From: a virus
Direction: 5' to 3' (one strand)
DNA length: 64,000 nucleotides
IMG/VR virus record: IMGVR_UViG_3300048672_000430
Coordinates: 18,108 to 82,107 of that record
Made by a program: the position numbers and the translations under genes
Notes under the pieces: model-generated
What the model was told of the DNA's origin: nothing
Databases searched by the model: none
What the model saw: only the letters and a program-made list of their open reading frames with translations
In this document: piece after piece, positions 1-64,000 of the stretch
Layout of the letters: each line of letters opens with the position of its first letter
Position numbering within the stretch: position 1 is the first letter of the stretch

Positions 1-528
1 AATAGTTTGAATTGAACCTTCTGAACAAGAACCATCTTCATTTGTTTCAGCAGCTAATTGAATCTCATTATCATCAAAATATTCGCCTTTAGCAACGTTT
101 AAAGCTTCACCTCTAGGATGTCCAAGTGTATATAGTTCTTCACCAATCTTAGGGTTTGAACCAATCTTTAAACCTTTATGATCTGGCAATGCTTCTAGAG
201 CACAAAGATCGTGGTCTTTAGAAATTTTAATTATTTTACGTTCCACTAATAGTTTTGTGTCTTCAGCCTTTACTAAAAGAGGGCCTTTCATTTGACAGAT
301 ATGTTTGTTTGTTAAGATAACAACAGAACCATCGGCTAATTCAACATGGGAACCAGAACCAGATCCATCTTGTCCAAAAATTTGAACAGTGCTTTGCTCT
401 GCTAGATGGCGAATATAAGCTCTATGAGCATGAGGAGCCTCAAAGGAAATATAACCCAAGCCAACGGCTAAGATAGCGATTTTTATTGTCTTTTTAATTG
501 CATTTGTAATTTTAGATTTTAGACTCAC
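1..528 (-). CDS. Trypsin-like (HtrA/Trypsin_2) serine protease, runs off the window edge
   Basis: Hand translation from GTG at 528 (GGAG upstream): hydrophobic N-terminus, GSGSGSHV...VILTNKHIC, HDLCAL, YTLGHPRG. Not in the ORF track; the catalytic Ser motif lies beyond the edge. Confidence 0.8.
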   Translation of the reverse strand, partial: MSLKSKITNAIKKTIKIAILAVGLGYISFEAPHAHRAYIRHLAEQSTVQIFGQDGSGSGSHVELADGSVVILTNKHICQMKGPLLVKAEDTKLLVERKIIKISKDHDLCALEALPDHKGLKIGSNPKIGEELYTLGHPRGEALNVAKGEYFDDNEIQLAAETNEDGSCSEGSIQTI

Positions 529-567
529 TTTAACTCCATATGTTTATAGATAACTTATTTGCCTATA

Positions 568-579
568 TATAGTTGTTAA
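568..579 (-). promoter_or_regulatory. Putative late promoter motif TTAACAACTATA
   Basis: Intergenic; the motif recurs upstream of packaging and virion genes. Confidence 0.65.
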
Positions 580-595
580 TAATGAGGATATGTGT

Positions 596-2059
596 TTATT
601 TACGTTTATTTACACCAAAGATGCTTTCATAGACTGCTATCGTTGCAGTTTTAGCGTTACTAGAATACCCAAATCCACCATTATTATAAAATGTTGAATC
701 AGAAGGTCTATTATAGTTATTGGGATAAGGATTCTTCGTATAGTTAATTGATTTAACCATATATAATAAAGCATCTACAGCATCATAATGACCGTTTCCT
801 GGTGATCTAGCAAAGTCATCCTTTACAGAACTATCTTTCCATCTTGCGTTTTTTAAATGCTGTCTTAATACTACACACTTTGGATTAATTATTATTTTTT
901 CGCTTTGCAACATTACTCTAGTTTGATTAATTAAAGGTAACTTATAACCAGGAGCTTTCTTTACCGCTTGAAAGTTTAAACGCTTATTTGAAGCTCTATT
1001 GATTTCATTAATAACAATATACTCAACATCAGATACTCTGATTTCGGGCACAATTAATTCGTTAGTTAAAATGTTCATCCAGAGCTGCTCTTCTTTTTGT
1101 AGAATTTCTTCACTAAACTTATCTAGTTTTAAATCTTTACCTTCTTTAACTATTTCATCTTCTATTATAACCTTATCTTGTTTAAAATCATAATACCCAA
1201 ATAATACTACAGTTAGATCTTTAAACCCTAAATCCATAGAAACATACGGAGTATAAAAAGGAGGTTTATTATATTCTCTTACGATCTTTGCTTCTAGTTC
1301 TTCATCAAATTCTGGAATTACCGATCTGTTTTCATCTCTAATTAATTCACACAGATACTCTCTTCTAAAATTGATATTATTAACTCCACCAACAAACTTT
1401 GATATTATGTGATTTTTCTTTTCATCAGATAATAACGGGTTGTCAAACAATGTTTTCTTCGTTAAGAAATTTTCTTGTTCAGCAACTTCAATGAACTCTA
1501 TAAATTCATGATCTGCCTCTTCAGGAGGAGTAGATGCTAAAATAATCTTACCACCTGTATGTGTTGTTGTGGGAAAAAGAATAGACATAACATTATACTT
1601 TAGATTATTACAGAAAGCGGCCTCATCTACTAAGATTAAACTAGACTTTTGTCCCCTTAACCTTTCAGCGTTATTAGCGTCTGTACCAGCCATTTGAATC
1701 TGTGATCCATTAGGAAACTGATAAATAAATTTAGACGGGATATACTCCGGTCTAACGTCTTCAGGACAGTCTTCTAGTATCTCTCTGAACAACGGTTCAA
1801 ATATAGTTTGAACGTGTAGTTTAGTGTCTGTTAAAAGCTTTACTATTGAATTAGGATTTTGTATAGCGTGCATTAATCCGATGATAGCTAGTAAATATGA
1901 TTTACCAGATTGTCTTGCAAGTAACCAAACTAAAGTTGACTGAGGTTGAGCATTTAAGTATATGTTAAACATCTCTTTTTGTACGGTGTGCATCTTGTGG
2001 GTCAAGATACCTCTACGCCAAAGTTCATCCTCAATTTGTTTCTTACTAATAGTAGCCAT
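596..2059 (-). CDS. terL: Terminase large subunit
   Basis: Walker A-like LLARQSGKS, LRG motif, Walker B LILVDEAAF, coupling motif ASTP, nuclease SMDLG and HYDAVDAL. Confidence 0.93.
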   Translation of the reverse strand: MATISKKQIEDELWRRGILTHKMHTVQKEMFNIYLNAQPQSTLVWLLARQSGKSYLLAIIGLMHAIQNPNSIVKLLTDTKLHVQTIFEPLFREILEDCPEDVRPEYIPSKFIYQFPNGSQIQMAGTDANNAERLRGQKSSLILVDEAAFCNNLKYNVMSILFPTTTHTGGKIILASTPPEEADHEFIEFIEVAEQENFLTKKTLFDNPLLSDEKKNHIISKFVGGVNNINFRREYLCELIRDENRSVIPEFDEELEAKIVREYNKPPFYTPYVSMDLGFKDLTVVLFGYYDFKQDKVIIEDEIVKEGKDLKLDKFSEEILQKEEQLWMNILTNELIVPEIRVSDVEYIVINEINRASNKRLNFQAVKKAPGYKLPLINQTRVMLQSEKIIINPKCVVLRQHLKNARWKDSSVKDDFARSPGNGHYDAVDALLYMVKSINYTKNPYPNNYNRPSDSTFYNNGGFGYSSNAKTATIAVYESIFGVNKRK

Positions 2060-2484
2060 TATATACTATCCACCAATCTAAGTAGATCTGCTGTAGATAG
2101 TGCAGTAGGTTGTTCTTTCTTCTTCTCTTCATGATTCTTACCTTTAATCAATTGGAGAGTTTTAGCAAATATTTCTAACTTCTTTGTTTCTTCTAAAGTA
2201 AGTTCTCTATTCATTGCTAGTCCTTTCAACATAGCTATTTGAACTATACAAGTAGTTTCAGTATCAGATGTTCCTTCTGGTTGATCTAAAGTTAAAGCAT
2301 TACTAACAGCAACTTGCTTTTCAGCTTCTTGTAGTTTTACAGTTAATGACTCGACCTTACGTTCAAGTTCAGTAATCTTCTTACTTTGAGTAATAATAGT
2401 TTTATACTGAGAAGAAGCATACTCTTTAACATCATCGATAGATGAGAAATTATCTAGTATATTGTTTGTTATTTGATCACTCAT
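2059..2484 (-). CDS. Coiled-coil protein, candidate terminase small subunit
   Basis: Directly upstream of terL with stop/start overlap; helical; position only. Confidence 0.4.
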   Translation of the reverse strand: MSDQITNNILDNFSSIDDVKEYASSQYKTIITQSKKITELERKVESLTVKLQEAEKQVAVSNALTLDQPEGTSDTETTCIVQIAMLKGLAMNRELTLEETKKLEIFAKTLQLIKGKNHEEKKKEQPTALSTADLLRLVDSI

Positions 2485-2487
2485 ATA

Positions 2488-2763
2488 TTACCTCTTATAA
2501 GACATACCTAGTGACATCTTACTGGTATTACTTTTAATAACATCTAATACTTCATCTTGTTGCTTAAGTTTAGTACTTACATCTTCCTTAAGTTTACTTA
2601 ATTCTTTTTTAGTGATTTGTTCAGTAATAAATTCATAAGCTAAGTATAAGATAGCTACTAGTATAATAAATACTATATCGTATCCATTTGTTTGATATTT
2701 AAATGATTTTATAAAAGAAGAAATAAAAAGAATAGCAAGAACTACTTGGATCTTTGATTTCAT
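2488..2763 (-). CDS. Small membrane protein with two hydrophobic segments (possible lysis accessory)
   Basis: Two hydrophobic stretches then a coiled coil; AGGAG RBS. Confidence 0.55.
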   Translation of the reverse strand: MKSKIQVVLAILFISSFIKSFKYQTNGYDIVFIILVAILYLAYEFITEQITKKELSKLKEDVSTKLKQQDEVLDVIKSNTSKMSLGMSYKR

Positions 2764-2852
2764 ATAGGCTCCTAAATAATAAAAAGAGATGTGTCCGTAT
2801 CTAGCTTAATATAATGTACTTAGTACTCTAGTATCGACTAGTATCTCTAATG

Positions 2853-2863
2853 ATAGTTGTTAA
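2853..2863 (-). promoter_or_regulatory. Putative late promoter motif TTAACAACTAT
   Basis: Copy of the recurring motif, upstream of the terminase operon. Confidence 0.6.
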
Positions 2864-2951
2864 TTTATATACTGATTTTATTAAATGAACTTTAGACACA
2901 CTACTACCGCTTAACCGTGTAGCTTTTTTGCTTGTCTGTTTATATACAGCG

Positions 2952-2980
2952 ATTATACCACAACATAGTGGTTTTGTCAA
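2952..2980 (-). promoter_or_regulatory. Consensus sigma70 promoter TTGACA-17-TATAAT
   Basis: Minus strand reads TTGACA AAACCACTATGTTGTGG TATAAT. Confidence 0.8.
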
Positions 2981-2991
2981 GTTTTTTATGA

Positions 2992-3390
2992 TCACGGGTT
3001 AAATACTCGGATATCGGTCTTTAAATTATAACTAGCCATAGGAACAATTTGAACATGAACCCAATTTGTTGTTCCCTTTTCCATCCAAAGATTATACTTT
3101 TTAAGCATAGCACAATCATTTGCTATTAACCAATTGTAAAGCTCTAACTTCGGATCACTGATATCAGCAGCCTGTCCAAAAAGATGTTTCGACATTCTAG
3201 GATACTTCTTACTCTTATATATTCTTTCCATATCGGCATCATTTCTTAAACCTGAAGTTATTGTCATAGGTTTACCCCAAGCTACCCTAACTTTGTTTAA
3301 ACGATCCAATAATATAGTGAGATTAACAGTTTGTTCATCCGTACATTCAGATTGACTATGAGCCCCTAATAGTTCTTTCATCGAAATCAT
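2992..3390 (-). CDS. Peptidase M15 family endolysin
   Basis: ITSGLR, SKHLFGQAADI (SxHxxGxAxD), WVHV. Confidence 0.85.
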   Translation of the reverse strand: MISMKELLGAHSQSECTDEQTVNLTILLDRLNKVRVAWGKPMTITSGLRNDADMERIYKSKKYPRMSKHLFGQAADISDPKLELYNWLIANDCAMLKKYNLWMEKGTTNWVHVQIVPMASYNLKTDIRVFNP

Positions 3391-3668
3391 ATTGACTCCT
3401 GAGCCTTTTTAAGCTCTTTATATACTCTATAATAATCAAGATAAACAGGTTCATTATTCTCTTTACAGGCTTCAACATACACACCTATAATATAGATACA
3501 ACGTTCAGCAACCTCATTTAACTCTTCTATTAACGACTCTAACTCCTCTTCATACTCAAGAATTAAAGAAGGATCAGAACAATTAGAAAGCATCTCTCTA
3601 ACTTCGGCTATATCATCCATGACATAACCTAATAACTGTATCTTCTTATGAATAGAGGAATTATACAT
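3387..3668 (-). CDS. Hypothetical acidic helical protein
   Basis: ORF coupled to neighbours. Confidence 0.55.
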   Translation of the reverse strand: MYNSSIHKKIQLLGYVMDDIAEVREMLSNCSDPSLILEYEEELESLIEELNEVAERCIYIIGVYVEACKENNEPVYLDYYRVYKELKKAQESI

Positions 3669-3671
3669 TAT

Positions 3672-3884
3672 CTACCCTTTAGAACGTAATTTCTGCATCC
3701 TAACTTTCATTTGTTTACGTACACAATCACTACACTTCCTACCAACCCATAGGTCACCCTTATCATCTACCCATTTCTTATTTCTATTATCAGGGTACTT
3801 ACCTACTTGCACACGTAGTTTGATCTCTTGACAAACTGAACATTTACTCATGTTTTGTTCTAATTTTACTTCATCATTTTCCAT
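3672..3884 (-). CDS. Small zinc-finger protein
   Basis: CSVC and CSDC pairs; GAGGTG RBS; late motif upstream. Confidence 0.6.
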   Translation of the reverse strand: MENDEVKLEQNMSKCSVCQEIKLRVQVGKYPDNRNKKWVDDKGDLWVGRKCSDCVRKQMKVRMQKLRSKG

Positions 3885-3898
3885 AATACACCTCTATA

Positions 3899-3910
3899 TA
3901 AAGTTGTTAA
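3899..3910 (-). promoter_or_regulatory. Late promoter motif variant TTAACAACTTTA
   Basis: One mismatch to the recurring motif; upstream of the endolysin unit. Confidence 0.55.
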
Positions 3911-3992
3911 TATTGTTTATATTTAATAACTTAGTAAAGCGAGAAAAGGGAGCTGGGGTTCTCTCCTCTCTTTTCGAGCTGCGTTTATATAC

Positions 3993-4484
3993 CTATTTCC
4001 GTTTCTTCACCCACTCCATCGTTCTATCGTTCAGAGCATATACCGGCTGCACTAGATCCACTCCAACATAATACTGAGCAACAAAACCCTTAGCTTCATC
4101 CATGTTCTCAAAAACCCCAACAACGGTCTTATCCTTTCTAATATTCTCAATTACAACAAACACAGCAGGTATACTACAATTCACTAGGATCTTGGGTTTA
4201 TATTTTGAATAGCTAATTTTAGCCTTAACAACATCAAACCCGGCAGTAACATACTTCTCAACATAATACTGAGAGTAAATTTGTTTATATAACAACTCTT
4301 CTGTTTTTAATAAAATTTTTATATAAGATCGATCGCCCACTAATTCTGGAAAATCATCCAAAATTTGACCTATACGAGATTTTAGGTTATTTGCATATCC
4401 AACGTAGCATTTACTAGAAACAGGGTTAATAATGGCAAATACGCAACTATTAGGTAGACTATGGAGAGTATTGATGAAATTCAT
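3993..4484 (-). CDS. Degenerate GIY-YIG-like domain protein
   Basis: CVFAIINPVSSKCYVGYANNLKSRI resembles GIY...YIG...LxxR. Confidence 0.55.
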   Translation of the reverse strand: MNFINTLHSLPNSCVFAIINPVSSKCYVGYANNLKSRIGQILDDFPELVGDRSYIKILLKTEELLYKQIYSQYYVEKYVTAGFDVVKAKISYSKYKPKILVNCSIPAVFVVIENIRKDKTVVGVFENMDEAKGFVAQYYVGVDLVQPVYALNDRTMEWVKKRK

Positions 4485-4530
4485 TGTTGTTTTCCTCAGT
4501 AAAAATATAACATTACATTAGGTCGTTATG

Positions 4531-4542
4531 TATAGTTGTTCA
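4531..4542 (-). promoter_or_regulatory. Late promoter motif variant TGAACAACTATA
   Basis: One mismatch; upstream of the first leftward gene. Confidence 0.5.
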
Positions 4543-4664
4543 GTATTAGTGATTTCGATGAGGTGAGTAAAATAGGTGTGGTCGAGAATAGGTGTTTATA
4601 TACTTGAATTAGGTGGTATCACGGATGAGCTAACAAAGCCTTTCGTCCCGTCGGAAAGCCCATA

Positions 4665-4684
4665 GGGGGTAGGTAGGTGGGGGG
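4665..4684. other. G-rich tract, candidate genome terminus or packaging signal
   Basis: GGGGGTAGGTAGGTGGGGGG in an otherwise AT-rich genome, at the late/early divergence. Confidence 0.35.
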
Positions 4685-4727
4685 TGTTTGATATGCCAAA
4701 CTTTTGTATGATGTTGCGAACTTAAGA

Positions 4728-4943
4728 TGGCACGGATCTTGCAGGGATATGCAAGTATCATGCCGGCACGGTAATTGCTATATATGCAAGAAGTATGCCA
4801 AGTGCTAAGTGTCCAATATTGTAGGAGTTCTGGGGTAAGTGGTTGATATGTGATGAAATTATTTGGTATTGATGTTGCTATATATGCAAGGGGCATGCCG
4901 AGGTTTACCCGGTTGAGGGCAATTTTTTGGCATCGATTTTGCA
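4728..4943. promoter_or_regulatory. Array of seven sigma54 (-24/-12)-type sites in alternating orientation
   Basis: +4728 TGGCACGGATCTTGCA; -4750..4765 CGGCATGATACTTGCA; +4764 CGGCACGGTAATTGCT; -4785..4800 TGGCATACTTCTTGCA; +4864 TGGTATTGATGTTGCT; -4885..4900 CGGCATGCCCCTTGCA; +4928 TGGCATCGATTTTGCA. All are GG-N10-GC. Confidence 0.8.
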
Positions 4944-5099
4944 ATTAGACCTGCATCATTATATGCCCCAAAACCAGGAATTTTATTTTTATCCTTATAT
5001 ACAACGAAAATCTGTCATGCCTGAAAAATTTTTTTAGCGTCTTAACTCTATGTTATCGTTGGTGAATTTCAGATTTTTTAAATTATTTTTGAAGATCGC

Positions 5100-5128
5100 T
5101 TGCAATTATTTTTTAGATCGGTTAAGAT
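5100..5128 (+). promoter_or_regulatory. Early sigma70-type promoter TTGCAA-17-TAAGAT
   Basis: Correct spacing, A/T tracts upstream, followed by hairpin GGCAAGC/GCTTGTC. Confidence 0.6.
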
Positions 5129-5286
5129 TGTTTCAAGGCAAGCAACTAAGCTTGTCGGTAACGAGAGGTTAGAACATGGTAGCGGTGGTTGTAGTGATTT
5201 TTGTTTCATACTTTTTATTAGAAGTTGTTGGAATATAAAAAAAAGCTATAGGTTCCCGTTGTGGATAGTTTTTCAATATGTACTTA

Positions 5287-5298
5287 CATAGTTGTTAA
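5287..5298 (-). promoter_or_regulatory. Late promoter motif copy TTAACAACTATG pointing into the control region
   Basis: 11 of 12 match to the motif; no adjacent leftward gene. Confidence 0.45.
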
Positions 5299-5319
5299 AT
5301 CAACTTTAAAGGAATTGTT

Positions 5320-5574
5320 ATGATAAAAAGTAAAGAGCAGATGAAATTTGAAGCTATGAAAAGAAAACAAGTACTTGAGGCGAAAAGTAAAAATAACGCC
5401 TTTAATAAGGCGGGGAATGTTAAGACAAGTTTTGGAAAATGTAATAAAGAGTATTTAATTAACATGGGATTTTATGTTAAAGGAGAAAGAAATAAACCGA
5501 GTAAATCGGCATGGGTAGAAAAAAGATTAGATAAAAATATAATTGAAGTTGACTTAAGAAAAAAGTCATGCTAA
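5320..5574 (+). CDS. First early gene, highly basic hypothetical protein
   Basis: AAGGA RBS; Lys-rich; ends just before twister 1. Confidence 0.65.
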   Translation: MIKSKEQMKFEAMKRKQVLEAKSKNNAFNKAGNVKTSFGKCNKEYLINMGFYVKGERNKPSKSAWVEKRLDKNIIEVDLRKKSC

Positions 5575-5578
5575 TATA

Positions 5579-5639
5579 AAGTAAGTAAAGCAACTGAGAT
5601 CGGTCACAAGTCCGACTGAAAAATGCTGAGTGATTATTT
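5579..5639 (+). ncRNA. Twister ribozyme (type P1), copy 1; predicted cleavage U5586/A5587
   Basis: P1 AAGUAA/UUAUUU, U^AA, P2 GCA/UGC, T2 AC/GU, P4 UCGG/CCGA with loop U-CAC-AA-GU, GA, T1 CAC/GUG. Confidence 0.85.
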
Positions 5640-5877
5640 AAACAAAGTACCAAAATAGGTACTATACTCAAAGAACATGATTCGGGTAGACCCCAATCCT
5701 AGGGCTTTGAATGAAACACTCACGAACCACGGCGAAAAACGCTGAAAGCTTGACAATGCAAATTGTCTGCATCGTGTAAGAAAAATGCTTATGAACCACA
5801 AGTGATCGAAAAGTCGGTGGTTGCAAGTGAAGGCTACATCATGTAAATGATGAGAGATAACCATTAAGCATTGTTTT
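5587..5877 (+). ncRNA. 291-nt structured RNA released by the two twister cleavages (candidate circular RNA)
   Basis: Bounded by the two predicted cut sites; multiple helices, GCAA and GUAA tetraloops; no long ORF on this strand. Confidence 0.7.
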
Positions 5878-5929
5878 AAACATACAATGTCCTGTTGCAA
5901 GTCAGGCTGAGAAAATGTGAGCAAAACAA
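5871..5929 (+). ncRNA. Twister ribozyme (type P1), copy 2; predicted cleavage U5877/A5878
   Basis: P1 UUGUUU/AAACAA, U^AA, P2 CAU/AUG, T2 AC/GU, P4 CCUG/CAGG with loop U-UGC-AA-GU, GA, T1 UGC/GCA; compensatory changes versus copy 1 in P1, P2, P4 and T1. Confidence 0.9.
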
Positions 5930-5949
5930 AATATAAACCGAGGTGATTT

Positions 5950-6189
5950 ATGTATGAACAACATCGAATCGAATTGATTCGTTCAATACGTATTTACTTA
6001 TCTATGTATAAGGTATCTAAATTAGAGAATTATTTGGATTCTGCGGTCAGAGTAATGAAACAACTAGATGATCTAAATAAGGAAAATATAAACGAATATA
6101 AAAACCTAGTGAATCTTCAAAATAAAAGAGATGAGCTAAATAATTTCTTAGATCAAACAAATAACACTGTATTTTTAAAAGCTTCTTAG
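5950..6189 (+). CDS. Hypothetical early protein
   Basis: GAGGTG RBS. Confidence 0.65.
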   Translation: MYEQHRIELIRSIRIYLSMYKVSKLENYLDSAVRVMKQLDDLNKENINEYKNLVNLQNKRDELNNFLDQTNNTVFLKAS

Positions 6190-6198
6190 GAGTATGTA

Positions 6199-6324
6199 AT
6201 GGAAAAATTCTATGATCGATTTAATGAAATGGAATATAGTGATTATATTGAGGAAAATGATTTAGACTTTGACTATGAAGACGACGATGAGGAAGATCAA
6301 TTTATTTACACTGATAATTTTTAG
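6199..6324 (+). CDS. Very acidic 41-aa peptide (possible nucleic-acid mimic)
   Basis: MEKFYDRFNEMEYSDYIEENDLDFDYEDDDEEDQFIYTDNF; AGGAG RBS. Confidence 0.65.
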   Translation: MEKFYDRFNEMEYSDYIEENDLDFDYEDDDEEDQFIYTDNF

Positions 6325-6332
6325 AGGTACTT

Positions 6333-6437
6333 ATGACAATTTATGATGCAGTAATTGTGTTTTTCATATCAACTATTGGGCTAACAATGACAATTTGTTT
6401 CCTGGAAATGTTTACAATCTACGCAAAATTACAGTAA
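6333..6437 (+). CDS. Single-TM 34-aa peptide
   Basis: MTIYDAVIVFFISTIGLTMTICFLEMFTIYAKLQ; GAGGT RBS. Confidence 0.55.
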   Translation: MTIYDAVIVFFISTIGLTMTICFLEMFTIYAKLQ

Positions 6438-6452
6438 TTATCGAGGTAGCCT

Positions 6453-6599
6453 ATGTACTACATCAAAGGTAAGCTATTAAAAAATAGGTACGAACTATAT
6501 GATAAGGCCAAAACTATAAGCGAGGCCACTAAGTTATTGAAACAATATAAAAAAACCTTTAAGAAAATTAAATTCAAGATACAATTCATAAATACCTAG
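6453..6599 (+). CDS. Basic 48-aa hypothetical protein
   Basis: GAGGT RBS; hand translation. Confidence 0.55.
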   Translation: MYYIKGKLLKNRYELYDKAKTISEATKLLKQYKKTFKKIKFKIQFINT

Positions 6600-6656
6600 T
6601 AATCTAATGTATTGAGACGATCGTCTTAACCTTAAAATGTATTAGATTAAATTAAA

Positions 6657-6687
6657 GGGCGGTTTAATATCGCCCCCTGTCCTTTTT
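6657..6687 (+). terminator. Possible intrinsic terminator
   Basis: GGGCGG/TCGCCC hairpin, with the T-run displaced by 7 nt. Confidence 0.35.
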
Positions 6688-6718
6688 AGTTAAAAGAAAC
6701 TTTAAAACGAGGTGTATT

Positions 6719-6898
6719 ATGGAAATTACAATCGAAGTTCTAAGTTCTAATAGTAATGCTTTAGAGCAAATTAAAATGGCATTTAATAGAAGAAATGGTC
6801 ATGATACAATCCCAAATATAATGAACGATATAGGTGAAGAATTGGGCTACGAGGTAGCTAATACAGACGACAAGTATTCGTTTACCGATAAGGAGTAA
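6719..6898 (+). CDS. Hypothetical 59-aa protein
   Basis: GAGGTG RBS; hand translation. Confidence 0.55.
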   Translation: MEITIEVLSSNSNALEQIKMAFNRRNGHDTIPNIMNDIGEELGYEVANTDDKYSFTDKE

Positions 6899-6977
6899 CC
6901 TTTGATTAGAGTAATGTTACTTATCTATTATCTACTTACAATATTAATTTTAATGACATTTATTAAATACTTATGAG

Positions 6978-8438
6978 GTGAAAATGAACTTAGAATCATT
7001 TACTGTTAAGGGTACAATAATTCAAACAAATAAAGACTTATATGGTGGTGGATATGGTGGCACATATATTTATAAGATCGTAAAGAGTGCCAAATTAAAT
7101 CCAGATAAAACATTCCTAACTAATCAACCAATTCTTGTAAACGAAGACAACAGGCGAATATATCCTTATCTAACAAATTCTAGATTATTAGAATTAAATA
7201 TTAAAGAAATCAAATGTGAAAAAACAATAAAAGAATTTAATAAAATTTTAGTTGACTCGAAAAGGAAAAATGCCTTTAAAAATCTAACCAACGGTATTGT
7301 AGAAACTTTAGGAAGCGACCCTGAAATTTTTGTGGTAGATGAAAACGATAAAGTAATTCCTTCTTATGAATTTTTAAATGGTAAAGATAATCCAAATTTA
7401 ACAGGAACATACAAGGAATTTAAAATAAATGGTAATTGTGGTGCAAATGTAAATCAAAAAATGTTTTGGGACGGTTTCCAAGCTGAATTTAATACAGATG
7501 CTCAAAGTTGTTTAGCCTGGGTATGTGACTCGACTGTACTCGGTTTACAATCCGTTTTGAAAGAAGCAAAAAAGTATAATCCAAATGCAAGATTAACAAT
7601 TCAAACAACAGTAGACATTGATAAGAATGTTCTAGATAACGCTAAACCTGAACATGTAGAGTTCGGTTGTATGCCATCGTTTAACGTATATAATATGTCA
7701 GGAATCAAGGCAGATGGTAGGTCGGTATCATTTAGATCAGCAGGTGGACATATTCACTTCGGTATGAGTGACTTAACTAAAACGAAAGCTAAAAGATATG
7801 TAAAGGCACTAGATAAGATTCTAGGTGTTGCATGTGTTTCATTGTTTAATACTTACGACGACCCTAGAAGACGTACTATGTACGGATTAGCAGGTGAATA
7901 TAGATTACCTGCACACGGTTTAGAATATAGAACATTAAGTAATGCGTGGTTATCTCACCCGCTTATTATGAATCTAGTATTTGAAATGGCTAGAAAGGTA
8001 ATAGGTGCAGAAGAGGACGAACAAATGCAATTCTGGGATTCAACAGAAGAAGAAACTATTAGATGTATCAATACATGTGATGTTGATTTAGCTAGGGAGA
8101 TTTTAGCAAGAAATAAAACAAACCTGATTAATCTCTTAAAATCTATAAGTTCTATAAGTTATAATGAAAATGCTGAATATATCTATAAAATTTTAATGTT
8201 AGGTATGCAATCGATCATTGAAAATCCTGATGATATATCGGGTAATTGGTCATTCGAAAATCTTTATAAAGGTCATTGTGATGCAGACGGTATGCAACTT
8301 ATTACAATAGATAATATACCAAATTATAGATTATTAAAAGATGAGAAGGTTACTGCGATATATGAACAACTAGCATTTAATATTAAGCAATTAGATAATG
8401 ATGAGGAAACTATGACATTGAAAGAAGTTATGGGGTAG
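6978..8438 (+). CDS. phiEco32-like COOH.NH2 ligase type 2
   Basis: TLGSDPEIFV, FGCMPSFNVY, RSAGGHIHFG, RRRTMYGLAGEYR, GLEYRTLSNAWL. Confidence 0.88.
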   Translation: MKMNLESFTVKGTIIQTNKDLYGGGYGGTYIYKIVKSAKLNPDKTFLTNQPILVNEDNRRIYPYLTNSRLLELNIKEIKCEKTIKEFNKILVDSKRKNAFKNLTNGIVETLGSDPEIFVVDENDKVIPSYEFLNGKDNPNLTGTYKEFKINGNCGANVNQKMFWDGFQAEFNTDAQSCLAWVCDSTVLGLQSVLKEAKKYNPNARLTIQTTVDIDKNVLDNAKPEHVEFGCMPSFNVYNMSGIKADGRSVSFRSAGGHIHFGMSDLTKTKAKRYVKALDKILGVACVSLFNTYDDPRRRTMYGLAGEYRLPAHGLEYRTLSNAWLSHPLIMNLVFEMARKVIGAEEDEQMQFWDSTEEETIRCINTCDVDLAREILARNKTNLINLLKSISSISYNENAEYIYKILMLGMQSIIENPDDISGNWSFENLYKGHCDADGMQLITIDNIPNYRLLKDEKVTAIYEQLAFNIKQLDNDEETMTLKEVMG

Positions 8439-8441
8439 GTC

Positions 8442-8681
8442 ATGAATGAACTAAAGATTTTAATTTCAAATAGTGCATTGGTTTTAAATTACTACGATAA
8501 GGAACTTAAGAAATCTGCTATAAGAAATAAAGGCTTATATGATGTAAGCGATGAAAATCTACATAAAGTTTGTAATGATGTATTTAGTATGGTGATAGGT
8601 AAACCAACAAATTTTAGTTGGACGGATTGCCAAGCAATATTTGACTTAATAGAGCGTGATTATGAAATAAAGGATAAGTAA
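8442..8681 (+). CDS. Hypothetical protein
   Basis: ORF in operon. Confidence 0.55.
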   Translation: MNELKILISNSALVLNYYDKELKKSAIRNKGLYDVSDENLHKVCNDVFSMVIGKPTNFSWTDCQAIFDLIERDYEIKDK

Positions 8682-8918
8682 ATGAATAGATTAGAAATAG
8701 CAATGAAAATTCTTCAATGGGAAGGTGATGCAATCACTAAACATAGAAAGTTTGTTGATAACTTTATTAATGAAAATGAATTTAATGAAGTCTTAAAAGA
8801 AGCAGCATGTATAGAATTAGGTATTGAAGAAATCGAATTTGAAAGAATGAGCGATGAAGAATTTTTTAATGTAATGTTTGAATATTCTCATAACAATACA
8901 GTTATGGTAGCAAGCTAG
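8682..8918 (+). CDS. Acidic hypothetical protein
   Basis: ORF in operon, AAGGA RBS. Confidence 0.55.
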   Translation: MNRLEIAMKILQWEGDAITKHRKFVDNFINENEFNEVLKEAACIELGIEEIEFERMSDEEFFNVMFEYSHNNTVMVAS

Positions 8919-8924
8919 GTAATT

Positions 8925-9143
8925 ATGCAAATATTTAACGTGTCTGCTGAGGTTATAAAAAAACCTAAAAAATGTTCGCATTGTGATAAATTAAAAGAAA
9001 CAGGTTCAAGTATGTACTTCGGTCATACAATTCTATTCTCATTAAACAATAACAAAACTAAAGAGTTGCATTGGACATGTGAGGAATGTGTTAAAACAAA
9101 ACATGGGTACTTGACAGAATGTTATTGTATGGATTATTTATGA
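8925..9143 (+). CDS. Small zinc-finger protein
   Basis: CSHC and CEEC. Confidence 0.55.
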   Translation: MQIFNVSAEVIKKPKKCSHCDKLKETGSSMYFGHTILFSLNNNKTKELHWTCEECVKTKHGYLTECYCMDYL

Positions 9144-9274
9144 AAAGGTTTATAACAGAACACCACGATTTTTTAGTTGTGTTGTTAATTATGGGATTAT
9201 TCGCAAAAGCCCTGTTATTAATTTTTAATATATTAGGATCATATACTATAAATGAATACTTTATGAGGTAAATT

Positions 9275-9565
9275 ATGCACGCATTTGTAGAAGACATACT
9301 ACAATTCACTTTAAACAATAAGAAGCATCAACATTTTCAAGAAAAGGAAACAAGATATTCATTCGTTATATGTAATAGGAATATATATGCTCACGATAGT
9401 AGTGTGACATTACACAATGGTAAAACGGATATACATAGGAATTTTGATAGATTTAATGTGATTAAATCACCTCATAGATTACAGCCTATTTTTTTAAGTC
9501 GAGAAACTATGAGAGATTCTTATAAAAATAGACCATTTAGTGATTTGGTAAAAATAGTGGAGTAG
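9275..9565 (+). CDS. Small protein, Q-YxF family
   Basis: DILQF...RYSFVI...LVKIVE; GAGGT RBS. Confidence 0.6.
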   Translation: MHAFVEDILQFTLNNKKHQHFQEKETRYSFVICNRNIYAHDSSVTLHNGKTDIHRNFDRFNVIKSPHRLQPIFLSRETMRDSYKNRPFSDLVKIVE

Positions 9566-9568
9566 TAA

Positions 9569-9745
9569 ATGGAAAAAATAAAACATATTTATTCAAAAGA
9601 ATTAGGTCAATTATTTATGAGAATGACCGACGAAGAATATTTCGATTGGTTGAAAACAAACGAAGTAGAATATACTAAACCATTATTGGAATTAATAAAT
9701 GAAGATAAGGCTAATCTAAGTGATGAAGATTATACAGATACATAG
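9569..9745 (+). CDS. Acidic 58-aa hypothetical protein
   Basis: GGAG RBS; hand translation. Confidence 0.55.
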   Translation: MEKIKHIYSKELGQLFMRMTDEEYFDWLKTNEVEYTKPLLELINEDKANLSDEDYTDT

Positions 9746-9754
9746 GGGAACATC

Positions 9755-9919
9755 ATGATAATAATACAATGCGATAACGATTTATGTGAAGCCGGAAATG
9801 AATGGTCTGAACATATTAATTATCGATTTAGTAATGATTATATAGATTACGATGATTTCTTAAATAATGTTTCAAATGAAGAAGAATATAGAATAATATG
9901 GGAGGATACAAATGATTAA
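9755..9919 (+). CDS. Small protein, Q-YxF family (54 aa)
   Basis: MIIIQC...NYRFSN...YRIIWED; hand translation. Confidence 0.6.
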   Translation: MIIIQCDNDLCEAGNEWSEHINYRFSNDYIDYDDFLNNVSNEEEYRIIWEDTND

Positions 9920-11312
9920 TGTTGGATCAATAATAAAAATTAATGATGAACTTTGTCCAGAAAATGAACGCTCTAATAAAAGATTTCAATTCGGTGCTTT
10001 AAATTATATCGCAATTATGTTGGATTGGGAGTTTGAGGTAGTACGAGAATTTAAAGATGAGTTTCATGGTGACATGGTAGAATGTAAAATTACCAATAGT
10101 GATAATATCAAGTCAAACATTGTTCTTAGAACACAAGATACAGTGTTAGCTAAGTCAAATAAATTCAATTTAACTTATGAGATTATCGGTAAAACAGGAA
10201 GGTTTGATGCTGAGATAAGAGAACTCAAGAGAGAAGAAAATGATCTACTCTTAGTTCGTGCGGAAGAAAAAAGAAAAGGCACACCGATCACTGATAAAAC
10301 ACTTATTCAAAATTGGTCAGAAGTTAAATCAGTTAGAAATAAGATCAAGCGTTATCAAGAAAATACTGATAAAGTTTTTGTTGTCAAACATTCGTCTGGT
10401 ACTTACGAGATTGATTGTGCTGAGGAACAAATTCCAACAAAGCTTAGATCTTTAATTAGAAGTATGCGTGCTGATAGACGCAAAGTTTACCCTGTCACAA
10501 AAGAAATTGGTGGCGGTATGACATTAGAGAAATTAGGTAATGTCATGGTTAAACCTGGTAAGTTCCTGGAATTAAATGAGAAGTATGCTTTGAATATTAT
10601 TAAGGCACATAAGAAACCTACAACAAACGATAACTATGTTGGTATTGAAATTGAGATGTTATCACCTAAAAGTATTGAAGAAATGAATAAAGAGTTTATT
10701 AAGTCAAGATTACATAAGTATGTGAATGTTGGTACAGATGGTTCAATTAGAAGTGACATTAGTGGTGTTCATGCTATGGAATTGAGGGTATGTTTACCTG
10801 AAAACTTATTAGCTACTCATTTAAAAATGATTACAGAAGTATTACGTAAAACAGACTCTTATGCAAATCGTTCATGTGGTATGCACGTTCACGTTGATAT
10901 GAGAAATCGTGACCCTGAGCTATGTTACAGAAACTTCTTTAAAGTTCAAAATATTATGCTACAAGCTCAACCATTAACTAGACGTACAAACCAATACTGC
11001 AAACCTAGTACGATAGCTAGCAAAAAATTAAAAGACTTCTCAAGTAATGGTGATGATAACGTGAGACGACAAGCAATTAATACTGACTCGTATCATAAAA
11101 ACGATATGAAGACTATTGAGATCAGAGTACACGAAGGTGCTACTAAGTTCAAAGATATATTTAATTGGGTAAATTTCTTAGTTGCGACCGCTTCCCTTAA
11201 AAAAGATTTGGACGCACCTATTAATACTATTAAAGAATTAAGATCTGCTAATTTCGTAAATGAATTAGTAATTAATCATTTAAATGAACGTATTGAAGAG
11301 TATTCGGCTTAA
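9912..11312 (+). CDS. Putative amidoligase (Amidoligase_2 family) with N-terminal extension
   Basis: YVGIEIE, TDGSI, MELR, SCGMHVHVD, YCK, TIEIR. Confidence 0.85.
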   Translation: MINVGSIIKINDELCPENERSNKRFQFGALNYIAIMLDWEFEVVREFKDEFHGDMVECKITNSDNIKSNIVLRTQDTVLAKSNKFNLTYEIIGKTGRFDAEIRELKREENDLLLVRAEEKRKGTPITDKTLIQNWSEVKSVRNKIKRYQENTDKVFVVKHSSGTYEIDCAEEQIPTKLRSLIRSMRADRRKVYPVTKEIGGGMTLEKLGNVMVKPGKFLELNEKYALNIIKAHKKPTTNDNYVGIEIEMLSPKSIEEMNKEFIKSRLHKYVNVGTDGSIRSDISGVHAMELRVCLPENLLATHLKMITEVLRKTDSYANRSCGMHVHVDMRNRDPELCYRNFFKVQNIMLQAQPLTRRTNQYCKPSTIASKKLKDFSSNGDDNVRRQAINTDSYHKNDMKTIEIRVHEGATKFKDIFNWVNFLVATASLKKDLDAPINTIKELRSANFVNELVINHLNERIEEYSA

Positions 11313-11340
11313 TTATAATAAAACTAATATGAGGTAAAAA

Positions 11341-12558
11341 ATGTGTAAAGTTATGGTAATGACCGGGATAGAAAATAATGATCTAGCCCTGAGATTTATG
11401 AAAGCAGTAGCACCCAACATGTCAGTAGGTAATACCGACGGCATTGGGTACTCCGCAGTAAATTCTAAGAATCAACTGTTCATGGAAAAATGGCACGTTA
11501 ATAATAAGTTCTTAAATACGAACGATGTTGTAGACGCTAAGACTATTGAGGAATTAAAACCTTATGAGAATAGGATAGGTAAACTCCAATTAAATTACAC
11601 AAGTTATGGTGATGTAACAAGAGACGATCTTAGATCAGTGACTATGCACACCAGGTACGCAACATGTGGAAAAACATTTGAGAATACTCACCCATTTATT
11701 GAAAATGATATATCCCTTATTCATAATGGTGTTATTCAAAATTCTTTTACATTAGCATTAAATAAAAATTCAACTTGTGACTCCGAAAACGCTTTACAAT
11801 TATACAATAACTTACAAGTTAATTTGAGTAAGAAAAGTACAGACTATCAAAGTTTCCTAGATAAGTTAAAGGGTTATTGGGCATTTGCTTTTCTTGCAAA
11901 AGATTCTGAAGGTACATATCAACTAGATGTTGTTCGTGAGGGTGCACCATTATACTTTGCAAAGATTGAAGAAATCGGAGTTAATTGTGTTGTGTTTGCA
12001 ACAACAAAAGAAATCATCGAGATAGGTTGTAAAGAATTAGAGTTACCAGTTAGATCACAGATCTATCTACTAACTGAGTCTAACTATCACAGATTTAACG
12101 CATTAACAGGCGAGTTAATACTTAATAAACAACTCGAAGATTCTTTATTAAATGCTTCATCGTATAGCTATTCAAAAGTATTTAAATCAAATAAGACAAA
12201 GAAAAAAGAACCTTATCAACCACTAAATAATAACAACATAGATGAATACTATGACTACTACAATAGTCAAGAAAATTACAAGGATCTTACATCAGTAACC
12301 GATGAGTTCTTATTAGATTCGTTCTATGATATTAATGAGCCTTTAGTTGATAGACTTGATTCTTATGATAAAATGTTCGACACTGAGTATTTATCTAACT
12401 TTGAAGATCTAGCTATTAAAATCCGTGACTTCATAACAAAACAAGAATATAAAGAAGTTATTAGTTTTGCCGAAATTATCTTAATGTTAGACGCTTATAT
12501 TGCAAGTGAAAATATATCAGACCTTTATAAAGTATTTAGAAATAAACGTAGGGCTTAA
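11341..12558 (+). CDS. Class II (Ntn) glutamine amidotransferase
   Basis: Cys2 nucleophile, DGIG, HTRYATCG, NTHPF, HNGVI, DSE. Confidence 0.88.
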   Translation: MCKVMVMTGIENNDLALRFMKAVAPNMSVGNTDGIGYSAVNSKNQLFMEKWHVNNKFLNTNDVVDAKTIEELKPYENRIGKLQLNYTSYGDVTRDDLRSVTMHTRYATCGKTFENTHPFIENDISLIHNGVIQNSFTLALNKNSTCDSENALQLYNNLQVNLSKKSTDYQSFLDKLKGYWAFAFLAKDSEGTYQLDVVREGAPLYFAKIEEIGVNCVVFATTKEIIEIGCKELELPVRSQIYLLTESNYHRFNALTGELILNKQLEDSLLNASSYSYSKVFKSNKTKKKEPYQPLNNNNIDEYYDYYNSQENYKDLTSVTDEFLLDSFYDINEPLVDRLDSYDKMFDTEYLSNFEDLAIKIRDFITKQEYKEVISFAEIILMLDAYIASENISDLYKVFRNKRRA

Positions 12559-12561
12559 TTT

Positions 12562-12702
12562 ATGGACATAATACAATACAAATCAAGATACTATTGGTTT
12601 AGATTTAGAGAAAATCGCATTAACTTTTATTACTCTTCGGAAACCTTAATAGAAAGCGGAGGTAATGACCTTCCTTATTGTGTAATTAAAAACCTGGATT
12701 AA
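12562..12702 (+). CDS. Small protein, Q-YxF family (46 aa)
   Basis: MDIIQYKSRYYWFRFRENRINFYYSSETLIESGGNDLPYCVIKNLD. Confidence 0.7.
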   Translation: MDIIQYKSRYYWFRFRENRINFYYSSETLIESGGNDLPYCVIKNLD

Positions 12703-12715
12703 TTTGGAGGTATAA

Positions 12716-12874
12716 ATGTATGACGTAGAATTGATACAGTATACTGAAAAAAGAACATTTTATTTTAGATTTCGTATTGATAATGTAAACTTTTATTGGA
12801 ATAAAAACTTTTCATCGATTATTAAATCCGGTGGAAATTACATTCCTCATAACATAATTAAAATAATAGATTAA
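12716..12874 (+). CDS. Small protein, Q-YxF family (52 aa), close paralog of 12562
   Basis: MYDVELIQYTEKRTFYFRFRIDNVNFYWNKNFSSIIKSGGNYIPHNIIKIID; GGAGGT RBS. Confidence 0.75.
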   Translation: MYDVELIQYTEKRTFYFRFRIDNVNFYWNKNFSSIIKSGGNYIPHNIIKIID

Positions 12875-12885
12875 CGGGAGAAGTT

Positions 12886-13044
12886 ATGTTGCTCACTCAA
12901 TATAATAAATTTATCAGTCCGTCTCTTAGATATATTTTTCGACTATCTTCAGATGGTTATATATATAACAATAATGGAAGATTACATGGATCGACTATCC
13001 CTGATGATGATAAACTATATCAAATAATAATGGAGAGAATATGA
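12886..13044 (+). CDS. Small protein, Q-YxF family (52 aa)
   Basis: MLLTQY...RYIFRL...YQIIMERI; GGAG RBS; ATGA overlap with the next gene. Confidence 0.65.
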   Translation: MLLTQYNKFISPSLRYIFRLSSDGYIYNNNGRLHGSTIPDDDKLYQIIMERI

Positions 13045-13796
13045 AATTCACAATACTATATAGTGGTCGTTCTTCTAAAACAGGAAGGGATTTATTAAAT
13101 AAATTCAAGCCTTTATCTAGAAAGGCATTTAGAAAACGAACAGAAAAACGATTCAATACTGATGTTATTTTAAGATGGGGGTCAACTGAGACTTTCAATA
13201 AGTTAAGAGGTAGGCTAGAACTAAACACTTTAGAAGCTGTCAGAAATGCAAGCAATAAGTTAATCATGATGCAAAAATTAGTTGAGGCTAATATTCCAAC
13301 CGCAGAAATTCTTTTCAATCCTTATAATCAATCTCAAGATGTTATAGACAATTATCGTGATGATAATGGTGGATTTTTTATCAGAGGTTCAAACGATTCA
13401 ATAAGATATGACGATAGTATTAATCCTAATGACAAGTATATATCTAAACCAATTGTAAATAAGCGTAGAGAATATAGAGTCCACGTATTCAATGGTGAAG
13501 TTATAGCTATCTATGAGAAAATTCCTAACGATGAGAATGTTAAGTTATTCAAATCATATAACTGTCATTTCGAATTAAAGAATATAGAAAATTGTAGGCT
13601 AACCGAACAAGATAAACAAGTTTGTATAGATGCTGTAAATAAATTAGGATTACTATTTGGTGGTGTAGATTTAATGCGAGATAAGAATAAGAAAGTCTTT
13701 GTTTCGGAAGTAAATAGTGCCCCGGCTTTAAATGGAACTAACATAGATAGATATGTAACCAAAATAAACGAGTACATTCAAGCGATGGGAGTTTAA
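13041..13796 (+). CDS. ATP-grasp ligase (RimK-like, phiEco32 type)
   Basis: ILRWGS, ASNKL, REYRVHVFNGEVI, LGLLFGGVDL, EVNSAPAL. Confidence 0.88.
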   Translation: MKFTILYSGRSSKTGRDLLNKFKPLSRKAFRKRTEKRFNTDVILRWGSTETFNKLRGRLELNTLEAVRNASNKLIMMQKLVEANIPTAEILFNPYNQSQDVIDNYRDDNGGFFIRGSNDSIRYDDSINPNDKYISKPIVNKRREYRVHVFNGEVIAIYEKIPNDENVKLFKSYNCHFELKNIENCRLTEQDKQVCIDAVNKLGLLFGGVDLMRDKNKKVFVSEVNSAPALNGTNIDRYVTKINEYIQAMGV

Positions 13797-13797
13797 A

Positions 13798-13935
13798 ATG
13801 ATTGTGTTATTTCAAACAACAGACAAGCATCAGAATAATTATAGATTCTATTTACATAGATTTGCGGAAAATATATCGTTTGATGTGATATGTACGGTAA
13901 ATAAGTATCATAGTAACGCTATAATGGTATTATAA
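13798..13935 (+). CDS. Small protein, Q-YxF family (45 aa)
   Basis: MIVLFQ...NYRFYL...AIMVL; GGGAG RBS. Confidence 0.6.
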   Translation: MIVLFQTTDKHQNNYRFYLHRFAENISFDVICTVNKYHSNAIMVL

Positions 13936-14081
13936 TGAGTCTAATAATACTAATATCCCTTATACTTTTTTTATTCTCACCATTTGGTAGAATAGCCGTG
14001 ATGTATTTAGCCACCCTTATCCTGGAATCAATGTGGTTATTTATATTCATATTAATGATTGTCTTTCTTAAAAAGAGGTAA
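13935..14081 (+). CDS. Small two-TM membrane protein (48 aa)
   Basis: Almost entirely hydrophobic, ends KKR; TAATG coupling. Confidence 0.55.
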   Translation: MSLIILISLILFLFSPFGRIAVMYLATLILESMWLFIFILMIVFLKKR

Positions 14082-14084
14082 GTA

Positions 14085-14381
14085 ATGAAATTTCCAATCT
14101 CTGTAATTAAAATAGATAACTATATGGTATTAATTAATAGTGGCGAAGTAACTAAAGACTTTATTTCAAATTTAAAAAAACTTGAGCTAACTAGAACTCC
14201 ACGTGATATGAAGATAGTATCGTGTGACTACCCAGCATTTAGTGGTCACACAATATACATAAGTGGTGATGACAGATCAAAACGATATCAAACATGTAAG
14301 ACTGCGTACAATGAGCCATTATTTAATAGCTATCAAGAAATAATAAAATATTATGCTAACAAAATGGGTTACGATGAGTAA
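14085..14381 (+). CDS. Hypothetical protein
   Basis: GAGGT RBS. Confidence 0.6.
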   Translation: MKFPISVIKIDNYMVLINSGEVTKDFISNLKKLELTRTPRDMKIVSCDYPAFSGHTIYISGDDRSKRYQTCKTAYNEPLFNSYQEIIKYYANKMGYDE

Positions 14382-14601
14382 TAAAATAGATGATATGTTA
14401 GAAGAATTTATCTCAGAAGTATCTGAGAATTATACTGAAGATTCTGATGTAGAAGAGTTATTTAGAAACTCTATGAATAAGATTTTAACTAAAAAGAAAC
14501 AAGGTATAGGACATGTATTAAAGACTCAAGTAATGTTTGAGATTGAAGAAGACATGGCTTTGCCTATATTTCCATCAGAGGAAATGTATGACGAGGATTA
14601 A
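14374..14601 (+). CDS. Acidic hypothetical protein
   Basis: Start moved to MSNKID. Confidence 0.55.
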   Translation: MSNKIDDMLEEFISEVSENYTEDSDVEELFRNSMNKILTKKKQGIGHVLKTQVMFEIEEDMALPIFPSEEMYDED

Positions 14602-14836
14602 GTATGTTAAAGAGAACGATACTTTAATTAGTCCAGTCTTTATAAACTACGAAGGTAAGAGATACCGTATTCTTATCCACACACAAAAGAACCATTACAC
14701 TGTAACAATCAGAACAACAACAGGAAAAATAGTAGAGGTTGTTAGTTGTGATGAATTATCCAAAGCAAAAAGAACAGCAAGAAACCTGATTATTAATAAA
14801 TATAATGTGAGAATCAAACACGAGGTTAGACGATGA
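14588..14836 (+). CDS. Basic hypothetical protein
   Basis: Start moved to MTRIKY (GAGG RBS). Confidence 0.55.
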   Translation: MTRIKYVKENDTLISPVFINYEGKRYRILIHTQKNHYTVTIRTTTGKIVEVVSCDELSKAKRTARNLIINKYNVRIKHEVRR

Positions 14837-14988
14837 AGATAGGTCAAGTTAGTGCACCATTTGAAAACTCAATACAATATTCATTTGCTTTAATATCTTT
14901 TGTTACTATGGATAGTGTTGTATTTGTTAGAGATATAGGCGGAATTAATTGTGTCATGAGAAAATATATTAAAATTATACAGGAGTAA
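14833..14988 (+). CDS. Small protein, Q-YxF family (51 aa)
   Basis: MKIGQV...QYSFALI...YIKIIQE; GAGGT RBS; ATGA overlap. Confidence 0.65.
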   Translation: MKIGQVSAPFENSIQYSFALISFVTMDSVVFVRDIGGINCVMRKYIKIIQE

Positions 14989-14991
14989 CAT

Positions 14992-15273
14992 ATGAGAACA
15001 ATAGGAGATAGATTAGCTGAATTAGACAAGACAGAATCAACAGTAGCTGATTTTAATAGAATATTCGATGATGTACCATTAACAAGATTCAAAGATACCG
15101 ATACAGTCTTAGTTGGTGAGATCACAAAAAATGCAACAACTAGACAATTATTAATTAACAATGTAGCTATTGAACATAGCTTTGAAAGGAGACTTACAAG
15201 TGAAAATGAAATTATTATTACTGACGACAATGTTATTAGCGACGACGATTTTTGGATGTGCCAGTTCGTCTAA
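14992..15273 (+). CDS. Hypothetical protein
   Basis: AGGAG RBS. Confidence 0.6.
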   Translation: MRTIGDRLAELDKTESTVADFNRIFDDVPLTRFKDTDTVLVGEITKNATTRQLLINNVAIEHSFERRLTSENEIIITDDNVISDDDFWMCQFV

Positions 15274-15331
15274 ACCTTTGACAGAAGAAGAACGAAGAGA
15301 AGCTAGGCGACTAGCCAGAGAAGTTCGATAG
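15206..15331 (+). CDS. Small lipoprotein (41 aa) overlapping the upstream gene
   Basis: MKLLLLTTMLLATTIFGCASSSKPLTEEERREARRLAREVR; lipobox IFGC; AAGGAG upstream; stops at a terminator. Confidence 0.65.
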   Translation: MKLLLLTTMLLATTIFGCASSSKPLTEEERREARRLAREVR

Positions 15332-15356
15332 CCCCTGAATTGGGGCCTTTTTATTT
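15331..15356 (+). terminator. Intrinsic terminator
   Basis: GCCCC-TGAATT-GGGGC followed by CTTTTTATTT. Confidence 0.7.
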
Positions 15357-15365
15357 GGAGATAAA

Positions 15366-15518
15366 ATGATAAGCATATTGCAAGCATCTACTGGACTACA
15401 TTTCGGAAAATATTCGTTTCATATATTCCACCTAAACGGAGATCTAAGAACAATTAGAAGTGATAAATTTAGAGAATCAACTTACTGGAATACAATTTTA
15501 ATAGACGTGGAGTTATAA
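15366..15518 (+). CDS. Small protein, Q-YxF family (50 aa)
   Basis: MISILQ...KYSFHIF...TILIDVEL; GGAG RBS. Confidence 0.65.
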   Translation: MISILQASTGLHFGKYSFHIFHLNGDLRTIRSDKFRESTYWNTILIDVEL

Positions 15519-15766
15519 TGAGAAAAGAACTTTTAGTGTATGTTAATACTGGAGAAGCCAACGAAGAAATCAGTGTGACCTCGGTTGCCAAACATCGTAG
15601 CTTAGTGTTGATCACTACATCAACAGGAACTAAATTTACAGCAAACAGAGAAGAGTTATTAGAAGCGTTACAAGCGATTGCAACATTTGATAGTTCAGTC
15701 ACTACTAAACCCGAACCAATAGACAATCTAAATACTTTAGAAGTTAGCTATGGAGACGAACAATGA
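15518..15766 (+). CDS. Hypothetical protein
   Basis: GGAG RBS, coupled. Confidence 0.6.
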   Translation: MRKELLVYVNTGEANEEISVTSVAKHRSLVLITTSTGTKFTANREELLEALQAIATFDSSVTTKPEPIDNLNTLEVSYGDEQ

Positions 15767-16020
15767 AAATCGTACAAATATCAACCACTGACAGATTCGT
15801 AGGTGATCACACCGGATACTATAGATATGAGTTCGGTATTATTACGGGAAATTCTGGAGCAGGAAATTATATTGTTGATTTCGGTAAGAGACCTCCTGAG
15901 ATTTTATCGATCTTGAAAGAGATTAGGGATTTTGATGGTGATTATGAAGAAGATGAATATTTTAGAGAAGATTTCTCTGTTCTTAAAAAAGAATGTAATA
16001 TTATAGGAGTTTTTAAATGA
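15763..16020 (+). CDS. Small protein, Q-YxF family (85 aa)
   Basis: MKIVQI...RYEFGII...CNIIGVFK. Confidence 0.6.
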   Translation: MKIVQISTTDRFVGDHTGYYRYEFGIITGNSGAGNYIVDFGKRPPEILSILKEIRDFDGDYEEDEYFREDFSVLKKECNIIGVFK

Positions 16021-16232
16021 TATTATTTTTAGTATTTAATATAGCTCTACTTACGTCGAGTCTATATTTATTGTTTCAAACAATGTTAAATTATTCGGTC
16101 TTATTATCCTTGCCAACACCATTGATAATTGTTTATGTAATTGGTGTTATCACCCCGCTACTTAATATATACGATAGTATTAAGAATCTACTATCATTAA
16201 CAGTGAGTTCAGTCGATGAAGATAGTATGTAA
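16017..16232 (+). CDS. Two-TM membrane protein
   Basis: Hydrophobic; AGGAG RBS. Confidence 0.55.
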   Translation: MILFLVFNIALLTSSLYLLFQTMLNYSVLLSLPTPLIIVYVIGVITPLLNIYDSIKNLLSLTVSSVDEDSM

Positions 16233-16518
16233 ACCAACGCCTAGATTTAAACGTTTTTTTATTGAACAGTGGGTAGAATTTTATGGATATCATTGTGCAT
16301 ACTGTACGGGATATTGTGAAAATGATAGAACAATAGATCACATTATACCAATAAGTAAAGGTGGTAGAAACCAATTTATAAACATGGTCTTAGCTTGTCG
16401 TAAGTGTAATGAAGAGAAAGCAAACAAAATGCCAGAAGAGTTTAGAACACTAATGTTACAACCAATACAAAACAAACACAAAAGGAAAGAAAATCATGAC
16501 GAAAAAAGAGTTGGATGA
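16216..16518 (+). CDS. HNH endonuclease
   Basis: CAYC...TIDHIIPISKGG.N...NMVLACRKCNEEK. Confidence 0.85.
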   Translation: MKIVCKPTPRFKRFFIEQWVEFYGYHCAYCTGYCENDRTIDHIIPISKGGRNQFINMVLACRKCNEEKANKMPEEFRTLMLQPIQNKHKRKENHDEKRVG

Positions 16519-16777
16519 ATTATATATGAAGTTATCAGCAAAGCATAATATTGGTTCGCCTTCATATGTACTTGGATCAATAATCGAAGATGAACCATCT
16601 TATTATGATCGTAAGATCAGGGAACTAGAAGAATATAACAGGAGAGCATCTATGACTAGATATCCTGTTGAATATCAACTCACTCTACTAAATAAACAGA
16701 TCGAAGAATTAAAAGCAGAGAATGAATATCTAAAAGAAATCATAGAAGAAGAAAGGAGCACAAATGGATTGGCGTAA
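16496..16777 (+). CDS. Coiled-coil hypothetical protein
   Basis: ORF in operon. Confidence 0.55.
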   Translation: MTKKELDELYMKLSAKHNIGSPSYVLGSIIEDEPSYYDRKIRELEEYNRRASMTRYPVEYQLTLLNKQIEELKAENEYLKEIIEEERSTNGLA

Positions 16778-17246
16778 AATTAAAGGTTATTCAAATTATT
16801 TATTAAATGAAAACGGAGATCTATATAATGTTAAACTGGATTCTTTCCAAAAAGGCTACACAAATTCATCTGGAGTTCGTTACGTATCTTTATCTAAAAA
16901 TGGACAAGGTAAGTGTGTACCCCTTGCAGAGCTTGTTCTAAATGTATTCAAGCCTTCAAGAACTGTTATTAAAACTTACGCTTGGCATGAAGATTTAGAA
17001 CTAATTAATTGTTCTAATGATAACCTATTAAGATGTAATAGGGCAGATCGTTTGAGAATGTTTAATGAAATCAAGAAAAAGAAAAGAGGTGTTTATTCCT
17101 GGAACATAGGAAAGAATAATTTCCGAGTTGTTTTAAAAGATAAGCATGGAAAAACAAAGACAATAGGTTACTATAGAACAGAATTTTTTGCTAGATTTAT
17201 GTATATAAAGGCATATCAAAAAGAGTTTGGCAGACCACCTTACTAG
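16764..17246 (+). CDS. NUMOD4 / degenerate HNH / AP2-like homing-endonuclease-derived protein
   Basis: WRKIKGYSNYLLNENGD (NUMOD4); eroded HNH segment; GVY...TIGYY AP2-like end. Confidence 0.65.
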   Translation: MDWRKIKGYSNYLLNENGDLYNVKLDSFQKGYTNSSGVRYVSLSKNGQGKCVPLAELVLNVFKPSRTVIKTYAWHEDLELINCSNDNLLRCNRADRLRMFNEIKKKKRGVYSWNIGKNNFRVVLKDKHGKTKTIGYYRTEFFARFMYIKAYQKEFGRPPY

Positions 17247-17254
17247 GAGAATAT

Positions 17255-17485
17255 ATGATTCTTAAAATACTTATAATACTATTTATTGCATATTGTTTTG
17301 TTTGTTTTTTAATTGTACATACCACTCTTTTTTGTGATAAGAAAAGTAGAAAATCATTATCACGTCTATCTGAATCGTTTCATGACGAAAATAGAGGAGG
17401 TTTTATGTTGCCATCGGAGTACAAAAAACTATTACAAATTAGAGAAGTAATCGATAGACAACTAGCGAGAATAGAGGATGATTAA
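17255..17485 (+). CDS. Membrane-anchored hypothetical protein
   Basis: N-terminal TM; AGGAG RBS. Confidence 0.55.
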   Translation: MILKILIILFIAYCFVCFLIVHTTLFCDKKSRKSLSRLSESFHDENRGGFMLPSEYKKLLQIREVIDRQLARIEDD

Positions 17486-17637
17486 AAAAATAATAACTTC
17501 CGTAACCATAACCTATGCAATGTTATTTAGTATGAGAATTGTAACAATCGCAACACCACTTAATATAGCGGAGCAGGTATCTATTATAGCAATGCTCATT
17601 GAGTATACGGTAATGAAGAGTAATAAAGGAGATAAGA

Positions 17638-17934
17638 ATGATTAGTTATTTAAAAAGTTTATTCAGTAAAAACAACAAAGAAGATACCGAAGAGATTGAA
17701 GAAGCCCTACGTAAGTTTCATCATAGAAATTCACAGAGTCCTCCTGTATATCAAGATAATAATGTTAATCGAGAGCTAGAAGATGTTGTAACCACTGTAC
17801 TAATCAATGCAGCATTTGACAGCTTGACAAGTTCGGAAAGTTGTGATATACTAACCTCTTCGACTAGTGACACCTCTGATTGGTCTGGAGGTGGTGGTGA
17901 TTTTTCAGGTGGCGGTGCAGATGGAAATTTTTAA
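17638..17934 (+). CDS. Hypothetical protein with Ser/Gly-rich tail
   Basis: Ends WSGGGGDFSGGGADGNF; AAGGAG RBS. Confidence 0.65.
   Translation: MISYLKSLFSKNNKEDTEEIEEALRKFHHRNSQSPPVYQDNNVNRELEDVVTTVLINAAFDSLTSSESCDILTSSTSDTSDWSGGGGDFSGGGADGNF
17824..17852 (+). promoter_or_regulatory. Intragenic sigma70 promoter TTGACA-17-TATACT
   Basis: Near consensus with extended -10 TG; upstream of the RNR unit. Confidence 0.6.
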
Positions 17935-18139
17935 TGAAACAATGGATTCTGTAATCTATCAGTACGGTGGCAGTTCTCGTACAAAATATGAATTTACTTA
18001 TCGGGATGAAAGCAGTTATACTGATGGTCACAGTATAGATGAAAATGTGGCATATTGGTCAAGCACAAATAGCGATCTCCCTGACATTACACAAAGGTAT
18101 GCTTCAGTAATAAAGGTGTATAGAAAATGTTCAGTATAA
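17921..18139 (+). CDS. Small protein, Q-YxF family
   Basis: SVIYQY...KYEFTY...SVIKVY; start uncertain. Confidence 0.55.
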   Translation: MEIFNETMDSVIYQYGGSSRTKYEFTYRDESSYTDGHSIDENVAYWSSTNSDLPDITQRYASVIKVYRKCSV

Positions 18140-18255
18140 CGCAGTCTAAAGGTAATTACTCATTTGGGGTATATGAAGATTATGAAAGTTTAAATATCTT
18201 AAGAATAATAGAAGAAACAAGATGGTTTAAAATAATTGCAATTGACTTAAATTAA
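18127..18255 (+). CDS. Small protein, Q-YxF family (42 aa)
   Basis: MFSITQSKGNYSFGVY...FKIIAIDLN; AAGGTG RBS. Confidence 0.6.
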   Translation: MFSITQSKGNYSFGVYEDYESLNILRIIEETRWFKIIAIDLN

Positions 18256-18278
18256 CAAATAAAAAAGGGGAGTTAGAT

Positions 18279-20126
18279 TTGAATCCAAGTAATAAATTAC
18301 TATCTGACATTGTAACATTCAGAACTTATTCTAAACATCTCCAGCATTTAGGTAGACGAGAATCTTTAGAAGAAACAATTAATAGAAATATGATGATGAA
18401 CTTGGAAAGATTTCCTTCGTTGTCAAGAGATATTATAAAATCATACAAACAGGTTCATGATTTAAATGTAATGCCTTCAATGCGTTCAATGCAATTTGGC
18501 GGGGAGACAATACTAAAGAACCATGTTAAGATGTTTAATTGTTCATTCGCAACAGCTAACTATGTTGAAGTATTTTCAGAAGTCTTATATGTGTTGATGT
18601 GTGGAACAGGTTTTGGCGGTTCAATACAGAATAAGCATGTTCAACAATTACCACCAATTAGAAAGCCAAAGGAAGAAGCTAAGTATTTAATAGCTGATAG
18701 TATAGAAGGTTGGGCAGAGTCGGTAAACACATTAATGAGATCTTATTTTATCGGTGGATTAAGACCTATATTTGACTTTTCATCAATTAGAGAAAAGGGT
18801 GCTAGGTTATCTAACGGATCTACAGCCCCAGGTGCAGAGCCTTTAAAAATGATGTTACAAATCGTCGAACAACGATTAAAGAATGCTATTGGTAGAAAGC
18901 TAACAACCGAAGAAGTAGGTGATATTATTTGTATAATAGCCGATTGTGTTTTAGCTGGAGGAATTAGAAGGGCAGCAATCATACTTTTATTCGATAAAGA
19001 CGATGAATTAATGTTAAAGTACAAACACGGTTCTTGGTGGGAAAAACACCCTTACCGTGCTAGAGCAAATGTAAGTGCGGTATTACATAGATTGTTTACA
19101 ACTCAAGAAGAATTTGAAAGAGTATTCGATGCGTGTATTGCGAGTAATTGCGGTGAACCTGGTATTAGTTGGACAAATGATTATGATTTAGGTTTTAATC
19201 CTTGTCATGAAATTTCCTTAAACTCTAATCAGTTTTGTAATCTTACTTCAATTAATTTAACAGGAGTAAAGTCGGAAAAAGACTTACATAACCGTGCATA
19301 CTCAGCGGCTTTATTAGGAACATTACAAGCAACATACACTGACTTTCCTTACTTAAATAGTAAATGGAAGGAAACAACAGAACGTGAAGCTTTATTAGGA
19401 GTTTCTTTTACAGGTATAGCAGATGCAACAACTATTACAGATGAGCAACTAAGAAAAACTGCTCAACTGGTATTAGACGTTAATGAGAAGTATGCTAAGA
19501 AATTAGGTATAAATATAGCAGCAAGAGCTACATGTGTTAAACCGGAAGGATCAATGAGCTGTGTTGTAGGATCTGCATCAGGGATTCATGCTAGATATGA
19601 CGACTTTTATTTAAGAAGAGTTAGAATGAATAAGACTGACGCTCTAGCTAAGTATCTATCTTCGGTTATCCCAGATTTAGTTGAGGACGATCTATTCAGT
19701 CCTAGCGGTGTTGTTGTTACAATCCCACAAGAATCACCTAAAGGATCTATTATAAGATCACAAGAAACAGCCGAGACTTTATTGAATAGGATAATGAAGT
19801 ATAATAAAAACTGGGTTAATTTTGGACATAGAACAGGGGCTAATAAACATAATGTATCTTCTACTATTTCATATAAACCAGAAGAAGTCGACCTACTTAG
19901 ACTAAGACTATGGGAAGATAGAGAACATTACACAGGTATAAGCTTGTTACCTTATGACAATGGAACATACAAACAAGCACCGTTTGAATCTTGCACTAAA
20001 GAAGTTTTTGAAAAATTCAACGGACTCATAAAGAAAGTGAATTTGTCAGAAGTAATAGAATTTGAAGACAATACTAAAAGAATAGAACAATTAGCCTGTA
20101 GTGGTGGAGTTTGTGAGATCGTATGA
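18279..20126 (+). CDS. nrdJ: Class II (adenosylcobalamin-dependent) ribonucleotide reductase
   Basis: FNCSF, NPCHEI, FCNLT, VKPEGS, C-terminal CSGGVC; no beta-subunit gene nearby. Confidence 0.9.
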   Translation: MNPSNKLLSDIVTFRTYSKHLQHLGRRESLEETINRNMMMNLERFPSLSRDIIKSYKQVHDLNVMPSMRSMQFGGETILKNHVKMFNCSFATANYVEVFSEVLYVLMCGTGFGGSIQNKHVQQLPPIRKPKEEAKYLIADSIEGWAESVNTLMRSYFIGGLRPIFDFSSIREKGARLSNGSTAPGAEPLKMMLQIVEQRLKNAIGRKLTTEEVGDIICIIADCVLAGGIRRAAIILLFDKDDELMLKYKHGSWWEKHPYRARANVSAVLHRLFTTQEEFERVFDACIASNCGEPGISWTNDYDLGFNPCHEISLNSNQFCNLTSINLTGVKSEKDLHNRAYSAALLGTLQATYTDFPYLNSKWKETTEREALLGVSFTGIADATTITDEQLRKTAQLVLDVNEKYAKKLGINIAARATCVKPEGSMSCVVGSASGIHARYDDFYLRRVRMNKTDALAKYLSSVIPDLVEDDLFSPSGVVVTIPQESPKGSIIRSQETAETLLNRIMKYNKNWVNFGHRTGANKHNVSSTISYKPEEVDLLRLRLWEDREHYTGISLLPYDNGTYKQAPFESCTKEVFEKFNGLIKKVNLSEVIEFEDNTKRIEQLACSGGVCEIV

Positions 20127-20365
20127 TTGGTTGGATAGGTAGTGTATTATTAGCTTGTTGTGGGCTTCCAGAATTAATTAGAACAATCAAGGATGGTAAG
20201 TGTCACATCGGTTGGGGTATGCTCCTATCCTGGTTTTTTGGTGAAGTATTCGTCTTTGTTCATATATTAAAAACAATTAACGACTTAGCCTTACTAACAA
20301 ACTATTCATTAAATATAATTATAATTTCGATTATGTTATATTATAAAATTAGGAGATCAAGATGA
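20123..20365 (+). CDS. PQ-loop / SemiSWEET-like three-TM protein
   Basis: IGWIG...CGLPELIRTIK...LLTNYSLN; PQ replaced by PE. Confidence 0.65.
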   Translation: MIGWIGSVLLACCGLPELIRTIKDGKCHIGWGMLLSWFFGEVFVFVHILKTINDLALLTNYSLNIIIISIMLYYKIRRSR

Positions 20366-20574
20366 CATTTAATAAAAACTCATACTACACTATACCGAAC
20401 TCATCAATCTACATTTTCATACTAGATGTTCTTTCACAGGATGAAAAGGAAGCAAAACTTAATGTATTTTATCTAAACAAAGAAGGTAGAATTATAACAT
20501 TCGATTACATTAATGTTAAAAAAGAAAACACATCACATTGGGAACAATCAAAATTAATTAGAATAAAACTATAA
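20362..20574 (+). CDS. Hypothetical protein
   Basis: AGGAG RBS. Confidence 0.55.
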   Translation: MTFNKNSYYTIPNSSIYIFILDVLSQDEKEAKLNVFYLNKEGRIITFDYINVKKENTSHWEQSKLIRIKL

Positions 20575-20578
20575 TAAC

Positions 20579-20607
20579 TTGACAAATTAAATAAACTATG
20601 CTAGTAT
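20579..20607 (+). promoter_or_regulatory. Sigma70 promoter, repeated-spacer class
   Basis: TTGACA AATTAAATAAACTATGC TAGTAT. Confidence 0.7.
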
Positions 20608-20810
20608 TCATTTAGGAGATATCAATGTTTGATAAATTAATGATAATTATAATTTCTACAGCAATGTTAATAATGATCTTGGGAGTCACTAGTATAGTTG
20701 TTTCGTCAATCGGGTGGTATTCATTTCCCCTTGTTGTTTTTGCTATGTTATCAACAATTAAGTATGTTGTTATTTTACTCGGTACTTTAGAAATTATATA
20801 GGGGGGATCA

Positions 20811-21119
20811 ATGGTAATAGAAGGTAAGATTAGCGGTCAACCTTACAGAAGAAGATTTAATTCTGGAGATCCTAAACCAACATGTGCTAAATGTAATAGA
20901 CTAATAAGTAATCCAGTGCAAACTACTATAAGTCCTAGTAAACCTTATTATAATTTAATTGATGGAAAACTAGAATTTAAAAGACAATGTAATCAAATTG
21001 CATATTCTTATATGACAACTACATATTATATCTATGAATCTAAAAGTGGGTGGTCTGTAATATACTGTAGTAAGAAATGTAGAGATAAACATAATCATAG
21101 ATTTAATAAAGGAGTTTAA
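20811..21119 (+). CDS. Zinc-finger hypothetical protein
   Basis: CAKC and YCSKKC. Confidence 0.55.
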   Translation: MVIEGKISGQPYRRRFNSGDPKPTCAKCNRLISNPVQTTISPSKPYYNLIDGKLEFKRQCNQIAYSYMTTTYYIYESKSGWSVIYCSKKCRDKHNHRFNKGV

Positions 21120-21272
21120 AATGGAAGATAATAAAGTATTTTTAATCTGTTCCTTGACTATCAGCTTGTTGGTTGCTACTATATTCATATTTGCAATCTA
21201 CAGAAGTAGCGTAGATGGAAGATATGTAGCATGTTTAAGAAATCAACAAGTTAATTGTGATGGGATTATAAA

Positions 21273-22317
21273 ATGAATAAAGAACAACTAGAAACAAAAA
21301 AGAAAGAAGCTTGGGATAGGTATGCAAGCATATTTCACACACAAGAGGATCACAGAGAGTTTTCAAATGGTTTCGATGTAGGAGTCAAGGTAATGCAAGT
21401 TGAGGTTGAAGAACTGAAAGAAACCCTATCAAGTTACATTAAAATAGATGATAAGATTATAGATGATCTTGAAAACAAAGTCAAAAAAATGCGTAACCTA
21501 ATCTTAGAATTATACGGAACGATTGAAGGTGTTCGTTACTATGAACCAGTAATAGTATTGCTGAATGAGTTAGATAATGAATAATTGGATTTGTGCAAAA
21601 TGTGACACGCTTCAAAATAATATATACGGGTGTGAATACTGTGGAAATAAACGTCCTTCTATTGAATCACTACAAAGACAAATTAAAGAACGTGACGAGT
21701 TATTACGTCAGTGTTATAAGTATGCTCCATTTGAAGGAAAGTTAAGAGGCAAAATTGAAGCAATCTTAGAGGAGAGTAACAATGGGTAATTATTGGGATG
21801 ATAGACAACAAGGTAGAGAAATGGACTCTTACGAGAATTATATCCAACAACTCGAATCTCAACTTGCAGAAAAAGATAGGGAGATTAACAGATTAAAAAT
21901 AGATAATTCATCTATGGGGAAATTAATAGCTAAGTCTATTTTCATCAGCTATGACGAACATGATGAGATGCTTAGAAACAAGAAACAATTAGCAGAAGCG
22001 GTTAGGATTGTAACTAATCTTACTCATTATGAAATGAGTCCAGAGTTATATAAAATGGGCAAAGAATTTCTAGATAAAGTAAATAGGGGTAAATAATGAA
22101 TGAGAATGACATAATCAATACTGTGATACTAGTTCACCCGGAGAGTTGCTTTTGTGGAGTTTGTCAGACTAAGAGACATAATGATTTAGTGGAAAAACTA
22201 AAAATACATAATAATAAAATGAGAGAATGCTTACAAAAAATAGCAAATGAAGATTTTAGAGGTAATAGAAGTCAGGCTTCTGTTGATGCGTTTAAATGTT
22301 TGAAGGAGTTGGAATGA
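21273..22317 (+). other. Run of four coupled small coiled-coil/Zn-finger genes (21273-21584, 21577-21789, 21782-22096, 22096-22317)
   Basis: Overlapping start/stops; helical C-termini; no family recognised. Confidence 0.55.
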
Positions 22318-22943
22318 AACTAATAGATACTTCATTTGAAGTTATGAGTGATCTTGATACTATTATGCCTGTTGTAAAAATAATTGAGAAAGCGATTAGA
22401 AATTGTTATAAGTCAGAAGATAAGATAACAGAAGATAGTTATAAGACAATGATATCGAAAATGGTTGATAGCGATCACGCATCTACACTAGAACATGGTG
22501 TCATAACAGTGAGGGTTATATGTAGCCGTGCTTGTTTAGCTCAGTGGACTAGACATAGATTAATGTCGTATTCAGTTGAATCTCAAAGATATTGTAACTA
22601 TTCTCGTGGTAAGTTTAATAACGAAGTAGTATTTATTAAGCCTGATGATTTTGAAAAGTGGACTATACAACAACAGTTCTTATTTAAACAAGCACTAGAA
22701 GACAGCGAAGAATACTACTTAGAGTTAATTGATGCCGGATTAAAGGCACAAGACGCTAGAGCAGTATTAAATAATGCGTGTAAGACTGAAATGGTTGTAA
22801 CAGCAAACATGAGAGCGTGGAGAGACTTCTTTAAAAAAAGAACAACAACCCATGCCCAACTAGAAATTAGAAACATAGCAACATCTATCTTAAAAGAATT
22901 TCAATCGAAAGTACCTGTTATATTCGACGACTTGACAAATTAA
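22314..22943 (+). CDS. thyX: FAD-dependent thymidylate synthase
   Basis: HASTLEH, QWTRHRLMSYSVESQRY (RHRx7S), ARAVL, AQLEIR; start moved to AAGGAG-preceded ATG. Confidence 0.93.
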   Translation: MKLIDTSFEVMSDLDTIMPVVKIIEKAIRNCYKSEDKITEDSYKTMISKMVDSDHASTLEHGVITVRVICSRACLAQWTRHRLMSYSVESQRYCNYSRGKFNNEVVFIKPDDFEKWTIQQQFLFKQALEDSEEYYLELIDAGLKAQDARAVLNNACKTEMVVTANMRAWRDFFKKRTTTHAQLEIRNIATSILKEFQSKVPVIFDDLTN

Positions 22944-22960
22944 ATAAACTGTGCTATAAA
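22932..22960 (+). promoter_or_regulatory. Sigma70 promoter, repeated-spacer class
   Basis: TTGACA AATTAAATAAACTGTGC TATAAA. Confidence 0.72.
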
Positions 22961-22982
22961 TATATTAACGGAGAAACCAAAG

Positions 22983-23426
22983 ATGAAATACTTATTATCA
23001 TTACTTTTAATTTTTAACATTCAAGCATCAACAACTGGGACATTGTTTTTATCTGGAAATGTACCAAAGAAGGTTGAGATTTCTGTAACACCAGACAGCG
23101 TGGCTTCAACATTAGACCTAGAGGCAACACAAGTCGATTTAACTATTGCTGAATTAAGTGGTAAATCAAACGTAAATGCTGGGTATAAAATAAGTCTAGC
23201 TTCTTCAAATAATATGAAATTAGTGAATGTTTCTAACCCTTTAATGTTTGTCAACTATTCTTTAAAGATAGGTACAACATCAATTACTAATGGTGGCAAC
23301 ATAAACTATACAGGGAAGGGTACATTCAGTAAAGATTTGAAGATAAGTTATACCGGAATCGATTTCACTAACTACGATGATGGAAACTATAACGATACTT
23401 TAACCTTTACAATTGTTGGTAACTAA
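22983..23426 (+). CDS. Secreted chaperone-usher (Csu / spore coat U-like) pilin-like protein
   Basis: Signal peptide, alternating beta-strand N-terminus TGTLFLSGNV, C-terminal GNYNDTLTFTI. Confidence 0.6.
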   Translation: MKYLLSLLLIFNIQASTTGTLFLSGNVPKKVEISVTPDSVASTLDLEATQVDLTIAELSGKSNVNAGYKISLASSNNMKLVNVSNPLMFVNYSLKIGTTSITNGGNINYTGKGTFSKDLKISYTGIDFTNYDDGNYNDTLTFTIVGN

Positions 23427-23929
23427 TGAAGACAGTAGAAGATTTAATAACTGAATTAAATTATTCCCTACCTTATGGTGATAATGAAATAAGAAAAGCA
23501 TACAAGCTAGGACAAATAAACTTATTGTTAGAACTAGCAAATAAAGTACAAGGCTATCCGGTAAATGGTTTAATCAGAGGAATCATTACAGAAGATCAAT
23601 TAACTGATAAATTAGTAGAGGTTTCAAATGATTAACTATTTTTTATTCTTATGTTCTTGTACTGCCATTCTTTTTTTAGCTGATAAAGTATCAAGGGATT
23701 CTGTAGACATAGAACGATTAAAAGCTGTAAATGAATCAAGAGCAAACACAATCATAGAACAAGAAATTAAGATTAACAATCTAACGTATGAACTAGGAAT
23801 GTGTAAGTTATTATATACTGGAAAACATTATTAGAGGTAAGTATGGATAGATTAGGGTTCACTATGATTTTAGCCTGTGGTTTAATTTTATTCTTAGCTG
23901 GATATATATTAGGTCTAGGTAAACAAGAC

Positions 23930-23958
23930 TTGACATTAATTATGAATCGTGATATAAC
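23930..23958 (+). promoter_or_regulatory. Sigma70 promoter TTGACA-17-TATAAC
   Basis: Near consensus, just upstream of the RBS of 23974. Confidence 0.65.
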
Positions 23959-23973
23959 TTATACGAGGGACAA

Positions 23974-24435
23974 ATGACCCAACCATTAACTAAGTATTAT
24001 CTGATATTTTTAATGTTACTATTAACACACAATGCTCCTAGTATTGAGTTGGCATCGAGACCTTACTTTGACCGATATATTGAACTGTCTAAAAAATGTG
24101 GATTAAATCTAAACACCGCAGAAATTAGAATTGAATACATGGACACTAAAATTAAATACCAAGTTGCTACTTGTAATTCATCTCAACAAATAATACGATT
24201 AGATAGAAGATCTTTTCGAGGAGATGATATTCGTAGAGAACAAATTCTATTTCATGAACTAACGCATTGTTTAATGTCACAAGGACACAATGATATTGAC
24301 TTGAATATAATGAACACAAGTGGATTCATTGATAACCTAGATTATGTTAACAACTACGATATGTATATTAGAAAGATGTTTAAAGTTTGTAATTATAAAG
24401 AACAAATAAAATATGAGGGATACGATGGGAATTAG
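23974..24435 (+). CDS. Secreted zincin-like metallopeptidase
   Basis: Signal or TM segment; FHELTHCLMSQGH followed by Met-turn NIMN. Confidence 0.7.
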   Translation: MTQPLTKYYLIFLMLLLTHNAPSIELASRPYFDRYIELSKKCGLNLNTAEIRIEYMDTKIKYQVATCNSSQQIIRLDRRSFRGDDIRREQILFHELTHCLMSQGHNDIDLNIMNTSGFIDNLDYVNNYDMYIRKMFKVCNYKEQIKYEGYDGN

Positions 24436-25528
24436 ATTAAGTCACTCAGCCAGTACTAAATACACAGATTGTCCAAAATCGTATCAGTATCATTACATTG
24501 AAAAGTTTAGGGCTGAAGTGCAATCCTCGGCCCTTCTCTTTGGTACTGCTATAGATAAATCAGCCGAACATTATGCACTCACTAAAAACTTCGACGAAAC
24601 TATTGAAGTATTTGAAAAGACTTGGCAAACTCAAAATATTAATGGAGTAGACGAGGACTTAAGATTTCTTTTAAACTTCACATATTCAGATAAAGATTTA
24701 GACACAGATCTACTTAAAAAAGATGACTGGAATATACTATCAGAACATTTTCATATCACATCTGATAACATAGAAGAAGCATTAAAAGAAGTTATTTATA
24801 CTAAAGCATCTACTGGATATGCGTATCTAAATAATCAAGATAAATCTATTTTTAACTATGCTAACTGGCTTTGCTTAAAACGTAAAGGTAAGTTGATGCT
24901 TAGAGAATTTAAAAACATATTCGATGGGAATGTTGAGCAAGTATTAGGATCACAAGTTAAGGTTGATTTAGAAAACGAATCTGGTGATTCTGTTGTTGGA
25001 TTTATTGACTTTGTTGTTAAATGGAAAGGTATTGATAAACCAATTATTATTGACTTAAAAACAGCAGGTAGAGAATATGATGAGGACGCTGTTAAGAAAT
25101 CACCTCAATTGTCACTATATGTTTACGCTGTATCTGAAAAATACGAGGGAACTAGAGAGTGTGGGTTCATAGTATTAAATAAGAACATCAATAAGAACAA
25201 GCATAAAAAATGTAAAGAGTGTGGACATGATGGTACAGGAGGTAGACATAAGACCTGCGACAATACTATTGAAGGTGTTCGATGTAATGGAGAATGGAAG
25301 GAAACTATATACCCTAAAGCGAAATCACAAATACTAATAAGTTCAGTATCTGAAGTCTTGGTGGAAAGAGTTGTTGAGAACTTTAATGAAGTTAACAAAG
25401 CAATCAAGGCTGAAGTGTTTCCGAGAAACCTAAGCAATTGTATAAAGTATGGTTCGATTAAGTGTTCATTTTACGATATTTGTCATTCAAATAGTGAAGC
25501 TGGATTAATCAAAAAAGAAGACGCTTGA
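24425..25528 (+). CDS. PD-(D/E)XK Cas4/RecB-like exonuclease
   Basis: LSHS...CPKSY, GFIDFV, IIDLKT, QLSLY, terminal Cys cluster; extra Zn-ribbon insert. Confidence 0.85.
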   Translation: MGIRLSHSASTKYTDCPKSYQYHYIEKFRAEVQSSALLFGTAIDKSAEHYALTKNFDETIEVFEKTWQTQNINGVDEDLRFLLNFTYSDKDLDTDLLKKDDWNILSEHFHITSDNIEEALKEVIYTKASTGYAYLNNQDKSIFNYANWLCLKRKGKLMLREFKNIFDGNVEQVLGSQVKVDLENESGDSVVGFIDFVVKWKGIDKPIIIDLKTAGREYDEDAVKKSPQLSLYVYAVSEKYEGTRECGFIVLNKNINKNKHKKCKECGHDGTGGRHKTCDNTIEGVRCNGEWKETIYPKAKSQILISSVSEVLVERVVENFNEVNKAIKAEVFPRNLSNCIKYGSIKCSFYDICHSNSEAGLIKKEDA

Positions 25529-25553
25529 CAAATTAAATAAACTATGTTATATT
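25525..25553 (+). promoter_or_regulatory. Sigma70 promoter, repeated-spacer class
   Basis: TTGACA AATTAAATAAACTATGT TATATT. Confidence 0.72.
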
Positions 25554-25571
25554 GTATTAGAGGAGATTATT

Positions 25572-25844
25572 ATGGCTAAAAAAATTAAAGAAGCTACGGT
25601 AGAAGAAGTGACAAATGTTGCAACTAAAACAAACCAAACAACAGATTTAAAGACATATACTATCTTATATGAAGGATCAAAAAAATATTCATTGGTTGAA
25701 GTATCGATTGATTCAAAGTCTTTAGACAGCACTACAATGGCTACAGTTAATGTTGTTGAAAAGGGATTAGATTATTATCAAGTATTAGACTCATTTAAAT
25801 CACATGTTATTAAAGCTGGTTTATTTGACAAAAGAGTAGACTAA
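25572..25844 (+). CDS. Hypothetical protein
   Basis: AGGAG RBS. Confidence 0.6.
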   Translation: MAKKIKEATVEEVTNVATKTNQTTDLKTYTILYEGSKKYSLVEVSIDSKSLDSTTMATVNVVEKGLDYYQVLDSFKSHVIKAGLFDKRVD

Positions 25845-25860
25845 ATAAAGGAGAGATGAA

Positions 25861-26448
25861 ATGATTAAGTCGGACACAATTACAAATCTAGCAGGTGCAC
25901 TAGTAAAAGCACAAAGCGAAATGGGTAACGCATCAAAAGGTGCAGCAAACCCTTTCTTCAAATCAAAGTATGCGGATCTTAACGCAATTAGAGAGGCATG
26001 TCTACCTGTCCTATCAAAACACGGTTTATCTGTCTTACAACCAACTGTATTCATCGATGGACGTAAGTTTGTTGAAACATTGGTTATGCACGAATCAGGA
26101 GAATTTATCGGAGGACACACTGAAATATTATCAGTAAAAGAACTAGATGCTCAGGCACAAGGTAGCGGTGTTTCGTACGCTAGACGTTACGGGTTACAAT
26201 CGTTATTATGTATCGGTGCAGAAGACGATGATGGAGAAGGAGCTATTGGTAGAAGCAAATCATATTCAAAGCCTACAACCGCAACAGTTACAACCAGCTC
26301 TACTATTGATACTAGTGCAGTAAAAACAACTAAGCCGGGTGGATTCGGTGTAAAGAAGAATGATTCATATGAAAAAGAAGAGGCAAAGCAATTAGAAAAG
26401 ATCGCACAAAAAGCTTTAGAATTACCAAATAACGATGGATGGGAGTAG
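25861..26448 (+). CDS. erf: ERF-family ssDNA annealing recombinase
   Basis: NPFFKSKYADL, QAQGSGVSYARRYGLQSLL, EDDDG. Confidence 0.9.
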   Translation: MIKSDTITNLAGALVKAQSEMGNASKGAANPFFKSKYADLNAIREACLPVLSKHGLSVLQPTVFIDGRKFVETLVMHESGEFIGGHTEILSVKELDAQAQGSGVSYARRYGLQSLLCIGAEDDDGEGAIGRSKSYSKPTTATVTTSSTIDTSAVKTTKPGGFGVKKNDSYEKEEAKQLEKIAQKALELPNNDGWE

Positions 26449-26639
26449 AATATGCAAAGACAAGTAGTAGTACCAATTGCTAATTATAAGACAATCAATA
26501 AATGGCTTAATAAAGGTTATGAAATAGGATATACTTTAAGTGATAAGCTTGTAGTGTTGAATTTAATAAGACCAAGAAATATGAACAATTTAAATGAACT
26601 AGTACAGGCAGAACCAGCAATGCTACGAGGAGGATACTA

Positions 26640-27107
26640 ATGACTGAAACAACAACTGTTACTGTGGAAAATAATGAAACTAAAGTAAACATTGAAGTAC
26701 CAAAGACTGATGCTAAAAAGATTGAACAAGAAATGTTACAAGCTGCGGAAAATCGTGCAATCGATCCGGCAGAATCGGCAGCGATGGTTTTTCATATGTA
26801 TAAACCAGAAGTATTAAAGCGTTTACCTTTATTATCTAGTAAGCAGATGCGTAGATTATTACGCAAGCTTATTGAGTATCCTTTGAACGAAGGTGAGTTA
26901 AAGGGCTTTAGTAAGCTTGAGAACGAGTTCTTTCTCTTATCAGATGCGATGTTACAGTCAAAATTTATCATGATGCAACAAACGTATATGGAAAGTGCGG
27001 AAGAATTAGTGAAGGCACAGGACGCAATGTTTAAGGGTGAGATAAAAGAAGAAGTAGAATTTGGATCTTCAAATGAAGAAGTTAACGAACAATTAAAAGG
27101 AGAATAA
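26640..27107 (+). CDS. Hypothetical protein
   Basis: GGAGG RBS. Confidence 0.6.
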   Translation: MTETTTVTVENNETKVNIEVPKTDAKKIEQEMLQAAENRAIDPAESAAMVFHMYKPEVLKRLPLLSSKQMRRLLRKLIEYPLNEGELKGFSKLENEFFLLSDAMLQSKFIMMQQTYMESAEELVKAQDAMFKGEIKEEVEFGSSNEEVNEQLKGE

Positions 27108-27108
27108 C

Positions 27109-27372
27109 ATGGCATACAAAAGATTAAAAATCGGTTCAATTTTAAAGTCAAGAGAGGAAGGGAAACCTGATTATATCAAAATCGATACTGATATAGTATT
27201 GAAAAAGGGTGACTCCCTAAGTCTAGAGAGTAAGAAATCTAAGTTAGCTTCTCTTGAAAAGAATATCGAAAACGGTAAACTTAGTGGTGATCTCGCTGAC
27301 AAAATTAGAGAAGGTATTGAAAAGATGCCAGAATTTGTTCGATTTGAAATTGTAAAAGTTACAAAAGATTAA
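27109..27372 (+). CDS. Hypothetical protein in the replication module
   Basis: AAGGAG RBS. Confidence 0.6.
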   Translation: MAYKRLKIGSILKSREEGKPDYIKIDTDIVLKKGDSLSLESKKSKLASLEKNIENGKLSGDLADKIREGIEKMPEFVRFEIVKVTKD

Positions 27373-27496
27373 TTTTCCCTAGCAAGGAAGTAAAACACAT
27401 ATGCCGGGTGCTTGTTGATCAACAAGGTAAATGTTAGAAAAATGAACTGACAGCCCTCCCCTTTTTTCAACAAATAAAATATTTAGAGGATTATCA

Positions 27497-29437
27497 ATGA
27501 AAGGAGATATGATGTATTTTAATATAAGAGATGGGTTGGCTAGTAGAGCAAAACTCGTCCCAGCAACAACAAAACTAACAGACGCAATTAAGAATGTAAA
27601 TAGAGACTATTATACTTCTTTGTATTTATATAATGAGAATCATAAAAAGATTCTAGAAGAAAGAGGAACATTGTCAGGAATTGCAGACGTTGTTACAAAT
27701 AGACTATTATTTGATTTTGACGACAAAGAGAATACTGAGAATGCTAGAATGGACGCTATTGAAGCAGCAAATCGGTTGCTAGCATCAGGTATCCCAGAAG
27801 ACGCAATAGTGCCTTATTTCAGTGGTAACAAGGGTTATAACATCGAAGTTACATTGAATGACTTTATTACCCCTGAAAAATTTGGTGCAATCGTAGACAG
27901 TATTGCTTCGGATCTTAAAACGTTCGATGTTGTAATTAGAGACGCACAAAGAGTTATACGTGTACCTGGCACTAAACACGATAAGTCAGAACTATACAAA
28001 ATTGCTTTAACGGCAGAAGAACTAATAAACCTAACAACAGATGAGATTAAAGAAATGGCTAAAACACCAAGACCTATTCCAACTAATGTAGTAAAGGTTG
28101 ATTTACCAGAAGAACTAAAAAACGTGAAACCTGCTGAGATTAAGCTTGAAAAGGTTGTTGGTGAATTAACATTTGATACTAGTACAATCGATATGAAGTC
28201 TAGACCAAAAGGTTTAGATGAAGCAAGATGGCTACTAAGTAATGGTTTTTTTAAGACAGGTGAAAGAAACTCAGCTATGTTATGTCTAGCTGCAACATAC
28301 AAGAATCAGAACTTTCCACAAGAAGTAACTAAGGGTATTTTAGATGGTGTAGCAGAATTACAATCATCTAGAACTGGTGAGGATAAGTTTCAAGAAAAAG
28401 AAATTGATTTAATCCTTAACCAAGTATACGGGCCGAACTGGAAAGGTGGTACATTTACAACTCGTGATCCTAACAATTGGTTAGCTAAATATGCTATGAA
28501 AATGAAGATCAATGTTAAGGAAGAGAATGGCCCAATGACTATTGATGGCATTGGTGATAGCTTTGCGACTTTCGTTCAAAACATTGAAAAGAATACAATC
28601 AAAACTGGTATCGAATCTTTAGATAAGACAATGCCAATTACTATTGGTAGTAATATCGGAATAGTAGCAGCGGCAGGAGCAGGTAAGACAGCACTAGCAC
28701 TAAAGATACTAAAGTATAACTCTCAAGCTGGAATACCTACAGTATTTGCTTCGTTAGATATGGTTAAGAATAGATTATTTGAAAAGGTATTGTATAATGT
28801 CACAGGGTTGACAAGAGAAGATTTATATGCTACATTTAAGAAAGGTGAGGGTCATAAGCTAGTAGATATGGTAAAAGCCCAGTATGGTAATGTTTATTTC
28901 TATGATAAGAGTGGTGCAACAGTTAATGATATTAAAAACTATGTTATGGAAGTAGAACAGAAAACAGGACAAAAGATTAAATTAGTTATGTTAGATTACT
29001 TTGAAAGAATTAATAGTGATATAAGTGATGCGACGGCTTCTAGTTCAAAGGTAGCTAATGAAATACAAGATATGATGAATGATCTTGACGTTGCCAGTAT
29101 TACTTTGTGTCAGCCTAATAAATTTAGCTTAGGTGGAGGCCCAGATACTGAGATTAAGAGTTATACAGCAATCAAAGGTGCATCTACATTGTATCAATCA
29201 TTCAGAGGGATTATATCGTTGAGTAGACCTTTTTATACACCAGAAACAAAAGACTTAGATAATTATATGATTATAAATGTTTTAAAGAACGATCTTGGTG
29301 AATTAGATAGATTAAAGTATGGATGGTCTGGTAAACGTGGTGATATTTACGAATTAGAAGATGTTGAGTTACAAGAATTTAATGATCTTTTAAAACAGAA
29401 AGAATCTAATAAAAAAGGAGAATCTGGATGGGAATAA
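27497..29437 (+). CDS. AEP primase - DnaB-like helicase fusion
   Basis: LLFDFDD, FSGNKGY, RVIRVPGTKH, GERN (PriCT-like), Walker A AAAGAGKT, ASLDM, Walker B VMLDY. Confidence 0.85.
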   Translation: MKGDMMYFNIRDGLASRAKLVPATTKLTDAIKNVNRDYYTSLYLYNENHKKILEERGTLSGIADVVTNRLLFDFDDKENTENARMDAIEAANRLLASGIPEDAIVPYFSGNKGYNIEVTLNDFITPEKFGAIVDSIASDLKTFDVVIRDAQRVIRVPGTKHDKSELYKIALTAEELINLTTDEIKEMAKTPRPIPTNVVKVDLPEELKNVKPAEIKLEKVVGELTFDTSTIDMKSRPKGLDEARWLLSNGFFKTGERNSAMLCLAATYKNQNFPQEVTKGILDGVAELQSSRTGEDKFQEKEIDLILNQVYGPNWKGGTFTTRDPNNWLAKYAMKMKINVKEENGPMTIDGIGDSFATFVQNIEKNTIKTGIESLDKTMPITIGSNIGIVAAAGAGKTALALKILKYNSQAGIPTVFASLDMVKNRLFEKVLYNVTGLTREDLYATFKKGEGHKLVDMVKAQYGNVYFYDKSGATVNDIKNYVMEVEQKTGQKIKLVMLDYFERINSDISDATASSSKVANEIQDMMNDLDVASITLCQPNKFSLGGGPDTEIKSYTAIKGASTLYQSFRGIISLSRPFYTPETKDLDNYMIINVLKNDLGELDRLKYGWSGKRGDIYELEDVELQEFNDLLKQKESNKKGESGWE

Positions 29438-29799
29438 CTAAATATGCAATAATAGATGAGATGGGTTATATACTTAAATCATCTGACGATATTGAAGAGA
29501 TCAAAAAAACCAAAGCAACTATGGATAATAGAAGAACTGGTAAATCTACTAGAACACTACTACACGCTCTGTCTGTTAATCCAGACAAGATTGTATATGT
29601 TGTAGCTATGAACCGTGAACATGCAAAACACTTGTTTGCAACATGTACTTCTTATTTGCGTGATCTTAAATTTGAGTTTGAATCAACAATAACTACTTTA
29701 AAAATTAAACCTTTAAAGTCGGCCGCTATAATCTTTTTAACAGAAGATAGACTTAGAGGAATGGTTAAACCGGATGTTATTTTATATGATTTGGAGTAA
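29428..29799 (+). CDS. Small protein with a P-loop-like fragment
   Basis: RRTGKSTR...LRG...ILYD. Confidence 0.5.
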   Translation: MGITKYAIIDEMGYILKSSDDIEEIKKTKATMDNRRTGKSTRTLLHALSVNPDKIVYVVAMNREHAKHLFATCTSYLRDLKFEFESTITTLKIKPLKSAAIIFLTEDRLRGMVKPDVILYDLE

Positions 29800-29921
29800 T
29801 TATGCAAATTAAAGTTATATGTATGGAAACCGGAAAATGGTTTATCACTACAGTCTCAATTAACGAAAATATCAATAAAATATATAATAAATGTGTTATA
29901 GAGAAAGTTTATCAATAAAAC

Positions 29922-29950
29922 TTGACAAATTAAATAAACTATGTTATAAC
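29922..29950 (+). promoter_or_regulatory. Sigma70 promoter, repeated-spacer class
   Basis: TTGACA AATTAAATAAACTATGT TATAAC. Confidence 0.72.
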
Positions 29951-29968
29951 TATATTAAGGAGTCAAAT

Positions 29969-30160
29969 ATGACGAGATTAAAATTAATTCCATCGAAAAC
30001 CGTGGAAGAACAAATCGAAGAAATCAATTTACCTAATTTTGAAATAAATGAAAATTTTGATGAGAATTGGTTTACTGAAACTATCAAACAACATGAAGAA
30101 GCTTTAAAGGTTTTAGATTGGTTTAAGGACGAAGATGACACTAACAATCCAGGAAATTAA
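29969..30160 (+). CDS. Acidic hypothetical protein
   Basis: Start moved downstream of the promoter; AAGGAG RBS. Confidence 0.55.
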   Translation: MTRLKLIPSKTVEEQIEEINLPNFEINENFDENWFTETIKQHEEALKVLDWFKDEDDTNNPGN

Positions 30161-30208
30161 TTGGATGGTTTATTTAGTATTCTTTTTGTTATTTTTTGCG
30201 AGTTTTGA

Positions 30209-30442
30209 ATGAAAGAACAACCAATAAGATGTCCTTTTCATAAAGGAATAATTATGATAGACGTTGAGTGGGCGGCTAAAAATGGACGAGTGTTTTGTGA
30301 AAGTTGCTGCAAAGCATTTCCAATTGAAGTTCAAAAACAAGAACCAGAAGTCGAAGAGATACTTAAAAAGTTTGATGAAGGTGTAAAAGAAATTTTAAAC
30401 GAAGAAGATGAAGATCCTAATTTTTATTGGGATAAATTTTAA
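30209..30442 (+). CDS. Zinc-ribbon protein
   Basis: CPFH and CESC. Confidence 0.55.
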   Translation: MKEQPIRCPFHKGIIMIDVEWAAKNGRVFCESCCKAFPIEVQKQEPEVEEILKKFDEGVKEILNEEDEDPNFYWDKF

Positions 30443-30452
30443 GAGGGTTATT

Positions 30453-30836
30453 ATGAAGAAATTAATTATGAGTTTATTTATTGTTGGTTTATTAGGATTA
30501 ACTTCTTGTGCTAGAGAAGCCGATGTTGCATCTGAAAATTTAAGCAGGTCTGCCGACTCTTTTGAAATTAATAGACGAATTGTATTCTATAATGGAGTTA
30601 CCGGAGATTATATCTTAACTATTGAAGGACTTTGTGCATTAGGTAATTTTGATAAAGAAAAAGAGCTAACTGTTACTTGTAAAACTGGAGCAAATCAGTA
30701 CAAAAAACATTTCCTAGGACTGTCAGATAACGTAACTTTTTTTGCAGAACAAATAGAAAGTGCTACAACTAGTATTTATCAATACAAAGTTATATTTAGA
30801 CCTAGTACTATTATTCCAGATATTGAGGTTAAGTAA
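30453..30836 (+). CDS. Conserved phage lipoprotein
   Basis: Lipobox LTSC; ADVASENLS...FEINRRIVFYNG...KKHFLGLSDNV. Confidence 0.75.
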   Translation: MKKLIMSLFIVGLLGLTSCAREADVASENLSRSADSFEINRRIVFYNGVTGDYILTIEGLCALGNFDKEKELTVTCKTGANQYKKHFLGLSDNVTFFAEQIESATTSIYQYKVIFRPSTIIPDIEVK

Positions 30837-31013
30837 TTATGAAAGACAACGATTTACTATTCATTCGTAAACAACGTGCAGAAATAGCTCATTTTATCCA
30901 TTACGAAATGACATCTGAAAACTGGAAAGAGAATAAAATATTAATTCAGATTTTAGAAAATATAGACTATCATTTAAAATTAAAAGATGCTGAATTTGAC
31001 GAGGTAGAATAAT

Positions 31014-31439
31014 ATGGAATTAATTGATATATTTGAAGAAGTTGCTGATCATGCTATGGAAAGATTGATGGAAACGGTTGCGTATTCAGGGAGATATTAT
31101 TCGTATTACTTAATTAATAACAATGTTTATCCTAATGTTCATTCTATTGAAATAGAGTACGATGTAAGCAAACCTTTTTTATTTAAAAAAGAAACATTAA
31201 CTATACAAATTAAAACTAGGACTAGAGAATTAACTGACATAGAAATAGTAAATGGTTGTTATAATTACCAGCAAACAGATATGGTAGTCTCGAAAAATAA
31301 AGAGTTAATATCTAAATTTAAAGAATTACAAAAAATGGGACACATGAGAGAGCTTGATAATGAATTAAAACGAAAACTACGTAGAGAAGAGGTAGTTAAA
31401 CAAGCGATTAAAAACTCAATATCTGGAGTTATAGAATGA
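31014..31439 (+). CDS. Hypothetical protein
   Basis: GAGGT RBS. Confidence 0.6.
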   Translation: MELIDIFEEVADHAMERLMETVAYSGRYYSYYLINNNVYPNVHSIEIEYDVSKPFLFKKETLTIQIKTRTRELTDIEIVNGCYNYQQTDMVVSKNKELISKFKELQKMGHMRELDNELKRKLRREEVVKQAIKNSISGVIE

Positions 31440-31733
31440 AATACTTATACTGTACTCTTGTGGGTGTATACTTAGGATTTAATTTTTGTATTTTATTAGA
31501 CAAAGATACTGAGAATAAAGAACTACAAGAAAGAATAGACTATAAGATTGAAAATGCTATGCTAAATTCATTATTAAACCAATGTAGGAAATTAAAATGA
31601 AATATTTATATTATATATTTAGATTATTTTTTACACCATCATGCAGTCACAAGTTTACTATCTACTCTACTGGATCTATTGAAAATTGCGAAGGTGTCCG
31701 AGTGGGTAATTTTTACAATCTTCAATGTACTAA

Positions 31734-32144
31734 ATGTGGAGATATTGTGAGAAGGAGTGTTCAGATATGAAAACTAGTGGATTCCGTGAAATTGACTTCA
31801 CAAAAATAGAATGTAAAAACTGTGGAATGAACGGTGTAGCTAACGTGGGAACAATGTATTTTTGTGAGACGGGTAAAATTCCTAGGATTAAATACACTAC
31901 AAAGCCGTTCAGTATAATGCCTGAAGTTGACTACATAGACTGCCCTAAATGCAATGGCACAGGCTATACAGATGAAACTGGCACAGAATTGGAGTTGGAA
32001 TTTAAAAACTCTACATGCGAAGAATTACCATATATACTAAAACCTTTATCAGAAAAAGAATTGAGAAATTATTTAGGAGAAGCTGAAGTTGAAAAGGTAT
32101 TAAATGCAAGACTTAAACTGAAGCTTACAACGGAGTTAGAATGA
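31734..32144 (+). CDS. Zinc-finger hypothetical protein
   Basis: CKNCG and CPKCNGTG; true start probably MKTS. Confidence 0.55.
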   Translation: MWRYCEKECSDMKTSGFREIDFTKIECKNCGMNGVANVGTMYFCETGKIPRIKYTTKPFSIMPEVDYIDCPKCNGTGYTDETGTELELEFKNSTCEELPYILKPLSEKELRNYLGEAEVEKVLNARLKLKLTTELE

Positions 32145-32398
32145 AAAGAAGTGAGATGGTGCAACATTTAATGGATACAGCAAAAGCACATAGAATGTGT
32201 ACTCCGTATAAAGAAGAAAAAGAATTTTGGGAAATCATGTTACATGAAATTGAAATGGCAGGTATGTTGCCTCCTCCAGATAAAGCAGAAGCTGTAACAG
32301 ATTTGATAGTGTACGCATATTATGGTGAAAGAGTGGAAAGTGATGGTTCATTAGATGGACTCGTTATCAGAAACAAACTGTGGGAACCAGAGGAATAA
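32141..32398 (+). CDS. Hypothetical protein, paralog of 32754
   Basis: MKRSEMV...IEMAGMLPP...WEPEE. Confidence 0.65.
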   Translation: MKRSEMVQHLMDTAKAHRMCTPYKEEKEFWEIMLHEIEMAGMLPPPDKAEAVTDLIVYAYYGERVESDGSLDGLVIRNKLWEPEE

Positions 32399-32400
32399 AG

Positions 32401-32757
32401 ATGAAGTTAATTATAGCAGGAAGTAGAGATTTACAAATGTTTGAAGAAGGGATATATTCTTTACTATGTGCTCATAAAATATATAGAAACCAATATACTG
32501 AGGTAGTATCAGGTGGGGCTGGCGGCATAGATAAATGTGGAGAATTTTTTGCAACACACTATAACCTAGATTTAAGAAGATTTCCTGCCGATTGGGATAT
32601 TCACGGTAAAGCAGCAGGGCCGATCCGTAATAGACAAATGGCTGAGTATGCAGATGCCCTACTATTAATTTGGGATGGAAAAAGTAGAGGCAGTGCTAGT
32701 ATGAAAAAAGAAATGGAGAAATTAGGTAAACCTATTTACGAGGTAATTATAAAATGA
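32401..32757 (+). CDS. SLOG-family (YspA / DUF2493-like) protein
   Basis: IIAGSRD, VSGGAGGID, FPADWDIHGKAAGPIRNRQM, WDGKSRGS. Confidence 0.85.
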   Translation: MKLIIAGSRDLQMFEEGIYSLLCAHKIYRNQYTEVVSGGAGGIDKCGEFFATHYNLDLRRFPADWDIHGKAAGPIRNRQMAEYADALLLIWDGKSRGSASMKKEMEKLGKPIYEVIIK

Positions 32758-33011
32758 AACGAAGTGATATGGTAGAAGAAATTACTCATATTCTAGACAT
32801 GGAAGCTGAAGAATTAGCCTATCCTTTTTTAGCTGAATTAATTTTAACCATAATAGAAAATAAAGGAATGTTACCTCCAACTATAACAAATCCAGAATTT
32901 AAAGATATAAACAATTGGCTAAAGCATTGTGATGAAGTAGCAAAAGGTACTGTATATGGATATTCTGTCGAAAGGAAACCTTTAGAGTTAAATATGTGGG
33001 AGGAAGAATGA
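32754..33011 (+). CDS. Hypothetical protein, paralog of 32141
   Basis: MKRSDMV...IENKGMLPP...WEEE. Confidence 0.65.
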   Translation: MKRSDMVEEITHILDMEAEELAYPFLAELILTIIENKGMLPPTITNPEFKDINNWLKHCDEVAKGTVYGYSVERKPLELNMWEEE

Positions 33012-33211
33012 GCGATACAAAACAATACTATATATTTAATGGTGGATTACCAGAAAATAGATACAAAGGAATGAAGTGTTATATTTCATTTGTATTTGAA
33101 TCAGATCCTAATTACGGTGTAATATGTTTTGATGATAAAGAAGTTGAAAAGAAAGGGCTTGGGTTGAGTTTTGAAGTTGCAGATTTAAGAAAGCTAGAGG
33201 AAATAGTATGA
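33008..33211 (+). CDS. Hypothetical protein
   Basis: GGAGG RBS; ATGA overlap. Confidence 0.55.
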   Translation: MSDTKQYYIFNGGLPENRYKGMKCYISFVFESDPNYGVICFDDKEVEKKGLGLSFEVADLRKLEEIV

Positions 33212-33350
33212 AAAAGTATAAGTCTCCTCGTAGGTTAAAAGTAAAGCCACCTAAAGTTATTCGTCACGCAAAAGAATATAATCGTAGGATCAATAAATTA
33301 GATTCAAAGAAAATACTAAAAGAAGTACTAGAAAAGTATAAGGAAAACTA

Positions 33351-34031
33351 ATGGACTATTTATCTGAAAGATACGGACTTATTACTGATAATGATACAGA
33401 AACCGAGAACGGACAATTATTTTTGGCTGAGTATCAGTTATTATTGGACTATAAAAAAGGTAGTGAAATTAATAAGATGTCGGCATTTATAACAATGTTG
33501 GAACAGTTACGAAATAGTTACGTAGAAGAGGGTCTCTATCACCGTAATCCTGATCTAATAAATAGACGTATAATGTCTCATGATAATTTATCAGGAATTA
33601 TGGCTTGGTCTAAGTATAATAATACAACACATAGATTTGAAATATGGGATTACCTGTTGAAGCACCTCGGTACTTATGATAATTCAAAGGGTAAATCAAA
33701 ACAACTATCTAGATTTTTACCATTCAACCCTAGTAATTTTTTTATTTGGGGACTATGTGCGGAATCTAAAATATACTTATTATTCTTACCTTTCTTTCTA
33801 ATTAACCTTATTTTAACTTGCAATAAGCCGCCAGGGAATACATCAGGTAAGATACTAGCTTGGGTTGAAATGTATTCATTAAGAGACCACTTTATTGTAA
33901 AGCACATATTCAAGTACTATGAAACTAAAATGAGACAACAATATGGTACTGATTATATTGAAGCTTTAATGAAGATTTATCACGGCTCAAATTCCAAAGA
34001 CTTCCCAATAAACAAAATACTTGACAAATAA
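33351..34031 (+). CDS. Hypothetical helical protein
   Basis: 226 aa ORF; AAGGA RBS. Confidence 0.65.
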   Translation: MDYLSERYGLITDNDTETENGQLFLAEYQLLLDYKKGSEINKMSAFITMLEQLRNSYVEEGLYHRNPDLINRRIMSHDNLSGIMAWSKYNNTTHRFEIWDYLLKHLGTYDNSKGKSKQLSRFLPFNPSNFFIWGLCAESKIYLLFLPFFLINLILTCNKPPGNTSGKILAWVEMYSLRDHFIVKHIFKYYETKMRQQYGTDYIEALMKIYHGSNSKDFPINKILDK

Positions 34032-34049
34032 CTAAACTTATGTTATCTT
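34021..34049 (+). promoter_or_regulatory. Sigma70 promoter TTGACA-17-TATCTT
   Basis: Extended -10 TG; upstream of the polymerase unit. Confidence 0.65.
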
Positions 34050-34067
34050 GTTAAAGGAGGATTTAAC

Positions 34068-34283
34068 ATGAAATATATTGTTTTATTATTTTTACTAGCT
34101 TCATGTGCTACAGATATGAGGACAAAAATACCTTGTGAGTTAGTACATAAAACCACTGTTCTAGGAAGAACATATTCTGAGTATTTATGTGAAGAAGAGA
34201 TTATCTGTAAAGATCCTTTAAATTGTTTTGTAACTTGTCATGAAGAAGTTGAAATCGGTAAAATTCGTTGTATAACGAGGTAA
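34068..34283 (+). CDS. Small Cys-rich lipoprotein
   Basis: Lipobox LASC; GGAGG RBS. Confidence 0.65.
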   Translation: MKYIVLLFLLASCATDMRTKIPCELVHKTTVLGRTYSEYLCEEEIICKDPLNCFVTCHEEVEIGKIRCITR

Positions 34284-34286
34284 TAT

Positions 34287-36443
34287 ATGTCTAATAATGA
34301 TTTAATCTACGGAAAAAATAGAACAGAGAACATAGTATCAATGGAAATTGACGGAGACGTTTTGACTGTTTTTATTGAAAAAGACGGGGTGGTTCGTCAA
34401 GAAAAACATCCTCATAAGTTCTGGATGCTTTCAAATGAAAGATTGGATCTATCTTGGGTTAAAATGCAAGGAGATCAGCACTACAAATATGGTAAACAAT
34501 TTGACAGTTACTTTAAAATGAAAATGGAGAAAGAGAAGTATCAAGGTAAGGACTTCTATAATATTGGTAATTCGATTGAAGCTTGTCAAGTTAAGGATGG
34601 ATTTTCTTATTTTAAAGGTATGCAACCTAATCAAGTTTCTATCCTTGCATTCGATATTGAAACAAACGGATTTGCAATGGACGATAACTCTAGGGTGGTA
34701 TTGATAGCTAATACTCTCCGTAAAAATGGAGAGATTACTAGAAAATTATTCAGCCACGATGAGTATGCTAATGATGGAGAAATGATTGAAGATTGGTGCA
34801 ATTGGGTCATTTCAGTAGACCCTAGTATCATGTGTGGGCATAATATATACTCTTTTGACTTTCCATTTTTAATCCACACCGCAGGATTATATAATAAAAA
34901 ACTACGATTAGGTAGGAACGAAGCACCGATTAGAGTTCAAAGTAATGAGTCTAGTTTCAGAGTTGACGGAAGTAGAGACCTACATTATCACAAAGTACAA
35001 ATATATGGAAGAGAAGTATGTGATACTATGTTCCTATCTTATAAATATGACATTGGTAGAAAATACGAAAGCTATGGTTTGAAGTATATCATAAATAAAG
35101 AAGGCTTAGAAAAAGAAGGTCGAACATTTTACGATGCTCAGAAAATTAAAGATAACTTCAATGATCCCGAAGAAATGATAAAAATTAAGAAGTATGCAGA
35201 AGAAGATGGTGATGATGCTTTAGCTCTATTTGACTTAATGGTTCCACCGTTCTTTTATATGACGCAAATGATACCTAAACCGTTTCAATTAATGATTGAA
35301 TCAGCCAGTGGATCACAACTTAATTCTTTAATGGTTAGAGCTTATTTACAAAATAAACATAGTATTCCTAAAGCTTCAGAAGCAATTCAATTTGAGGGTG
35401 CTATAAGTTTTGGTGAAGCAGGTATTTATCCTAATGCTGTTTCATTAGATATTGCGTCTCTATATCCGTCTATTATGCTTCAATATGATGTTCATGATCC
35501 AATCAAAGATCCAGAAAATAACATGCTAAAACTACTGAATTATTTGAGAGATGAAAGATTAAAAAATAAGAAGTTAGCTAAAGAAACTGGGCTAGATAAA
35601 TACAAACATCTAGACGGATCATTAAAAATACTAATTAACTCATTGTATGGGTTTTTAGGTGCAACTGGATTAAATTATAATTATCCTATGGGTGCAGCAG
35701 AAGTAACTAGAAAGGGAAGAGAAATACTTACCCAAAGTATGACTTGGGCTAAATCAAAAGGATTCACTGTTCCAAAGGGTGACACAGATTCAATCACTAT
35801 TTATAAAGACGGTAAGGAATTTGAAATAGCAGAAATTAACTCTTTAATTGAGGAAGTCAATAGTATCCTGCCTCCTTATATTAACTTTGAATTAGATGCT
35901 ATCTATGACGTTATAGTAGTGTTTAAAGCTAAGAATTACGCATACAGAGAAGGCACTAAGATAAGCTTAAAAGGTAGTAGTATAAAGGGTGGTACGAAAT
36001 CCGCTGCTCTTAAAGAATTTCAAAGAAAGGTAATAGATATATTATTAGAGGGATCTAATGGTGATATTAATGAAAGATTAAAGATTGTGTATAATGAATT
36101 TGTAAAGAGATCTCAACAACTAAAGACTAAAGAAGATATCAAGCAATGGGCAACTAGAAAAACATTATCCTCTACAATGATGGAAAGTAATAGACCAAAT
36201 GAAACTAAAATAATAGAGGCAATAAAAGGTACTAACTACAAGGAAGGAGATAGATTTTTTACCTTCTATAAATCAGATGATTCAGTGTGTCTTGTTGAGA
36301 ATTTTGAGGATGATTATAACAGAGTCCGACTGCTAAAGGCAATACACGATACTATTAATATATTTAGTGATGTGTTAAATGTTAAAGAACATTTCCCTAA
36401 TTATAGTTTAAAAAAGAACTTGAAAATGGTTGATCAACTATAA
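34287..36443 (+). CDS. polB: Family B DNA polymerase
   Basis: Exo AFDIET and GHNIYSFD; pol SLDIASLYPSIM, KILINSLYG, GDTDS. Confidence 0.95.
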   Translation: MSNNDLIYGKNRTENIVSMEIDGDVLTVFIEKDGVVRQEKHPHKFWMLSNERLDLSWVKMQGDQHYKYGKQFDSYFKMKMEKEKYQGKDFYNIGNSIEACQVKDGFSYFKGMQPNQVSILAFDIETNGFAMDDNSRVVLIANTLRKNGEITRKLFSHDEYANDGEMIEDWCNWVISVDPSIMCGHNIYSFDFPFLIHTAGLYNKKLRLGRNEAPIRVQSNESSFRVDGSRDLHYHKVQIYGREVCDTMFLSYKYDIGRKYESYGLKYIINKEGLEKEGRTFYDAQKIKDNFNDPEEMIKIKKYAEEDGDDALALFDLMVPPFFYMTQMIPKPFQLMIESASGSQLNSLMVRAYLQNKHSIPKASEAIQFEGAISFGEAGIYPNAVSLDIASLYPSIMLQYDVHDPIKDPENNMLKLLNYLRDERLKNKKLAKETGLDKYKHLDGSLKILINSLYGFLGATGLNYNYPMGAAEVTRKGREILTQSMTWAKSKGFTVPKGDTDSITIYKDGKEFEIAEINSLIEEVNSILPPYINFELDAIYDVIVVFKAKNYAYREGTKISLKGSSIKGGTKSAALKEFQRKVIDILLEGSNGDINERLKIVYNEFVKRSQQLKTKEDIKQWATRKTLSSTMMESNRPNETKIIEAIKGTNYKEGDRFFTFYKSDDSVCLVENFEDDYNRVRLLKAIHDTINIFSDVLNVKEHFPNYSLKKNLKMVDQL

Positions 36444-36446
36444 AAC

Positions 36447-36475
36447 TTGACAAATAATACGTTATATGTTATATT
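36447..36475 (+). promoter_or_regulatory. Sigma70 promoter TTGACA-17-TATATT
   Basis: Intergenic, near consensus. Confidence 0.68.
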
Positions 36476-36492
36476 ACTAATTAAGAGGTTGT

Positions 36493-36843
36493 ATGACTGC
36501 TCCATATAAAAAACGTGCAAAAGCTGGGTGGAACTCGGATAAAAAACAATCAAATAAAGATGAACGAGTTTTTGAGAAACACGAAATAAGAACAATCAGT
36601 TATGAAGAACTAAATGCAGATGCTGAAATAGAGCATAATGATAAGCTACCTAAAAAGAAAAAGAGAAAACAACCAAAACCAAAAGACATACTAAATAAGA
36701 TAAATTCTACCGAAAAAACTTTAGCATTTTTTAAATCTGGTTCAGTATATAGATCTGAATGGATTAAAGGTGTTATTTCGAGATACGAAAAAGAATTAGA
36801 GGATCTACATAAACAATATAATGAGATGACAAGTAAGACTTGA
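36493..36843 (+). CDS. Basic hypothetical protein
   Basis: GAGGT RBS. Confidence 0.6.
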   Translation: MTAPYKKRAKAGWNSDKKQSNKDERVFEKHEIRTISYEELNADAEIEHNDKLPKKKKRKQPKPKDILNKINSTEKTLAFFKSGSVYRSEWIKGVISRYEKELEDLHKQYNEMTSKT

Positions 36844-36868
36844 CAAATAGCTAGAAATATGTTACATT
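36840..36868 (+). promoter_or_regulatory. Sigma70 promoter TTGACA-17-TACATT
   Basis: Overlaps the upstream stop codon. Confidence 0.6.
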
Positions 36869-37073
36869 AAAATTAAGGAGACAAACATGACAAGATTAGA
36901 AGCTAACAAACAAATTTTAGAAAGAATTAACGGTGTAGTAGAGACATACCCAGAACTTAGATTTGAGCAGATAATGGTAGGTTTAGGACTAGAATGGATG
37001 AGTTTCTGTGAGGAATCAACAGATACTTTAGAAATTATTAATGACCATTTAGGTAAAATGAAGGAAGTTAAAA

Positions 37074-37523
37074 ATGCTTAGTATAAAGAATATTAATAAA
37101 GAAGTTGTGATGGTTGCCTTAGTTATTGCTGGTCTAGCATTTGGTGCTGGATATTATGCAACACCATCTAAGGTTAAAACAGAGATAAAAGAAGTAGTTA
37201 AAACCGTAAAGGAAGAAGCTAAATCTAAGGTTGTGTATAAAGAAAGAATCGTCTATAAAGACGGCACAACCGTTGAACGTGAATCGGAATCGGAACAATC
37301 AAATACTAAAGAAAGTAATGAATCAACAAAAACAGCTAATTCTGAGACAACAAAAGATACTGGATTAGTTTTAAGTGCATTAGCTATTGTTGATAGTTCT
37401 GATATTCAGGGACATAGAGATTATGGCTTACATGTTACAAAGAGAGTTTTTAGTAATATTAATGTTGGGGTAATCGCAACTACTGATAAAAAGGTTGGGG
37501 TATCCGTTGGGTTGAGCTTTTAA
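37074..37523 (+). CDS. Membrane-anchored protein with beta-rich C-terminus
   Basis: N-terminal TM; ends VGVSVGLSF. Confidence 0.55.
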   Translation: MLSIKNINKEVVMVALVIAGLAFGAGYYATPSKVKTEIKEVVKTVKEEAKSKVVYKERIVYKDGTTVERESESEQSNTKESNESTKTANSETTKDTGLVLSALAIVDSSDIQGHRDYGLHVTKRVFSNINVGVIATTDKKVGVSVGLSF

Positions 37524-38314
37524 TGAATGTATTAAGTTTATTCGATGGTATTTCTTGTGGACAAATTGCTCTTGAGAAAGCAGGACTTAAAGTAGATAAA
37601 TACTTTGCGAGTGAGCTTGATAAGTACGCTATCGCTGTAACACAAAATAACTATCCAAATACTATACAACTTGGTGATGTTTGTAAAATTAAAGTAGAAG
37701 ATCTCCCTAGTATAGATTTGTTAATTGGGGGATCTCCCTGTCAAGGGTTTTCATTTGCTGGTAAACAGTTAAATTTTAATGACCCTAGGTCTGTTTTATT
37801 TTTTGAATACGCAAGAATACTGAAAGAAGCTAAACCTAAATATTTTTTACTTGAAAATGTTAAAATGAAGAAAGAATTTCAAGATATAATTAGTAAAGAA
37901 TTGGGTGTTGAGCCTATTGAAATTAATAGTAAGTTGGTTTCTGGTCAATTAAGATCAAGATTATATTGGACAAATATTCCTAATATAACTCAACCGGAAG
38001 ATAAGAATATTCAATTTCAAGATATATTAGAAAAGGATGAAGCTAGGATTCCAAAAGCTTATACGTTAACTGCTAGCTATTTTAAAAAAGGAGCAGAAGC
38101 TACTAGACAAAGAGGATTTAATAAATCACAAAGACCTATAGCTTGGATTAATGATAATGAAACTAGATGGTTAACTCCATTAGAATGTGAAAGATTACAG
38201 ACTATTCCAGAAAATTACACAAATAATGTATCCAATTCACAACGTTATAAGATGTTAGGTAATGGCTGGACGGTTGATATTATTGTTCATATATTTAAAA
38301 ACTTGACATTTTAA
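37523..38314 (+). CDS. C5-cytosine DNA methyltransferase
   Basis: LSLFDG, GGSPCQ, ENV, QLRSRLYW, LGNG. Confidence 0.92.
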   Translation: MNVLSLFDGISCGQIALEKAGLKVDKYFASELDKYAIAVTQNNYPNTIQLGDVCKIKVEDLPSIDLLIGGSPCQGFSFAGKQLNFNDPRSVLFFEYARILKEAKPKYFLLENVKMKKEFQDIISKELGVEPIEINSKLVSGQLRSRLYWTNIPNITQPEDKNIQFQDILEKDEARIPKAYTLTASYFKKGAEATRQRGFNKSQRPIAWINDNETRWLTPLECERLQTIPENYTNNVSNSQRYKMLGNGWTVDIIVHIFKNLTF

Positions 38315-38331
38315 TAGTTTTGTGTTACACT
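38303..38331 (+). promoter_or_regulatory. Sigma70 promoter TTGACA-17-TACACT
   Basis: Overlaps the end of the methyltransferase gene. Confidence 0.55.
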
Positions 38332-38348
38332 AACTTTTAGAGGGCTTA

Positions 38349-38621
38349 ATGGAAAATGTAATAGAACTTAATGACATGCGTAGAATTAAAAATATGGAAA
38401 AGACAGTTAAATTATTTGAAAAGCAGTTAGCCGATATTAAAAAAGCACATGGAATATTAGTTCCTCATGTTGATTTTAGATTTTTCAGTATTACATGTTA
38501 TGCGTTAAGAGAAGAGCAAAAGAGCCTAGCTGCTGAATTATTGAGATTAAAGTTACGTTTGGATAAAGCAAAAAATCCATCTAAATATGAACAACTATTA
38601 ATAGAACAAAAACCTGAATAG
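38349..38621 (+). CDS. Coiled-coil hypothetical protein
   Basis: ORF after promoter. Confidence 0.55.
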   Translation: MENVIELNDMRRIKNMEKTVKLFEKQLADIKKAHGILVPHVDFRFFSITCYALREEQKSLAAELLRLKLRLDKAKNPSKYEQLLIEQKPE

Positions 38622-38630
38622 GATAATTAA

Positions 38631-39566
38631 ATGAAACATTGGACTGAAGAAGAATTAGAAACATTAGTATTTATGAAGAATTGTGGTTTAACATGGTCTG
38701 AGATTAACCCAGAATTTCCAGGTGAAACACAAAATTCTCTAAGAAAAACATACTACAGACATATTAGAAAAGAACCAGTGAATAATGTAGGCCCAAAGGT
38801 ACTTCTGTTAGATATTGAAACTCTCCCTATGGAAGCATATGTTTGGGGATTGTTTGACCAAAATATAGGGCTAGAAATGGTTAAAACCGATTGGTCAATA
38901 CTTAGTTTCTCTGCTAAATGGTTAGGAGCACCAGAAAACGAAGTGATGTACTATGATACTAGAGATGAAGAGAATGTTAGAGATGATTCTAACCTAGTTA
39001 AGATTATACATGGATTATTAGATGAATGTGACGTAACAATCACCCAGAATGGGATTAGATTTGATATACCAAAATTAAATGCTCGTTTTATTAAACACGG
39101 TTTAACTCCACCATCTAGCTATAGAAATATAGACACAATGAGAATAGCTAAATCTAAGTTCGGATTTACTAGTAATAAGTTAGCATATATGACCGAATTA
39201 TTGTGCACAAAATACAAAAAACTAGATCACTCTGAATTTTCAGGATTTAAATTATGGTCTGAATGTATGAAGGGTAATTTGGCAGCGTTTGAATCAATGA
39301 AGAAATACAATATGTACGATGTTTTAAGCTTAGAAGAATTGTACTTAATTATGGCTCCTTGGGATAAAACTATTAATTTCTCAGTATTTAATGATGAGGA
39401 TCTTAGTCATCGTTGTTCGTGCGGGAATGATCAGTTTGAGGAGAGTGGGTTTGTATACACAAATACTGCAAAATTCCAAAGACATAAGTGTACGGTGTGT
39501 GGTAAAGAACATAGAGATTCTACAAATTTATTAAGTAAAGAAAAACGTAAAAGCATTAAGAGGTAA
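38631..39566 (+). CDS. DnaQ / RNase H-like 3'-5' exonuclease with N-terminal HTH and C-terminal Zn ribbon
   Basis: LLDIET, QNGIRFD, IDT, YNMYDV; CSCG...CTVCG. Confidence 0.85.
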   Translation: MKHWTEEELETLVFMKNCGLTWSEINPEFPGETQNSLRKTYYRHIRKEPVNNVGPKVLLLDIETLPMEAYVWGLFDQNIGLEMVKTDWSILSFSAKWLGAPENEVMYYDTRDEENVRDDSNLVKIIHGLLDECDVTITQNGIRFDIPKLNARFIKHGLTPPSSYRNIDTMRIAKSKFGFTSNKLAYMTELLCTKYKKLDHSEFSGFKLWSECMKGNLAAFESMKKYNMYDVLSLEELYLIMAPWDKTINFSVFNDEDLSHRCSCGNDQFEESGFVYTNTAKFQRHKCTVCGKEHRDSTNLLSKEKRKSIKR

Positions 39567-39568
39567 AA

Positions 39569-39913
39569 GTGAAGGCAATATCACAGATTACTTTAAATAT
39601 CAAAGGTCGAGACTGGACTTTTAAATTGTTGACAGATAAACAGTTTAATAAACTTCATAATAAAGAAGATGAAGGTAATACAGCAATGACCATACAATCG
39701 GACTATGAAGTTCATTTTCGTAAATCTGATTGGTCTATAGCAACGATTAGACACGAGCTAGGACACACATTACACATGTCTTCTCTAGTAGGATCTTCTG
39801 ATCTAACAGTCAGTGATACCGTAGAGTTGATGTGTGAAATAATTGGCGAGCATACGGATGAAATAGTGTTATGGTCGGTAAGAATTGCTGAGAAATTCAT
39901 TAATCATTCGTAA
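39569..39913 (+). CDS. Small HExxH zincin-like protein
   Basis: TIRHELGH...E. Confidence 0.6.
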   Translation: MKAISQITLNIKGRDWTFKLLTDKQFNKLHNKEDEGNTAMTIQSDYEVHFRKSDWSIATIRHELGHTLHMSSLVGSSDLTVSDTVELMCEIIGEHTDEIVLWSVRIAEKFINHS

Positions 39914-39921
39914 GGAATAAC

Positions 39922-40590
39922 ATGGAAAGGGAAGAATCAATGATAGTTTGTTTGGCTGGTGTAAAAAGAAGTGGTAAAGACAGTGTAGCAAATATACTCA
40001 AAACGGAAGGGTTTGAACAAATAAGTTTAGCTGATCCTTTGAGAGAAATATGCTCTAAAGTATTTGATATTCCAATGAATGTTTTTACTGCTGACGAATT
40101 AAAGGAAAAACCTTTTGACCGTCCTGTTTTTTTAACAGCGGACGATATAGCTCATTTTCAAGCTATTGTTGAGAATGAATGGGGATTTAATATTGATAAA
40201 ACTGCATACAATGGAATGATTGAACATTTAGATGTTGGATTTGAAACACCAAGACAAATGCTGCAATATATTGGAACTGAATTTCTAAGAAACAATGTAG
40301 ACGATAATATGTTTTTAAAGATAGCAGATAAGAGAATTGAACATTCACCAAAAGATGTTGTTATTTCCGATTGTAGATTTAAGAATGAACGTGAATGGTT
40401 TCGTAAAAAGAACGCTATAATATGTTTAGTAAAAAGACCGTCTTTAGCACAAAATACAGACACCCATGTATCTGAGAATGATTTAGGTGATGAAAAGGAC
40501 TATCAAGTAATTATTACTAATGATAGAGACTTAAATGCTTTACATCTTAATATCAGTACATGGATTAACATGACAAATAGGAGAAGATAA
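39922..40590 (+). CDS. Deoxynucleoside monophosphate kinase
   Basis: GVKRSGKD, LADPLRE, PRQMLQYIGTE, SDCRFKNE, HVSE. Confidence 0.88.
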   Translation: MEREESMIVCLAGVKRSGKDSVANILKTEGFEQISLADPLREICSKVFDIPMNVFTADELKEKPFDRPVFLTADDIAHFQAIVENEWGFNIDKTAYNGMIEHLDVGFETPRQMLQYIGTEFLRNNVDDNMFLKIADKRIEHSPKDVVISDCRFKNEREWFRKKNAIICLVKRPSLAQNTDTHVSENDLGDEKDYQVIITNDRDLNALHLNISTWINMTNRRR

Positions 40591-41030
40591 TGGCTAATTT
40601 TCAATTAAGAGTACGTATCCAAAAAGAAAATGGTGTTGAAACCCCTAAATATGCACATAAAGGTGATGCCGGATTTGATTTAAAAGCAAACGAATCGGTT
40701 ACTTTAGTGCCTGGAGAAACAAAGCTAATTGATACTGGATTGAAATTTCAAATACCAGAAGGTTATGAAATACAAATTAGACCTAGAAGTGGTATGTCAG
40801 CTAAAAGTAAATTTAGAGTGGCAAACTCTCCTGGAACAATTGACAGCAACTATACTGGACTTGTGAAGATTATTGCCGAAAATACCGGACATAGACCAAT
40901 TTTTATTGAAAAAGGTGACAGAATTGCTCAGGCTGTTCTTTGTCCTGTATATGAAGCAGTATTTATTGAAGAAGAATTTGAATCTACTAATAGAGGAACC
41001 AATGGATTTGGGAGTTCTGGGGTTAAATAA
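40590..41030 (+). CDS. dut: dUTPase (trimeric)
   Basis: AGFDL, RPRSG, GTIDSNYTG, RIAQ, RGTNGFGSSG. Confidence 0.95.
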   Translation: MANFQLRVRIQKENGVETPKYAHKGDAGFDLKANESVTLVPGETKLIDTGLKFQIPEGYEIQIRPRSGMSAKSKFRVANSPGTIDSNYTGLVKIIAENTGHRPIFIEKGDRIAQAVLCPVYEAVFIEEEFESTNRGTNGFGSSGVK

Positions 41031-41133
41031 TGCTTTTAATTAAACTATTTTTTATACTAGTTACGATGGGGTTTCTAGGTGGAATTGTAATTAATCTCAT
41101 TATTATGTTGTATAAAAAACTAAAGGGGTAACC

Positions 41134-41547
41134 TTGGGAAAATCTAAACATCGAGAATATAATAAAGAAGCTAAGGATGGAGAAACTTCTAAATTAAAAA
41201 GAAGAATCGCACATCTTGAAAAAGAGAATAAGCTACTTAAAAGTCAACTAAGAACATATGAAGCTGCCTTTCATAAAAATATACGTTTTTTAAAGGGTAA
41301 AACAGACGATTTAAGCTTAGAGGAATTAATTAAGGGTGCTCAAGAGGAGCTAACGGTTAATGAAATTAAAGCCGATAAACAGTACAAATTTGAGGATTTA
41401 AAAGCTAAGTGGCAATGTTTTAAATGTAATGAGGGAGTACTTAGGTTGATAATAATACCAGGTAATAGATATTTTAGAAAATGTAGCATGTGCGAGCATA
41501 GAACCGGTGCACAAGAATATACTGAAAATGTAGAAGGAATAAGGTAA
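41134..41547 (+). CDS. Coiled-coil plus Zn-ribbon protein
   Basis: CFKC and CSMC. Confidence 0.55.
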   Translation: MGKSKHREYNKEAKDGETSKLKRRIAHLEKENKLLKSQLRTYEAAFHKNIRFLKGKTDDLSLEELIKGAQEELTVNEIKADKQYKFEDLKAKWQCFKCNEGVLRLIIIPGNRYFRKCSMCEHRTGAQEYTENVEGIR

Positions 41548-41734
41548 TGCAATTTATAGTGGAAAAACCAATGGTTATCATGCAGAAATGTGAAAACTGT
41601 AACTGTCATTTTTTTAGCATGGTTTCTGAACAAAAATGCGTGGATTGTTGTGTAAAAGGAACAGAAGAGGATACTAATGAATAATTTTATCACAATAAGT
41701 AAGTTTGATAACCTTTCTTGAAGGATAAAAAATT

Positions 41735-42376
41735 ATGAAGATTTGCACAAAATGTAAAGAAACTAAGGATTTAGATGGATTTCCAAAAGATTCAAGAACT
41801 AAAGATGGTTACCATTCAAGTTGTAAAACATGTATTAAACTTAGGGATTTAAAGTATAGGCAATCTAATAGGTTAGAAATAAGCGAAAGAAGGAAAATGT
41901 TGAGAAAATTAAAAGGTGAGTCGTTCTTAAAAAAAATAAGAGAGTATAGAGAAAATAATAAGGATAGGATAAATGCACTTCAAAATAAATTATATAAAGA
42001 AAAAATGGAAAATGATCTTGAGTATAGGAAAAAAAGAAAGGAAACAGGAAGACAATATTTCTTAAAAAATAAAGATGTGATTAATAAATGGCGACAAGAA
42101 TTTTGTAAAACACCAGAAGGTACTAGGAACTTTGATAAAGCAAAAAGAAAGGCTCAAAAATTACATGCAACACCAAAATGGCTAAGTAAAGAGCATTTAA
42201 AAGAAATTAGAAATATATACAAAGAAGCTAAAAGGTTAACAAATGAAAAAAATATTGAACATCAAGTCGATCATATAATCCCGTTAGTTAATAAGAATGT
42301 TTGTGGTTTGCATGTTCCTTGGAATTTACAGATATTAACAAGAAATGAGAATGCAAGTAAAGGAAATAAATTATGA
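41735..42376 (+). CDS. HNH homing endonuclease
   Basis: CTKC/CKTC; VDHIIPL...VCGLHVPWNLQIL...N..K.N. Confidence 0.85.
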   Translation: MKICTKCKETKDLDGFPKDSRTKDGYHSSCKTCIKLRDLKYRQSNRLEISERRKMLRKLKGESFLKKIREYRENNKDRINALQNKLYKEKMENDLEYRKKRKETGRQYFLKNKDVINKWRQEFCKTPEGTRNFDKAKRKAQKLHATPKWLSKEHLKEIRNIYKEAKRLTNEKNIEHQVDHIIPLVNKNVCGLHVPWNLQILTRNENASKGNKL

Positions 42377-42759
42377 GTAAAAAGGTTAAAAAGGGCCCAT
42401 CAAAAACAACCTTTGCTAAGGGTGCATTGAGAAGAGCTAGTTTAGCTTGGAGGCCAATATCAGAAGCTAGAAGATTAGCACGTAAAGAACGTGGTCGTTA
42501 TGAATGTGCAATGTGTAAGGAATTATTCAGTGCTAAAGAAGTACAGGTTGACCATAGAAATCCAGTTATTGATATTAAAGAAGGGTGGCAAGGTTGGGAT
42601 TCATATATAGAACGATTATTCTGTGATGTAGACCAGTTAGATGTACTATGTACAACTTGTCATGATGTGAAAAGTAGTCACGAGGTTCAGATGCGTAAAT
42701 ATTTCCGTGCAAAGAAAAAAGAACAGAATCTAGATGTAGAGGATGAAGATAATGAGTAA
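42373..42759 (+). CDS. HNH endonuclease
   Basis: CAMC, VQVDHRNP, LCTTCHDVKS. Confidence 0.8.
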   Translation: MSKKVKKGPSKTTFAKGALRRASLAWRPISEARRLARKERGRYECAMCKELFSAKEVQVDHRNPVIDIKEGWQGWDSYIERLFCDVDQLDVLCTTCHDVKSSHEVQMRKYFRAKKKEQNLDVEDEDNE

Positions 42760-43438
42760 ACTACCTCACCATCTTACTGATGAAGAACTATTAGCATCAT
42801 TAGAGAATGCAGAATCGATTAGTACCGACATTGAATGGACTAATGATATACCTCAGTTTTTATCACATTTTAAAATAAATCAAGGTGAATATGCGATTAA
42901 ACGAAAGTTGTTATATCAACTATATCTAACGTATTCAAATGCACCATTAAGTATGTATTCATTTACAACCGAGATAACTCAGTTTTTAACTACCGCTGGA
43001 GAACAATACTATAAGTCTGATATAAAACCAGAAGAAGTATTAAAAATAATAAAAAAAGATAAGGATAAGCATAGTAATAAAGTAGGTACAAATTTAGGTA
43101 TTCGTAAAAGGTTTGAGTCATTTGTTGAGAAGATTGAACTAAAAAAAGGTAAGGACTTGATACCAGCTTATTACATATACGAAATCTATAGATGTTGGGC
43201 GATAGATAATAATATTAAAGCACGTATATCACACCGTAATTTTGTAACACTATGCTCGCTTTATTTTGAGAAACAACTAAGATATCATACAGAAGGAGCA
43301 ATTTTCATTAAAATAGACAAAGAAATACTTTATCGTAAAGGTCATAAAACAATTATGTACCATTTAAAGCAAAGAATAAAAAAACAAAAGGAGTTATCTA
43401 AATGTCAAAGAAGAAAAAAACCAGTAGGCAGAGTTTGA
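42743..43438 (+). CDS. Probable DNA-binding protein with two winged-helix-like repeats
   Basis: LYQLYLTY...F and IYEIYRCW...SHRNF resemble D5/primase C-terminal wHTH. Confidence 0.45.
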   Translation: MKIMSKLPHHLTDEELLASLENAESISTDIEWTNDIPQFLSHFKINQGEYAIKRKLLYQLYLTYSNAPLSMYSFTTEITQFLTTAGEQYYKSDIKPEEVLKIIKKDKDKHSNKVGTNLGIRKRFESFVEKIELKKGKDLIPAYYIYEIYRCWAIDNNIKARISHRNFVTLCSLYFEKQLRYHTEGAIFIKIDKEILYRKGHKTIMYHLKQRIKKQKELSKCQRRKKPVGRV

Positions 43439-43767
43439 AGTACCCGGCATTGAGTCCTCAACATAATCTACTAACTAGATTTGAAGAGATAGAGGATATA
43501 GCGAGTTACGCTAATACTTTAAATGAAGCAGATAAACAATGGTTAAATAGTTATTCTGAAGAAGAAATATGTGCTAATTTTGATCATAAAGGCCCTAAGT
43601 TAAATGATTCTAGTGATCCAGAGGTTAGAAGTAGAATATACGGAAAAAACAATGCTCGTAATAGATGTGTATTTTCTCGTGAGAAAGCACAGAATTGTAT
43701 GAATTATCTAGAAGACATGGATATCGACAGGGAATATGATGCCGAAAAAGAAGATGATTTTGAATAA
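43402..43767 (+). CDS. Hypothetical protein, last gene of the middle operon
   Basis: AAGGAG RBS. Confidence 0.6.
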   Translation: MSKKKKTSRQSLKYPALSPQHNLLTRFEEIEDIASYANTLNEADKQWLNSYSEEEICANFDHKGPKLNDSSDPEVRSRIYGKNNARNRCVFSREKAQNCMNYLEDMDIDREYDAEKEDDFE

Positions 43768-43797
43768 GAAAAGGGCTCGAAAGAGTCCTTATTTGTT
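43765..43797. terminator. Likely bidirectional intrinsic terminator
   Basis: AAGGGCTC-GAAA-GAGTCCTT with A-rich left flank and T-rich right flank. Confidence 0.7.
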
Positions 43798-43812
43798 GTA
43801 AATGTTTGTTTT

Positions 43813-43824
43813 TTAACAACTGTA
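43813..43824 (+). promoter_or_regulatory. Late promoter motif variant TTAACAACTGTA
   Basis: Ends 3 nt before the ATG of the GIY-YIG gene. Confidence 0.55.
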
Positions 43825-43827
43825 TAT

Positions 43828-44538
43828 ATGAACATCAAAACTGGTATTTATAAAATCCTAAACAAAATATCAAATAACTTTTATATTGGTTCATCTAGTT
43901 CTAATTTGTCTGGAAGATGGTCAACACATAAGTATTACCTTAAAAAAGGTAAACATCATTCACAACCTTTACAGAGAGCATATAATAAATACGGTTTAGA
44001 TGTTCTTGAATTTATAATAATTGAAGAATGTGAACCTGAAAAGTGTATAGAAAGAGAACAATATTATATAGATTTGTATGATCCTGAATATAATTGTTGT
44101 AAAATAGCTGGCTCGACTAGAGGATTAAAGACCACTGAGAACCAGAAGGAAATAGCTAGAAGAGTCCATAAAAATAACACATATGTTAAGGGTAGGAAAA
44201 TGACAAAGGAAGAAGTTATTAGACGACAAAATTCTAGGCGATTAAGTGGTAAAAATAAGCCGATGTTAGGAAAGACTCATTCAGAAGAAACAAAAAGGAA
44301 AATGTCAGAAAAAAGAAAGGGTGTTAAAAAACCACACGTTGCAGAAAGAGTTAGGGTTGAAGTTTACTGTGAAAATAATGGTAAATCTTATAAATCAATA
44401 AATGATGCAATAGTAGATATACTAGAAACATACGGTAAAATATTACATAATCCCAATGTTTCGAACGTTGTAAATGGTAAAGCAAAACATACTAAAGGAT
44501 TTAGATTTAAAAGACTAGAAAAAGGAACTGTAGTTTAA
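43828..44538 (+). CDS. GIY-YIG homing endonuclease with NUMOD3 and NUMOD1-like domains
   Basis: GIYKI...FYIGSS...RW..H, EREQYYI, YN, GKTHSEETKRKMSE. Confidence 0.92.
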   Translation: MNIKTGIYKILNKISNNFYIGSSSSNLSGRWSTHKYYLKKGKHHSQPLQRAYNKYGLDVLEFIIIEECEPEKCIEREQYYIDLYDPEYNCCKIAGSTRGLKTTENQKEIARRVHKNNTYVKGRKMTKEEVIRRQNSRRLSGKNKPMLGKTHSEETKRKMSEKRKGVKKPHVAERVRVEVYCENNGKSYKSINDAIVDILETYGKILHNPNVSNVVNGKAKHTKGFRFKRLEKGTVV

Positions 44539-44948
44539 TCTTCTTTTTTATCCTTAATATTATCATTGGCCGAGCCAAGGATCTTAATCAAGCTACCAAA
44601 TAAATTTCTTTCTGATAAAACGTTTAAGTTCTCATATATACTGAGGGCTTCAACCGAACCTATTAGTCCACCAACTATACTAGTAATTGGTATTGTTCCG
44701 CCAATCAAGTATGTCTCGATTAAGAAACCAGTTAGTACTGCTGTTTGATAAATAAGGGCTTTACTTATCGTTCTTCTAGCTGCCGCACTATTGGGTTTTT
44801 CACCACGTTTTTTAGCCGCAAGGATTCCTGTAATTAAATCGACAAATATAACCACACCAACTGTAATAATTGTTGCTTTTATTGGAGCAAATACAGCAAT
44901 TACACTAACTAATAAAGGATGCAGATATTCGGCAATTAATTTTTTCAT
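44535..44948 (-). CDS. Holin (phage holin 4 family-like)
   Basis: TM segments, FVDLITGI, EALSIYENL. Confidence 0.75.
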   Translation of the reverse strand: MKKLIAEYLHPLLVSVIAVFAPIKATIITVGVVIFVDLITGILAAKKRGEKPNSAAARRTISKALIYQTAVLTGFLIETYLIGGTIPITSIVGGLIGSVEALSIYENLNVLSERNLFGSLIKILGSANDNIKDKKED

Positions 44949-44960
44949 TACATTGGTTTC

Positions 44961-47069
44961 CTATGGTTCTTCGGTTTGTATTTCATTCTCGTCTTTAACA
45001 AAAGCACGAGCCTTTGGATTTTGCATAATAGTAAATAATACTTGGTTTTTTCTATTTTGGTCTGGAAAGTTTAAAGCACTCTCTAAATCAACTCCATATC
45101 TACTTAATTCAGGAATTGATTTTAACTTCTGAGACAAGCTAAGAGTTGCTTCATGTGGGACATTATAGATACTATAAGCCACTTTACTAATAGGATTTGT
45201 TGGCGATTGTTGTATTTTTTTAGTCATCCCACCCATTCTACCAGCAAAATTTGCAGCACTTAACGATGTTGCTCTACCTGTTTCACCTAGCGGGGTAATT
45301 ATGCTACCAAAAGTCTTTAACACACCAGTTTGAGGATCTAAAGAATCTATAGAATTTCTAGCTACAGCATCATCTGAATTTGTTTTAATTTCATCTGCGA
45401 TATCTTGTGCTGTTCTAGCAAATGCAGAATCGTTCTCTGTAATTAATCCTTTTGCTAATCTATCTGCTTCTTGTTGTTCAAATGTTTTTAATCCTTTAAT
45501 CGTATTAACATAAGCTTCTCTAATTGGTTGCGTTGCAGATCCTTCTCTAGTTGTTCCTTGATTTAATCTTTTTAATTGAGTATATAATTTTATATCGTAA
45601 TTATTCATGTCGGCTACTCTCTTTCCTTCAACACCAACAGGGGTAGAACCAGCTATAATAGTTTCTGGAACTAAATGACGAAATTGATTAAATCTTTCAG
45701 CAGCAACACCATATTCAGGTATTGCAATTTTTAAAGTATTAGAGAACCTTTGTCTGGATTCTTTCAAGCTTGCTAGTATTCCTCTTTCCGCAGGAGTTAT
45801 GTTTGTTGCGGATTCGAATTTACCTATATACGAATCCATATAATCGATTAAATCTTTTGCTTCTGTTGGTGTGACAACTTTTCCGCCATTTGCTATTTTA
45901 CCAAATATTTGCCCAGCTCTAGGGTTAGAGGCTAGTTCTGGATACTTAGCTGCGATCGATGAAACCTGATTCAAAGTTTGTAATGTGTCTGGTTCTAAAT
46001 TAACAATTTTTCCATTAATTTCTGCCTTTTTCAAAGAATCACCAACATTCTTACCTATGCGTTTTTCAGCATCTTGTATCTCTTTGACTAGCTTTTCAGT
46101 ACGTTGGTTGTCTAATTGACTTAAATTAAAATTATTATTAACATCAGTATCTAATGTAAACTTTTGACCTTTTGGATTAATCCCTTTTTTACCATACTCA
46201 TATGAAACTTTCATTTGTCTAGCTAGTGGAGTGTCAGCAATAAAATCAGATAACGAACCTTTAATATTCTTAGATGCTTCTTTAGCTAATGGTTTAGCAA
46301 CTTCTGTTGCTACTTCTAAACCTGCCGATGTTAATCCACCAAACATTAAACCACCGACTGTATCTTCTAATAATTTTGATCTTTCTTGTTCATTTAATAA
46401 TCCGCCTTCTTTTGAAGAAAGAGCAGATTCTAAAGCTATACCAGGAGACGCTTTAGCGTAAGATTTCCCGCCCCTAATTCCTAACTCTAAAAGAGCCTTT
46501 AATTTTCCTTCATTTTTAGCAATTTCTGCTAAAGATTTTACATTAGCTGCTTTTTGTCCAACACCTAATAAACTACCAATAGCACTACCAGAAGTCATAC
46601 CTCCGGCAACTTGACCAGCTAAACTTAATACTGGAGATCTATCATTAGATTTCTCAAATTCTTTCTGTATTTCTTGTTGATTTTGTCTATAACGATCTGA
46701 TAACTCTGATGATTCTGGTAATCCTGCTAAATCGGAAGGGACACCGTTAAATATATCCCTTAAATAAGAAGCTGGACGTTCGGCAATAGCACTTATTGCT
46801 CCGCCTATTTCATCAGCAGCACCTATAGCATAACCTTGACCAATTGCTCTAGAAGCATCTAAAACTGAATCAGAAAGATAATTAGCTACTTTATTTGACG
46901 TGTCCGCACTAGGTAAATATTTTTCTGTTGTATTACCAATGTTTGTCATTATTCTATTTAATAAAGACGGTTGTTCAACATTAATAGGAGCATGATCCTC
47001 CGCCTGATCAAATAATTGAGAAGGAGTTAAGTCTTCAGCTTCCTCGAATAATTTTGTTGAATCGTCCAT
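44961..47069 (-). CDS. Probable internal virion / DNA ejection protein
   Basis: Helical, Gly/Ala-rich (GAADEIGG); follows the tail genes. Confidence 0.55.
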   Translation of the reverse strand: MDDSTKLFEEAEDLTPSQLFDQAEDHAPINVEQPSLLNRIMTNIGNTTEKYLPSADTSNKVANYLSDSVLDASRAIGQGYAIGAADEIGGAISAIAERPASYLRDIFNGVPSDLAGLPESSELSDRYRQNQQEIQKEFEKSNDRSPVLSLAGQVAGGMTSGSAIGSLLGVGQKAANVKSLAEIAKNEGKLKALLELGIRGGKSYAKASPGIALESALSSKEGGLLNEQERSKLLEDTVGGLMFGGLTSAGLEVATEVAKPLAKEASKNIKGSLSDFIADTPLARQMKVSYEYGKKGINPKGQKFTLDTDVNNNFNLSQLDNQRTEKLVKEIQDAEKRIGKNVGDSLKKAEINGKIVNLEPDTLQTLNQVSSIAAKYPELASNPRAGQIFGKIANGGKVVTPTEAKDLIDYMDSYIGKFESATNITPAERGILASLKESRQRFSNTLKIAIPEYGVAAERFNQFRHLVPETIIAGSTPVGVEGKRVADMNNYDIKLYTQLKRLNQGTTREGSATQPIREAYVNTIKGLKTFEQQEADRLAKGLITENDSAFARTAQDIADEIKTNSDDAVARNSIDSLDPQTGVLKTFGSIITPLGETGRATSLSAANFAGRMGGMTKKIQQSPTNPISKVAYSIYNVPHEATLSLSQKLKSIPELSRYGVDLESALNFPDQNRKNQVLFTIMQNPKARAFVKDENEIQTEEP

Positions 47070-48853
47070 TACTTAACCTCTTTATATCTAGGATTTTTTA
47101 GTATCGTGGTGCCTTCATCAGCCCTTACTGTTTTAACTCTGTTTGTTGCAGTATCTATGATTTTTATTGTACCACTAGATACAGTTGTTGAATTTGGTGT
47201 ATTTAGTACATTTGCTGCTTTTGCTTGATCTACAGGAATATCCGCAAATAAGCCTCTATTCAATGCTTCAGGATCAATGCCCTTTTCAACACCAGATGCT
47301 ATTGCATTTCTTTTTTGTTTAATGAAGTTCAATCTTTCTGCCTTAGCTGAAGCATCAATTAACTCAGCAAAAGCTGTTCTAGTTGCATCATCTAATAAAT
47401 CACCACCAGATATACGCTTAACTTCGGAATCTAACCTTCCTAGAATTGATCTAGCTTGCTTAGATAAACCAATCTCGCCTTCTCTAACCGCTGAGTTTTT
47501 ATCTAGACCCTTAATGAAGTTATATAGGATAGCAATATCGCCAGCACCCGGAGTTACTCCTGCAATATTTTGAGCTATAATATCTTTAGCTCTATTTGCG
47601 TTTGTTTCAGCTTGCTGTAGATTTTGATAATCTTTGTATAACATTTTGTTATAAGTATCTATGTGTTTATTAGTGAACTCGTTCTTTATTAAATCTTTTT
47701 TCTCTAATCTTCTTTCGTTCATCATATCACGTTGAAGAGCGGCTTGTTCTTTTCTTGCTGCAATATTTTCTTTAGCTGTAGCAAGATTACCTAAATTCAT
47801 GCCCATTTTTTCTAATTGTTCGGCAGTAATATTAGGGTTTTTAGCTAATAATTCAGGATATACTGATCCTAACATAGCTCTAGCTTGTTTAGAAATATCA
47901 CTAGCTGGATCTCTAAGAGCATTCTTTTCTTGAGTAGCTCTATCTTGTTCAATCATATCCATGTTAGTTTTTAATTGAGTTGTAAATTTATTCTTATCTT
48001 CTATTTGATTATCAGCATAACTAGTGTCGGCTTTCGATCCTGCCAAAGCTGAACCACCCATTTGTGCGGCTTTTAATAAACCAAATAACATTTGATTTTC
48101 TTTATCTTGATTACGAGCGGCCTCTAATTGACTTTCAAAATCGTTTTGTTTAGCTGTACTAGAAGGACTTGAAACAGTAGTATCTGGTTGCTCAGTTTTA
48201 GGAGCAGGAGTTCCACTTACACTCTTAGATTGTACTTTAGAACTTAATTTACTTTGTTCAGAAGTTTGAGGTAATGCTTGGTTATTTTTTTTAACAATCG
48301 CAGGTTGTTGGATTGATTCAAATTCTGAGTTTTCATTTCCACCCATGAATAATGGAGCAGCAGCGGCACCAATTAAACCAGCAGCACCTAACGCTTTTTG
48401 TTTAGCAGTTAAATCATCAATATGACCCATTAACCCTTTTTTTACCGGAGCATACTTAACAATTGTATCATCCGCAATACTAGGTAATGTAACATCAGTT
48501 GTTTGTATATCTGGTAGTAGATTTTGTGCCTTTTGAAGACTACCACTAGAATTAGGTATAACTTCTACAGTTGCTTCTGGTAATGTATTAGCTCTAATTG
48601 CCGGTACACCAGTTCCTTCGGGCACTAGAACACCTTCTGTAGTATATGGTTTTCCTTGTAATTTGAACCCTTGAGATTCAGCTAAAGAGTCTTGAACTAT
48701 GTGTTTTGGATATTTAACATCTTCAATAACTTCTTTTGCTACATTTGGCTTTGCTTTTGATCTTAATTTATTGAGTATCTCAATCGCATCATCACCATAT
48801 TTCGATACTAATTGTTGGTAAATATTTGCCATATTATCCTCTATATTTCGCAA
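47069..48853 (-). CDS. Probable internal virion / ejection protein
   Basis: Coiled coil; GDIAILYNFIKGLDKNSAVREGE motif. Confidence 0.55.
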   Translation of the reverse strand: MRNIEDNMANIYQQLVSKYGDDAIEILNKLRSKAKPNVAKEVIEDVKYPKHIVQDSLAESQGFKLQGKPYTTEGVLVPEGTGVPAIRANTLPEATVEVIPNSSGSLQKAQNLLPDIQTTDVTLPSIADDTIVKYAPVKKGLMGHIDDLTAKQKALGAAGLIGAAAAPLFMGGNENSEFESIQQPAIVKKNNQALPQTSEQSKLSSKVQSKSVSGTPAPKTEQPDTTVSSPSSTAKQNDFESQLEAARNQDKENQMLFGLLKAAQMGGSALAGSKADTSYADNQIEDKNKFTTQLKTNMDMIEQDRATQEKNALRDPASDISKQARAMLGSVYPELLAKNPNITAEQLEKMGMNLGNLATAKENIAARKEQAALQRDMMNERRLEKKDLIKNEFTNKHIDTYNKMLYKDYQNLQQAETNANRAKDIIAQNIAGVTPGAGDIAILYNFIKGLDKNSAVREGEIGLSKQARSILGRLDSEVKRISGGDLLDDATRTAFAELIDASAKAERLNFIKQKRNAIASGVEKGIDPEALNRGLFADIPVDQAKAANVLNTPNSTTVSSGTIKIIDTATNRVKTVRADEGTTILKNPRYKEVK

Positions 48854-49265
48854 TTAATCGTTTTAAAGCTTCTTTTTTGATATCTGGCTCGGCATTTTTA
48901 CGAGCAGGAGAAATATCTTTTATTATATCATGATTATCTAATTTTGTCAAGTTTTTTTCAACACTAGGTTCTTGTAATTGAGGCATTAACTTACGTGCAA
49001 TTGACGTAAAATTAGGTACTTCATCAACATCAAAACCGACGTGATTAATAAACTGTTCCATATCTTTATTTGTAAATAGTTTATTACTAATTACCTTCTC
49101 ACGATCTGGATTTTTTTTGAAATCTTTCTTGTGGTCACCTAACAATTGTTCTAACTGTTCGTCAACCGAATCAGACTCTTCATTTTCTAATTCATATTCA
49201 GAATTATCAGAAGACTCTTCGCTTCCGCTATTTTTAAGTATATTTAAAAAAGCTTGTGCGTCCAT
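48834..49265 (-). CDS. Hypothetical protein in the virion module
   Basis: Coupled ORF. Confidence 0.55.
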   Translation of the reverse strand: MDAQAFLNILKNSGSEESSDNSEYELENEESDSVDEQLEQLLGDHKKDFKKNPDREKVISNKLFTNKDMEQFINHVGFDVDEVPNFTSIARKLMPQLQEPSVEKNLTKLDNHDIIKDISPARKNAEPDIKKEALKRLIAKYRG

Positions 49266-50290
49266 TAAGCGTCACCCTGACCCATCTTAGGTACATAATC
49301 ATATATACTAGAAGCATCAGTAGCTGTTTTTACTTTTGGTTGATTTGATCCGTATGCCGCAAATCCTTGACCTATTGCATTTCCAAGATTTGAAAACATT
49401 GATGCCTTTTGATTAGCACCACTTTGTAATACTGATCCTTGATTATTTAAAGCATTAGCTTTAGCTGAAGCTAGATTTAAACTATCATTAAAATATTGAC
49501 GTTTAGCTTCTGTTTGTCTTTGTAATTCTTGATTACCTTGTGTAACATTCATTTCACTTAAACGTTGAGCATTTTGTAAATTAGCTTGTTGTGCATTATT
49601 TCTAGCATTAATATTTGCTTGTTGAGTAGCTCTTGAATTTTCATACAAGAATCTATTTCTATCATCGATAGCTTGGGCTCTAGTTTGAGCGATATTTAAA
49701 TCTTGTCCTCTAACATTCCCTGCTGCACTAAGTCTAGAATTAAGAGCTTGTAAAGCGTTTTGTGATGCTTGTGCTGCTAATCTATCAGATTGAGCAGATG
49801 CAGCATCTTCAGCAGCTTGACCAGCTTGTAATTGAGCTATAAGAGCATTACCAGAACCACCTTGTCCTTGTGCTTGCATTGATTGTAGTATTTGTTGACG
49901 TTTAGATTCTGCGTCTTGTTGTGTTTTTTGTCTAAGTTCGTTATAAGCTAATCTATCTTCAGGTCTTAAACCACCACGAGAAACTAGACCTAAAGTATTA
50001 ATTACTTCCATTTCTGCATTTCTTAAACTAGGATCTTCCTTAATTTGAGCTGTTTCAGATGACTGTAAATTAATATCTTGAACTAATTCAGGAGTTAAAA
50101 CTCCTTGTGATTGGTACTGACGAAGAATAATTTCTTTTGACATATCAGGTGGAACACCAACTGCGTTAAGTTGTGCTAACGCTGCGGCTGCTGCGGCTGC
50201 TGCGGCTTTTCTACCAGAAGAAGCTGAAACATTACCTAAGATACCACCGATAATTGGTGCGGCAACTGCCCCCATTGTAATTGGATTCAT
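49265..50290 (-). CDS. Probable ejection / pilot protein
   Basis: Hydrophobic Gly/Ala N-terminus, poly-Ala, Gln/Ala-rich helix. Confidence 0.55.
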   Translation of the reverse strand: MNPITMGAVAAPIIGGILGNVSASSGRKAAAAAAAAALAQLNAVGVPPDMSKEIILRQYQSQGVLTPELVQDINLQSSETAQIKEDPSLRNAEMEVINTLGLVSRGGLRPEDRLAYNELRQKTQQDAESKRQQILQSMQAQGQGGSGNALIAQLQAGQAAEDAASAQSDRLAAQASQNALQALNSRLSAAGNVRGQDLNIAQTRAQAIDDRNRFLYENSRATQQANINARNNAQQANLQNAQRLSEMNVTQGNQELQRQTEAKRQYFNDSLNLASAKANALNNQGSVLQSGANQKASMFSNLGNAIGQGFAAYGSNQPKVKTATDASSIYDYVPKMGQGDA

Positions 50291-50299
50291 TATAACTCC

Positions 50300-51784
50300 T
50301 TAATATCCTAACGATTTTTTAATTTGTTCTGCATCTAATGCTATTTTACCAGCTTCGTATTTATCATCAGCAGTTCTATATTTAGCTTCTGAAGCTGTTT
50401 TACCTAATAATCTTGTTAGATTTTCATAATTTTTACGAGCAGCATCTGATGCCACTCCTTGTTCTGTTAAATTTGTTGCACCCTGAGATTGTGACTGTAT
50501 AGAAGCTAATAAATTTTTATAAGCGTCAGCACCTTTACCTTCATATGCAGCTTTACCTAAAACACCAGCATTACTTAAGAAATCCTGATTTTTTTGATTA
50601 GTTGATGCACTTAATGGGTTTGTATAAAGTTTAGTAGCTAAATCGTTTAAGAATGGTCTACTAGCAAAGAATCCTGCTCCCAAAGTTTGATTATTTAAAC
50701 CTTTATTTAAAATATCACTACCTGAGAATCCATAATTACCATATTTATTTATTGTTAATCTAAGTGCCTCGTTTTCGGCAGCTTTTCTTATTTGTTGCTG
50801 TGAAGCATTTATTGCATTTTGTCTAGCAGCATTTTGATCAACTAGGTTTCCTTTACCAAATAATCCAGCCAATTGCCCCTCGTTAGCTATTCCTGCTAAA
50901 CCTTGACTAATTGTATCTAGTCTAGTATAATCATTAGTACTGATTGGTTGTCTAACCATTATTGGATTACCGTTCGCATCTTTTTTACCAGAATCAACTA
51001 ATTTACCATTAATTGTTTCATCTAATTGTTGCATTTTAGCTTGACGAGCTGTTTCTGCATCTTGAGCAGCTTTTAACTGACCTTGAACAGAAGTATCGAT
51101 GTTTCCTAAACCTTGATTTAATAATTCATTAGTTTGAATACCAAATTGTTTTGCTTGGTTTTTTAATAGTTCTGCTTGACCTTGAGCTGCCATATTTGCT
51201 TGACTTAATTGTTGTCCAAGACCAGAAGCTTGTCTAGCAACAGGTTGTAATTTAGATTTATCCATCAATAAACTGTCTAGTCTAGATTGACCAGAAGTAT
51301 ATCTATTTCCTCCAACTGAACGTCTCAATAACTCTTGAGTTCCAGCAGGATTAAAATTAGATACTTGTTGAGCTAAACCCGATGCTTGTTGTGAAATAGC
51401 AGAAGTATCTCCTAAATTTTGAGGCCCCTTATATTCACCAGATCTGTATGTTTGGAATTTATTAACGTCTTCATCTGTGATGTCGCCAGCTTGTTCAGTG
51501 CTATTTAATCTACCTAAAACAGCGGCTCTATCGCTTTCATTAAATTTACCAGATTCTTGTTGTGCTTGTTTATTAAACTGATCTTGTTGTTGCTTTAATT
51601 GATTTTGTACTCCACCAATTTGATTTTGTATATCGCCAGCAACCTTTTGTCCGAGTTGATTATCTTTATTCGCTTGGAATAAACGATTTAAATTAGTGTA
51701 TCCAGTCCCCTGTTGTTGACCTTGATTTTGACTAGCTTGACCAAAAAGCCTACTCATGTTATTGGAATTATTGTCGATAGCCAT
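50300..51784 (-). CDS. Probable ejection protein (Gln-rich)
   Basis: Gln/Gly/Ala-rich; own late motif upstream. Confidence 0.5.
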   Translation of the reverse strand: MAIDNNSNNMSRLFGQASQNQGQQQGTGYTNLNRLFQANKDNQLGQKVAGDIQNQIGGVQNQLKQQQDQFNKQAQQESGKFNESDRAAVLGRLNSTEQAGDITDEDVNKFQTYRSGEYKGPQNLGDTSAISQQASGLAQQVSNFNPAGTQELLRRSVGGNRYTSGQSRLDSLLMDKSKLQPVARQASGLGQQLSQANMAAQGQAELLKNQAKQFGIQTNELLNQGLGNIDTSVQGQLKAAQDAETARQAKMQQLDETINGKLVDSGKKDANGNPIMVRQPISTNDYTRLDTISQGLAGIANEGQLAGLFGKGNLVDQNAARQNAINASQQQIRKAAENEALRLTINKYGNYGFSGSDILNKGLNNQTLGAGFFASRPFLNDLATKLYTNPLSASTNQKNQDFLSNAGVLGKAAYEGKGADAYKNLLASIQSQSQGATNLTEQGVASDAARKNYENLTRLLGKTASEAKYRTADDKYEAGKIALDAEQIKKSLGY

Positions 51785-51809
51785 AGGTTCCCTCTAATTA
51801 ATTGCTATA

Positions 51810-51821
51810 TATAGTTGTTAA
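51810..51821 (-). promoter_or_regulatory. Late promoter motif TTAACAACTATA
   Basis: Exact copy, intergenic. Confidence 0.7.
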
Positions 51822-51826
51822 TATAC

Positions 51827-52237
51827 TTAATTATACGCTATAAAACGAATAATGTACCTATTATTTGGTATTAAACCGGTTATATTGTCTATAAACAAGG
51901 TATTACCATTCTGTGTATAAGAAATAAATGGACAGCTTGTAGGATAACCAGTAGCTGACGTTTTATTTGTCGTGGCAATAACTTGAGTACCTTTCACTAC
52001 GTTTGTTGTATTTAGTAATATAGATGTTCTTGTTGTTGGTACTCCGCTAGAATTTACTGTAACTTCTACGTCTTTTACTGTGGATAAGAAATTATCTTCA
52101 AATGTTAATTTGTTATTTAACGCAAAGTATAACCCGTCTATCCCATCATTTAAATTACGTCCTAATTTTTCAATCAATGGTTGATCTTTTTCATCAAAAT
52201 CGGTGCTTATTATTCTTTTAAAATTTGATAATTTCAT
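51827..52237 (-). CDS. Small virion / tail protein
   Basis: Coupled to the nozzle gene. Confidence 0.5.
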   Translation of the reverse strand: MKLSNFKRIISTDFDEKDQPLIEKLGRNLNDGIDGLYFALNNKLTFEDNFLSTVKDVEVTVNSSGVPTTRTSILLNTTNVVKGTQVIATTNKTSATGYPTSCPFISYTQNGNTLFIDNITGLIPNNRYIIRFIAYN

Positions 52238-55200
52238 TATCTATAAGCCCTTGTACTTTGTTGTGTTTCACCTGTAATTGTTGCACCTAGTAATCTATAG
52301 TCTTCTCTTGCAACATTATGTTGAAAGTTAACAACAATAAATCTACATCTTTGGCATTGTCTAGGTATAAATGTCCTAAATGGTGCAGAGTTTGACGATC
52401 CACCAAAGAAACCGCTACCAAAAGTATTATGTCCAAATATACCATTTCCGTCCATTGTAAACGGAACTGGAATAAGTTCTGGTAATAAGTCTGTACCAAA
52501 TGCCATTACAGCGTTTGTTATATTTCTTGTTTCTAACATTAATGTTGCTTCTCTTAAGTGTTTTAACATTAATGGATCACCCATAGTTATAGGTGCATAT
52601 GTTACAGAACTCTTAATTGATTTAAATATTGTGATTTCACCCACTAAAAAGTTTAAATCAACGTTTAATGTTAATTGTCTCTTAATTGGATCAACTTCAA
52701 TAATAATAGCTTCCATATCAGTAGTAAGGCTGTTTAATCTATAGTTATTAAACGATACTCCAGTGTCACTGTTTAATCTAGACACTATATCGTTATAGCA
52801 CACTCTGATGTCATTAAAGTTTTGTCCGTCTGTCTGCCAAGAACCAGCGTTTCCTGGAATCTTAACCGAAACAGGAATACTGAATCTATTTGCATCAATA
52901 ACTGTTACTTTATGAACACCATTAATATTAGGACTAGAATTAGATCCTGTTATTTCAATATATCTTCCAGTAATTAGATTGTGCCCAGTAGATGTTATTA
53001 TAGAAGGATTTGCTCCAGAAATATCTGTTATAGTACCAACATAGTCATCTATTCTTGCTTCAAAATCATTTACTGTTATATTAGCGTTCAGATCTAATTT
53101 TTTTGCTAATGCTAAAATTTTATTTCTAGGATTATCACCATTAACCATAGCTAATGTGTTATATGTCGGATCATTAATACCTGAATCACGACTTAATTTA
53201 TCCATGAAAGTATTAAAGTCAAAAATATTTACTGTTTGAGTTTGTAATAATACGTCACCCGGTTCATACCCAAGAATTGACGATAATTTAACTATATTAG
53301 GACTAACTAAAAAGTTATTACCAAAAGCCGAAGATAATTCTCTATCGGCATAATCAGTTCTATCAAATAGTTTACGTTCTTTTTCTAAGTAATTTGTGTC
53401 ACCCGCACCAAGATATAATACGTCATCAATAGGATTTACAATAGCACAAGTATTTGTTTTATCGTAAGTAGTCCAACTTTGTGTTAAAGTACTAAATCTG
53501 TATGCTTTTGTTGCAACTGTATCTTCAAAATTCTTAACAGTAAACACTAAATAAGAGTTATCAGATTCATATCCAACAGCTAAAGTTGCTGTTTTAAAGT
53601 GTAAATAATTTACTGATCCAAGTTTAAGTATTTGGTCGTCGATTGCTCTAGAAATAACCTGAGCCCCACCTTCTGTTAAACTTTGTATACCTTGTGTTGT
53701 CCAAGCAAATATAACATTATTAACAACAGTAACTGAATCTGGTGCAGTAACGTTAAAACTTGAATCAAACAAGTTTAATTGAAATGGTGCAGAATCACCA
53801 GAAATTCTATATAATCCATCTTCTTTAAATACGAATAATGAATCTCTAAGAGGAAAAATACGTAATATTGCCTTATCTTCTGCTCCAACATTAAAATAAT
53901 TTGTAGAAGGAACAGCTTCTGGTTGGTAGAGTTTAGAATAATACACTCTATTACTCTTAACCTCATTTTCAGATGTTATAGAATCAATAGACGAAATCAT
54001 AGAACCTGTCGTTCCTGCAACAGTAACCTCAACATCAATACTGAAAGTTGTAGGAGATATGTAAGTGATCTCGTAAATACCATCAATACTAGGAGTACTA
54101 TTTGTGCTACTTATTACAACAAAATCTAAATTTGTTAATCCGTGATTTGTAGATGTAGTAATAACGGTTTGTTGTGCAACAGATATATCGTTTATTAAAG
54201 CTGTTGGCGAAATTGCAGGATTAAAAGACAACCCAGTTGTTGAGTTATTAGCTAACATGAAAAATTCACTTTCTATCTGTAAATCACGGGCTTCTAATTG
54301 CATTTTACCAGGTACGTCAAATGCACCAGATAAGTAAAACCCGTAAATTGTTTCATTTGAATTTTGATTGATACATCGAATAAAGCTTCTTGCTGTCTCA
54401 TCAACCGCTATAGCAGGGGAAACGTTTGTACTTAATAATACTTGCTTATTTGCAATATTTTCACCACGACCTTGTGTTGTAACGGTTAATGTAAACCCAG
54501 TAGCTATTGTTCCATCTATAGGATCAGTAACTGCTCCGAAATTAACATTAGTTACTGTTACAGTATTTGTTAATGATGAACAAGTAAAGTCAGATAGATA
54601 TACAGAAAGTTTATCTTTAATCGCTGTAGCTATAGTATTTGCTGACGATCCAGTACTGAAGTTTACTTTCACATATGTATAATCAGTTCCTAAATTCGGT
54701 GCAGTAGCACTAGTTGTTTCAAGATATACACAGAACTTTTTACCGGTTGCTGCATATATTAAAAAATAAGCATTATTTAAAGAGTTTGCAACATCTGCGA
54801 CTGTTTGAACTGTTGTTATTTCTTGTAGTCCGGTAACAAATGTATATGTATTTGAACTAGCAGCAGTAGCTATAGTAATACTTGGTATATTACCTAAGTC
54901 GTAATCAGCAATCATACTTTGAACACCTAGTAAGTTAAATAACAAACTATGTTTAGTTCTAGTATTAGCGTAGAAAACAACATTTCTATATCTGTTGATA
55001 TCTGTAGCAAAAGGAGGTACTTCGTTAGATTGAGTTATCCCTTCACCTGTTGAATTATTTGTGTAGAGGTTTGCACCTTTAAAGTCGTCTGGAGTTATGT
55101 CAGTAACTACTACAGATCCAGCAGATAATTCTGCCGAAGTTGGATATGCTTCATAAACAAGCTGTAATTCATCATTAGGTGTAATATCACTTATTGAAAT

Positions 55201-56517
55201 AGCGTCAGAAGCAGAGAATATTGAAGATCTATATACTTGATAGAAGTATCTAGAATCTATACTTTGAGGAATAGCTATAGTTAATTCTACATTTGAAGTT
55301 GTAGTAATATCTACAGTATCCAATAGTAATTGATCATTTGTTGTAATTATGCTATCAGTTAAAGCTCTTAATTTAGCTAAAATATTAGAGAAATAAGCTT
55401 GAACGTCTAGGTTGTCTAGATGTATTGGAGGAATCGCAACCGCTGGAGGTTGTGTAATTGATCTAAATTCATTAGAATTAATACTAGAACCTGTTACAGT
55501 TACAGCACCAGAAGCAGTAGTATTAAATGTTAAAGTTGTTGGAGTTATAGATGCTACTGTTTGTGCACCATTAATATCTCCTGTAGCCACTGTAAACCCA
55601 GCTAAAAAGATGTTAGAAGCATTCTGAACATAATCAGCAGGATTACCAGAAGAGAATGTAATAGTACAAACTCCTGTTGTTATTGATGCTGAACTCATTA
55701 TTAAAGGAGCAGATGATGTGTTAGCTAATAGTATATCATTATCTAATTTTGTTGTTAATGCTATCATTTGAGCACGAAGATCAGCAGTACTAGAGTTTGA
55801 TATAACTCCCACTGAAGATACGTAATTTTTATCATTTATTCTAGCAGTAGTTAAAGGAGTATTTGTGAATGAGTCTAAAGTACCTAATAAATTCATGTAG
55901 TCTTGTAGCATAGAATTTAATTGATAATTATAAACTAATTCTCTTTGTGAAGGGCTTCCTTGAATTAAGTTATCGTTAATATCTTTGTATCCCCAAACTA
56001 CTCTATATGCTACAGCAGAATCTTGAGGTAAGAATCCTGTAGTTAAGTTTGCTTGATAAACCGACTTACCTTCAATACTGATAGCTTTAGCTGCACCAGC
56101 AGGAGTTATTGTCGAACTACCAATAGTATTAGCCGTTTTTGCTGATAATTTTTGAATACCGTTATTAGAAGTAAAATATAGGTTACCATTTGATTCGATA
56201 AATTTCATTCTTAATAGATCTGATGCTTCAACAAAATTACCTGCGAATGCTTGAAAAGATCCAACTCCGTCAGAGTCATATTCTAATTGATTTGTAATAT
56301 GTCGAATAATTCTACCACGATATGATGTTAATTGTTTAAAAAGATCACTCGTTGATCCACCAGAGTTTCCATATAACTTAAAACCTCTACGTTGTTCGAT
56401 TATTCCATTACGACGAATAACAACATTCGATGCTTCTGAAAGAGCACCATCTGGTAGCGATAATTGGTTAGGCGAAGTATATAGACCTGCCGCTTTTAAT
56501 ACTACTGTATTTGCCAT
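52237..56517 (-). CDS. Tail nozzle / stabilisation protein (P22 gp10- or T7 gp12-like) with inserted beta domains
   Basis: N-terminal ALSEASNV...QRRG; propeller-like RVYYS...P, LFVFKEDGLY; position after the adaptor. Confidence 0.6.
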   Translation of the reverse strand: MANTVVLKAAGLYTSPNQLSLPDGALSEASNVVIRRNGIIEQRRGFKLYGNSGGSTSDLFKQLTSYRGRIIRHITNQLEYDSDGVGSFQAFAGNFVEASDLLRMKFIESNGNLYFTSNNGIQKLSAKTANTIGSSTITPAGAAKAISIEGKSVYQANLTTGFLPQDSAVAYRVVWGYKDINDNLIQGSPSQRELVYNYQLNSMLQDYMNLLGTLDSFTNTPLTTARINDKNYVSSVGVISNSSTADLRAQMIALTTKLDNDILLANTSSAPLIMSSASITTGVCTITFSSGNPADYVQNASNIFLAGFTVATGDINGAQTVASITPTTLTFNTTASGAVTVTGSSINSNEFRSITQPPAVAIPPIHLDNLDVQAYFSNILAKLRALTDSIITTNDQLLLDTVDITTTSNVELTIAIPQSIDSRYFYQVYRSSIFSASDAISISDITPNDELQLVYEAYPTSAELSAGSVVVTDITPDDFKGANLYTNNSTGEGITQSNEVPPFATDINRYRNVVFYANTRTKHSLLFNLLGVQSMIADYDLGNIPSITIATAASSNTYTFVTGLQEITTVQTVADVANSLNNAYFLIYAATGKKFCVYLETTSATAPNLGTDYTYVKVNFSTGSSANTIATAIKDKLSVYLSDFTCSSLTNTVTVTNVNFGAVTDPIDGTIATGFTLTVTTQGRGENIANKQVLLSTNVSPAIAVDETARSFIRCINQNSNETIYGFYLSGAFDVPGKMQLEARDLQIESEFFMLANNSTTGLSFNPAISPTALINDISVAQQTVITTSTNHGLTNLDFVVISSTNSTPSIDGIYEITYISPTTFSIDVEVTVAGTTGSMISSIDSITSENEVKSNRVYYSKLYQPEAVPSTNYFNVGAEDKAILRIFPLRDSLFVFKEDGLYRISGDSAPFQLNLFDSSFNVTAPDSVTVVNNVIFAWTTQGIQSLTEGGAQVISRAIDDQILKLGSVNYLHFKTATLAVGYESDNSYLVFTVKNFEDTVATKAYRFSTLTQSWTTYDKTNTCAIVNPIDDVLYLGAGDTNYLEKERKLFDRTDYADRELSSAFGNNFLVSPNIVKLSSILGYEPGDVLLQTQTVNIFDFNTFMDKLSRDSGINDPTYNTLAMVNGDNPRNKILALAKKLDLNANITVNDFEARIDDYVGTITDISGANPSIITSTGHNLITGRYIEITGSNSSPNINGVHKVTVIDANRFSIPVSVKIPGNAGSWQTDGQNFNDIRVCYNDIVSRLNSDTGVSFNNYRLNSLTTDMEAIIIEVDPIKRQLTLNVDLNFLVGEITIFKSIKSSVTYAPITMGDPLMLKHLREATLMLETRNITNAVMAFGTDLLPELIPVPFTMDGNGIFGHNTFGSGFFGGSSNSAPFRTFIPRQCQRCRFIVVNFQHNVAREDYRLLGATITGETQQSTRAYR

Positions 56518-56526
56518 TATCTATCC

Positions 56527-57741
56527 TTATACTTTTGTTCTATTACCGTTAACACCCTTACCAAATCTAAGTAAGCTGTTTCTATTAAATACTTTGCGAG
56601 GTGAACCTTCAGCTCTATTTTGAACTAATGTTGCTTGACCAGCTTCTAATTGACTAATTTTACCATTAGCTGTTTGTAATCCTTGTAGATCACCTTGGGC
56701 TTCTAGTATTCTTGCTACTGTTCTTTCTGCTAGTAAACTATGTAGATCACTAGGTATTTGAGGAATTATACATTCAAATTGTAAACATATATAATCTTCT
56801 ATTTCAAAATCTTCTGGTACATCTGCTGATTTGAATTTAATTGTTGTAGCAGAAACTACGTTTTTACCCAACTTAACATCAATTTTATAGGTACGATGTC
56901 CACCTTTCTTTTTTAAGAAATCAATAACAGAACTATTTTTAATATTATCTGGAACAGAATCAAATTCAATTCCTTGCATACTATCTAAAGTTAACCCTAA
57001 CGTGTTAGTGGTAGTAATAGAAGTTGATAATAATTCATAGTATATTGTCACTATATTAGATGTAGAAACTGCTGTATAATCTTCTGTACTATTAATTGCA
57101 GAAACTAAGCTAGCAGCAGTTGCACTATCGCTAACACCTATTGTAAAATTTGTTCCAGCAATTAGTTCGATTCCACCAATAACTATCTTATCACCAGCAA
57201 CTATATTAGCATCAGTAATAGTTAGATCTTTTGAAAAACCAGAACAAACAGCGGCTCTTTCATCTAAAACTAGGTTGTTAGGTCTTAAGTAATAAACAAA
57301 TACTAATTCACCGGTAATTCCCTCACCAATGTCTGTAGTTAAACAAACTTGGTTTGCTTCAAAGAAATAATGAGCAGGGGTAATATATCCATTATTATTG
57401 AATTGAAAAAAAGCTTTATCGGCTGAATCAATACGATTTAATTTACGAAGGTGACCACCAGAATTAGGATCACTATAATAAACATCATATACTTTTTGAC
57501 CGATTGCTCTATATGGTATGTCATATCTCGATTTACCAATCTTTAAAGGAACAGATTCCCTAAATGAAAAGTAATCTTCATGATACTGTAGAACAGAAGG
57601 TACTTGTGCTAAAAATAATTCATGATTAGCAAATTTAAGTATATCTTCTTCATTATATGTAACTTGGGATAAAGGAAAGGCACTATTTAATTTTATAGTG
57701 TCAATCAAATCCCTGCTAGTAAGGTACGGTCGATTACTCAT
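56527..57741 (-). CDS. Head-tail adaptor-like protein
   Basis: Helical N-terminus (EDILKFAN), YDIPYRA, PQIPSDLHSLL; position. Confidence 0.5.
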   Translation of the reverse strand: MSNRPYLTSRDLIDTIKLNSAFPLSQVTYNEEDILKFANHELFLAQVPSVLQYHEDYFSFRESVPLKIGKSRYDIPYRAIGQKVYDVYYSDPNSGGHLRKLNRIDSADKAFFQFNNNGYITPAHYFFEANQVCLTTDIGEGITGELVFVYYLRPNNLVLDERAAVCSGFSKDLTITDANIVAGDKIVIGGIELIAGTNFTIGVSDSATAASLVSAINSTEDYTAVSTSNIVTIYYELLSTSITTTNTLGLTLDSMQGIEFDSVPDNIKNSSVIDFLKKKGGHRTYKIDVKLGKNVVSATTIKFKSADVPEDFEIEDYICLQFECIIPQIPSDLHSLLAERTVARILEAQGDLQGLQTANGKISQLEAGQATLVQNRAEGSPRKVFNRNSLLRFGKGVNGNRTKV

Positions 57742-57775
57742 ATAATCCTAGGTTAAATGTTAAAAGAGGGATTAA

Positions 57776-58117
57776 TTAAGCTAATTTTTCTTTTAAAGCT
57801 AAAAGTTCTTTTATCTTTTCGTCGATTTCCGAAGCTGTAAGTTCATGCTCTTCAGCAGACTCATCTTCAGACTCTTCGATTTCTGGACTTTCAGAAAGCT
57901 CTTCTTCGGCAGATTCAACAGGCTTCTTATCTTTTGCTTCTAATACTTCTTCAGCAGTAGATAATCCTTTTTTTAACCCTTCTTTAGTGTTAGAAGCGAC
58001 TGTTACTTTTTTAAGTCCAGCCATCTTTTCACCCATAATACCTTTCATGTGCTCTCTAAGATCCCCTAGAACCTTTGTACTAGCTTTTTTCTCGATCTCA
58101 CTAAGTTTCTTAACCAT
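57776..58117 (-). CDS. Hypothetical late protein with acidic tail
   Basis: Directly downstream of a late motif. Confidence 0.6.
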   Translation of the reverse strand: MVKKLSEIEKKASTKVLGDLREHMKGIMGEKMAGLKKVTVASNTKEGLKKGLSTAEEVLEAKDKKPVESAEEELSESPEIEESEDESAEEHELTASEIDEKIKELLALKEKLA

Positions 58118-58161
58118 TTGTAAACCCCTGTAATTACTAGAATGAGAAATTATATCTCATT

Positions 58162-58173
58162 TATAGTTGTTAA
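58162..58173 (-). promoter_or_regulatory. Late promoter motif TTAACAACTATA
   Basis: Exact copy, intergenic. Confidence 0.7.
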
Positions 58174-58213
58174 TATATTATTATACCTTAAATATCCATA
58201 ACTTCAATACTGC

Positions 58214-58633
58214 TTATTTAAGCCTTTGTTTCAATTTATACTGGGTAACTTCAGAAGCATTAGCTATGTCCCCTAGTAATTGTATAGTTCCTTGACTAGT
58301 TTTCCCGTTTTTACATAGAACTTCAATTTTTGAACAAATATCCTTATGTAAATCCAAACAAGTCTTTAGTAATTCTTTATTTTCTTTTGCTTGTTTCAAT
58401 GGTAAATTAGCCATTTTTTGAGCAGCAGATGATATAATTTTAGCCTCATCTAATGACTCGTCGCCATAAATACCTATATAGCGTTCAATTACATCATCAT
58501 AGTCTGAATCAGCTTTTGAATAAATATCACTTAATGTATCGTGATCTTGATTAAAAACAACTCTAGCACATATATGATGAGCTGCGTGTGCGTATAGTTT
58601 TAAAGTTTGTAAAGTAACAGCTAATTCTAACAT
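58214..58633 (-). CDS. Ferritin-like / Dps-like four-helix protein
   Basis: AHAAHH...DH..L..IY...YDDVIER; C-terminal LLGDI...YKL. Confidence 0.65.
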   Translation of the reverse strand: MLELAVTLQTLKLYAHAAHHICARVVFNQDHDTLSDIYSKADSDYDDVIERYIGIYGDESLDEAKIISSAAQKMANLPLKQAKENKELLKTCLDLHKDICSKIEVLCKNGKTSQGTIQLLGDIANASEVTQYKLKQRLK

Positions 58634-58642
58634 AAATTCCCC

Positions 58643-59236
58643 TTATTTTATTATTGCAGCTCTCGCAGCAGCACGTTTAGCTTTTATTTCAGCAGGACAC
58701 GGAATCCCAGCATCCAATTCTCTGATTATTAAATAATCTGTATCAGCTAAATATTTTAAAGATTCAGCATTGATTTTTTCTTGTGATAATTTATTTTTTG
58801 TACCTGCTACTAGTGCATGTAATTGATCTCTAGTTGGGCAAGGTATATTTTTAAAGTTGAAATCTTTAATTTGATTATTTACAATATTTATACTGTCATT
58901 TTCGTAATCACGTAATTCAGTTTTGTCAGCTAAATACGCTTCAAGTAAAAATACAATATCAACTTCAGCTATCTCGATATTTTTTTGTATCTCTGCCATT
59001 TCCATTTCTGAAGGAAAAACTTCGTAATAAGTTTCAGTTACCTGTACAGTTTCTGTATAGCTAGGTATTGCTGGCTCAATTACAGTTTCACCATTCATTT
59101 TAGCTGCTACTGCTGCGTGGACAATTTCTTGATCCACAATTCGAGTTTTAGCTATTTTATCGAAACCTGAAGGAGTGATCGTAAAATCTACTCCTTCTTT
59201 TAATCCGTAATTTTCTAGTATTGCTTTATAATTCAT
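58643..59236 (-). CDS. Tail-fibre assembly / chaperone-like protein
   Basis: KYLADTDYLIIR...P.EIK.KR..AR; follows the tail fibre. Confidence 0.55.
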   Translation of the reverse strand: MNYKAILENYGLKEGVDFTITPSGFDKIAKTRIVDQEIVHAAVAAKMNGETVIEPAIPSYTETVQVTETYYEVFPSEMEMAEIQKNIEIAEVDIVFLLEAYLADKTELRDYENDSINIVNNQIKDFNFKNIPCPTRDQLHALVAGTKNKLSQEKINAESLKYLADTDYLIIRELDAGIPCPAEIKAKRAAARAAIIK

Positions 59237-59270
59237 ATTTTAATCCCTTTCGTGTTATGTATTCGTAACA

Positions 59271-62200
59271 CTATTTAATTTTAGTAATTTTCACTTGTGA
59301 GAATATATCCGATACACCTGCTCCTGAGTTACCTTCTCCCAATCCATAAGTAGCAAATGCACTAGATACAAAATACTGTAACTGAATAGTTTGTGCAGAA
59401 GTTAAATTTATGTACCCAGAGATGATTGATTTGGCATTAGTATCCCCAGTAGTTAGTACAAATACTGAATCTGAGGTCAATAATGTAGTTGAAGAAGTTG
59501 TAGAGAATAATCTAGTTTTTGTAGCTCCAACTCTTTCAAATGGAGACGTAGATTCAACATAATATTGCCCGGCAGGTAGTGTTATAGAGTTCCCTGCAAG
59601 AGAAGTTACAATTCCTGTAGGATCGTCTATTGTGTTTAAATCTCTAGCTGTCCAAGTCGTACCTACCGCAGACCCACCATTTGTTCCAGAAGCTTTTACG
59701 TCTTTGATTATAGCCACTCGCTGAACTAAATTAGGTATAGTTACCAGTGAAGGAGATTTAGAAGCATTGAATACGAAGTAACCTGAAGTTGGTGTGGCAC
59801 CGTTAAAATCTACCCCGACTGTTCTATTTACTGTAGTCGCTAGATTATAAGTAGCTGCTTCTATTGTAAGTATTCCAGTAGTTTCGTTGTAGTAAGTTAG
59901 AGTTCCAAAATCTGAAGTAGAGTTTATCTGACCTCTATCATAATTTATTGGAGAAGTTTTAGCTAAAGCACTATACGCATCTACTTGCTTACTTTTTAAA
60001 CCTGTACCAATGAATATATCTACTCTAGCTGGAGAAGCAGCAGTACTTGTAGTATTTGCAGCCCTACCAAATACCTGAATACCATTCGTATTCATACTAG
60101 AAGTAGTCTGAGTAGGAGCAGTAGTAGCTATCGTTGCTGTATTCGTATTCGCAGCATAAGTATAAGTATTAAATGTACCTATAGGATCTGAAGTTGTAAT
60201 AGCTGTAGATTTAAATACAAATGACATTGTATCTGAAGATACGTTTTGAGTAGGTGAAGCTGTAGCATTGTTATCTGCTGTAGCTACTATACTTAAGGTT
60301 ACGTTATCTGTACTGCCTAGAGCCGAACCTGACGAGATAGTAATAAAATCCCCAGAATTTAAAGCTAGAGAACCGTTGACTACTGAAAATTGCCCCCCTA
60401 CGTTAGCACTATTTCCATTTATTAAAGATGATCCATTTTTAAAAATAGATATAACGTTTCCGGCAGTATTTAAAGTAGCTGTAAAAGATATATTTAATTG
60501 ACAATCTTTCATTGCTACGAACTTAGTCCTAGTATTTGCAGAATCGTCCTGTATAGATATTATACCTTTGTTTGTAGTTGAGATAGATCCTACTGCCCAA
60601 CGAAATTCACCTGCCGTAATATCTGTCATAGTAGAGCCTAATGCTTTAAAACTTAGATAGTCAAAGTCAGTAGTCTTCATATTAACAAAAGGAGTTACGT
60701 CTACTGAAGTTAAATTCGGCTTACCTATTTTAGAAATTGTGAATTTAGCTTCTAGTGTTCCGTTTGTCCCAGAAGGATCTCCCTCTGTATGGCATCTGAT
60801 AACACTTCCTTTAGGTAAGTATAATTCAGCAGAGATACTATCAGTCTGGTTAGCCGCAGAAGTAATAGCTTGTGCTAAAATATTAGCTGCGGTAGTACTA
60901 GATAATCCTGTAGTTCCTTGAGTATCATTTAAAGTGATCCCAAAGTGAGAAGCAGCATTGAATACTTCAGTATAAGTCATGCTGTAAATACCATCAGAAT
61001 TTATTACGAAATACGCTCCAAGAGAGGCATCGTCAAAATACCCGACATCGCTTCCTAAATTCTGTACTGTATTGCTAAATCTTCTAATTTTAGTATTAGT
61101 CGATCCGTATCCGTTAGCTGTACGTAATTGGATACAAGAATCAGATTGACTCCATTGCGGCAATACGTTCGAGAAATTAGCAGGGATAGAAGTTTCTGTT
61201 AGGGATAGCTGTAGACAATTTCTTGAATCAGTAGCCGGGACAGCATCCATAACTATTCGTATAATATCTCCAACTACTACATCTATACTAGTTGAAACAG
61301 ATCCAAAAGAAGATGAAACTAGAGTAGACATAGCTTTAACTTCTGCATTAGAAGGGAAAGCCGTAAGTGTAGTTTGGTTTAGAGTTATCGCTATAGTAGG
61401 GTTTCCGGCCGGAGCTTTTAAATTAGAATATATGTTAAGCTTACCAGCTTTTTTCATAGTAACCACAGTACCATTAGCTGCTGTATTAGTTACTGTCCAA
61501 GCATCTCCTTGAGTAATAGCCTGAGTATCAAATTTAACGATAGCCGTATCTGTACTACCTCTAGTACTCGCACCTTCAAAACGAAGTGAGTGAGTTGGGA
61601 TAGTGATTTTAGCATCTGAAGATGTGTTTAGTTGTTTTAGTGATCCTGCTTTAGATACTGTAAAATAGAAGAATCCTAACGTGCCTGATCCTATAGAAGC
61701 ATCCGCCATAGGATATACTTTATCTCCGGCATTTAAAGGGCCAGACCAACTCATTTCCCATCCATCTCTAGTTGAGGCAGTTTGAGAACTTAATAAACTT
61801 TTCAGTACTGTTGCATCTGTGGTTCTTCCGCTTATTGCTGTAGTAAAGTCTGTCAAATTTTTACCAATACCAAAATAAGTATTTACTGAAATATCTGAAG
61901 ATCCGCTTAAATTAATATTATAGTATCCATCTTCTAATGCAGTTACTTCTAGGCCATTTACGGAGTCATTAGTTATTCTTAACGCTGTACCAACTATAGG
62001 TCTTATATTAGTAAAATAAGGTATATGTGTTCTAGTAGATCCTAGACCTGCATATCCTTGTAAAGTAGCTTGACTATCACTCTGCTGAACTAACTGTGCA
62101 GTAGTAAGAGGGATAGTTGTAGTAGTGGTAGTAGACGCTGTTAGGCCAGATACAGGTACTGAAGCGAAGAATGATACGGTATTGCCTGTTAGCACTACTG

Positions 62201-63998
62201 TAGAAGCATTTGCTTTGTTTATGTTTCCTAATGTAGTGTCGGATAGGGTCATATACGTAACAGAAGGCTCTATTGCTATCTGGAAATCTCCCTGCGAGCT
62301 AGACCCCACTAGACATAAACTAGGGATTATAGAAGTCCCTGCTGAAGTAGCTCCGGTAGGTAAGCTAATTCTAGCTTCCGTAGCTGTAGTTGTTCCGGCT
62401 ACAAATTTACCTCTAATCTCGTAGTTTTCTCCTACTTGTCTGTATTCAAATTCTACTCCTGTTGGTGTTCCGAAACCTGTAAAAGTTGGTGTATAGCTAG
62501 TCCAGTTTGTAGCGTTAAAAGTTGTCTGACTCAAACTATATGAGGTAGTAGCAATTGAAGCTTGTTCAATTAAAATATTATCTACAACTGTTTGACAGTT
62601 TGTTTCAGTTAAATAATCAATTCTATACCCTAAAGTTGTTGATAAATATGGTACAGAAAATGAATATTCAAACCTCTTAATACCACCTGCTACTCTAAGT
62701 GTAACACCAGAAGCTGTTGCTGTAGCTGGTTGATTTATAGTAATAGAACCAGTAGTTGGAGATAATGCAGTTACTGCGGCACCAGAAGGGATTCCTGCTC
62801 CACTAATTAAAGAACCTAATGTTATAGAATTAACAGTTGATGCAGAAAGACCACTTATTGTATTAGATAAATTCGTTGTGTTAGCGGTAATTGCTACACT
62901 TCCTGTAGGTATTTGTTGAGTTGTTGTAATATCACCGGCTTGATTCACTAATTTTATTGTGACATTTCCAGTTGTTGATGTAGACATTACATCTAAACTA
63001 ATTTTTAATACTTTATTTCTAAATTTTACAGGTAAATCAAATTCATTCACTAAATATTTAGCAGAACTATGTGTAACATAAGCTACTCTTTTATTAATTC
63101 CTGCAACACCTAATGTATTTGTAAAACTTACACCACTATTATTATATACGATATTTGTATTTTCAAAGTTGTCTTCATGAACTATACCATATCCACTATC
63201 TTCTAGAGCTGTTACTTTTCCAGTTAAATCGGTTAATTGTGTTGTATGTCCAGATACATCTGTTTGTAGTGTAGATATATCAGTACTTAAAACTCCTGTA
63301 TATCCGCTTAATGTATTTAATTCAGTAGTTGTTATTGCTGAAGAAGTTAATGTTCCTGAACCATCTGTTACAGCTACGATGTTAGGGTTTAATGTAGGTA
63401 AAGAACCGCCTCCACTTCCTGAACCACCAACTACTTGCCATCTAGCTGTAGTTGAATCATAACTTAACGTTAAAGCAGAATCAGCAGCCATTGTAATATC
63501 GGCCCCAGTTCCTGTAAGTATTCTTGTATTAGCAGATCCTACTAAAGCATCATTTTTAATTGAAACAGAGGCACCTGTTCTATTAAATATTGTTACTTGT
63601 TGCCCATTACTTCCAGTTGGTATGTTAGATATACTAACTAAAGAACCATTGGTTAAACGTATACCACCAGCACTAAATGCTGTAATAGCAGCATTAGAAC
63701 CAGTTACAGTAGAATCATCAATAGATTGTAATTCAATGTGTTTTAAATTTGTTAATGTTAAAGCAGAGTCAGAATTACTGATATTATTAGCTTCAGATAT
63801 TACACCACTACCGTTATTTACAACAATAGCATTAGCTGTACCTGATGCTAATTTTGTTCTATCAATATTAGCCGCTGCTTTAATGTCAGCATTTTCGATA
63901 TTTGTAATAGTATTCGAGTCTGCGTCGAGTGTTTTATTTGTTAATGTTTGAACAGATTGATTACCCACTAAAGTTGTTGTAGAGTCTGGTAAGGTAAT
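59271..63998 (-). CDS. Long tail fibre / receptor-binding protein (5' end outside the window)
   Basis: Thr/Ser/Gly-rich beta repeats, QTLTNKTL; the frame stays open upstream of 63968 (ITLPDSTTTLVG) to the window edge. Confidence 0.8.
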   Translation of the reverse strand: MTLPDSTTTLVGNQSVQTLTNKTLDADSNTITNIENADIKAAANIDRTKLASGTANAIVVNNGSGVISEANNISNSDSALTLTNLKHIELQSIDDSTVTGSNAAITAFSAGGIRLTNGSLVSISNIPTGSNGQQVTIFNRTGASVSIKNDALVGSANTRILTGTGADITMAADSALTLSYDSTTARWQVVGGSGSGGGSLPTLNPNIVAVTDGSGTLTSSAITTTELNTLSGYTGVLSTDISTLQTDVSGHTTQLTDLTGKVTALEDSGYGIVHEDNFENTNIVYNNSGVSFTNTLGVAGINKRVAYVTHSSAKYLVNEFDLPVKFRNKVLKISLDVMSTSTTGNVTIKLVNQAGDITTTQQIPTGSVAITANTTNLSNTISGLSASTVNSITLGSLISGAGIPSGAAVTALSPTTGSITINQPATATASGVTLRVAGGIKRFEYSFSVPYLSTTLGYRIDYLTETNCQTVVDNILIEQASIATTSYSLSQTTFNATNWTSYTPTFTGFGTPTGVEFEYRQVGENYEIRGKFVAGTTTATEARISLPTGATSAGTSIIPSLCLVGSSSQGDFQIAIEPSVTYMTLSDTTLGNINKANASTVVLTGNTVSFFASVPVSGLTASTTTTTTIPLTTAQLVQQSDSQATLQGYAGLGSTRTHIPYFTNIRPIVGTALRITNDSVNGLEVTALEDGYYNINLSGSSDISVNTYFGIGKNLTDFTTAISGRTTDATVLKSLLSSQTASTRDGWEMSWSGPLNAGDKVYPMADASIGSGTLGFFYFTVSKAGSLKQLNTSSDAKITIPTHSLRFEGASTRGSTDTAIVKFDTQAITQGDAWTVTNTAANGTVVTMKKAGKLNIYSNLKAPAGNPTIAITLNQTTLTAFPSNAEVKAMSTLVSSSFGSVSTSIDVVVGDIIRIVMDAVPATDSRNCLQLSLTETSIPANFSNVLPQWSQSDSCIQLRTANGYGSTNTKIRRFSNTVQNLGSDVGYFDDASLGAYFVINSDGIYSMTYTEVFNAASHFGITLNDTQGTTGLSSTTAANILAQAITSAANQTDSISAELYLPKGSVIRCHTEGDPSGTNGTLEAKFTISKIGKPNLTSVDVTPFVNMKTTDFDYLSFKALGSTMTDITAGEFRWAVGSISTTNKGIISIQDDSANTRTKFVAMKDCQLNISFTATLNTAGNVISIFKNGSSLINGNSANVGGQFSVVNGSLALNSGDFITISSGSALGSTDNVTLSIVATADNNATASPTQNVSSDTMSFVFKSTAITTSDPIGTFNTYTYAANTNTATIATTAPTQTTSSMNTNGIQVFGRAANTTSTAASPARVDIFIGTGLKSKQVDAYSALAKTSPINYDRGQINSTSDFGTLTYYNETTGILTIEAATYNLATTVNRTVGVDFNGATPTSGYFVFNASKSPSLVTIPNLVQRVAIIKDVKASGTNGGSAVGTTWTARDLNTIDDPTGIVTSLAGNSITLPAGQYYVESTSPFERVGATKTRLFSTTSSTTLLTSDSVFVLTTGDTNAKSIISGYINLTSAQTIQLQYFVSSAFATYGLGEGNSGAGVSDIFSQVKITKIK

Positions 63999-64000
63999 TG

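Follow-up and report, generated by a model that had tools for sequence, protein, structure and literature searches.

A dense two-way array of sigma-54-type elements at the hub between the genome arms of an uncultured freshwater phage

The DNA analysed here belongs to an uncultured phage from a freshwater metagenome. The record comprises 82,107 bp with a GC content of 33%, and the window, i.e. the whole stretch of 64,000 nucleotides under analysis, makes up its larger part. The genome is organised around a gene-free hub of ~835 bp, which separates a leftward late arm on the minus strand, carrying lysis, terminase and virion genes, from a rightward early/replication arm on the plus strand that encodes a COOH-NH2 ligase, an amidoligase, a glutamine amidotransferase, a ribonucleotide reductase, a DnaB-type helicase and a family-B DNA polymerase. 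The sign of the GC skew switches at the hub, where the gene strand switches too. A dense array of short elements sits within the hub, bordered by a G-rich block on its left and an AT-rich stretch on its right, and the landmarks of the region are the following (window coordinates):

596-2059, minus strand: terminase large subunit (TerL), left arm
2992-3390, minus strand: endolysin, left arm
3993-4484, minus strand: first gene of the left arm, weak GIY-YIG match
4531-4542, minus strand: copy of TTAACAACTATA with one mismatch, upstream of the GIY-YIG gene; presumed late promoter
4659-4685, unstranded: G-rich block to the left of the array, including runs of G5 and G6
4728-4943, both strands: array of seven elements
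5100-5128, plus strand: candidate sigma-70-like early promoter, TTGCAA-N17-TAAGAT, found by eye and under the threshold of the promoter scan
5176-5238, plus strand: 20-codon, very hydrophobic ORF, first of the right arm, found by eye
5287-5298, minus strand: second copy of TTAACAACTATA, right of the hub and pointing left across it

TTAACAACTATA is the phage's own repeated motif, with 10 matches in the window against 1.88 expected. The two leftward copies listed above flank the hub, and the right-hand one would drive transcription across the early promoter, the small ORF and the entire array. The candidate early promoter has sigma-70-like counterparts, also recognised by eye, at the same place in the related contigs L010 and L011 (TTGCAT-N17-TATTCT and TAATCT), and the 20-codon hydrophobic ORF is kept in L010, L011 and L273 with a differing sequence. 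A 104-aa ORF on the minus strand that spans the array (4630-4944) was rejected as a gene; it is without a conserved counterpart in eight relatives, and its best tblastn E-value of 0.04 is due to the repeated motif itself. The array was also rejected as an RNA element: Rfam covariance models gave no matches at E<=1 within 4728-4943, and a long hairpin between the two halves of a pair is impossible because their N5 stretches are not complementary. Outside the array the Rfam matches amount to a T-box at chance level and a twister-P1 ribozyme match at 5582-5636 (38.2 bits against a gathering score of 67.2; E 2.5e-06), and no tRNA genes were found in the window.

Similarity searches place the phage far from cultured relatives. 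Megablast of the hub against cultured phages returned no matches, and the terminase finds distant relatives only, namely Vibrio phages, which we take to be T5-like, with identities of at most 24.6%; from relatives this remote no packaging type can be inferred. A candidate host-like gene at 24413-25528 matched a phage PD-(D/E)XK nuclease instead and gives no clue to the host. In the probable source run, a Logan contig of 4,053 bp that covers 9240-13300 has a depth of 21.9, versus 44.1 in the 77.9-kb remainder, and this half depth suggests two strain variants of the ligase/micro-protein region. None of the sequencing runs listed for this DNA is an RNA run.

The array itself consists of seven exact matches to YGGYAY-N5-TTGCW within 216 bp, which confirms the seven sigma-54-type elements on alternating strands that a preliminary description had recognised from the sequence. 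The 64-kb window holds eight matches in total, whereas 100 dinucleotide-preserving shuffles averaged 0.30 (sd 0.54) and never exceeded 2. The complete 82,107-bp record contains the same eight matches, and the reversed pattern used as a control has none. The individual sites are:

Site 1, 4728-4743, plus strand: TGGCACGGATCTTGCA, facing the early/replication arm; agrees with TGGCACG-N4-TTGCA at 12 of 12 specified positions
Site 2, 4750-4765, minus strand: facing the late arm; face-to-face with site 1 across a 6-bp spacer
Site 3, 4764-4779, plus strand: back-to-back with site 2, overlapping it by 2 bp (GCCGGC)
Site 4, 4785-4800, minus strand: face-to-face with site 3 across the 5-bp spacer ATATA
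Site 5, 4864-4879, plus strand: GGTAT variant; together with site 6 it repeats the 3/4 pair 100 bp further right
Site 6, 4885-4900, minus strand: face-to-face with site 5
Site 7, 4928-4943, plus strand: facing the early arm
Decayed partner of site 7, 4952-4967, minus strand: GG-N11-GC, with N6 for N5 and ATGCA for TTGCA; off-pattern, found by eye
Outlying eighth match, 16419-16434, minus strand: exact YGGYAY-N5-TTGCW, far from the array

Four of the seven sites point toward the early arm and three toward the late arm, and the face-to-face spacers measure 6, 5 and 5 bp. Other details of the preliminary description hold as well: pairs 3/4 and 5/6 have TTGCTATATATGCAAG in common and are exactly 100 bp apart, the starts of sites 1 and 7 are 200 bp apart, and sites 2 and 3 do overlap back-to-back at GCCGGC. 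The phasing of 100 and 200 bp that had been read into these distances is present in the window but is not conserved in relatives; the two pairs form a 28-nt direct repeat of 86% identity, so that their 100-bp spacing reflects a local duplication. Given the variable spacers and the non-complementary inner N5 stretches of facing sites, the 16-mer, and not a palindrome, is the predicted unit.

Nine related contigs cover the hub, with TerL identities to the window of 36-91% and a GC content of 33-44% across the lineage. Eight of them carry a cluster (L010, L011, L055, L209, L216, L236, L256 and L265), and the ninth, L273, is cut near its contig start and retains one site. The terminase search had yielded six related contigs (L009, L010, L011, L012, L013 and L014); L209, L216, L236, L256 and L265 came from the scan for tandem pairs described below (terminase identity 50-57%) and L055 from the scan for face-to-face pairs (36% terminase identity). 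L010 and L011 have five and four sites, respectively, at a distance upstream of the terminase as in the window, and L209, L216, L236, L256, L265 and L055 have between three and seven or more sites at the hub, adjoining a stretch of 8-10 C. All lineage relatives that reach that far have a homopolymer G or C run next to the array; L009 ends inside its G run just short of the array, L012 and L013 end before reaching the hub, and L014 (41% identity) has one site, located elsewhere. The hub cluster holds nearly all of a genome's sites: seven of eight in this phage, five of six in genome G001 and seven of 10 in genome G002. Across the lineage, the 16-bp element, its N10 and the clustering at this one position are preserved, and the GG-N10-GC spacing is constant in every site of the nine contigs. 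Variable are the number of sites, their orientation, the 100-bp phasing and the spacing between sites, with facing-site spacers of 5 bp in L010 and 2 bp in L011 and L055 compared with 6/5/5 bp in the window. The window and each of the nine contigs have one or more sites facing the early arm:

Window: 4 facing the early arm, 3 facing the terminase
L010: 2 facing the early arm, 3 facing the terminase
L011: 1 facing the early arm, 3 facing the terminase
L209: 2 facing the early arm, 1 facing the terminase
L216: 4 facing the early arm, 2 facing the terminase
L236: 5 facing the early arm, 1 facing the terminase
L265: 3 facing the early arm, 0 facing the terminase
L256: 4 facing the early arm, 2 facing the terminase
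L055: 3 facing the early arm, 4 facing the terminase
L273 (cut by the contig start): 1 facing the early arm, 0 facing the terminase

Five of the relatives have, in addition, a separate single sigma-54-type site (TGGCAYGR-N3-YWGCA) ~250-300 bp to the right of the array (L216:1-800, L236:3400-4160, L256:6300-7100, L209:2700-3330 and L265:7500-8160). In L216, L236 and L256 it is preceded by three or four CTGTTAA repeats and a short palindrome, and together the repeats and the single site resemble a classical promoter with its enhancer, placed at the start of the right arm. The additional site is followed in the relatives by a GC-rich non-coding leader.

The arrangement extends well beyond this lineage. 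Face-to-face pairs conforming to TGGCAY-N5-TTGCW-N(1-8)-WGCAA-N5-RTGCCA occur in at least 120 IMG/VR stretches. A collection of bacterial and archaeal genomes totalling 596 Gb contains 58 such stretches, for which our own arithmetic with equal base frequencies gives a chance expectation of ~4 matches; several of the 58 lie on short contigs from MAGs, and one is on a contig that also appears among the viral loci. Same-strand tandem pairs were found in 64 viral stretches and back-to-back pairs in 47, the latter under a pattern four-fold stricter than that for the other two geometries; facing pairs are the most frequent geometry, in scans of unequal strictness that yield no true ratio. The viral matches listed range in GC content from 30 to 66%, many of them have two to four pairs at periods of 43-67 bp, and the spacer between facing sites runs from 1 to 8 bp over 170 pairs, which is the full span that the pattern allows. 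The letters of the element recur in phages whose terminases are only 22-26% identical to that of the window. Dense clusters of predicted sigma-54-type sites in every relative orientation are a trait of phages.

The genomic surroundings of these pairs are diverse. Among the matches listed, no protein cluster is common to all neighbourhoods; the largest is the terminase, present at 38 of 120 loci, and facing pairs lie upstream of it in 40 out of 40 nearby terminase ORFs. A family of 131-aa ORFs is likewise preceded by facing pairs at a distance of 213-896 bp (31 of 31, among the matches listed). Rough ORF calls for the matches listed place the arrays in 29 divergent, 29 tandem and 13 convergent gaps, with 27 inside ORFs of >=90 aa and 27 at locus edges, 125 arrays in all, and put 34 of the 64 tandem pairs inside ORFs of that size; many of these ORFs are probably spurious, and the counts are to be taken as rough. 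Where the tandem pairs of the 64 contigs are intergenic, they face the downstream gene 19 times and oppose it seven times. Proximity of the arrays to contig ends was considered and dropped as a general feature, since a hand count puts ~18 of ~125 within 500 bp, which, with many short contigs in the set, was not judged to differ from chance. One 36,563-bp viral contig (L084 and L100) starts inside an array of facing pairs and ends 416 bp past a three-pair array, the last pair of which is similar, not identical, to the starting pair.

One of the viral pair loci belongs to a cultured phage, Pseudomonas phage vB_PaeM_C2-10_Ab02, which has 12 sites against none for the control pattern. Its annotated terminal repeat of 1,165 bp (1-1165 and 92,684-93,848) has four sites in each copy, two of the four inside ORF02, and a facing pair lies at 80,961-80,992 in the 622-bp gap between ORF142 and ORF143. 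Sites also exceed the control in PaP1 (nine versus none), SYP (11 versus one), PAK_P3 (six versus one) and KoPa-4 (five versus two), and they occupy the right genome end of PaP1 (90,673-91,633) and positions near both ends of SYP (54-853 and 106,876). The facing pair is conserved in Ab02, PaP1, EM, the P. putida phage KoPa-4 and the P. plecoglossicida phage SYP; most of its -24/-12 letters are invariant in these five Pseudomonas phages and both N5 spacers vary freely, although EM and KoPa-4 have a degenerate left -12 box. Directly behind the pair lies a C-rich non-coding block of ~70 nt (L116:10190-10300; Ab02 ~80,990-81,100), which is nearly invariant in the five phages from three host species, has a weak consensus fold and matches no Rfam family or tRNA. 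In the YuA record, three promoter-trap fragments in late genes carry the annotation '-24/-12 consensus, high activity', and the strict pattern finds no match in YuA. According to PMC5053324 and PMC10914365, YuA development depends on host sigma-54, and PMC5053324 calls the use of sigma-54 by phages rare and names YuA alone.

The composition of the elements speaks for a particular reader. The GG and GC doublets of the array lie exactly 10 nt apart within TGGCAC-N5-TTGCW, in seven exact matches. In 293 unique half-sites from other phages (among the matches listed) the N10 is kept, and positions that the search pattern left free follow the sigma-54 consensus: position 7 holds G (61%) or A (37%), 73% have a purine at position 8, and T occupies position 10 in 54% and position -1 in 59%. 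This half-site consensus agrees with the E. coli RpoN-holoenzyme motif TGGCACnnTTnTTGC, obtained by gSELEX and given in PMC8743547. The preliminary description had made its sigma-54 reading depend on conservation of the N10 spacing in relatives, and with the spacing constant in the nine contigs and the 293 half-sites the elements may indeed be classed as sigma-54-type. Letters, strict inner spacing, free spacers and recurrence across very different phages together argue for one conserved host reader; the sigma-54 holoenzyme is by far the best candidate, and we hold this identification to be probable. The host itself is likely to bear RpoN.

Sigma-54, alone among bacterial sigma factors, binds DNA tightly and does not initiate without an ATP-driven activator, an enhancer-binding AAA+ protein with sites ~80-150 bp upstream of the promoter, and the transcript starts ~12 nt downstream of the GC box. 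Neither the sigma-54 activator domain (PF00158) nor the sigma-54 DNA-binding domain (PF04552) was detected in this genome at E<=1, PF00158 was found in none of 28 other array-bearing phage records, and no enhancer-like repeats were seen in the window. Our tentative preference, held at somewhat less than even confidence, is that host sigma-54 polymerase docks at the hub and that the array serves as a promoter cluster that is gated by an activator and fires into both arms. The 216-bp stretch would then offer seven predicted binding sites for the host sigma-54 (RpoN) RNA polymerase holoenzyme, each 16-bp element being read singly. Judging from the footprints of closed complexes, facing sites would exclude one another, and neighbours that face each other or overlap back-to-back are probably not filled together; some three or four polymerases might be seated at a time as closed complexes facing both arms. 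Since the phage lacks an enhancer-binding ATPase of its own, opening would depend on that of the host, which perhaps acts from solution, and the many strong sites could compensate for the absence of a visible enhancer. In this manner the phage would gain a second transcription route, dependent on the state of the host, beside the sigma-70-like early promoter and the TTAACAACTATA late motif.

The promoter cluster is favoured because at least one site always faces the early arm, because relatives have a classical single site nearby, because tandem pairs tend to face genes and because the sites of YuA can fire without a phage factor; taken together, the early arm-facing sites, the extra single sites and the pairs upstream of terminase genes give the layout a promoter-like appearance. 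Other points speak against it. No activator gene was found in this genome or in any of the 28 records and no enhancer is seen in the window; orientation is free, with early arm/terminase counts from 1/3 to 5/1; sites overlap; both arms have other promoter candidates, which makes the sites not obviously needed; and bacteria, themselves users of sigma-54 promoters, hardly have such pairs. The enrichment of all three pair orientations in phages suits an orientation-blind binding platform just as well. Most of these points favour an alternative in which sigma-54 polymerase or free sigma-54 binds and stays closed. The array would then be either a decoy, drawing sigma-54 away from host promoters as the phage genomes increase in number, or a parked clamp or roadblock marking the hub. 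This would also fit the concentration of a genome's sites in a single dense cluster instead of their distribution in front of many operons, and a density of pairs per base that is probably far higher in viral than in bacterial DNA. We nevertheless regard such a docking array as rather unlikely: a decoy needs no fixed hub, yet the position is conserved, some relatives place a separate site in a classical promoter setting, and YuA provides phage sigma-54 sites that are able to fire. The sigma-54 sponge put forward in the preliminary description survives as one form of this alternative, but it is weakened by the relatives' single site in promoter position and by the overlap, which, from the footprints, would leave not all sites fillable and would waste, indeed halve, the capacity. 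On the broader scale, it is somewhat improbable that phages of many unrelated lineages use arrays of sigma-54 closed complexes as a structural or regulatory device instead of promoters, and we would give no more credence to the form of this device in which a polymerase clamp at the hub or terminal repeat holds or marks the entering or replicating DNA, or drains sigma-54.

Two further explanations dispense with a leading role for sigma-54 polymerase. The array could be a cis element for DNA transactions, such as an origin, a packaging site or a terminal-repeat landmark, with sigma-54 polymerase or transcription as an accessory. Its occurrence at a single locus per genome, at the switch of strand and GC skew between a homopolymer G/C run on the left and an AT-rich stretch on the right, is in keeping with such an element, as is the invariable position of the pairs upstream of the terminase gene among the matches listed. 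Against an origin speak the DnaA boxes, which occur at chance level (21 found versus 22 expected), and the cumulative skew of Ab02, which has no extremum at the pair; the skew switch of the window is, in addition, confounded with gene direction. A genome end, or the 'entering DNA end' that the array had been proposed to shield or ratchet, receives some support from three of 10 lineage contigs that end <=500 bp from the hub (L009, L055 and L273), and from the sites in the terminal repeat of Ab02 and those towards the genome ends of PaP1 (right) and SYP (both). Against it, the 77.9-kb Logan contig runs unbroken through the array, the two ends of the record share 190 identical bases, so that the assembly closes on itself away from the array, and contig ends near repeats or homopolymer runs can be assembly artefacts; overall, a cis element of this kind appears unlikely. 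The 190-bp overlap at the end of the record (window 63811-64000) lies inside a 1565-aa ORF, and IMG/VR classes the record as linear. More doubtful still is a different DNA-binding protein, of phage or host, with a specificity resembling that of sigma-54. The two boxes, TGGCA and TTGCA, are alike and 11 bp apart, as a binder of direct repeats would need, and the control hub of phi29 does use arrays of sites for a phage protein. But such a protein would have to meet the same letters in phages of such different GC content and with such divergent terminases, it finds no counterpart in a protein cluster common to all neighbourhoods, the flanking positions that were not imposed follow the sigma-54 consensus, and this genome encodes no sigma-54 DNA-binding domain.

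The known precedent for sigma-54 in phages consists of the single promoters of YuA; the present array is dense, points both ways and is conserved at a fixed place in a lineage. The literature searched contains no description of phage sigma-54 arrays or facing pairs. Mapped start sites of YuA and PAK_P3 are tabulated in PMC10914365 and could have a bearing on the firing of such sites. If the array is a promoter cluster, many phages would make early or late transcription dependent on a host activator and, through it, on host physiology; if it is not, the parked polymerase would serve something other than transcription, and a device of parked complexes would represent a new viral exploitation of a host transcription factor. 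Either outcome would be new phage biology, and the question is directly testable, as the cultured Pseudomonas phages Ab02, PaP1, EM, KoPa-4 and SYP keep a homologous pair.

On the promoter reading, YuA, whose sigma-54 promoters were reportedly described by Ceyssens and colleagues in the Journal of Bacteriology in 2008, resembles the present phage as a lytic phage that encodes no activator and uses host -24/-12 promoters, active in a promoter trap; it differs in that its three single sites are spread among late genes, all pointing the same way as those genes, and form no array, facing pairs or hub. The classical enhancer-dependent sigma-54 promoters of bacteria (glnAp2, pspA and nifH) share GG-N10-GC with the extended consensus, but each stands alone, served by an upstream enhancer and its cognate activator, whereas the window presents seven overlapping sites pointing both ways with no enhancer or activator gene seen. 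The clustered strong early promoters A1-A3 at the genome end of T7 likewise place several strong sites for the host polymerase in a short non-coding stretch that heads the early genes; these are, however, sigma-70 promoters, all tandem and free of any need for an activator. The E. coli titration locus datA, a cluster of DnaA boxes, offers a parallel as a tight group of sites that bind one host protein with high affinity and have no evident output, the sites in the window being predicted ones; titration is the feature of datA, while the sites in the window overlap one another. Finally, the bidirectional sigma-70 promoters with a symmetric -10 element, reportedly described by Warman and colleagues in 2021, are akin to the facing pairs in that two promoters on opposite strands overlap and have a melting region in common, but they depend on another sigma factor, and the phage pairs consist of two whole sites separated by a variable spacer of 1-8 bp.

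Follow-up and report, generated by a model that had tools for sequence, protein, structure and literature searches.

Two twister ribozymes flank a conserved structured RNA in related phages, forming a candidate module for the release of a linear RNA

Clusters of self-cleaving ribozymes have been described in phages since 2011, when Perreault et al. reported clustered hammerheads that flank prophage or phage genes and cleave; spliced or circular products were considered, and none was detected (PMC3088659). Twister ribozymes have been found near one another and near phage genes, and a role in the processing of polycistronic transcripts was proposed for them (PMC6765202). HDV-like theta ribozymes lie by phage tRNAs (PMC10879173). 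In the engineered Tornado system, two twisters surround a cargo and leave 5'-OH and 2',3'-cyclic phosphate ends, both ribozymes are discarded, and a designed ligation stem is added (PMC13622603).

In this study we focus on a phage locus that resembles these systems in part. With the clustered phage ribozymes it shares same-strand copies predicted to cut one transcript and a copy placed just before a gene, as also in two other viral loci, L116 and L021; those clusters flank genes, however, whereas the two copies here enclose a conserved non-coding RNA that has a promoter motif of its own, and the twister pair is the sole one in the genome. With the theta ribozymes it has in common a phage ribozyme adjoining a non-coding RNA, but the ribozyme class is different, the cargo is not a tRNA and a ribozyme stands on both sides. 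The likeness to Tornado lies in the two twisters around a cargo and in the predicted ends, but twister 1 is kept in the product and no conserved ligation stem is seen. A first-pass annotation of this DNA, which knew of no phage system of this design, had overstated the novelty, since flanking phage ribozyme clusters were described in 2011 (PMC3088659) and same-strand twister arrays are common in viral contigs. Our literature search, which did not extend to the gene-context supplementary tables of the twister and hammerhead papers, found neither a phage twister circle nor a twister-flanked non-coding RNA. What we regard as new is the cargo RNA class, the promoter-twister-RNA-twister layout, the lone twister pair in a genome and a twister subtype that Rfam under-scores. 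A separate lead, the Drum motif, was abandoned, the accessible part of its paper showing no link to ribozymes.

The window, by which we mean the whole stretch of 64,000 nucleotides analysed, belongs to an IMG/VR virus record of 82,107 bases (IMGVR_UViG_3300048672_000430), estimated to be 96% complete and derived from a freshwater metagenome. The genome encodes a large terminase, a ribonucleotide reductase, a helicase-primase, a DNA polymerase and an amidoligase/amidotransferase set. As the terminase is just about 24% identical to those of Vibrio T5-like phages, we make no host call. A search of sequencing runs for the stretch returned one DNA run, probably the source sample, and no RNA run. 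The features of the locus are listed here by position in the window.

5320 to 5574, + strand: upstream lysine/arginine-rich ORF of 84 aa (homologue search)
5549 to 5577, + strand: sigma-70-like promoter motif, with -35 TTGACT at 5549-5554, a 17-nt spacer containing TGn, and -10 TAATAT at 5572-5577
5579 to 5639, + strand: twister 1, type P1 without P3 (Rfam RF03160, model R1, descriptor); P1 5579-5584/5634-5639, P2 5589-5592/5624-5627, P4 5600-5603/5612-5615; pseudoknots T2 A5593-C5594/G5610-U5611 and T1 5605-5607/5630-5632; predicted cut between U5586 and A5587; conserved G5628-A5629
5587 to 5877, + strand: predicted released RNA of 291 nt, running from the body of twister 1 through the cargo to the 7-nt 5' strand of twister 2
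5640 to 5870, + strand: cargo, a conserved structured non-coding RNA (alignments A3 and A4)
5870 to 5930, + strand: twister 2, type P1 without P3 (model R1, descriptor, relatives); P1 5871-5876/5924-5929, P2 5880-5883/5915-5918, P4 5891-5894/5903-5906; pseudoknots T2 5884-5885/5901-5902 and T1 5896-5898/5921-5923; predicted cut between U5877 and A5878; conserved G5919-A5920
5940 to 5945, + strand: ribosome-binding site GAGGTG, starting 10 nt past twister 2, followed by a 79-aa ORF at 5950-6189

Both ribozymes share with the P3-less Oryza sativa form of twister (RF03160) the order P1-P2-P4, the N^A cut at the P1/P2 junction, a 3-bp T1, a 2-bp T2, the A-A in L4, AAA before the 3' strand of P2 and G-A before T1; a short junction replaces P3, as in about 20% of twisters (PMC5408937). 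In each copy all four P2 pairs, all four P4 pairs and six of the seven P1 positions are formed as scored by the descriptor defined below. T1 consists of three Watson-Crick pairs, CAC/GUG in one copy and UGC/GCA in the other instead of CCC/GGG, and T2 pairs as AC/GU in both copies, where the conserved letters are GC/GC; a published twister descriptor permits 'NC' at T2 (PMC11662667). The linker, with 8 nt, also departs from the standard 5 nt. The 5' ribozyme of Tornado is P3-type. The first-pass annotation had proposed two P1-type twisters in the same orientation at these positions, and its parse matches the letters, with the descriptor, model R1 and the relatives all in agreement. It had also remarked that the stems differ between the copies and still pair around a constant core. 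Indeed, two-sided changes are found at three P2, two P4 and two T1 pairs, and the unpaired core (UAA, U-NNN-AAG, AAA and GA) is the same in both copies and agrees with the upper-case positions of the Rfam consensus.

The P3-less type-P1 twister was written as a descriptor comprising UAA, a 4-bp P2, a 2-nt T2 strand, a short junction, a 4-bp P4 and U, then a 3-nt T1 strand, AA, the T2 partner, a linker ending in AAA, GA and the T1 partner. It matches the window twice on the + strand (U5586 and U5877) and nowhere on the - strand, and none of 200 dinucleotide shuffles of the window yielded a full match; the expectation per shuffled window is 0.31 for the fixed bases with P4, and 0.005 once P2 is added. 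Because the descriptor was composed with both copies already known, independent support was sought. Two Rfam twister-P1 hits had been anticipated. At gathering scores (threshold 67.2 bits) the window has none; at E-value thresholds copy 1 is recovered with 38.2 bits (E 9.8e-7, P3 deleted), and copy 2 gives a local match of 11.4 bits alone (E 2.2), none being full-length. We attribute these sub-threshold scores to the absence of P3 and the altered pseudoknot letters, and not to a broken structure.

Stronger support came from other viral contigs. A relaxed 15-base core pattern drew at least 112 stretches from them, and a strict 21-base twister pattern drew none. Among the matches listed, 19 pattern matches, from 18 loci that do not belong to this phage family, form every one of the 11 pairs of P2, P4 and T1, so that at least 19 are observed where about 0.002 would be expected by chance, calculated as (6/16)^11; the P3-less subtype of the window twisters occurs in at least 18 other viral contigs. 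From 24 aligned twisters of other viral contigs, the window phage and its relatives being excluded, we built a covariance model, R1. Over the stems and the two pseudoknots of this alignment, 95.8% of cells are paired, and two-sided changes occur at 15 of 17 pairs. T1 pairs in 98.6% of cells and varies on both sides at all three pairs, the rows having been selected for pairing; P1, which had no role in row selection, pairs in 88.5% of cells, and the T2 pair is A-U in 20 rows and G-C in four, a compensated change. With R1, copy 2 reaches 54.1 bits (E 1.9e-16) and copy 1 reaches 52.4 bits (E 8.5e-16); the model aligns both across model positions 1-61 and finds no further twister in the window or in the whole 82-kb genome, which argues that twisters are not general operon punctuation in this phage. 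Judged by their sequences, both twister folds are real and chance is excluded. Site-specific self-cleavage, in vivo included, is predicted from these folds; one screen saw activity in about 94% of the natural twisters that it tested (PMC11662667).

The arrangement recurs in relatives. Those that could be read are L012 (IMG/VR), L127, L128, L129 and L130 (JGI metagenomes) and L131 (an IMG/VR record of 81.5 kb); L012 was found among the amidoligase relatives and L131 by means of the conserved cargo pattern. Counts of conservation refer to six complete cassettes (window, L012, L127, L128, L130 and L131) and to the partial L129, with 11 further homologue clusters left out. In each of the other five complete loci a homologous RNA stands between two twisters of the same strand, which are 260-304 nt apart, and this common layout suggests that excision of the RNA is under selection. 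With Rfam, L012, L127, L128 and L130 each show two twister-P1 matches on the gene strand, and L129, a contig cut off ahead of the second site, shows one; these nine matches score 37.5-66.9 bits (E 1.2e-13 to 3.2e-5). The L131 record holds exactly two twister matches, which bracket the cargo. At the position of twister 2 the relatives have twisters of 42-67 Rfam bits, several of these partner twisters having a normal P3 and the standard 5-nt linker, so that the weak window copy 2 occupies the site of well-scoring twisters. The predicted cuts and the 291-nt span between them given in the first-pass annotation agree with our coordinates, and the equivalent spans in the relatives measure 299, 260, 272, 303 and 304 nt. 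The amidoligase relatives form 12 loci, L002-L013, among which L012 carries the cassette; an Rfam run on L002-L007 gave no ribozyme. Two more distant phages lacking a clear homologue of the 84-aa protein have no twisters, and a BLAST search of positions 5300-6200 against a phage collection returned no match.

The predicted 291-nt RNA would bear a 5'-OH and a 2',3'-cyclic phosphate, and its span folds with -74.6 kcal/mol (z -3.68). The cargo within it is divided as follows, all on the + strand.

5646 to 5663: hairpin A, with the CAAAAUAG loop region
5668 to 5710: domain B, with a UAGAC loop
5721 to 5776: domain C
5777 to 5784: conserved single strand UAAGAAAA
5785 to 5866: variable 3' hairpins

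The 5' part of the cargo, about 155 nt, can be aligned across all six cassettes, and the 3' part consists of variable hairpins. Invariant motifs are CAAMAUAG, UAU, AUG, UAGA, CC, a CGAAAAACG-like element and UAAGAAAC. RNAalifold predicts 25 pairs, of which 20 change both bases with pairing kept. Pairing is found in 94.0% of cells against 70.4% in shuffles, no shuffle out of 500 being as high, and slid controls drop to 21-45%; the test uses six sequences and a structure taken from the same alignment. Seven G-U cells place the RNA on the + strand. Moreover, a profile built without L131 matches L131 at E 2.3e-12 (nhmmer). The same profile has no real match beyond the family loci among 149 loci, and in genome contigs the cargo pattern picked up 17 stretches whose best profile match was marginal (E 0.031) and was treated as chance, with no host or prophage copy. 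No Rfam family matches the cargo at E<=10 in the window, at E<=5 in five relatives or at E<=1 in L131, and a tRNA/tmRNA search of the window was negative. The cargo thus appears to be a new class of structured RNA with six members and strong covariation.

It could be asked whether the excised segment is instead a tiny mRNA. An ORF does open at an aligned AUG in all six cargos, four of them beginning with similar residues (M-[IV]-R-[VI]-D-x-[NS]-P), and codon position 2 is the least variable of this micro-ORF (0.354). However, positions 1 and 3 are equally variable (0.467 and 0.487), and the ORFs, of 22, 43, 30, 18, 10 and 19 aa, do not share a stop. Unlike the real genes there, which carry GAGGTG, they lack a Shine-Dalgarno sequence in front of the AUG. 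The residue after the Asp is P, F, S, R, S and P, but its codon stays complementary to codon 3, as an RNA helix needs. There is no + strand ORF longer than 27 aa between 5575 and 5949, and we see no coding signal; a micropeptide function for the segment is very improbable.

The module is accompanied by a gene for a small basic protein. The 84-aa protein has homologues in 17 proteins at E<=0.001, its own sequence counted (16 other clusters), and belongs to no Pfam family. A protein atlas search, made with a model of low confidence, yielded nothing informative. The gene is present in the cassette-bearing records G001 and G002 and weak or absent in the cassette-less G003 and G004; furthermore, the protein is encoded beside or near the module in every cassette-bearing locus. 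This co-occurrence makes it a candidate partner of the RNA. On the other side of the module, the 79-aa ORF has no relatives in viral contigs, and the gene downstream of the cassette varies among relatives. Five cassettes extend far enough downstream to show what follows twister 2. In four of them a ribosome site and an ATG come closely after it (10-25 nt); in L130 the ribosome site lies about 60 nt further from twister 2. The L128 contig ends earlier.

A promoter motif precedes the first cut. A TTGAC[AGT]-N17-TAnnnT motif ends 3-18 nt before this cut in all seven cassettes, where the overall rate in these sequences gives an expectation of 0.003 per 20-nt slot. It was scored as sigma-70-like and would serve as a promoter in a host that uses sigma-70. 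The L131 promoter is a perfect TTGACA-17-TATAAT, and that of L127 matches at 11 of 12 positions and has TGn. In five of the seven cassettes the -35 TTGAC shares bases with Ile-Asp codons that are conserved in the upstream ORF, so that the motif may be kept there for coding reasons; the upstream context is a different one in L127 and L131. With transcription taken to start about 7 nt past the -10, the predicted start in the window is at about 5583-5585, 2-4 nt upstream of the first cut. In five cassettes the predicted start precedes the cut by 2-11 nt. In L128 and L131 it coincides with the cut or falls just past it, so that twister 1 would not act there on RNA started at the module's promoter. 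Twisters cleave without stem P1 and can take off as little as one nucleotide (PMC5408937), which suggests that even very short leaders are removable. No terminator-like site was found on the + strand between 4400 and 6400, so transcription can run on.

A simpler reading is plain operon punctuation, in which the twisters separate upstream from downstream mRNA and the RNA between them is a cis leader or spacer, which might for instance tune twister 2 or the following gene, and is then discarded. The processing of polycistronic phage transcripts has been suggested before (PMC6765202, PMC3088659), and viral arrays of this kind exist: L116 has six same-strand twisters in 2.4 kb and L021 has seven in 9 kb, in gaps between small genes and just before their starts. 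The place of twister 2, 10 nt upstream of a ribosome site, would fit such a role. It is nevertheless the only one of the two copies that does fit the just-before-gene position, and the segment shows no coding signal. Had the RNA been a spacer, its 25 covarying pairs and invariant loops would not have been kept across phages that are only about 50% identical in the neighbouring protein. Nor does the reading account for the absence of another twister from the genome, for the module's own promoter motif, or for the change of downstream gene among relatives, the module following different genes in L131. We therefore hold punctuation to be unlikely.

The first-pass annotation had favoured joining of the 291-nt RNA head to tail by host RtcB, giving a stable circular RNA, a natural Tornado whose junction would read GCATTGTTTT followed directly by AAAGCAACTG. 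The 5'-OH and 2',3'-cyclic phosphate left by twisters are indeed the ends that RtcB joins (PMC13622603), and the first 7 nt of the window RNA can pair with its last 7 nt, L012 having a 7-bp end helix likewise. This pairing does not appear to be conserved as an end-joining stem, however: end duplexes occur in all six cassettes (-4.0 to -9.4 kcal/mol), but they are weak, differ in register and consist largely of AAA/UUU. The core of twister 1, moreover, lies wholly inside 5587-5877 and would meet a restored U-A junction; with twister 1 retained and P1 unneeded for cleavage (PMC5408937), a ligated circle should re-open. The annotation had noted that no ligase is seen, and this stands, as neither RtcB nor an RNA ligase was found in the phage genome. 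Among clustered phage hammerheads, circles were looked for and none was detected (PMC3088659).

Two further structures were considered and rejected. A 16-bp 'splint' helix, in which the tail pairs with the 3' half of twister 1, is absent from the relatives, and shuffles did at least as well in fractions of 0.106, 0.186, 0.348, 0.140, 0.870 and 0.668 in the six cassettes, the window's being 0.106. The other was a hybrid twister at the ligated junction. Comparison of the P1 strands by eye in five cassettes, L131 being left out, showed no complementarity between the twister 2 strand and the 3' strand of P1 in twister 1, so no hybrid ribozyme helix forms. With twister 1 staying in the product, no splint better than shuffles and no clearly conserved end stem, circularisation by host RtcB is not supported; the design argues against it and we consider it improbable.

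The predicted 3' end raises another possibility. RtcR senses 2',3'-cyclic phosphate ends. The end of the released RNA might trigger a host RtcR-type sigma-54 activator and so fire sigma-54-type boxes of the phage upstream. In the window, L012, L127 and L131, clusters of a GGCAYR-N4-TTGCW box are found on both strands, some 700-1400 nt ahead of the cassette, and the phage has neither a sigma-54 activator nor a sigma-54 factor, so that host factors would be needed. The link between boxes and cassette is a co-occurrence in four related phages, possibly mere co-inheritance, and an activator binding site was not identified; this reading is extremely improbable. A broader form treats the RNA as a new kind of phage effector, with functional ends made by the ribozymes, either an RtcB circle that twister 1 can re-open, as a cleave-and-ligate switch, or a cyclic-phosphate end read by a host RNA-repair sensor that feeds the sigma-54-type boxes. 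It is unlikely.

We favour, with a probability of about 0.62, a self-contained early module made of a promoter, a twister, a structured non-coding RNA, a second twister and the ribosome site of the next gene, with a linear RNA as its product. The module would belong to a small family of freshwater phages and carry a cargo of about 200-240 nt. Twister 1 would trim upstream RNA, be it read-through mRNA of the 84-aa gene or the few-nt leader from the module's own promoter, leave a 5'-OH and remain attached as a folded 5' end. Twister 2 would make the 3' end as a 2',3'-cyclic phosphate, standing in for a terminator; transcription would continue past it, and its body would be left on the downstream mRNA as a folded leader with a 5'-OH. 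The module would yield a linear RNA of 260-304 nt (291 in the window) with defined ends, which should resist end-dependent decay and could have a trans-acting role early in infection, perhaps together with the small basic protein encoded next to it.

Little is known so far of what twisters do in bacteria and phages (PMC6765202). In each of two near-complete genomes, the only twisters that were found flank one conserved non-coding RNA with its own promoter motif. A twister pair that flanks a single RNA would have one identifiable job, which could be tested by a few point mutations, such as at G5628 and G5919. Furthermore, the locus points to two entries missing from RNA catalogues, a structured RNA class and a P3-less twister subtype that scores about 29 bits below the Rfam threshold.

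The position of the cassette, two same-strand type-P1 twisters around a structured non-coding RNA, differs between related viral loci. In L131 a small membrane ORF and an acidic ORF precede it (2975-3561, - strand), whereas in L012 the cassette comes first and both of these ORFs come after it (2640-3544, + strand). Given this opposite gene order, the module has moved inside the early operon. Downstream of the cassette, the window has a row of three genes (6978-12558) that encode a COOH-NH2 ligase, an amidoligase and a glutamine amidotransferase.

In the window and in the relatives L012, L127 and L131, the divergent control region is the site of clusters of sigma-54-type boxes (pattern GGCAYR-N4-TTGCW), present on both strands:

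window 4729-4943, both strands, box cluster
L012 2059-2145, both strands, box cluster
L127 1736-1841, both strands, box cluster
L131 4232-4341, both strands, box cluster

The window cluster holds five strict matches and two further boxes recognised by eye, one near 4864 (TGGTATTGATGTTGCT) and one near 4928 (TGGCATCGATTTTGCA); each relative has 4-5 boxes. Genes for sigma-54 and for a sigma-54 activator are both absent from the phage. Separately, a 163-residue ORF (3993-4484, - strand) has a weak N-terminal match to GIY-YIG nucleases (21.4 bits, E 3.2e-4), slightly short of the 22.6 cut-off.

The window contains the promoter-like motif found at the cassette, TTGAC-N18-TAnnnT, at 14 places on its + strand and at 5 on its - strand. 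These sites may be host-type promoters of the phage; those on the + strand include:

17824, 20579, 21154, 25525, 28808, 34021, 36447, + strand, motif
36840, 38303, 46116, 46895, 50903, 60376, + strand, motif

Twisters that lack P3, have an A-U pair in T2 and carry a linker of 8 nt (alignment A5; in the window, 5579-5639 and 5870-5930) score about 30 bits or more under the Rfam twister-P1 threshold. Our dedicated covariance model recovers those of the window with E of about 1e-16, so catalogue scans probably under-count phage twisters. Same-strand P3-less arrays of 2-7 copies each were found in other viral contigs:

L116 3913-6303, one strand, array
L021 1434-10196, one strand, array
L121, one strand, array
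L064, one strand, array

Each twister of these arrays sits in the gap directly upstream of a small gene. With this arrangement, an operon would be split into messages of one gene each.

Follow-up and report, generated by a model that had tools for sequence, protein, structure and literature searches.

A segment of 238 nt (positions 5640–5877 of the window, the 64,000-nt stretch of viral DNA analysed here) is a real, conserved, plus-strand structured non-coding RNA with a five-way junction, and it belongs to no Rfam family. It lies between two twister ribozymes in an early operon of an uncultured freshwater phage (82-kb record, 96% complete), and the same arrangement was found in two further uncultured phages. 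We consider it probable that this locus is an RNA gene in a ribozyme-punctuated early operon, whose 291-nt product would act in trans as a protein-binding RNA. Below, the RNA between the two ribozymes is called the cargo, and the ribozymes together with the cargo are called the cassette.

Locus and architecture of the folded RNA

The operon runs rightward and its first gene, which starts at 5320, encodes a basic protein of 84 aa. Between the stop codon of this gene at 5574 and the next start codon at 5950 (5575–5949), no plus-strand ORF of at least 30 aa is present. GC content is 0.41 across 5600–5839, versus 0.26–0.31 in the flanking genes. A sigma-70-like promoter match ends 9 nt 5' of the predicted cut of twister 1 and shares bases with the last part of the basic-protein gene, but the number of promoter-like sites in this part of the window is at chance level (13 found versus 12.7 expected). 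In one homologous locus (L057, described below) a sigma-70 consensus site with 12 of 12 bases stands at the equivalent place, while no sigma-70-like site is listed there in the other (L016). The features of the locus are summarized in Table 1.

Table 1. Features of the basic-protein gene and the ribozyme-flanked cassette, in positions of the window
Feature	Positions	Strand	Evidence and remarks
Basic-protein gene	5320–5574	+	ORF; 5' of the cassette in 3 of 3 loci
Sigma-70-like promoter match	5549–5577	+	TTGACT / 17 nt / TAATAT, with TG; 9 of 12 bases plus TG
Twister 1, type P1, without P3	5579–5639	+	Rfam RF03160 and strict descriptor; predicted cut U5586/A5587
H0, 5' strand	5640–5645	+	AAAC, extendable to AAACAA; pairs with 5873–5876 (5871–5876 if extended)
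Hairpin H1, 6 bp	5646–5663	+	Conserved AAMAUA loop; 3 of 6 pairs compensatory, 100% of cells paired
Domain 2	5667–5711	+	Outer stem, internal loop, GAUU/AAUC, GGG/CCC, loop UAGAC; 7 of 15 pairs compensatory
Micro-ORF, 22 codons (43 in L016, 19 in L057)	5677–5745	+	Frame comparison; without Shine-Dalgarno sequence
Junction strand J2/3	5712–5720	+	Conserved GAAWCACU in the alignment
Domain 3	5721–5776	+	Three-way junction, outer stem CACGA/UCGUG, two hairpins; 11 of 16 pairs compensatory (helix table, L057 register set from structure)
Junction strand J3/4	5777–5785	+	A-rich sequence UAAGAAAAA
Domain 4	5786–5870	+	Long outer stem, one-base bulge, two enclosed hairpins; 20 of 23 pairs compensatory (helix table, L057 register set from structure)
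Twister 2, type P1, without P3	5871–5929	+	Strict descriptor; predicted cut U5877/A5878

The cargo consists of a closing stem H0, a hairpin H1 and three larger domains (2, 3 and 4), which are arranged around a five-way junction with A-rich joining strands and conserved GAAWCACU and GAAA motifs. The minimum free energy (MFE) folds of the window cargo and its two homologues, computed independently, give one shared architecture, and the topology of domain 3 is repeated in all three. Folding energies are z = −3.7 for the window and −4.4 and −4.3 for the two homologues, and in each case none of 100 dinucleotide shuffles was as stable. H0 is present in the MFE fold for the window and in that for L057; its 4 pairs are invariant in all three sequences, so that covariation cannot test it. 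Domain 2 is the most conserved part of the cargo.

These results agree with an earlier note, made from the sequence alone, which had described a four-domain non-coding fold; covariation, z-scores and three concordant independent folds now stand behind that description. All helices listed in the note were recovered in place (hairpin, 5646–5663; domain 2, 5668–5710; three-way junction, 5721–5776), as was domain 4 with its two inner hairpins, for which we obtained 5786–5870 and the note had given 5784–5872. In domain 2, the proposed helices GAUU/AAUC and GGG/CCC hold, but the inner loop, previously drawn as UAGA with a separate unpaired C, is a loop of 5 nt (UAGAC) according to covariation in L016 (GAA/UUC). 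The note had also cited GNRA loops in favour of the plus strand, an argument that applies in the window but does not extend to L016 and L057, where GCAA and GUAA are not conserved. The idea of a GNRA tetraloop and receptor was dropped because the loops are not conserved.

Folding energy leaves the strand undecided, with z of −2.14 for plus and −2.72 for minus in the 376-nt region. The plus strand is assigned because of 8 G-U cells in the helix table of the three sequences, the orientation of the twisters and the direction of the genes. ORFs on the minus strand were rejected: they are antisense to the operon, cross the twisters and vary in length (96 aa in the window, 70 aa in L016, 37 and 60 aa in L057).

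With Rfam, the whole window gave no match at gathering level. In 5200–6200, searched at E values up to 10, the sole match to the cargo was Ms_IGR-2 on the minus strand (13.7 bits, E = 4.6), and the loci L016 and L090 gave twister matches only. The check that the note had proposed, a comparison of the cargo with Rfam, thus places it in no known family. Several readings of parts of the cargo were tried and rejected. A hairpin-ribozyme-like ligase core (AAACA.../...GUUU, GAAACAC) found no match to a hairpin family in Rfam at E values up to 10, and the base after the cut is A, while the hairpin ribozyme requires G at this place. A tRNA-like reading was dropped, as the window contains no tRNA or tmRNA genes, and a string of L016 (GGUUCGAAU) belongs to covarying stems and is no T-arm. 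Pairings that might link J2/3 to the domain-4 linker in a pseudoknot were sought by eye, and the candidates were inconsistent among the three sequences.

Homologous cassettes and covariation

A cassette of twister, cargo and twister was identified on the operon strand of the early operon in two other uncultured phages, L016 (a 13-kb IMG/VR fragment) and L057 (an 81.5-kb record). L016 was found through a neighbouring ligase-like protein of 486 aa together with two Rfam twister matches in one of 12 related records. L057 was found through a twister-loop pattern, which matched 64 viral stretches, and then by nhmmer (E = 1.4e-9), in which only cargo positions 1–94 were matched; its domains 3 and 4 are therefore independent of its discovery. 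For the window, L016 and L057, respectively, the cargo measures 238, 244 and 236 nt and the predicted product 291, 299 and 304 nt. The phages are related to each other and syntenic. The L057 cassette stands 3' of the gene for a small acidic protein and not 5' of it; its different place in the operon indicates that the three parts travel together.

For H1 and domain 2, where the alignment is gapless, 21 pairs were counted, 10 of them compensatory, and 95.2% of cells are paired, while 17–49% are paired when the partners are slid and none of 500 shuffles was as good in cells paired or in compensatory pairs. RNAalifold on the window and L016 gave 53 pairs, 12 of which are compensatory. In the helix table for the three sequences, 41 of 64 pairs are compensatory (one with an unpaired cell as well), 17 are invariant, 2 are one-sided and 4 would be invariant but for an unpaired cell. 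Of the 192 cells, 187 are paired. These counts rest on three sequences, which are too few for statistics of the R-scape type, and on a register that was set from structure for domains 3 and 4 of L057, which lie beyond the sequence alignment, so that the number of compensatory pairs in these two domains is inflated. Alignments A6, A7 and A8, in which gaps are misplaced in domains 3 and 4, were excluded from the counts. Compensatory changes are present in every domain.

The helices of window domains 3 and 4 were also threaded on the homologues. On L057, 39 of 39 pairs are formed and none of 500 dinucleotide shuffles reached this number, but the control is permissive and weak, as shuffles already average 34.6 pairs (maximum 38). 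On L016, 38 of 39 pairs are formed, and 16 of 500 shuffles were as good. The structure is thus conserved, with covariation, in both homologous loci found, whereas the earlier note had named a lack of conserved structure among such loci as a refutation.

The cassette is very rare, with three loci in IMG/VR. R1, a covariance model built on the 88 nt at the 5' end of the cargo (5640–5727) and run on 12 related phage records and 65 sources, matches only the three loci. On the 12 records it reported only L057's own record, and on the 65 sources it gave one further weak match (L029, 20.3 bits, E = 0.097). In the cultured-phage collection, no match was obtained with the window DNA, the L057 cassette DNA or the basic protein. 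Searches of IMG/VR with the basic protein or its alignments returned nothing or the same two contigs, DNA patterns returned L017 and L057 only, and the basic-protein alignment had no match in JGI metagenomes. Seven stretches matched by a twister-core pattern in JGI are GC-rich coding DNA without twister context, and one match in GTDB genomes lies inside a coding region of a Taishania MAG; both were regarded as chance. Among sequencing runs, one DNA run, probably of the sample that yielded the contig, and no RNA run contained the stretch. By DNA polymerase, the nearest cultured relatives are only 33% identical.

Flanking twister ribozymes

Both flanks have the core features of twister ribozymes. 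A strict descriptor was used, which asks for AA behind the cut site, P2 of 4 bp, the dinucleotide of T2, P4 and a complementary T1 pseudoknot, and all six twisters of the three loci conform to it, with T1 of CAC/GUG, UGC/GCA or UGU/ACA and five different P2 helices; T1 and P2 covary. Twister 1 of the window has AA, P2 with 4 of 4 pairs, T2 AC/GU, a P4 of 4 bp and T1 CAC/GUG, and a P1 of 6 bp was read by eye. Its Rfam match to RF03160 covers 5582–5636 with 38.2 bits (E = 1.4e-6) and does not reach the gathering score, which is 67.2. Twister 2 was not reported by Rfam at E values up to 10, and it also fits the descriptor, with an exactly complementary T1 (UGC/GCA) that covaries relative to CAC/GUG of twister 1. 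The two twisters of L016 score 37.5 and 57.3 bits against RF03160, the latter being the counterpart of twister 2, and L057 scores 31.5 bits, all below the gathering score, plus 25.7 bits to the P3-type model.

The predicted cuts in the window are 291 nt apart and lie between co-oriented genes, a layout that L016 and L057 share. Twister 2 ends about 20 nt 5' of the start codon at 5950, and in all three loci it ends a few bases 5' of the ribosome-binding site of the next gene. The sequence GUUU is shared by twister-2 P1, as its 5' strand, and by H0, as its 3' strand. Since a twister of type P1 cleaves at its 5' edge, each of the two would stay on the RNA downstream of it. The P1 stem is reported to be dispensable for cleavage in the available excerpt of PMC11662667.

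Proposed product and alternative explanations

In the reading that we favour, the operon transcript would be cut by the two type-P1 twisters. Twister 1 would remain as the 5' domain of the product after its cut at U5586/A5587, and twister 2, which is predicted to cut at U5877/A5878, would remain on the downstream mRNA just 5' of the ribosome-binding site. We infer a product of 291 nt with a 5'-OH and a 2',3'-cyclic phosphate, whose ends would be tucked into structure, the 5' end in the twister fold and the 3' end at the foot of H0; with both ends structured, it should be long-lived. The RNA may act in trans early in infection by binding protein, a role suggested by the conservation of its multi-domain fold and junctions, and it might scaffold a phage protein, for example the basic protein of 84 aa from the same operon, or be a decoy for a host protein.

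The basic protein, already suggested as a scaffold partner in the earlier note, is a candidate, compatible with the presence of its gene in the same operon in all three loci (homologues at 1233–1481 in L016 and at 3310–3573 on the minus strand in L057). It has no match in Pfam or PHROG and no recognisable RNA-binding domain. An exhaustive search among 1.84 billion proteins gave relatives in 10 cluster representatives, and a word-indexed search gave 3 proteins. Against the ESM Atlas no usable look-alike was obtained, and confidence in the Atlas model is low (pLDDT 0.42).

Twister pairs also occur elsewhere among the 64 twister-bearing loci. In L036 and L087, two twisters on the same strand are 346 and 388 nt apart, and they bound a gene for a membrane protein of about 91–100 aa and a gene for a Cys-rich protein of 71 aa, respectively, both with a Shine-Dalgarno sequence. 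Since twister and hammerhead pairs bound genes elsewhere, the simplest reading is a punctuated operon in which one unit is an RNA gene.

Twister cleavage yields ends that RtcB joins. Host RtcB could thus join the 5'-OH and the 2',3'-cyclic phosphate, held close by H0, into a 291-nt circle resistant to exonucleases. We regard this as unlikely, even though H0 sets the 3' end beside the strand leaving the twister-1 core in all three loci and the product length is conserved (see above). The perfect sigma-70 promoter of L057 would start transcripts 2–4 nt past the cut with a triphosphate end, which RtcB cannot use, and RtcB (PF01139) is found in none of the three phage records. The Tornado system of Litke and Jaffrey in 2019 is said to be an engineered twister-flanked cassette for circular RNA, and it reportedly pairs a P3-type with a P1-type twister, both of which are cut away from the product. 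The natural cassette resembles it in having an RNA between two twisters, predicted 5'-OH and 2',3'-cyclic phosphate ends and a stem that draws the ends near each other. However, both twisters are of type P1 here, and the ligated product would not be freed of ribozyme, as the core of twister 1 is kept; a Tornado-like circle is doubtful for this reason. A circle would restore the scissile U-A step before an intact core, and as P1 is described as dispensable in the excerpt cited above (PMC11662667), it should reopen by self-cutting. In addition, circular products of hammerhead-flanked prophage units were not detected by the authors, according to the accessible part of PMC3088659.

A broader version, in which the excised 291-nt RNA is joined by RtcB or cycles between linear and circular forms through the twister, persists as a ribonucleoprotein or decoy that reprograms the host early, and might in its cyclic-phosphate form feed the host circuit of RtcR and sigma-54 on which the upstream sigma-54 sites of the phage would draw, appears rather improbable to us.

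It is also possible, but we think there is little chance of it, that the RNA is coding or has a dual function, with the twisters bounding a tiny gene that is translated from the micro-ORF in Table 1. Its frame is open from a common AUG in all three sequences, and the share of synonymous changes among differing codons is 17 of 46 in this frame, while it is 2 of 40, 8 of 43, 12 of 46, 9 of 40 and 7 of 43 (5–26%) in the other frames. The twister pairs of L036 and L087 do bound small genes. Against translation, none of the three sequences has a Shine-Dalgarno sequence at the proper distance, whereas the neighbouring genes have GAGG or AGGA, and the AUG sits within the helices of domain 2. The length and C-terminus of the peptide vary among the three, double changes that preserve helices are radical for the peptide (Pro to Phe), and the antisense frames yield look-alike peptides too, because the nucleotides are conserved. 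The micro-ORF spans less than 30% of a region whose whole length is structured and covaries.

The structure might instead work in cis, as a spacer that helps the ribozymes to fold or as a sensor that would switch twister 2 by alternating between H0 and twister-2 P1 and so tune the downstream genes. The GUUU strand has two alternative partners in all three loci, AAAC upstream (H0) and AAAC downstream (twister-2 P1), and twister 2 lies just 5' of the next ribosome-binding site in each. But a spacer would need far less than a five-way junction of some 240 nt in which loops and junction strands are conserved, no riboswitch family in Rfam matches the cargo, and the sequestration of a P1 reported as dispensable (PMC11662667, in the same excerpt) would make a weak switch. 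We therefore judge a role in cis quite improbable.

Lastly, the speculative link of the cassette to RtcR and sigma-54, by which cyclic-phosphate RNAs released by the twisters would activate host RtcR and fire the upstream sigma-54 sites, is highly improbable: sigma-54-type −24/−12 boxes (at least 9 of 10 specified bases) do cluster 5' of the operon in all three loci, the Sigma54_activat domain is absent from the three phage records, and RtcR is proposed to respond to tRNA halves with 2',3'-cyclic phosphate in the available portions of PMC7790460 and PMC10159003, but the co-occurrence is not independent, given the kinship and synteny of the three phages, the locus has no known RtcR-binding site, and the idea accounts for the RNA ends and not for the elaborate conserved fold.

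Comparison with known systems

A trans-acting, protein-binding RNA as the product of a punctuated operon would fit a known genomic layout. In transcripts of prophages and phages, hammerheads flank a single gene or a short block of genes, and processing to unit-length RNAs or circles was raised as a possibility, according to the accessible part of Perreault et al. 2011 (PMC3088659). Like those units, the cassette has two self-cleaving ribozymes on the same strand that bound a short unit in a polycistronic phage operon; unlike them, it has twisters as its ribozymes and encloses a structured RNA in which no credible protein gene is present. The flanks share P1, P2, P4, both covarying pseudoknots and an N-A cut site with the twisters of RF03160, but both flanks in the window lack P3 and score below the gathering threshold, and the cargo itself is not a twister.

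The cargo can also be compared with large structured non-coding RNAs of bacteria and phages such as ROOL, raiA and drum, which were found by comparative analysis, too, and have no known partner. Similar to them, it has a conserved multi-domain fold and conserved junction nucleotides, which suggest a sophisticated function (PMC5737381, in the excerpt available). The idea that drum RNA adjoins ribozymes was dropped, as it is contradicted by the same excerpt (PMC5737381). In contrast to these three RNAs, to which it shows no similarity in sequence or model, the cargo has ends defined by ribozymes instead of a terminator and is very rare. In the open-access literature we found no description of a DNA phage in which ribozymes bound a non-coding RNA. 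In summary, the RNA family at this locus is new, and the ribozyme-punctuated operon that contains it is of a known type.

To our knowledge, self-cleaving ribozymes are common in phages and their purpose is largely unexplained. In the published picture they cut long transcripts to gene-length messages. The unit that would be cut out here is a conserved folded RNA and not a message, and it has been kept with both ribozymes in three phages, which points to a second job for phage ribozymes, that of setting the ends of a non-coding RNA. The new structured RNA family, for which three sequences alone yield about 40 covarying base pairs, is a good target for studies of structure and partners. If the RNA is circular or binds a host factor, it would provide a natural precedent for the engineered twister cassettes and a new type of early phage function.

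Twister loci in viral contigs

A twister variant with the loop UCACAAGU and the T1 partner GAGUG is frequent in viral contigs (64 IMG/VR stretches, L026–L088, which match the twister-loop pattern), whereas the Rfam consensus twister has the loop UCCCAAGCC and the partner GAGGG. Many copies of the variant share a near-identical CCUUAAUGCAAC start, with a GC-rich hairpin before it. In two of these stretches, from the phages L036 and L087, twisters 346 and 388 nt apart, respectively, bound a single gene that codes for a small protein and has a Shine-Dalgarno sequence, and a third twister lies further along in each. Their contig numbers are those of many other twister loci. R1, the covariance model of the cargo at window positions 5640–5727, has a weak match in L029, an unrelated 170-kb viral contig in which a twister is also present.

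Features at and around the twister cassettes
Feature	Stretch	Position	Strand	Remarks
Sigma-70 consensus promoter match	L057	2993-2965	minus	TTGACA, 17 nt, TATAAT; 12/12
Weaker sigma-70 match	window	5549-5577	plus	9/12 plus TG; ends 9 nt before cut
Sigma-54-type box cluster	window	4728-4942	both	-24/-12 boxes
Sigma-54-type box cluster	L017	9487-9575	both	-24/-12 boxes
Sigma-54-type box cluster	L057	2916-2952 (minus-strand coordinates)	both	-24/-12 boxes
Small, very acidic protein	window	6199-6324		cassette neighbour
Small, very acidic protein	L016	1861-2031		cassette neighbour
Small, very acidic protein	L057	2976-3188	minus	cassette neighbour
Conserved ~165-aa protein	window	3993-4484	minus	first gene of leftward arm
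Conserved ~165-aa protein	L057	4592-5095		first gene of leftward arm
Same-strand twister pair	L036	about 6910-7299	minus	bounds one small protein gene
Same-strand twister pair	L087	about 3293-3727	minus	bounds one small protein gene
Weak R1 match	L029	2842-2926		20.3 bits, E 0.097

Genes and promoters around the cassette

The acidic-protein gene follows the cassette in the window and in L016, and precedes it in L057 (L016 and L057 being uncultured phages with a homologous cassette). Its product is conserved in all three and ends in a D/E run and then ...T-E/D-N/D-F. In the window and L057, the gene of the ~165-aa protein, whose N-terminus gives a weak GIY-YIG match (21.4 bits, below the cut-off of 22.6), is located across the sigma-54 region from the cassette operon.

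In three of three phages, the divergent intergenic region that precedes the operon with the cassette contains clustered sigma-54-type boxes, each matching 9 or all 10 of the specified bases, and a Sigma54_activat domain is encoded in none of the three phage records.

A perfect sigma-70 consensus match overlaps twister 1 in L057, and the weaker match lies just before twister 1 in the window (predicted cut site U5586/A5587), with no corresponding match among the sites listed for L016. In L057, the -10 box overlaps the 5' strand of the twister-1 helix P1, and 3 nt separate the end of the box from the cut site; predicted transcripts would therefore begin 2–4 nt past the cut. In some phages, the cassette RNA may have its own promoter.

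Follow-up and report, generated by a model that had tools for sequence, protein, structure and literature searches.

Do the very small open reading frames scattered among the amide-ligase genes of an uncultured freshwater phage belong to one gene family, and if so, what might its members do? We addressed this in a 64,000-nt stretch of the phage's DNA (the window). The original prediction had named eleven such ORFs, had described them as three short conserved strands (hydrophobic-x-Q, Y-x-F and IKII) separated by variable loops, and had proposed that they are adaptors or substrates of the ligase module or an anti-defence array.

Eleven micro-protein genes in the window

The + strand carries all 11 ORFs at the positions named, apart from one start: the ATG at 17921 sits within the preceding gene (17638-17934), and the N-terminus obtained from 17942, MDSVIYQ, resembles the other copies, which makes 17942 the more likely start. 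The family proteins have 42-96 residues, mostly 42-65, and about a dozen copies occur in this phage and in its relatives; eight of the window copies are indeed below 60 aa (54, 46, 52, 52, 45, 51, 50 and 42 aa). An SD-like motif lies upstream of 9 of the 11, and none was seen when we looked for one at 17942..18139. The copies are listed with their ranks among 324 sequences under an HMM built from relatives only (see below), together with the one hairpin that interrupts them.

9275..9565, + strand: family member, 96 aa, MHAFVEDILQ..RYSF..LVKIVE; longest copy, Gln at residue 10, SD-like motif; rank 5
9755..9919, + strand: family member, 54 aa; 3' end overlaps the amidoligase gene start by 8 nt; rank 8
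12562..12702, + strand: family member, 46 aa; first of a tandem trio, 3' of the GATase gene; rank 9
12716..12874, + strand: family member, 52 aa; second of the trio; rank 10
12886..13044, + strand: family member, 52 aa; stop overlaps the ATP-grasp start (ATGA); rank 7
13798..13935, + strand: family member, 45 aa; starts 1 nt past the ATP-grasp stop; rank 29 (leave-one-out rank 1 of 229)
14833..14988, + strand: family member, 51 aa; rank 12
15331..15346, + strand: intrinsic-terminator-like hairpin, GCCCC..GGGGC then a T run, by consensus scan only
15366..15518, + strand: family member, 50 aa; first gene after the strong predicted terminator; rank 23
15763..16020, + strand: family member, 85 aa; rank 1
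17942..18139, + strand: family member, 65 aa; start originally placed at 17921; rank 3
18127..18255, + strand: family member, 42 aa; final gene 5' of ribonucleotide reductase; rank 4

The hairpin likely divides the array into two transcription units.

A strand-specific and clade-specific sequence pattern

An exhaustive search of ~1.5 million two-block patterns placed [IL].Q...Y.F at the top, in 10 of the 68 small + strand genes of the window. With the same count statistic, 200 shuffled sets gave a mean of 6.6 and a maximum of 9. The rarity-weighted min-p was 2.3e-14, compared with 2.7e-8 for the best of 150 shuffled sets (0/150 as extreme). The third block of the proposed scaffold ('IKII') is looser in the window, where a post-hoc regex matches 6/11 copies and 7/57 other genes; it sharpens to a C-terminal F-x-L-E-h-h once relatives are considered.

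We located related phages through the ATP-grasp gene, which gave 9 loci with an ATP-grasp at least 41% identical, two near-duplicate pairs among them. In these loci, the regex defined in the window matched 31/601 small ORFs on the + strand and 1/580 on the - strand. Its frequency was at background in 70 distant ATP-grasp loci (13/3856 on the + strand, 27/5442 on the - strand) and in 37 reductase loci (5/2141 and 36/3264). An iterated HMM produced 44 matches on the + strand and none among 679 - strand ORFs. The relatives-only HMM recovered nine of the eleven window ORFs in its top 12 of 324 and the other two at 23 and 29; the relatives' members were chosen with the window's own motif, so these HMM cross-checks are not fully independent and the weight falls on the strand and locus contrasts.

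In an AT-rich phage, might small beta-rich proteins of unrelated origin display such a pattern without common descent, through composition and start-of-coding-sequence constraints? In favour of this explanation, pairwise search within the window returns a single significantly alike pair, 12562/12716 (phmmer E 2e-10), which had already been suspected of standing out, and the spacing from Gln to Y-x-F ranges from 4 to 17 residues among the window copies. A by-eye likeness to a phiEco32-type small protein proved empty, indicating how easily such likeness is seen. In addition, when the null was sampled from 279 real small genes at other phage loci (orthologues not removed), 27/400 draws reached a count of at least 10, although [IL].Q...Y.F itself occurs in just 1 of those 279 genes. 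Against it, the composition-preserving shuffles come nowhere near the observed statistic, and the codons of the conserved residues vary synonymously, placing conservation at the protein rather than the DNA level. Two shared blocks, W-x-Y and F-x-L-E-h-h, become visible only when relatives are included, and several phages carry tandem duplicates of family genes. The specificity of the pattern for strand and clade largely refutes an origin in AT-rich background, and we regard independent origins as very improbable.

What survives is the picture originally proposed, a family of diversified members that combine a fixed core with variable loops: the pattern recurs in relatives, and the spacing between conserved blocks varies widely in the window and beyond it. 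Database searches returned no recorded relative. A profile search of 1.84 billion proteins retrieved only the window's own proteins and junk; no Pfam-A or PHROGs v4 family matched two or more of the 29 members at E up to 1 (best E 0.069 and 0.022, respectively); and neither the PADLOC defence library nor, for a 29-row profile at E up to 10, the PDB gave a match. Judged by these sequence comparisons, this is a new, previously unrecorded, clade-specific gene family made up of real genes.

Conserved positions and rapid divergence

Gene order is conserved between the window and its closest relative, L163, and 10/10 family positions hold a family-like gene there. The place of 9275..9565 is taken by family-like genes at 4670 and 4798, and that of 9755..9919 by 5097-5231, which likewise abuts the amidoligase gene. 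The counterparts of 13798..13935, 14833..14988 and 15366..15518 are 8969-9130, 10810-10938 and 11444-11590, and 16085-16276 directly precedes the L163 reductase, as 18127..18255 does in the window. Only 15763..16020 has an L163 orthologue that is detectable by sequence (11987-12211, phmmer E 1e-4); 12886..13044 matches 9159-9311 of L167 (phmmer E 0.0047). Family pairs of the window and L163 share a median identity of 27.5%, less than the 41.5% of small neighbours outside the family (Mann-Whitney p 0.006).

The same tendency appears between the near-identical phages L166 and L167, whose ATP-grasp proteins are 99% identical (dN 0.006) and most of whose neighbouring genes are 96-100% identical: four family genes are 69-85% identical, with dN 0.08-0.23 and dN/dS 0.25-0.70. 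Their dS is raised as well (0.26-0.50 vs 0.065), and allele exchange, rather than faster substitution, may lie behind part of the divergence. Together, these comparisons show that the window phage and its relatives inherited the array from their common ancestor, and that each copy has been kept in place, diverging faster than its neighbours while still under purifying selection.

Relationship to the amide-ligase cassette

The phiEco32-type cassette consists of a COOH-NH2 ligase, an Amidoligase_2 protein, a GATase-II and a RimK-like ATP-grasp, often with a GGCT. The window holds the following enzymes, and no GGCT gene was seen among its genes scanned:

6978..8438, + strand: phiEco32-type COOH-NH2 ligase (PF14395 E 2.6e-16; phrog_3815)
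9912..11312, + strand: Amidoligase_2 protein with a long N-terminal extension (PF12224 E 1.7e-10, residues 302-425)
11341..12558, + strand: class-II glutamine amidotransferase (GATase), protein start MC (PF13522 E 9.3e-8)
13041..13796, + strand: RimK-type ATP-grasp ligase with family genes on both flanks (PF08443 E 9.8e-11; phrog_2599; 206 homologues)

Escherichia phage Bas89 and Pseudomonas phage tf have the four enzymes in the same order, also with small ORFs between GATase and ATP-grasp; in Pseudoalteromonas phage RIO-1 the same enzymes are arranged differently, a GATase-like gene preceding the COOH-NH2 ligase and the ATP-grasp gene lying directly against that of the amidoligase. The small ORFs of these phages belong to other PHROGs and bear no likeness to the window family. 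The cassette was reportedly described computationally by Iyer, Abhiman, Burroughs and Aravind (2009, Mol Biosyst).

What, then, do the micro-proteins do? As clade-specific, fast-evolving proteins on what appears to be a small beta-rich scaffold, they may bind host or rival factors stoichiometrically, an explanation to which we give an even chance of being right. Such proteins would be co-expressed with early and middle genes, would work in the service of host takeover or counter-defence, and would not be obligatory parts of the amide-ligase cassette. Their fast evolution fits the anti-defence array of the original prediction. The competing proposal, that they serve the cassette itself as dedicated substrates, carriers or specificity subunits, draws on position. 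As predicted, copies adjoin three of the four ligase genes (9755 lies 5' of the amidoligase, 12562 lies 3' of the GATase, and 12886 and 13798 flank the ATP-grasp), and in the window family genes occupy each of the four outer flanks of the amidoligase-GATase pair and the ATP-grasp gene. A family gene sits directly upstream of the ATP-grasp in 6/6 family-bearing phages (window, L163, L164, L167, L170 and L241), with a 4-nt start/stop overlap in 5/6, despite divergence of the ATP-grasp to 41% identity; their GATase to ATP-grasp interval holds one to four copies, and further copies follow directly downstream. Yet the adjacency is inherited among related phages and the six cases are therefore not independent, 4-nt overlaps are frequent throughout this genome, and most copies lie kilobases from the cassette, dispersed over 9-13 kb with unrelated genes between them and across the terminator. 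The cassette also occurs without the family in 6/6 cultured-phage loci examined (regex matches in 3/768 small ORFs, none plausible; best HMM E 0.26) and in L168 and L169, members of the same polymerase clade with a polymerase 56% identical.

The chemistry required of a substrate can be weighed in the same way. RimK extends the acidic C-terminus of ribosomal protein S6, and here amino acids or an amide would be added, by the RimK-like ATP-grasp or by either glutamine-synthetase-like ligase, to a micro-protein carboxylate at the acidic C-terminal strand or tail, giving modified mini-proteins or tags. Consistent with this, D or E within the last four residues is enriched among the relatives (22/27 family genes vs 80/233 other small ORFs, p 3e-6); in the window it is no commoner than in other small genes (8/11 vs 27/57). 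The conserved Gln lies in the predicted first beta strand rather than at either terminus, a possible 12th copy lacks it, and a Pup-like or ubiquitin-like ending (GGQ, GGE or GG) occurs in 0 of 44 listed C-termini. A dedicated cassette role in this broad sense seems unlikely to us but not negligible. The more specific version, in which the family supplies the missing protein substrates and the ATP-grasp and glutamine-synthetase-like ligases extend or amidate a carboxylate to generate a panel of modified fast-evolving micro-proteins or ligatable tags, we consider improbable.

Predicted fold and comparison with known proteins

We obtained AF2 models of two monomers, a check that had been proposed for the scaffold, with mixed results. 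The model of 12562 (11-row alignment) is beta-rich, with four strands and a C-terminal helix at pLDDT 77.7. That of 15366 is poor (pLDDT only 56), its three strands coinciding with the three motifs, and the two disagree at the C-terminal block, helix in one and strand in the other. The composition of the family, with abundant F, Y and I and little K, L, E and A, is in keeping with a beta-rich fold. With fold support from one copy, the fixed strands appear to form a small beta-rich sheet. In sequence, M-[I/K]-I-x-Q at the initiator Met opens predicted strand 1, Y-x-F lies on predicted strand 2, next comes a variable segment, often with W-x-Y, and a hydrophobic stretch at or near the C-terminus, [F/I]-x-[L/I]-[E]-h-h, would form a further strand, while loops and surfaces would vary between copies.

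These features recall YegP/DUF1508 (PF07411; 2k7i), a domain of ~50 residues whose hydrophobic first strand starts at the Met and ends in Q or K, the next strand carrying aromatic-x-F, and the family might be a highly diverged branch of it, a small beta-beta-beta-alpha unit starting M-x-F-E-I-Y-Q/K-D..G-x-Y-R-F-R-L. Domain lengths are similar; Atu0232 (2k7i) ranked fourth of 8 PDB sequence matches to an 11-row profile, aligned from Met through 'FEIYQDKAGEYRFRF' (E 0.34); and when 296 sequences were searched with a DUF1508 HMM made from 34 domain instances, the top two places went to 13798 (E 0.27) and 12716 (E 1.1). The formal tests failed, however. Searched genome-wide at E up to 10, PF07411 (cut-off 22 bits) gave no match, whereas the controls did, and Pfam scans of each member did not bring it up either. 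Probabilities from hhalign were 2.5% with the 11-row profile, 7.6% with the pair and 1.6% with a 32-row profile, only the Y-x-F strand being aligned. DUF1508 scores of the candidates are not above those of other small genes (ranks 1, 9, 13, 15, 19, 26, 34, 35, 43, 46 and 60 of 68; p 0.097), the 29-row profile, as noted above, drew no PDB chain at E up to 10, and the conserved second half of the domain, NG..I..SE.Y...A..GI.SV, has no counterpart in the family. No DUF1508 chain (2k7i, 2k8e) was among the Foldseek or VIA matches listed for the 12562 model, a weak test of fold with a 46-residue model. We give this kinship very little credence.

Graspetides and microviridins are made from precursor peptides modified by ATP-grasp ligases, and the array shares with them a conserved N-terminal part and several small diversified genes beside a RimK-type ATP-grasp. 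It differs in that one copy is a predicted beta sheet, both ends are conserved rather than a leader alone, and copies also lie far from the ligase; inspection of the alignments by eye revealed no repeated Thr/Ser/Lys-Asp/Glu core motif of the graspetide type. Phage early regions hold arrays of small, fast-evolving genes, such as host-takeover modules and anti-defence gene clusters, and the window array resembles these in its many small lineage-specific genes that diverge faster than the enzymes around them. Unlike such arrays, at least 11 genes of the window share one common scaffold, keep their positions across phages and match no recorded family.

The family marks a blind spot of homology search, since its copies in relatives surfaced only via synteny with a conserved neighbour and not via the profile search of 1.84 billion proteins. 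Within an early region that is otherwise conserved, the family changes fastest, which makes its members candidates for direct contact with host factors. Its constant place beside the ATP-grasp offers a handle on the phiEco32-type cassette, and were the micro-proteins its substrates, the phage would encode a kind of protein-ligation system that is not known to have been demonstrated before. Against the binder explanation, this constant adjacency fits a role as cassette substrates better than one as host binders.

The possible additional copy mentioned above may be a decayed or overprinted family gene:

17313..17450, + strand: possible 12th copy, 45 aa; TTG start, out of frame within ORF 17255-17485, Phe in place of Gln

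It is identical to 13798-13935 at 13/31 residues (BLASTP E 2e-5; phmmer E 5.4e-4).

The micro-protein array and its surroundings

The source record of the window comprises 82,107 bases of an uncultured phage and is 96% complete; the window covers its bases 18108-82107. The G+C content of the window is about 32%, and a tightly packed run of + strand genes extends between about 5 kb and 44.5 kb. All 11 micro-protein ORFs of the original prediction (named here by their start positions: 9275, 9755, 12562, 12716, 12886, 13798, 14833, 15366, 15763, 17942 and 18127) are present, and 8 of them are indeed shorter than 60 residues. Nine of the 11 carry a Shine-Dalgarno-like motif. The ORF that had been placed at 17921 exists, but it more likely starts at 17942, since this ATG comes after the stop codon of the preceding gene and the resulting N-terminus resembles those of the other copies. 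The four enzymes of a phiEco32-type amide-ligase cassette lie amid the family ORFs, and the same stretch contains two HNH endonucleases and one ribonucleotide reductase.

Cassette enzymes and terminator-like hairpins in the window
6978-8438, + strand, COOH-NH2 ligase
9912-11312, + strand, Amidoligase_2
11341-12558, + strand, class-II glutamine amidotransferase (GATase)
13041-13796, + strand, RimK-type ATP-grasp
6657-6675, + strand, terminator-like hairpin on the coding strand
15331-15346, + strand, terminator-like hairpin 5' of family member 15366

The hairpin at 15331-15346 likely splits the array into two transcription units. Among sequencing runs, a single DNA dataset, probably the source sample, and no RNA dataset were listed as containing the window. 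Within its 466-aa protein, the Amidoligase_2 domain spans residues 302-425. The protein may be a fusion, since in other phages the amidoligase is shorter and a stand-alone gene of about 190 aa lies upstream of it. A 45-aa ORF at 17313-17450 (+ strand), in another frame within ORF 17255-17485, is 42% identical to 13798-13935 over 31 residues (E 2e-5) and has Phe at the position of the family Gln; decay or overprinting of a family copy may explain it. The outer ORF has an internal ATG at 17405 with a strong GAGGAGG site.

The shared pattern exceeds chance

In pairwise searches, only the tandem paralogues 12562 and 12716 are detectably related (E 2e-10). The original prediction had already set this pair apart. 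With leave-one-out profiles, six of the 11 members come first among 229 ORFs, a test that is biased because the ORFs had been picked for the motif. We therefore searched 68 small + strand genes exhaustively, without prior knowledge, for every two-block pattern that fits M-x(0-8)-[ab]-x-c-x(3-22)-d-x-e. The top pattern is exactly [IL]-x-Q...Y-x-F, found in 10 of the 68 genes (200 shuffled sets: mean 6.6, maximum 9), and its rarity-weighted statistic reaches p 2.3e-14, against 2.7e-8 for the best of 150 shuffled sets. A contrary null drawn from real small genes of other phage loci, with orthologues kept in, matched the observed raw count (10) in 27 of its 400 draws. The codons for the conserved residues vary, so the constraint acts on the protein.

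Relatives are reached through the ATP-grasp ligase

Standard searches came up empty, and no stretch of the family alignment is sufficiently conserved to serve as a query for scanning sequence collections. In 50,697 GenBank phage records, searches at the nucleotide and protein levels found nothing related to the region or to two family members; Pfam, PHROGs and PADLOC gave no family match; two members queried against the ESM Atlas gave no usable match; and a word-based search produced 80 candidates, 7 of which were the window's own proteins. When 1.84 billion proteins were searched with the family profile, 24 matched, consisting of 8 of the window's own proteins and 16 tandem-repeat translations. 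These 16 database entries (P0008-P0011 and P0013-P0024; family-profile E 3.5e-6 to 7e-4) are built from the tandem unit ISQTTDFHFANYRFSFRKLQ and look like translated satellite DNA; they match because a chance likeness to 13798 is repeated.

Searched against IMG/VR as single queries, ATP-grasp and GATase gave no match, and eight loci found through the reductase (L001-L008) carry neither a family gene nor a ligase gene, a blank that is uninformative for at least L001 and L002, from which the polymerase is missing too, so that they do not count as true kin. The ATP-grasp has 206 homologues, the closest among the matches listed being 86% identical, and an alignment of 39 of them (of 120 among the matches listed) led to 79 IMG/VR loci. 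The closest relative, L163, is 71% identical to the window in ATP-grasp and 66% in polymerase; L164 to L170 and L241 are 41-51% identical in ATP-grasp. The family-B DNA polymerase is matched as two or three pieces in the L163 and L241 records, one piece in L163 having two TAG and one TAA codons inside; an intron, an intein or breakage of the gene could produce this pattern.

The family is replicated across the clade

With a regular expression fixed on the window before counting in other loci, the motif was found in 31 of 601 small + strand ORFs and 1 of 580 on the − strand in nine close ATP-grasp loci, which include two near-duplicate pairs. The corresponding counts were 13 of 3856 (+) and 27 of 5442 (−) in 70 distant ATP-grasp loci, and 5 of 2141 (+) and 36 of 3264 (−) in 37 reductase loci. 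An iterated family HMM retained 44 of 704 + strand ORFs and none of 679 on the − strand. As for the profile check proposed in the original prediction, a model built from the relatives' 33 members alone ranks the window's 11 at positions 1, 3, 4, 5, 7, 8, 9, 10, 12, 23 and 29 of 324. The strand and clade contrasts are cleaner evidence than the HMMs, because the relatives' members had been chosen with the window's motif. The family observation is both confirmed and extended. Including the relatives brings out two extra blocks: F-x-L-E-h-h at the C-terminus, and W-x-Y ahead of the last strand. Of the 44 members, 24 have the Gln at position 5 and 8 have it at position 6.

Against the relatives-only model, a 41-aa out-of-frame + strand ORF (33676-33801, within gene 33351-34031) that begins MIIQRVNQ scores E 0.0075; this may be a chance match or the remnant of a copy.

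Family genes hold their positions and diverge rapidly

L163 is collinear with the window, and the ligases as well as many small non-family genes have detectable orthologues there (E 1e-5 to 1e-192). A family-like gene occurs in L163 at all 10 of 10 family positions, and the only pair detectable by sequence is 15763 with L163 11987. The median identity of family pairs is 27.5%, that of small neighbours 41.5% (p 0.006). Among the relatives, L166 and L167 are nearly identical phages: their ATP-grasp genes are 99% identical (dN 0.006, dS 0.065) and most neighbours 96-100%, whereas identity in the four family genes falls to 69-85% (dN 0.08-0.23, dS 0.26-0.50, dN/dS 0.25-0.70). The family genes are thus coding and constrained, yet vary more than anything else in the locus, and their raised dS suggests a contribution of allele exchange to the divergence. 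The micro-proteins are a real family that had gone unrecorded and extends through the clade; each genome has about a dozen copies, which evolve fast but keep their positions.

Fold and resemblance to DUF1508

The family is beta-rich in composition. The proposed AlphaFold monomer predictions gave a divided outcome: for 12562, the 11-row alignment yields four strands and a C-terminal helix (pLDDT 77.7), and for 15366, nine rows without the tandem pair yield three strands at the three motifs with a pLDDT of only 56. A beta fold is thus weakly supported; both models come from alignments predating the relatives. The family may also resemble protein-G-B1-like mini beta-grasp folds, which carry a W-T-Y...F-x-V-x-E pattern. 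The best E-values for the 12562 model were 3.4 in Foldseek against the PDB and 0.91 in BFVD.

When the 11-row profile was searched against the PDB, the DUF1508 protein Atu0232, with the N-terminus M-Y-K-F-E-I-Y-Q-D-K-A-G-E-Y-R-F-R-F, ranked fourth of 8 sequence matches (E 0.34). We dropped DUF1508 membership: the Pfam model matches nothing, hhalign against an alignment of 34 domain instances from sampled genomes gives probabilities of 1.6-7.6%, family candidates do not score above other small genes (p 0.097), and the enlarged family profile has no PDB match. What is left is a faint resemblance. A likeness by eye between 12562 and Bas89 gp0074 proved empty on testing.

Possible roles and the link to the amide-ligase cassette

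Most likely, the micro-proteins would interact directly with factors of the host or of rivals; for the family and this role taken together as one reading, we put the chances at about even. The original prediction had suggested that they are adaptors or substrates of the ligase module, and a role as the cassette's substrates or partners is a less likely but live rival. A family gene lies directly upstream of ATP-grasp in all six family-bearing phages, with an ATGA overlap in five, and more copies lie between GATase and ATP-grasp and just downstream of ATP-grasp; the last strand of the relatives' proteins also usually has an acidic residue. However, this adjacency is inherited among kin, short overlaps are frequent in the window genome, and most family copies lie far from the cassette. 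Six cultured-phage loci have the cassette and lack the family, as do L168 and L169 from the same polymerase clade, whose cassettes are flanked by another expanded small-protein family. A substrate or partner role would be easily tested. For phage ATP-grasp peptide ligases of the R2K clade, modification of host proteins has been proposed (passages in Burroughs et al. 2015, PMC4431377; Iyer et al. 2021, PMC7824862). In full-text literature searches, we found neither experimental work on the product of the cassette nor any account of such a micro-protein family.

In L168 (5000-14000) and L169 (400-9400), the proteins that ring the ATP-grasp are 60-85 aa long, with N-termini such as MK..GD(I/V)VQ. 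In Vibrio phage 275E43-1, the ATP-grasp gene is followed by six ORFs of 69-84 aa, two of them clear paralogues. Small-protein arrays beside the cassette ATP-grasp may be a wider theme.
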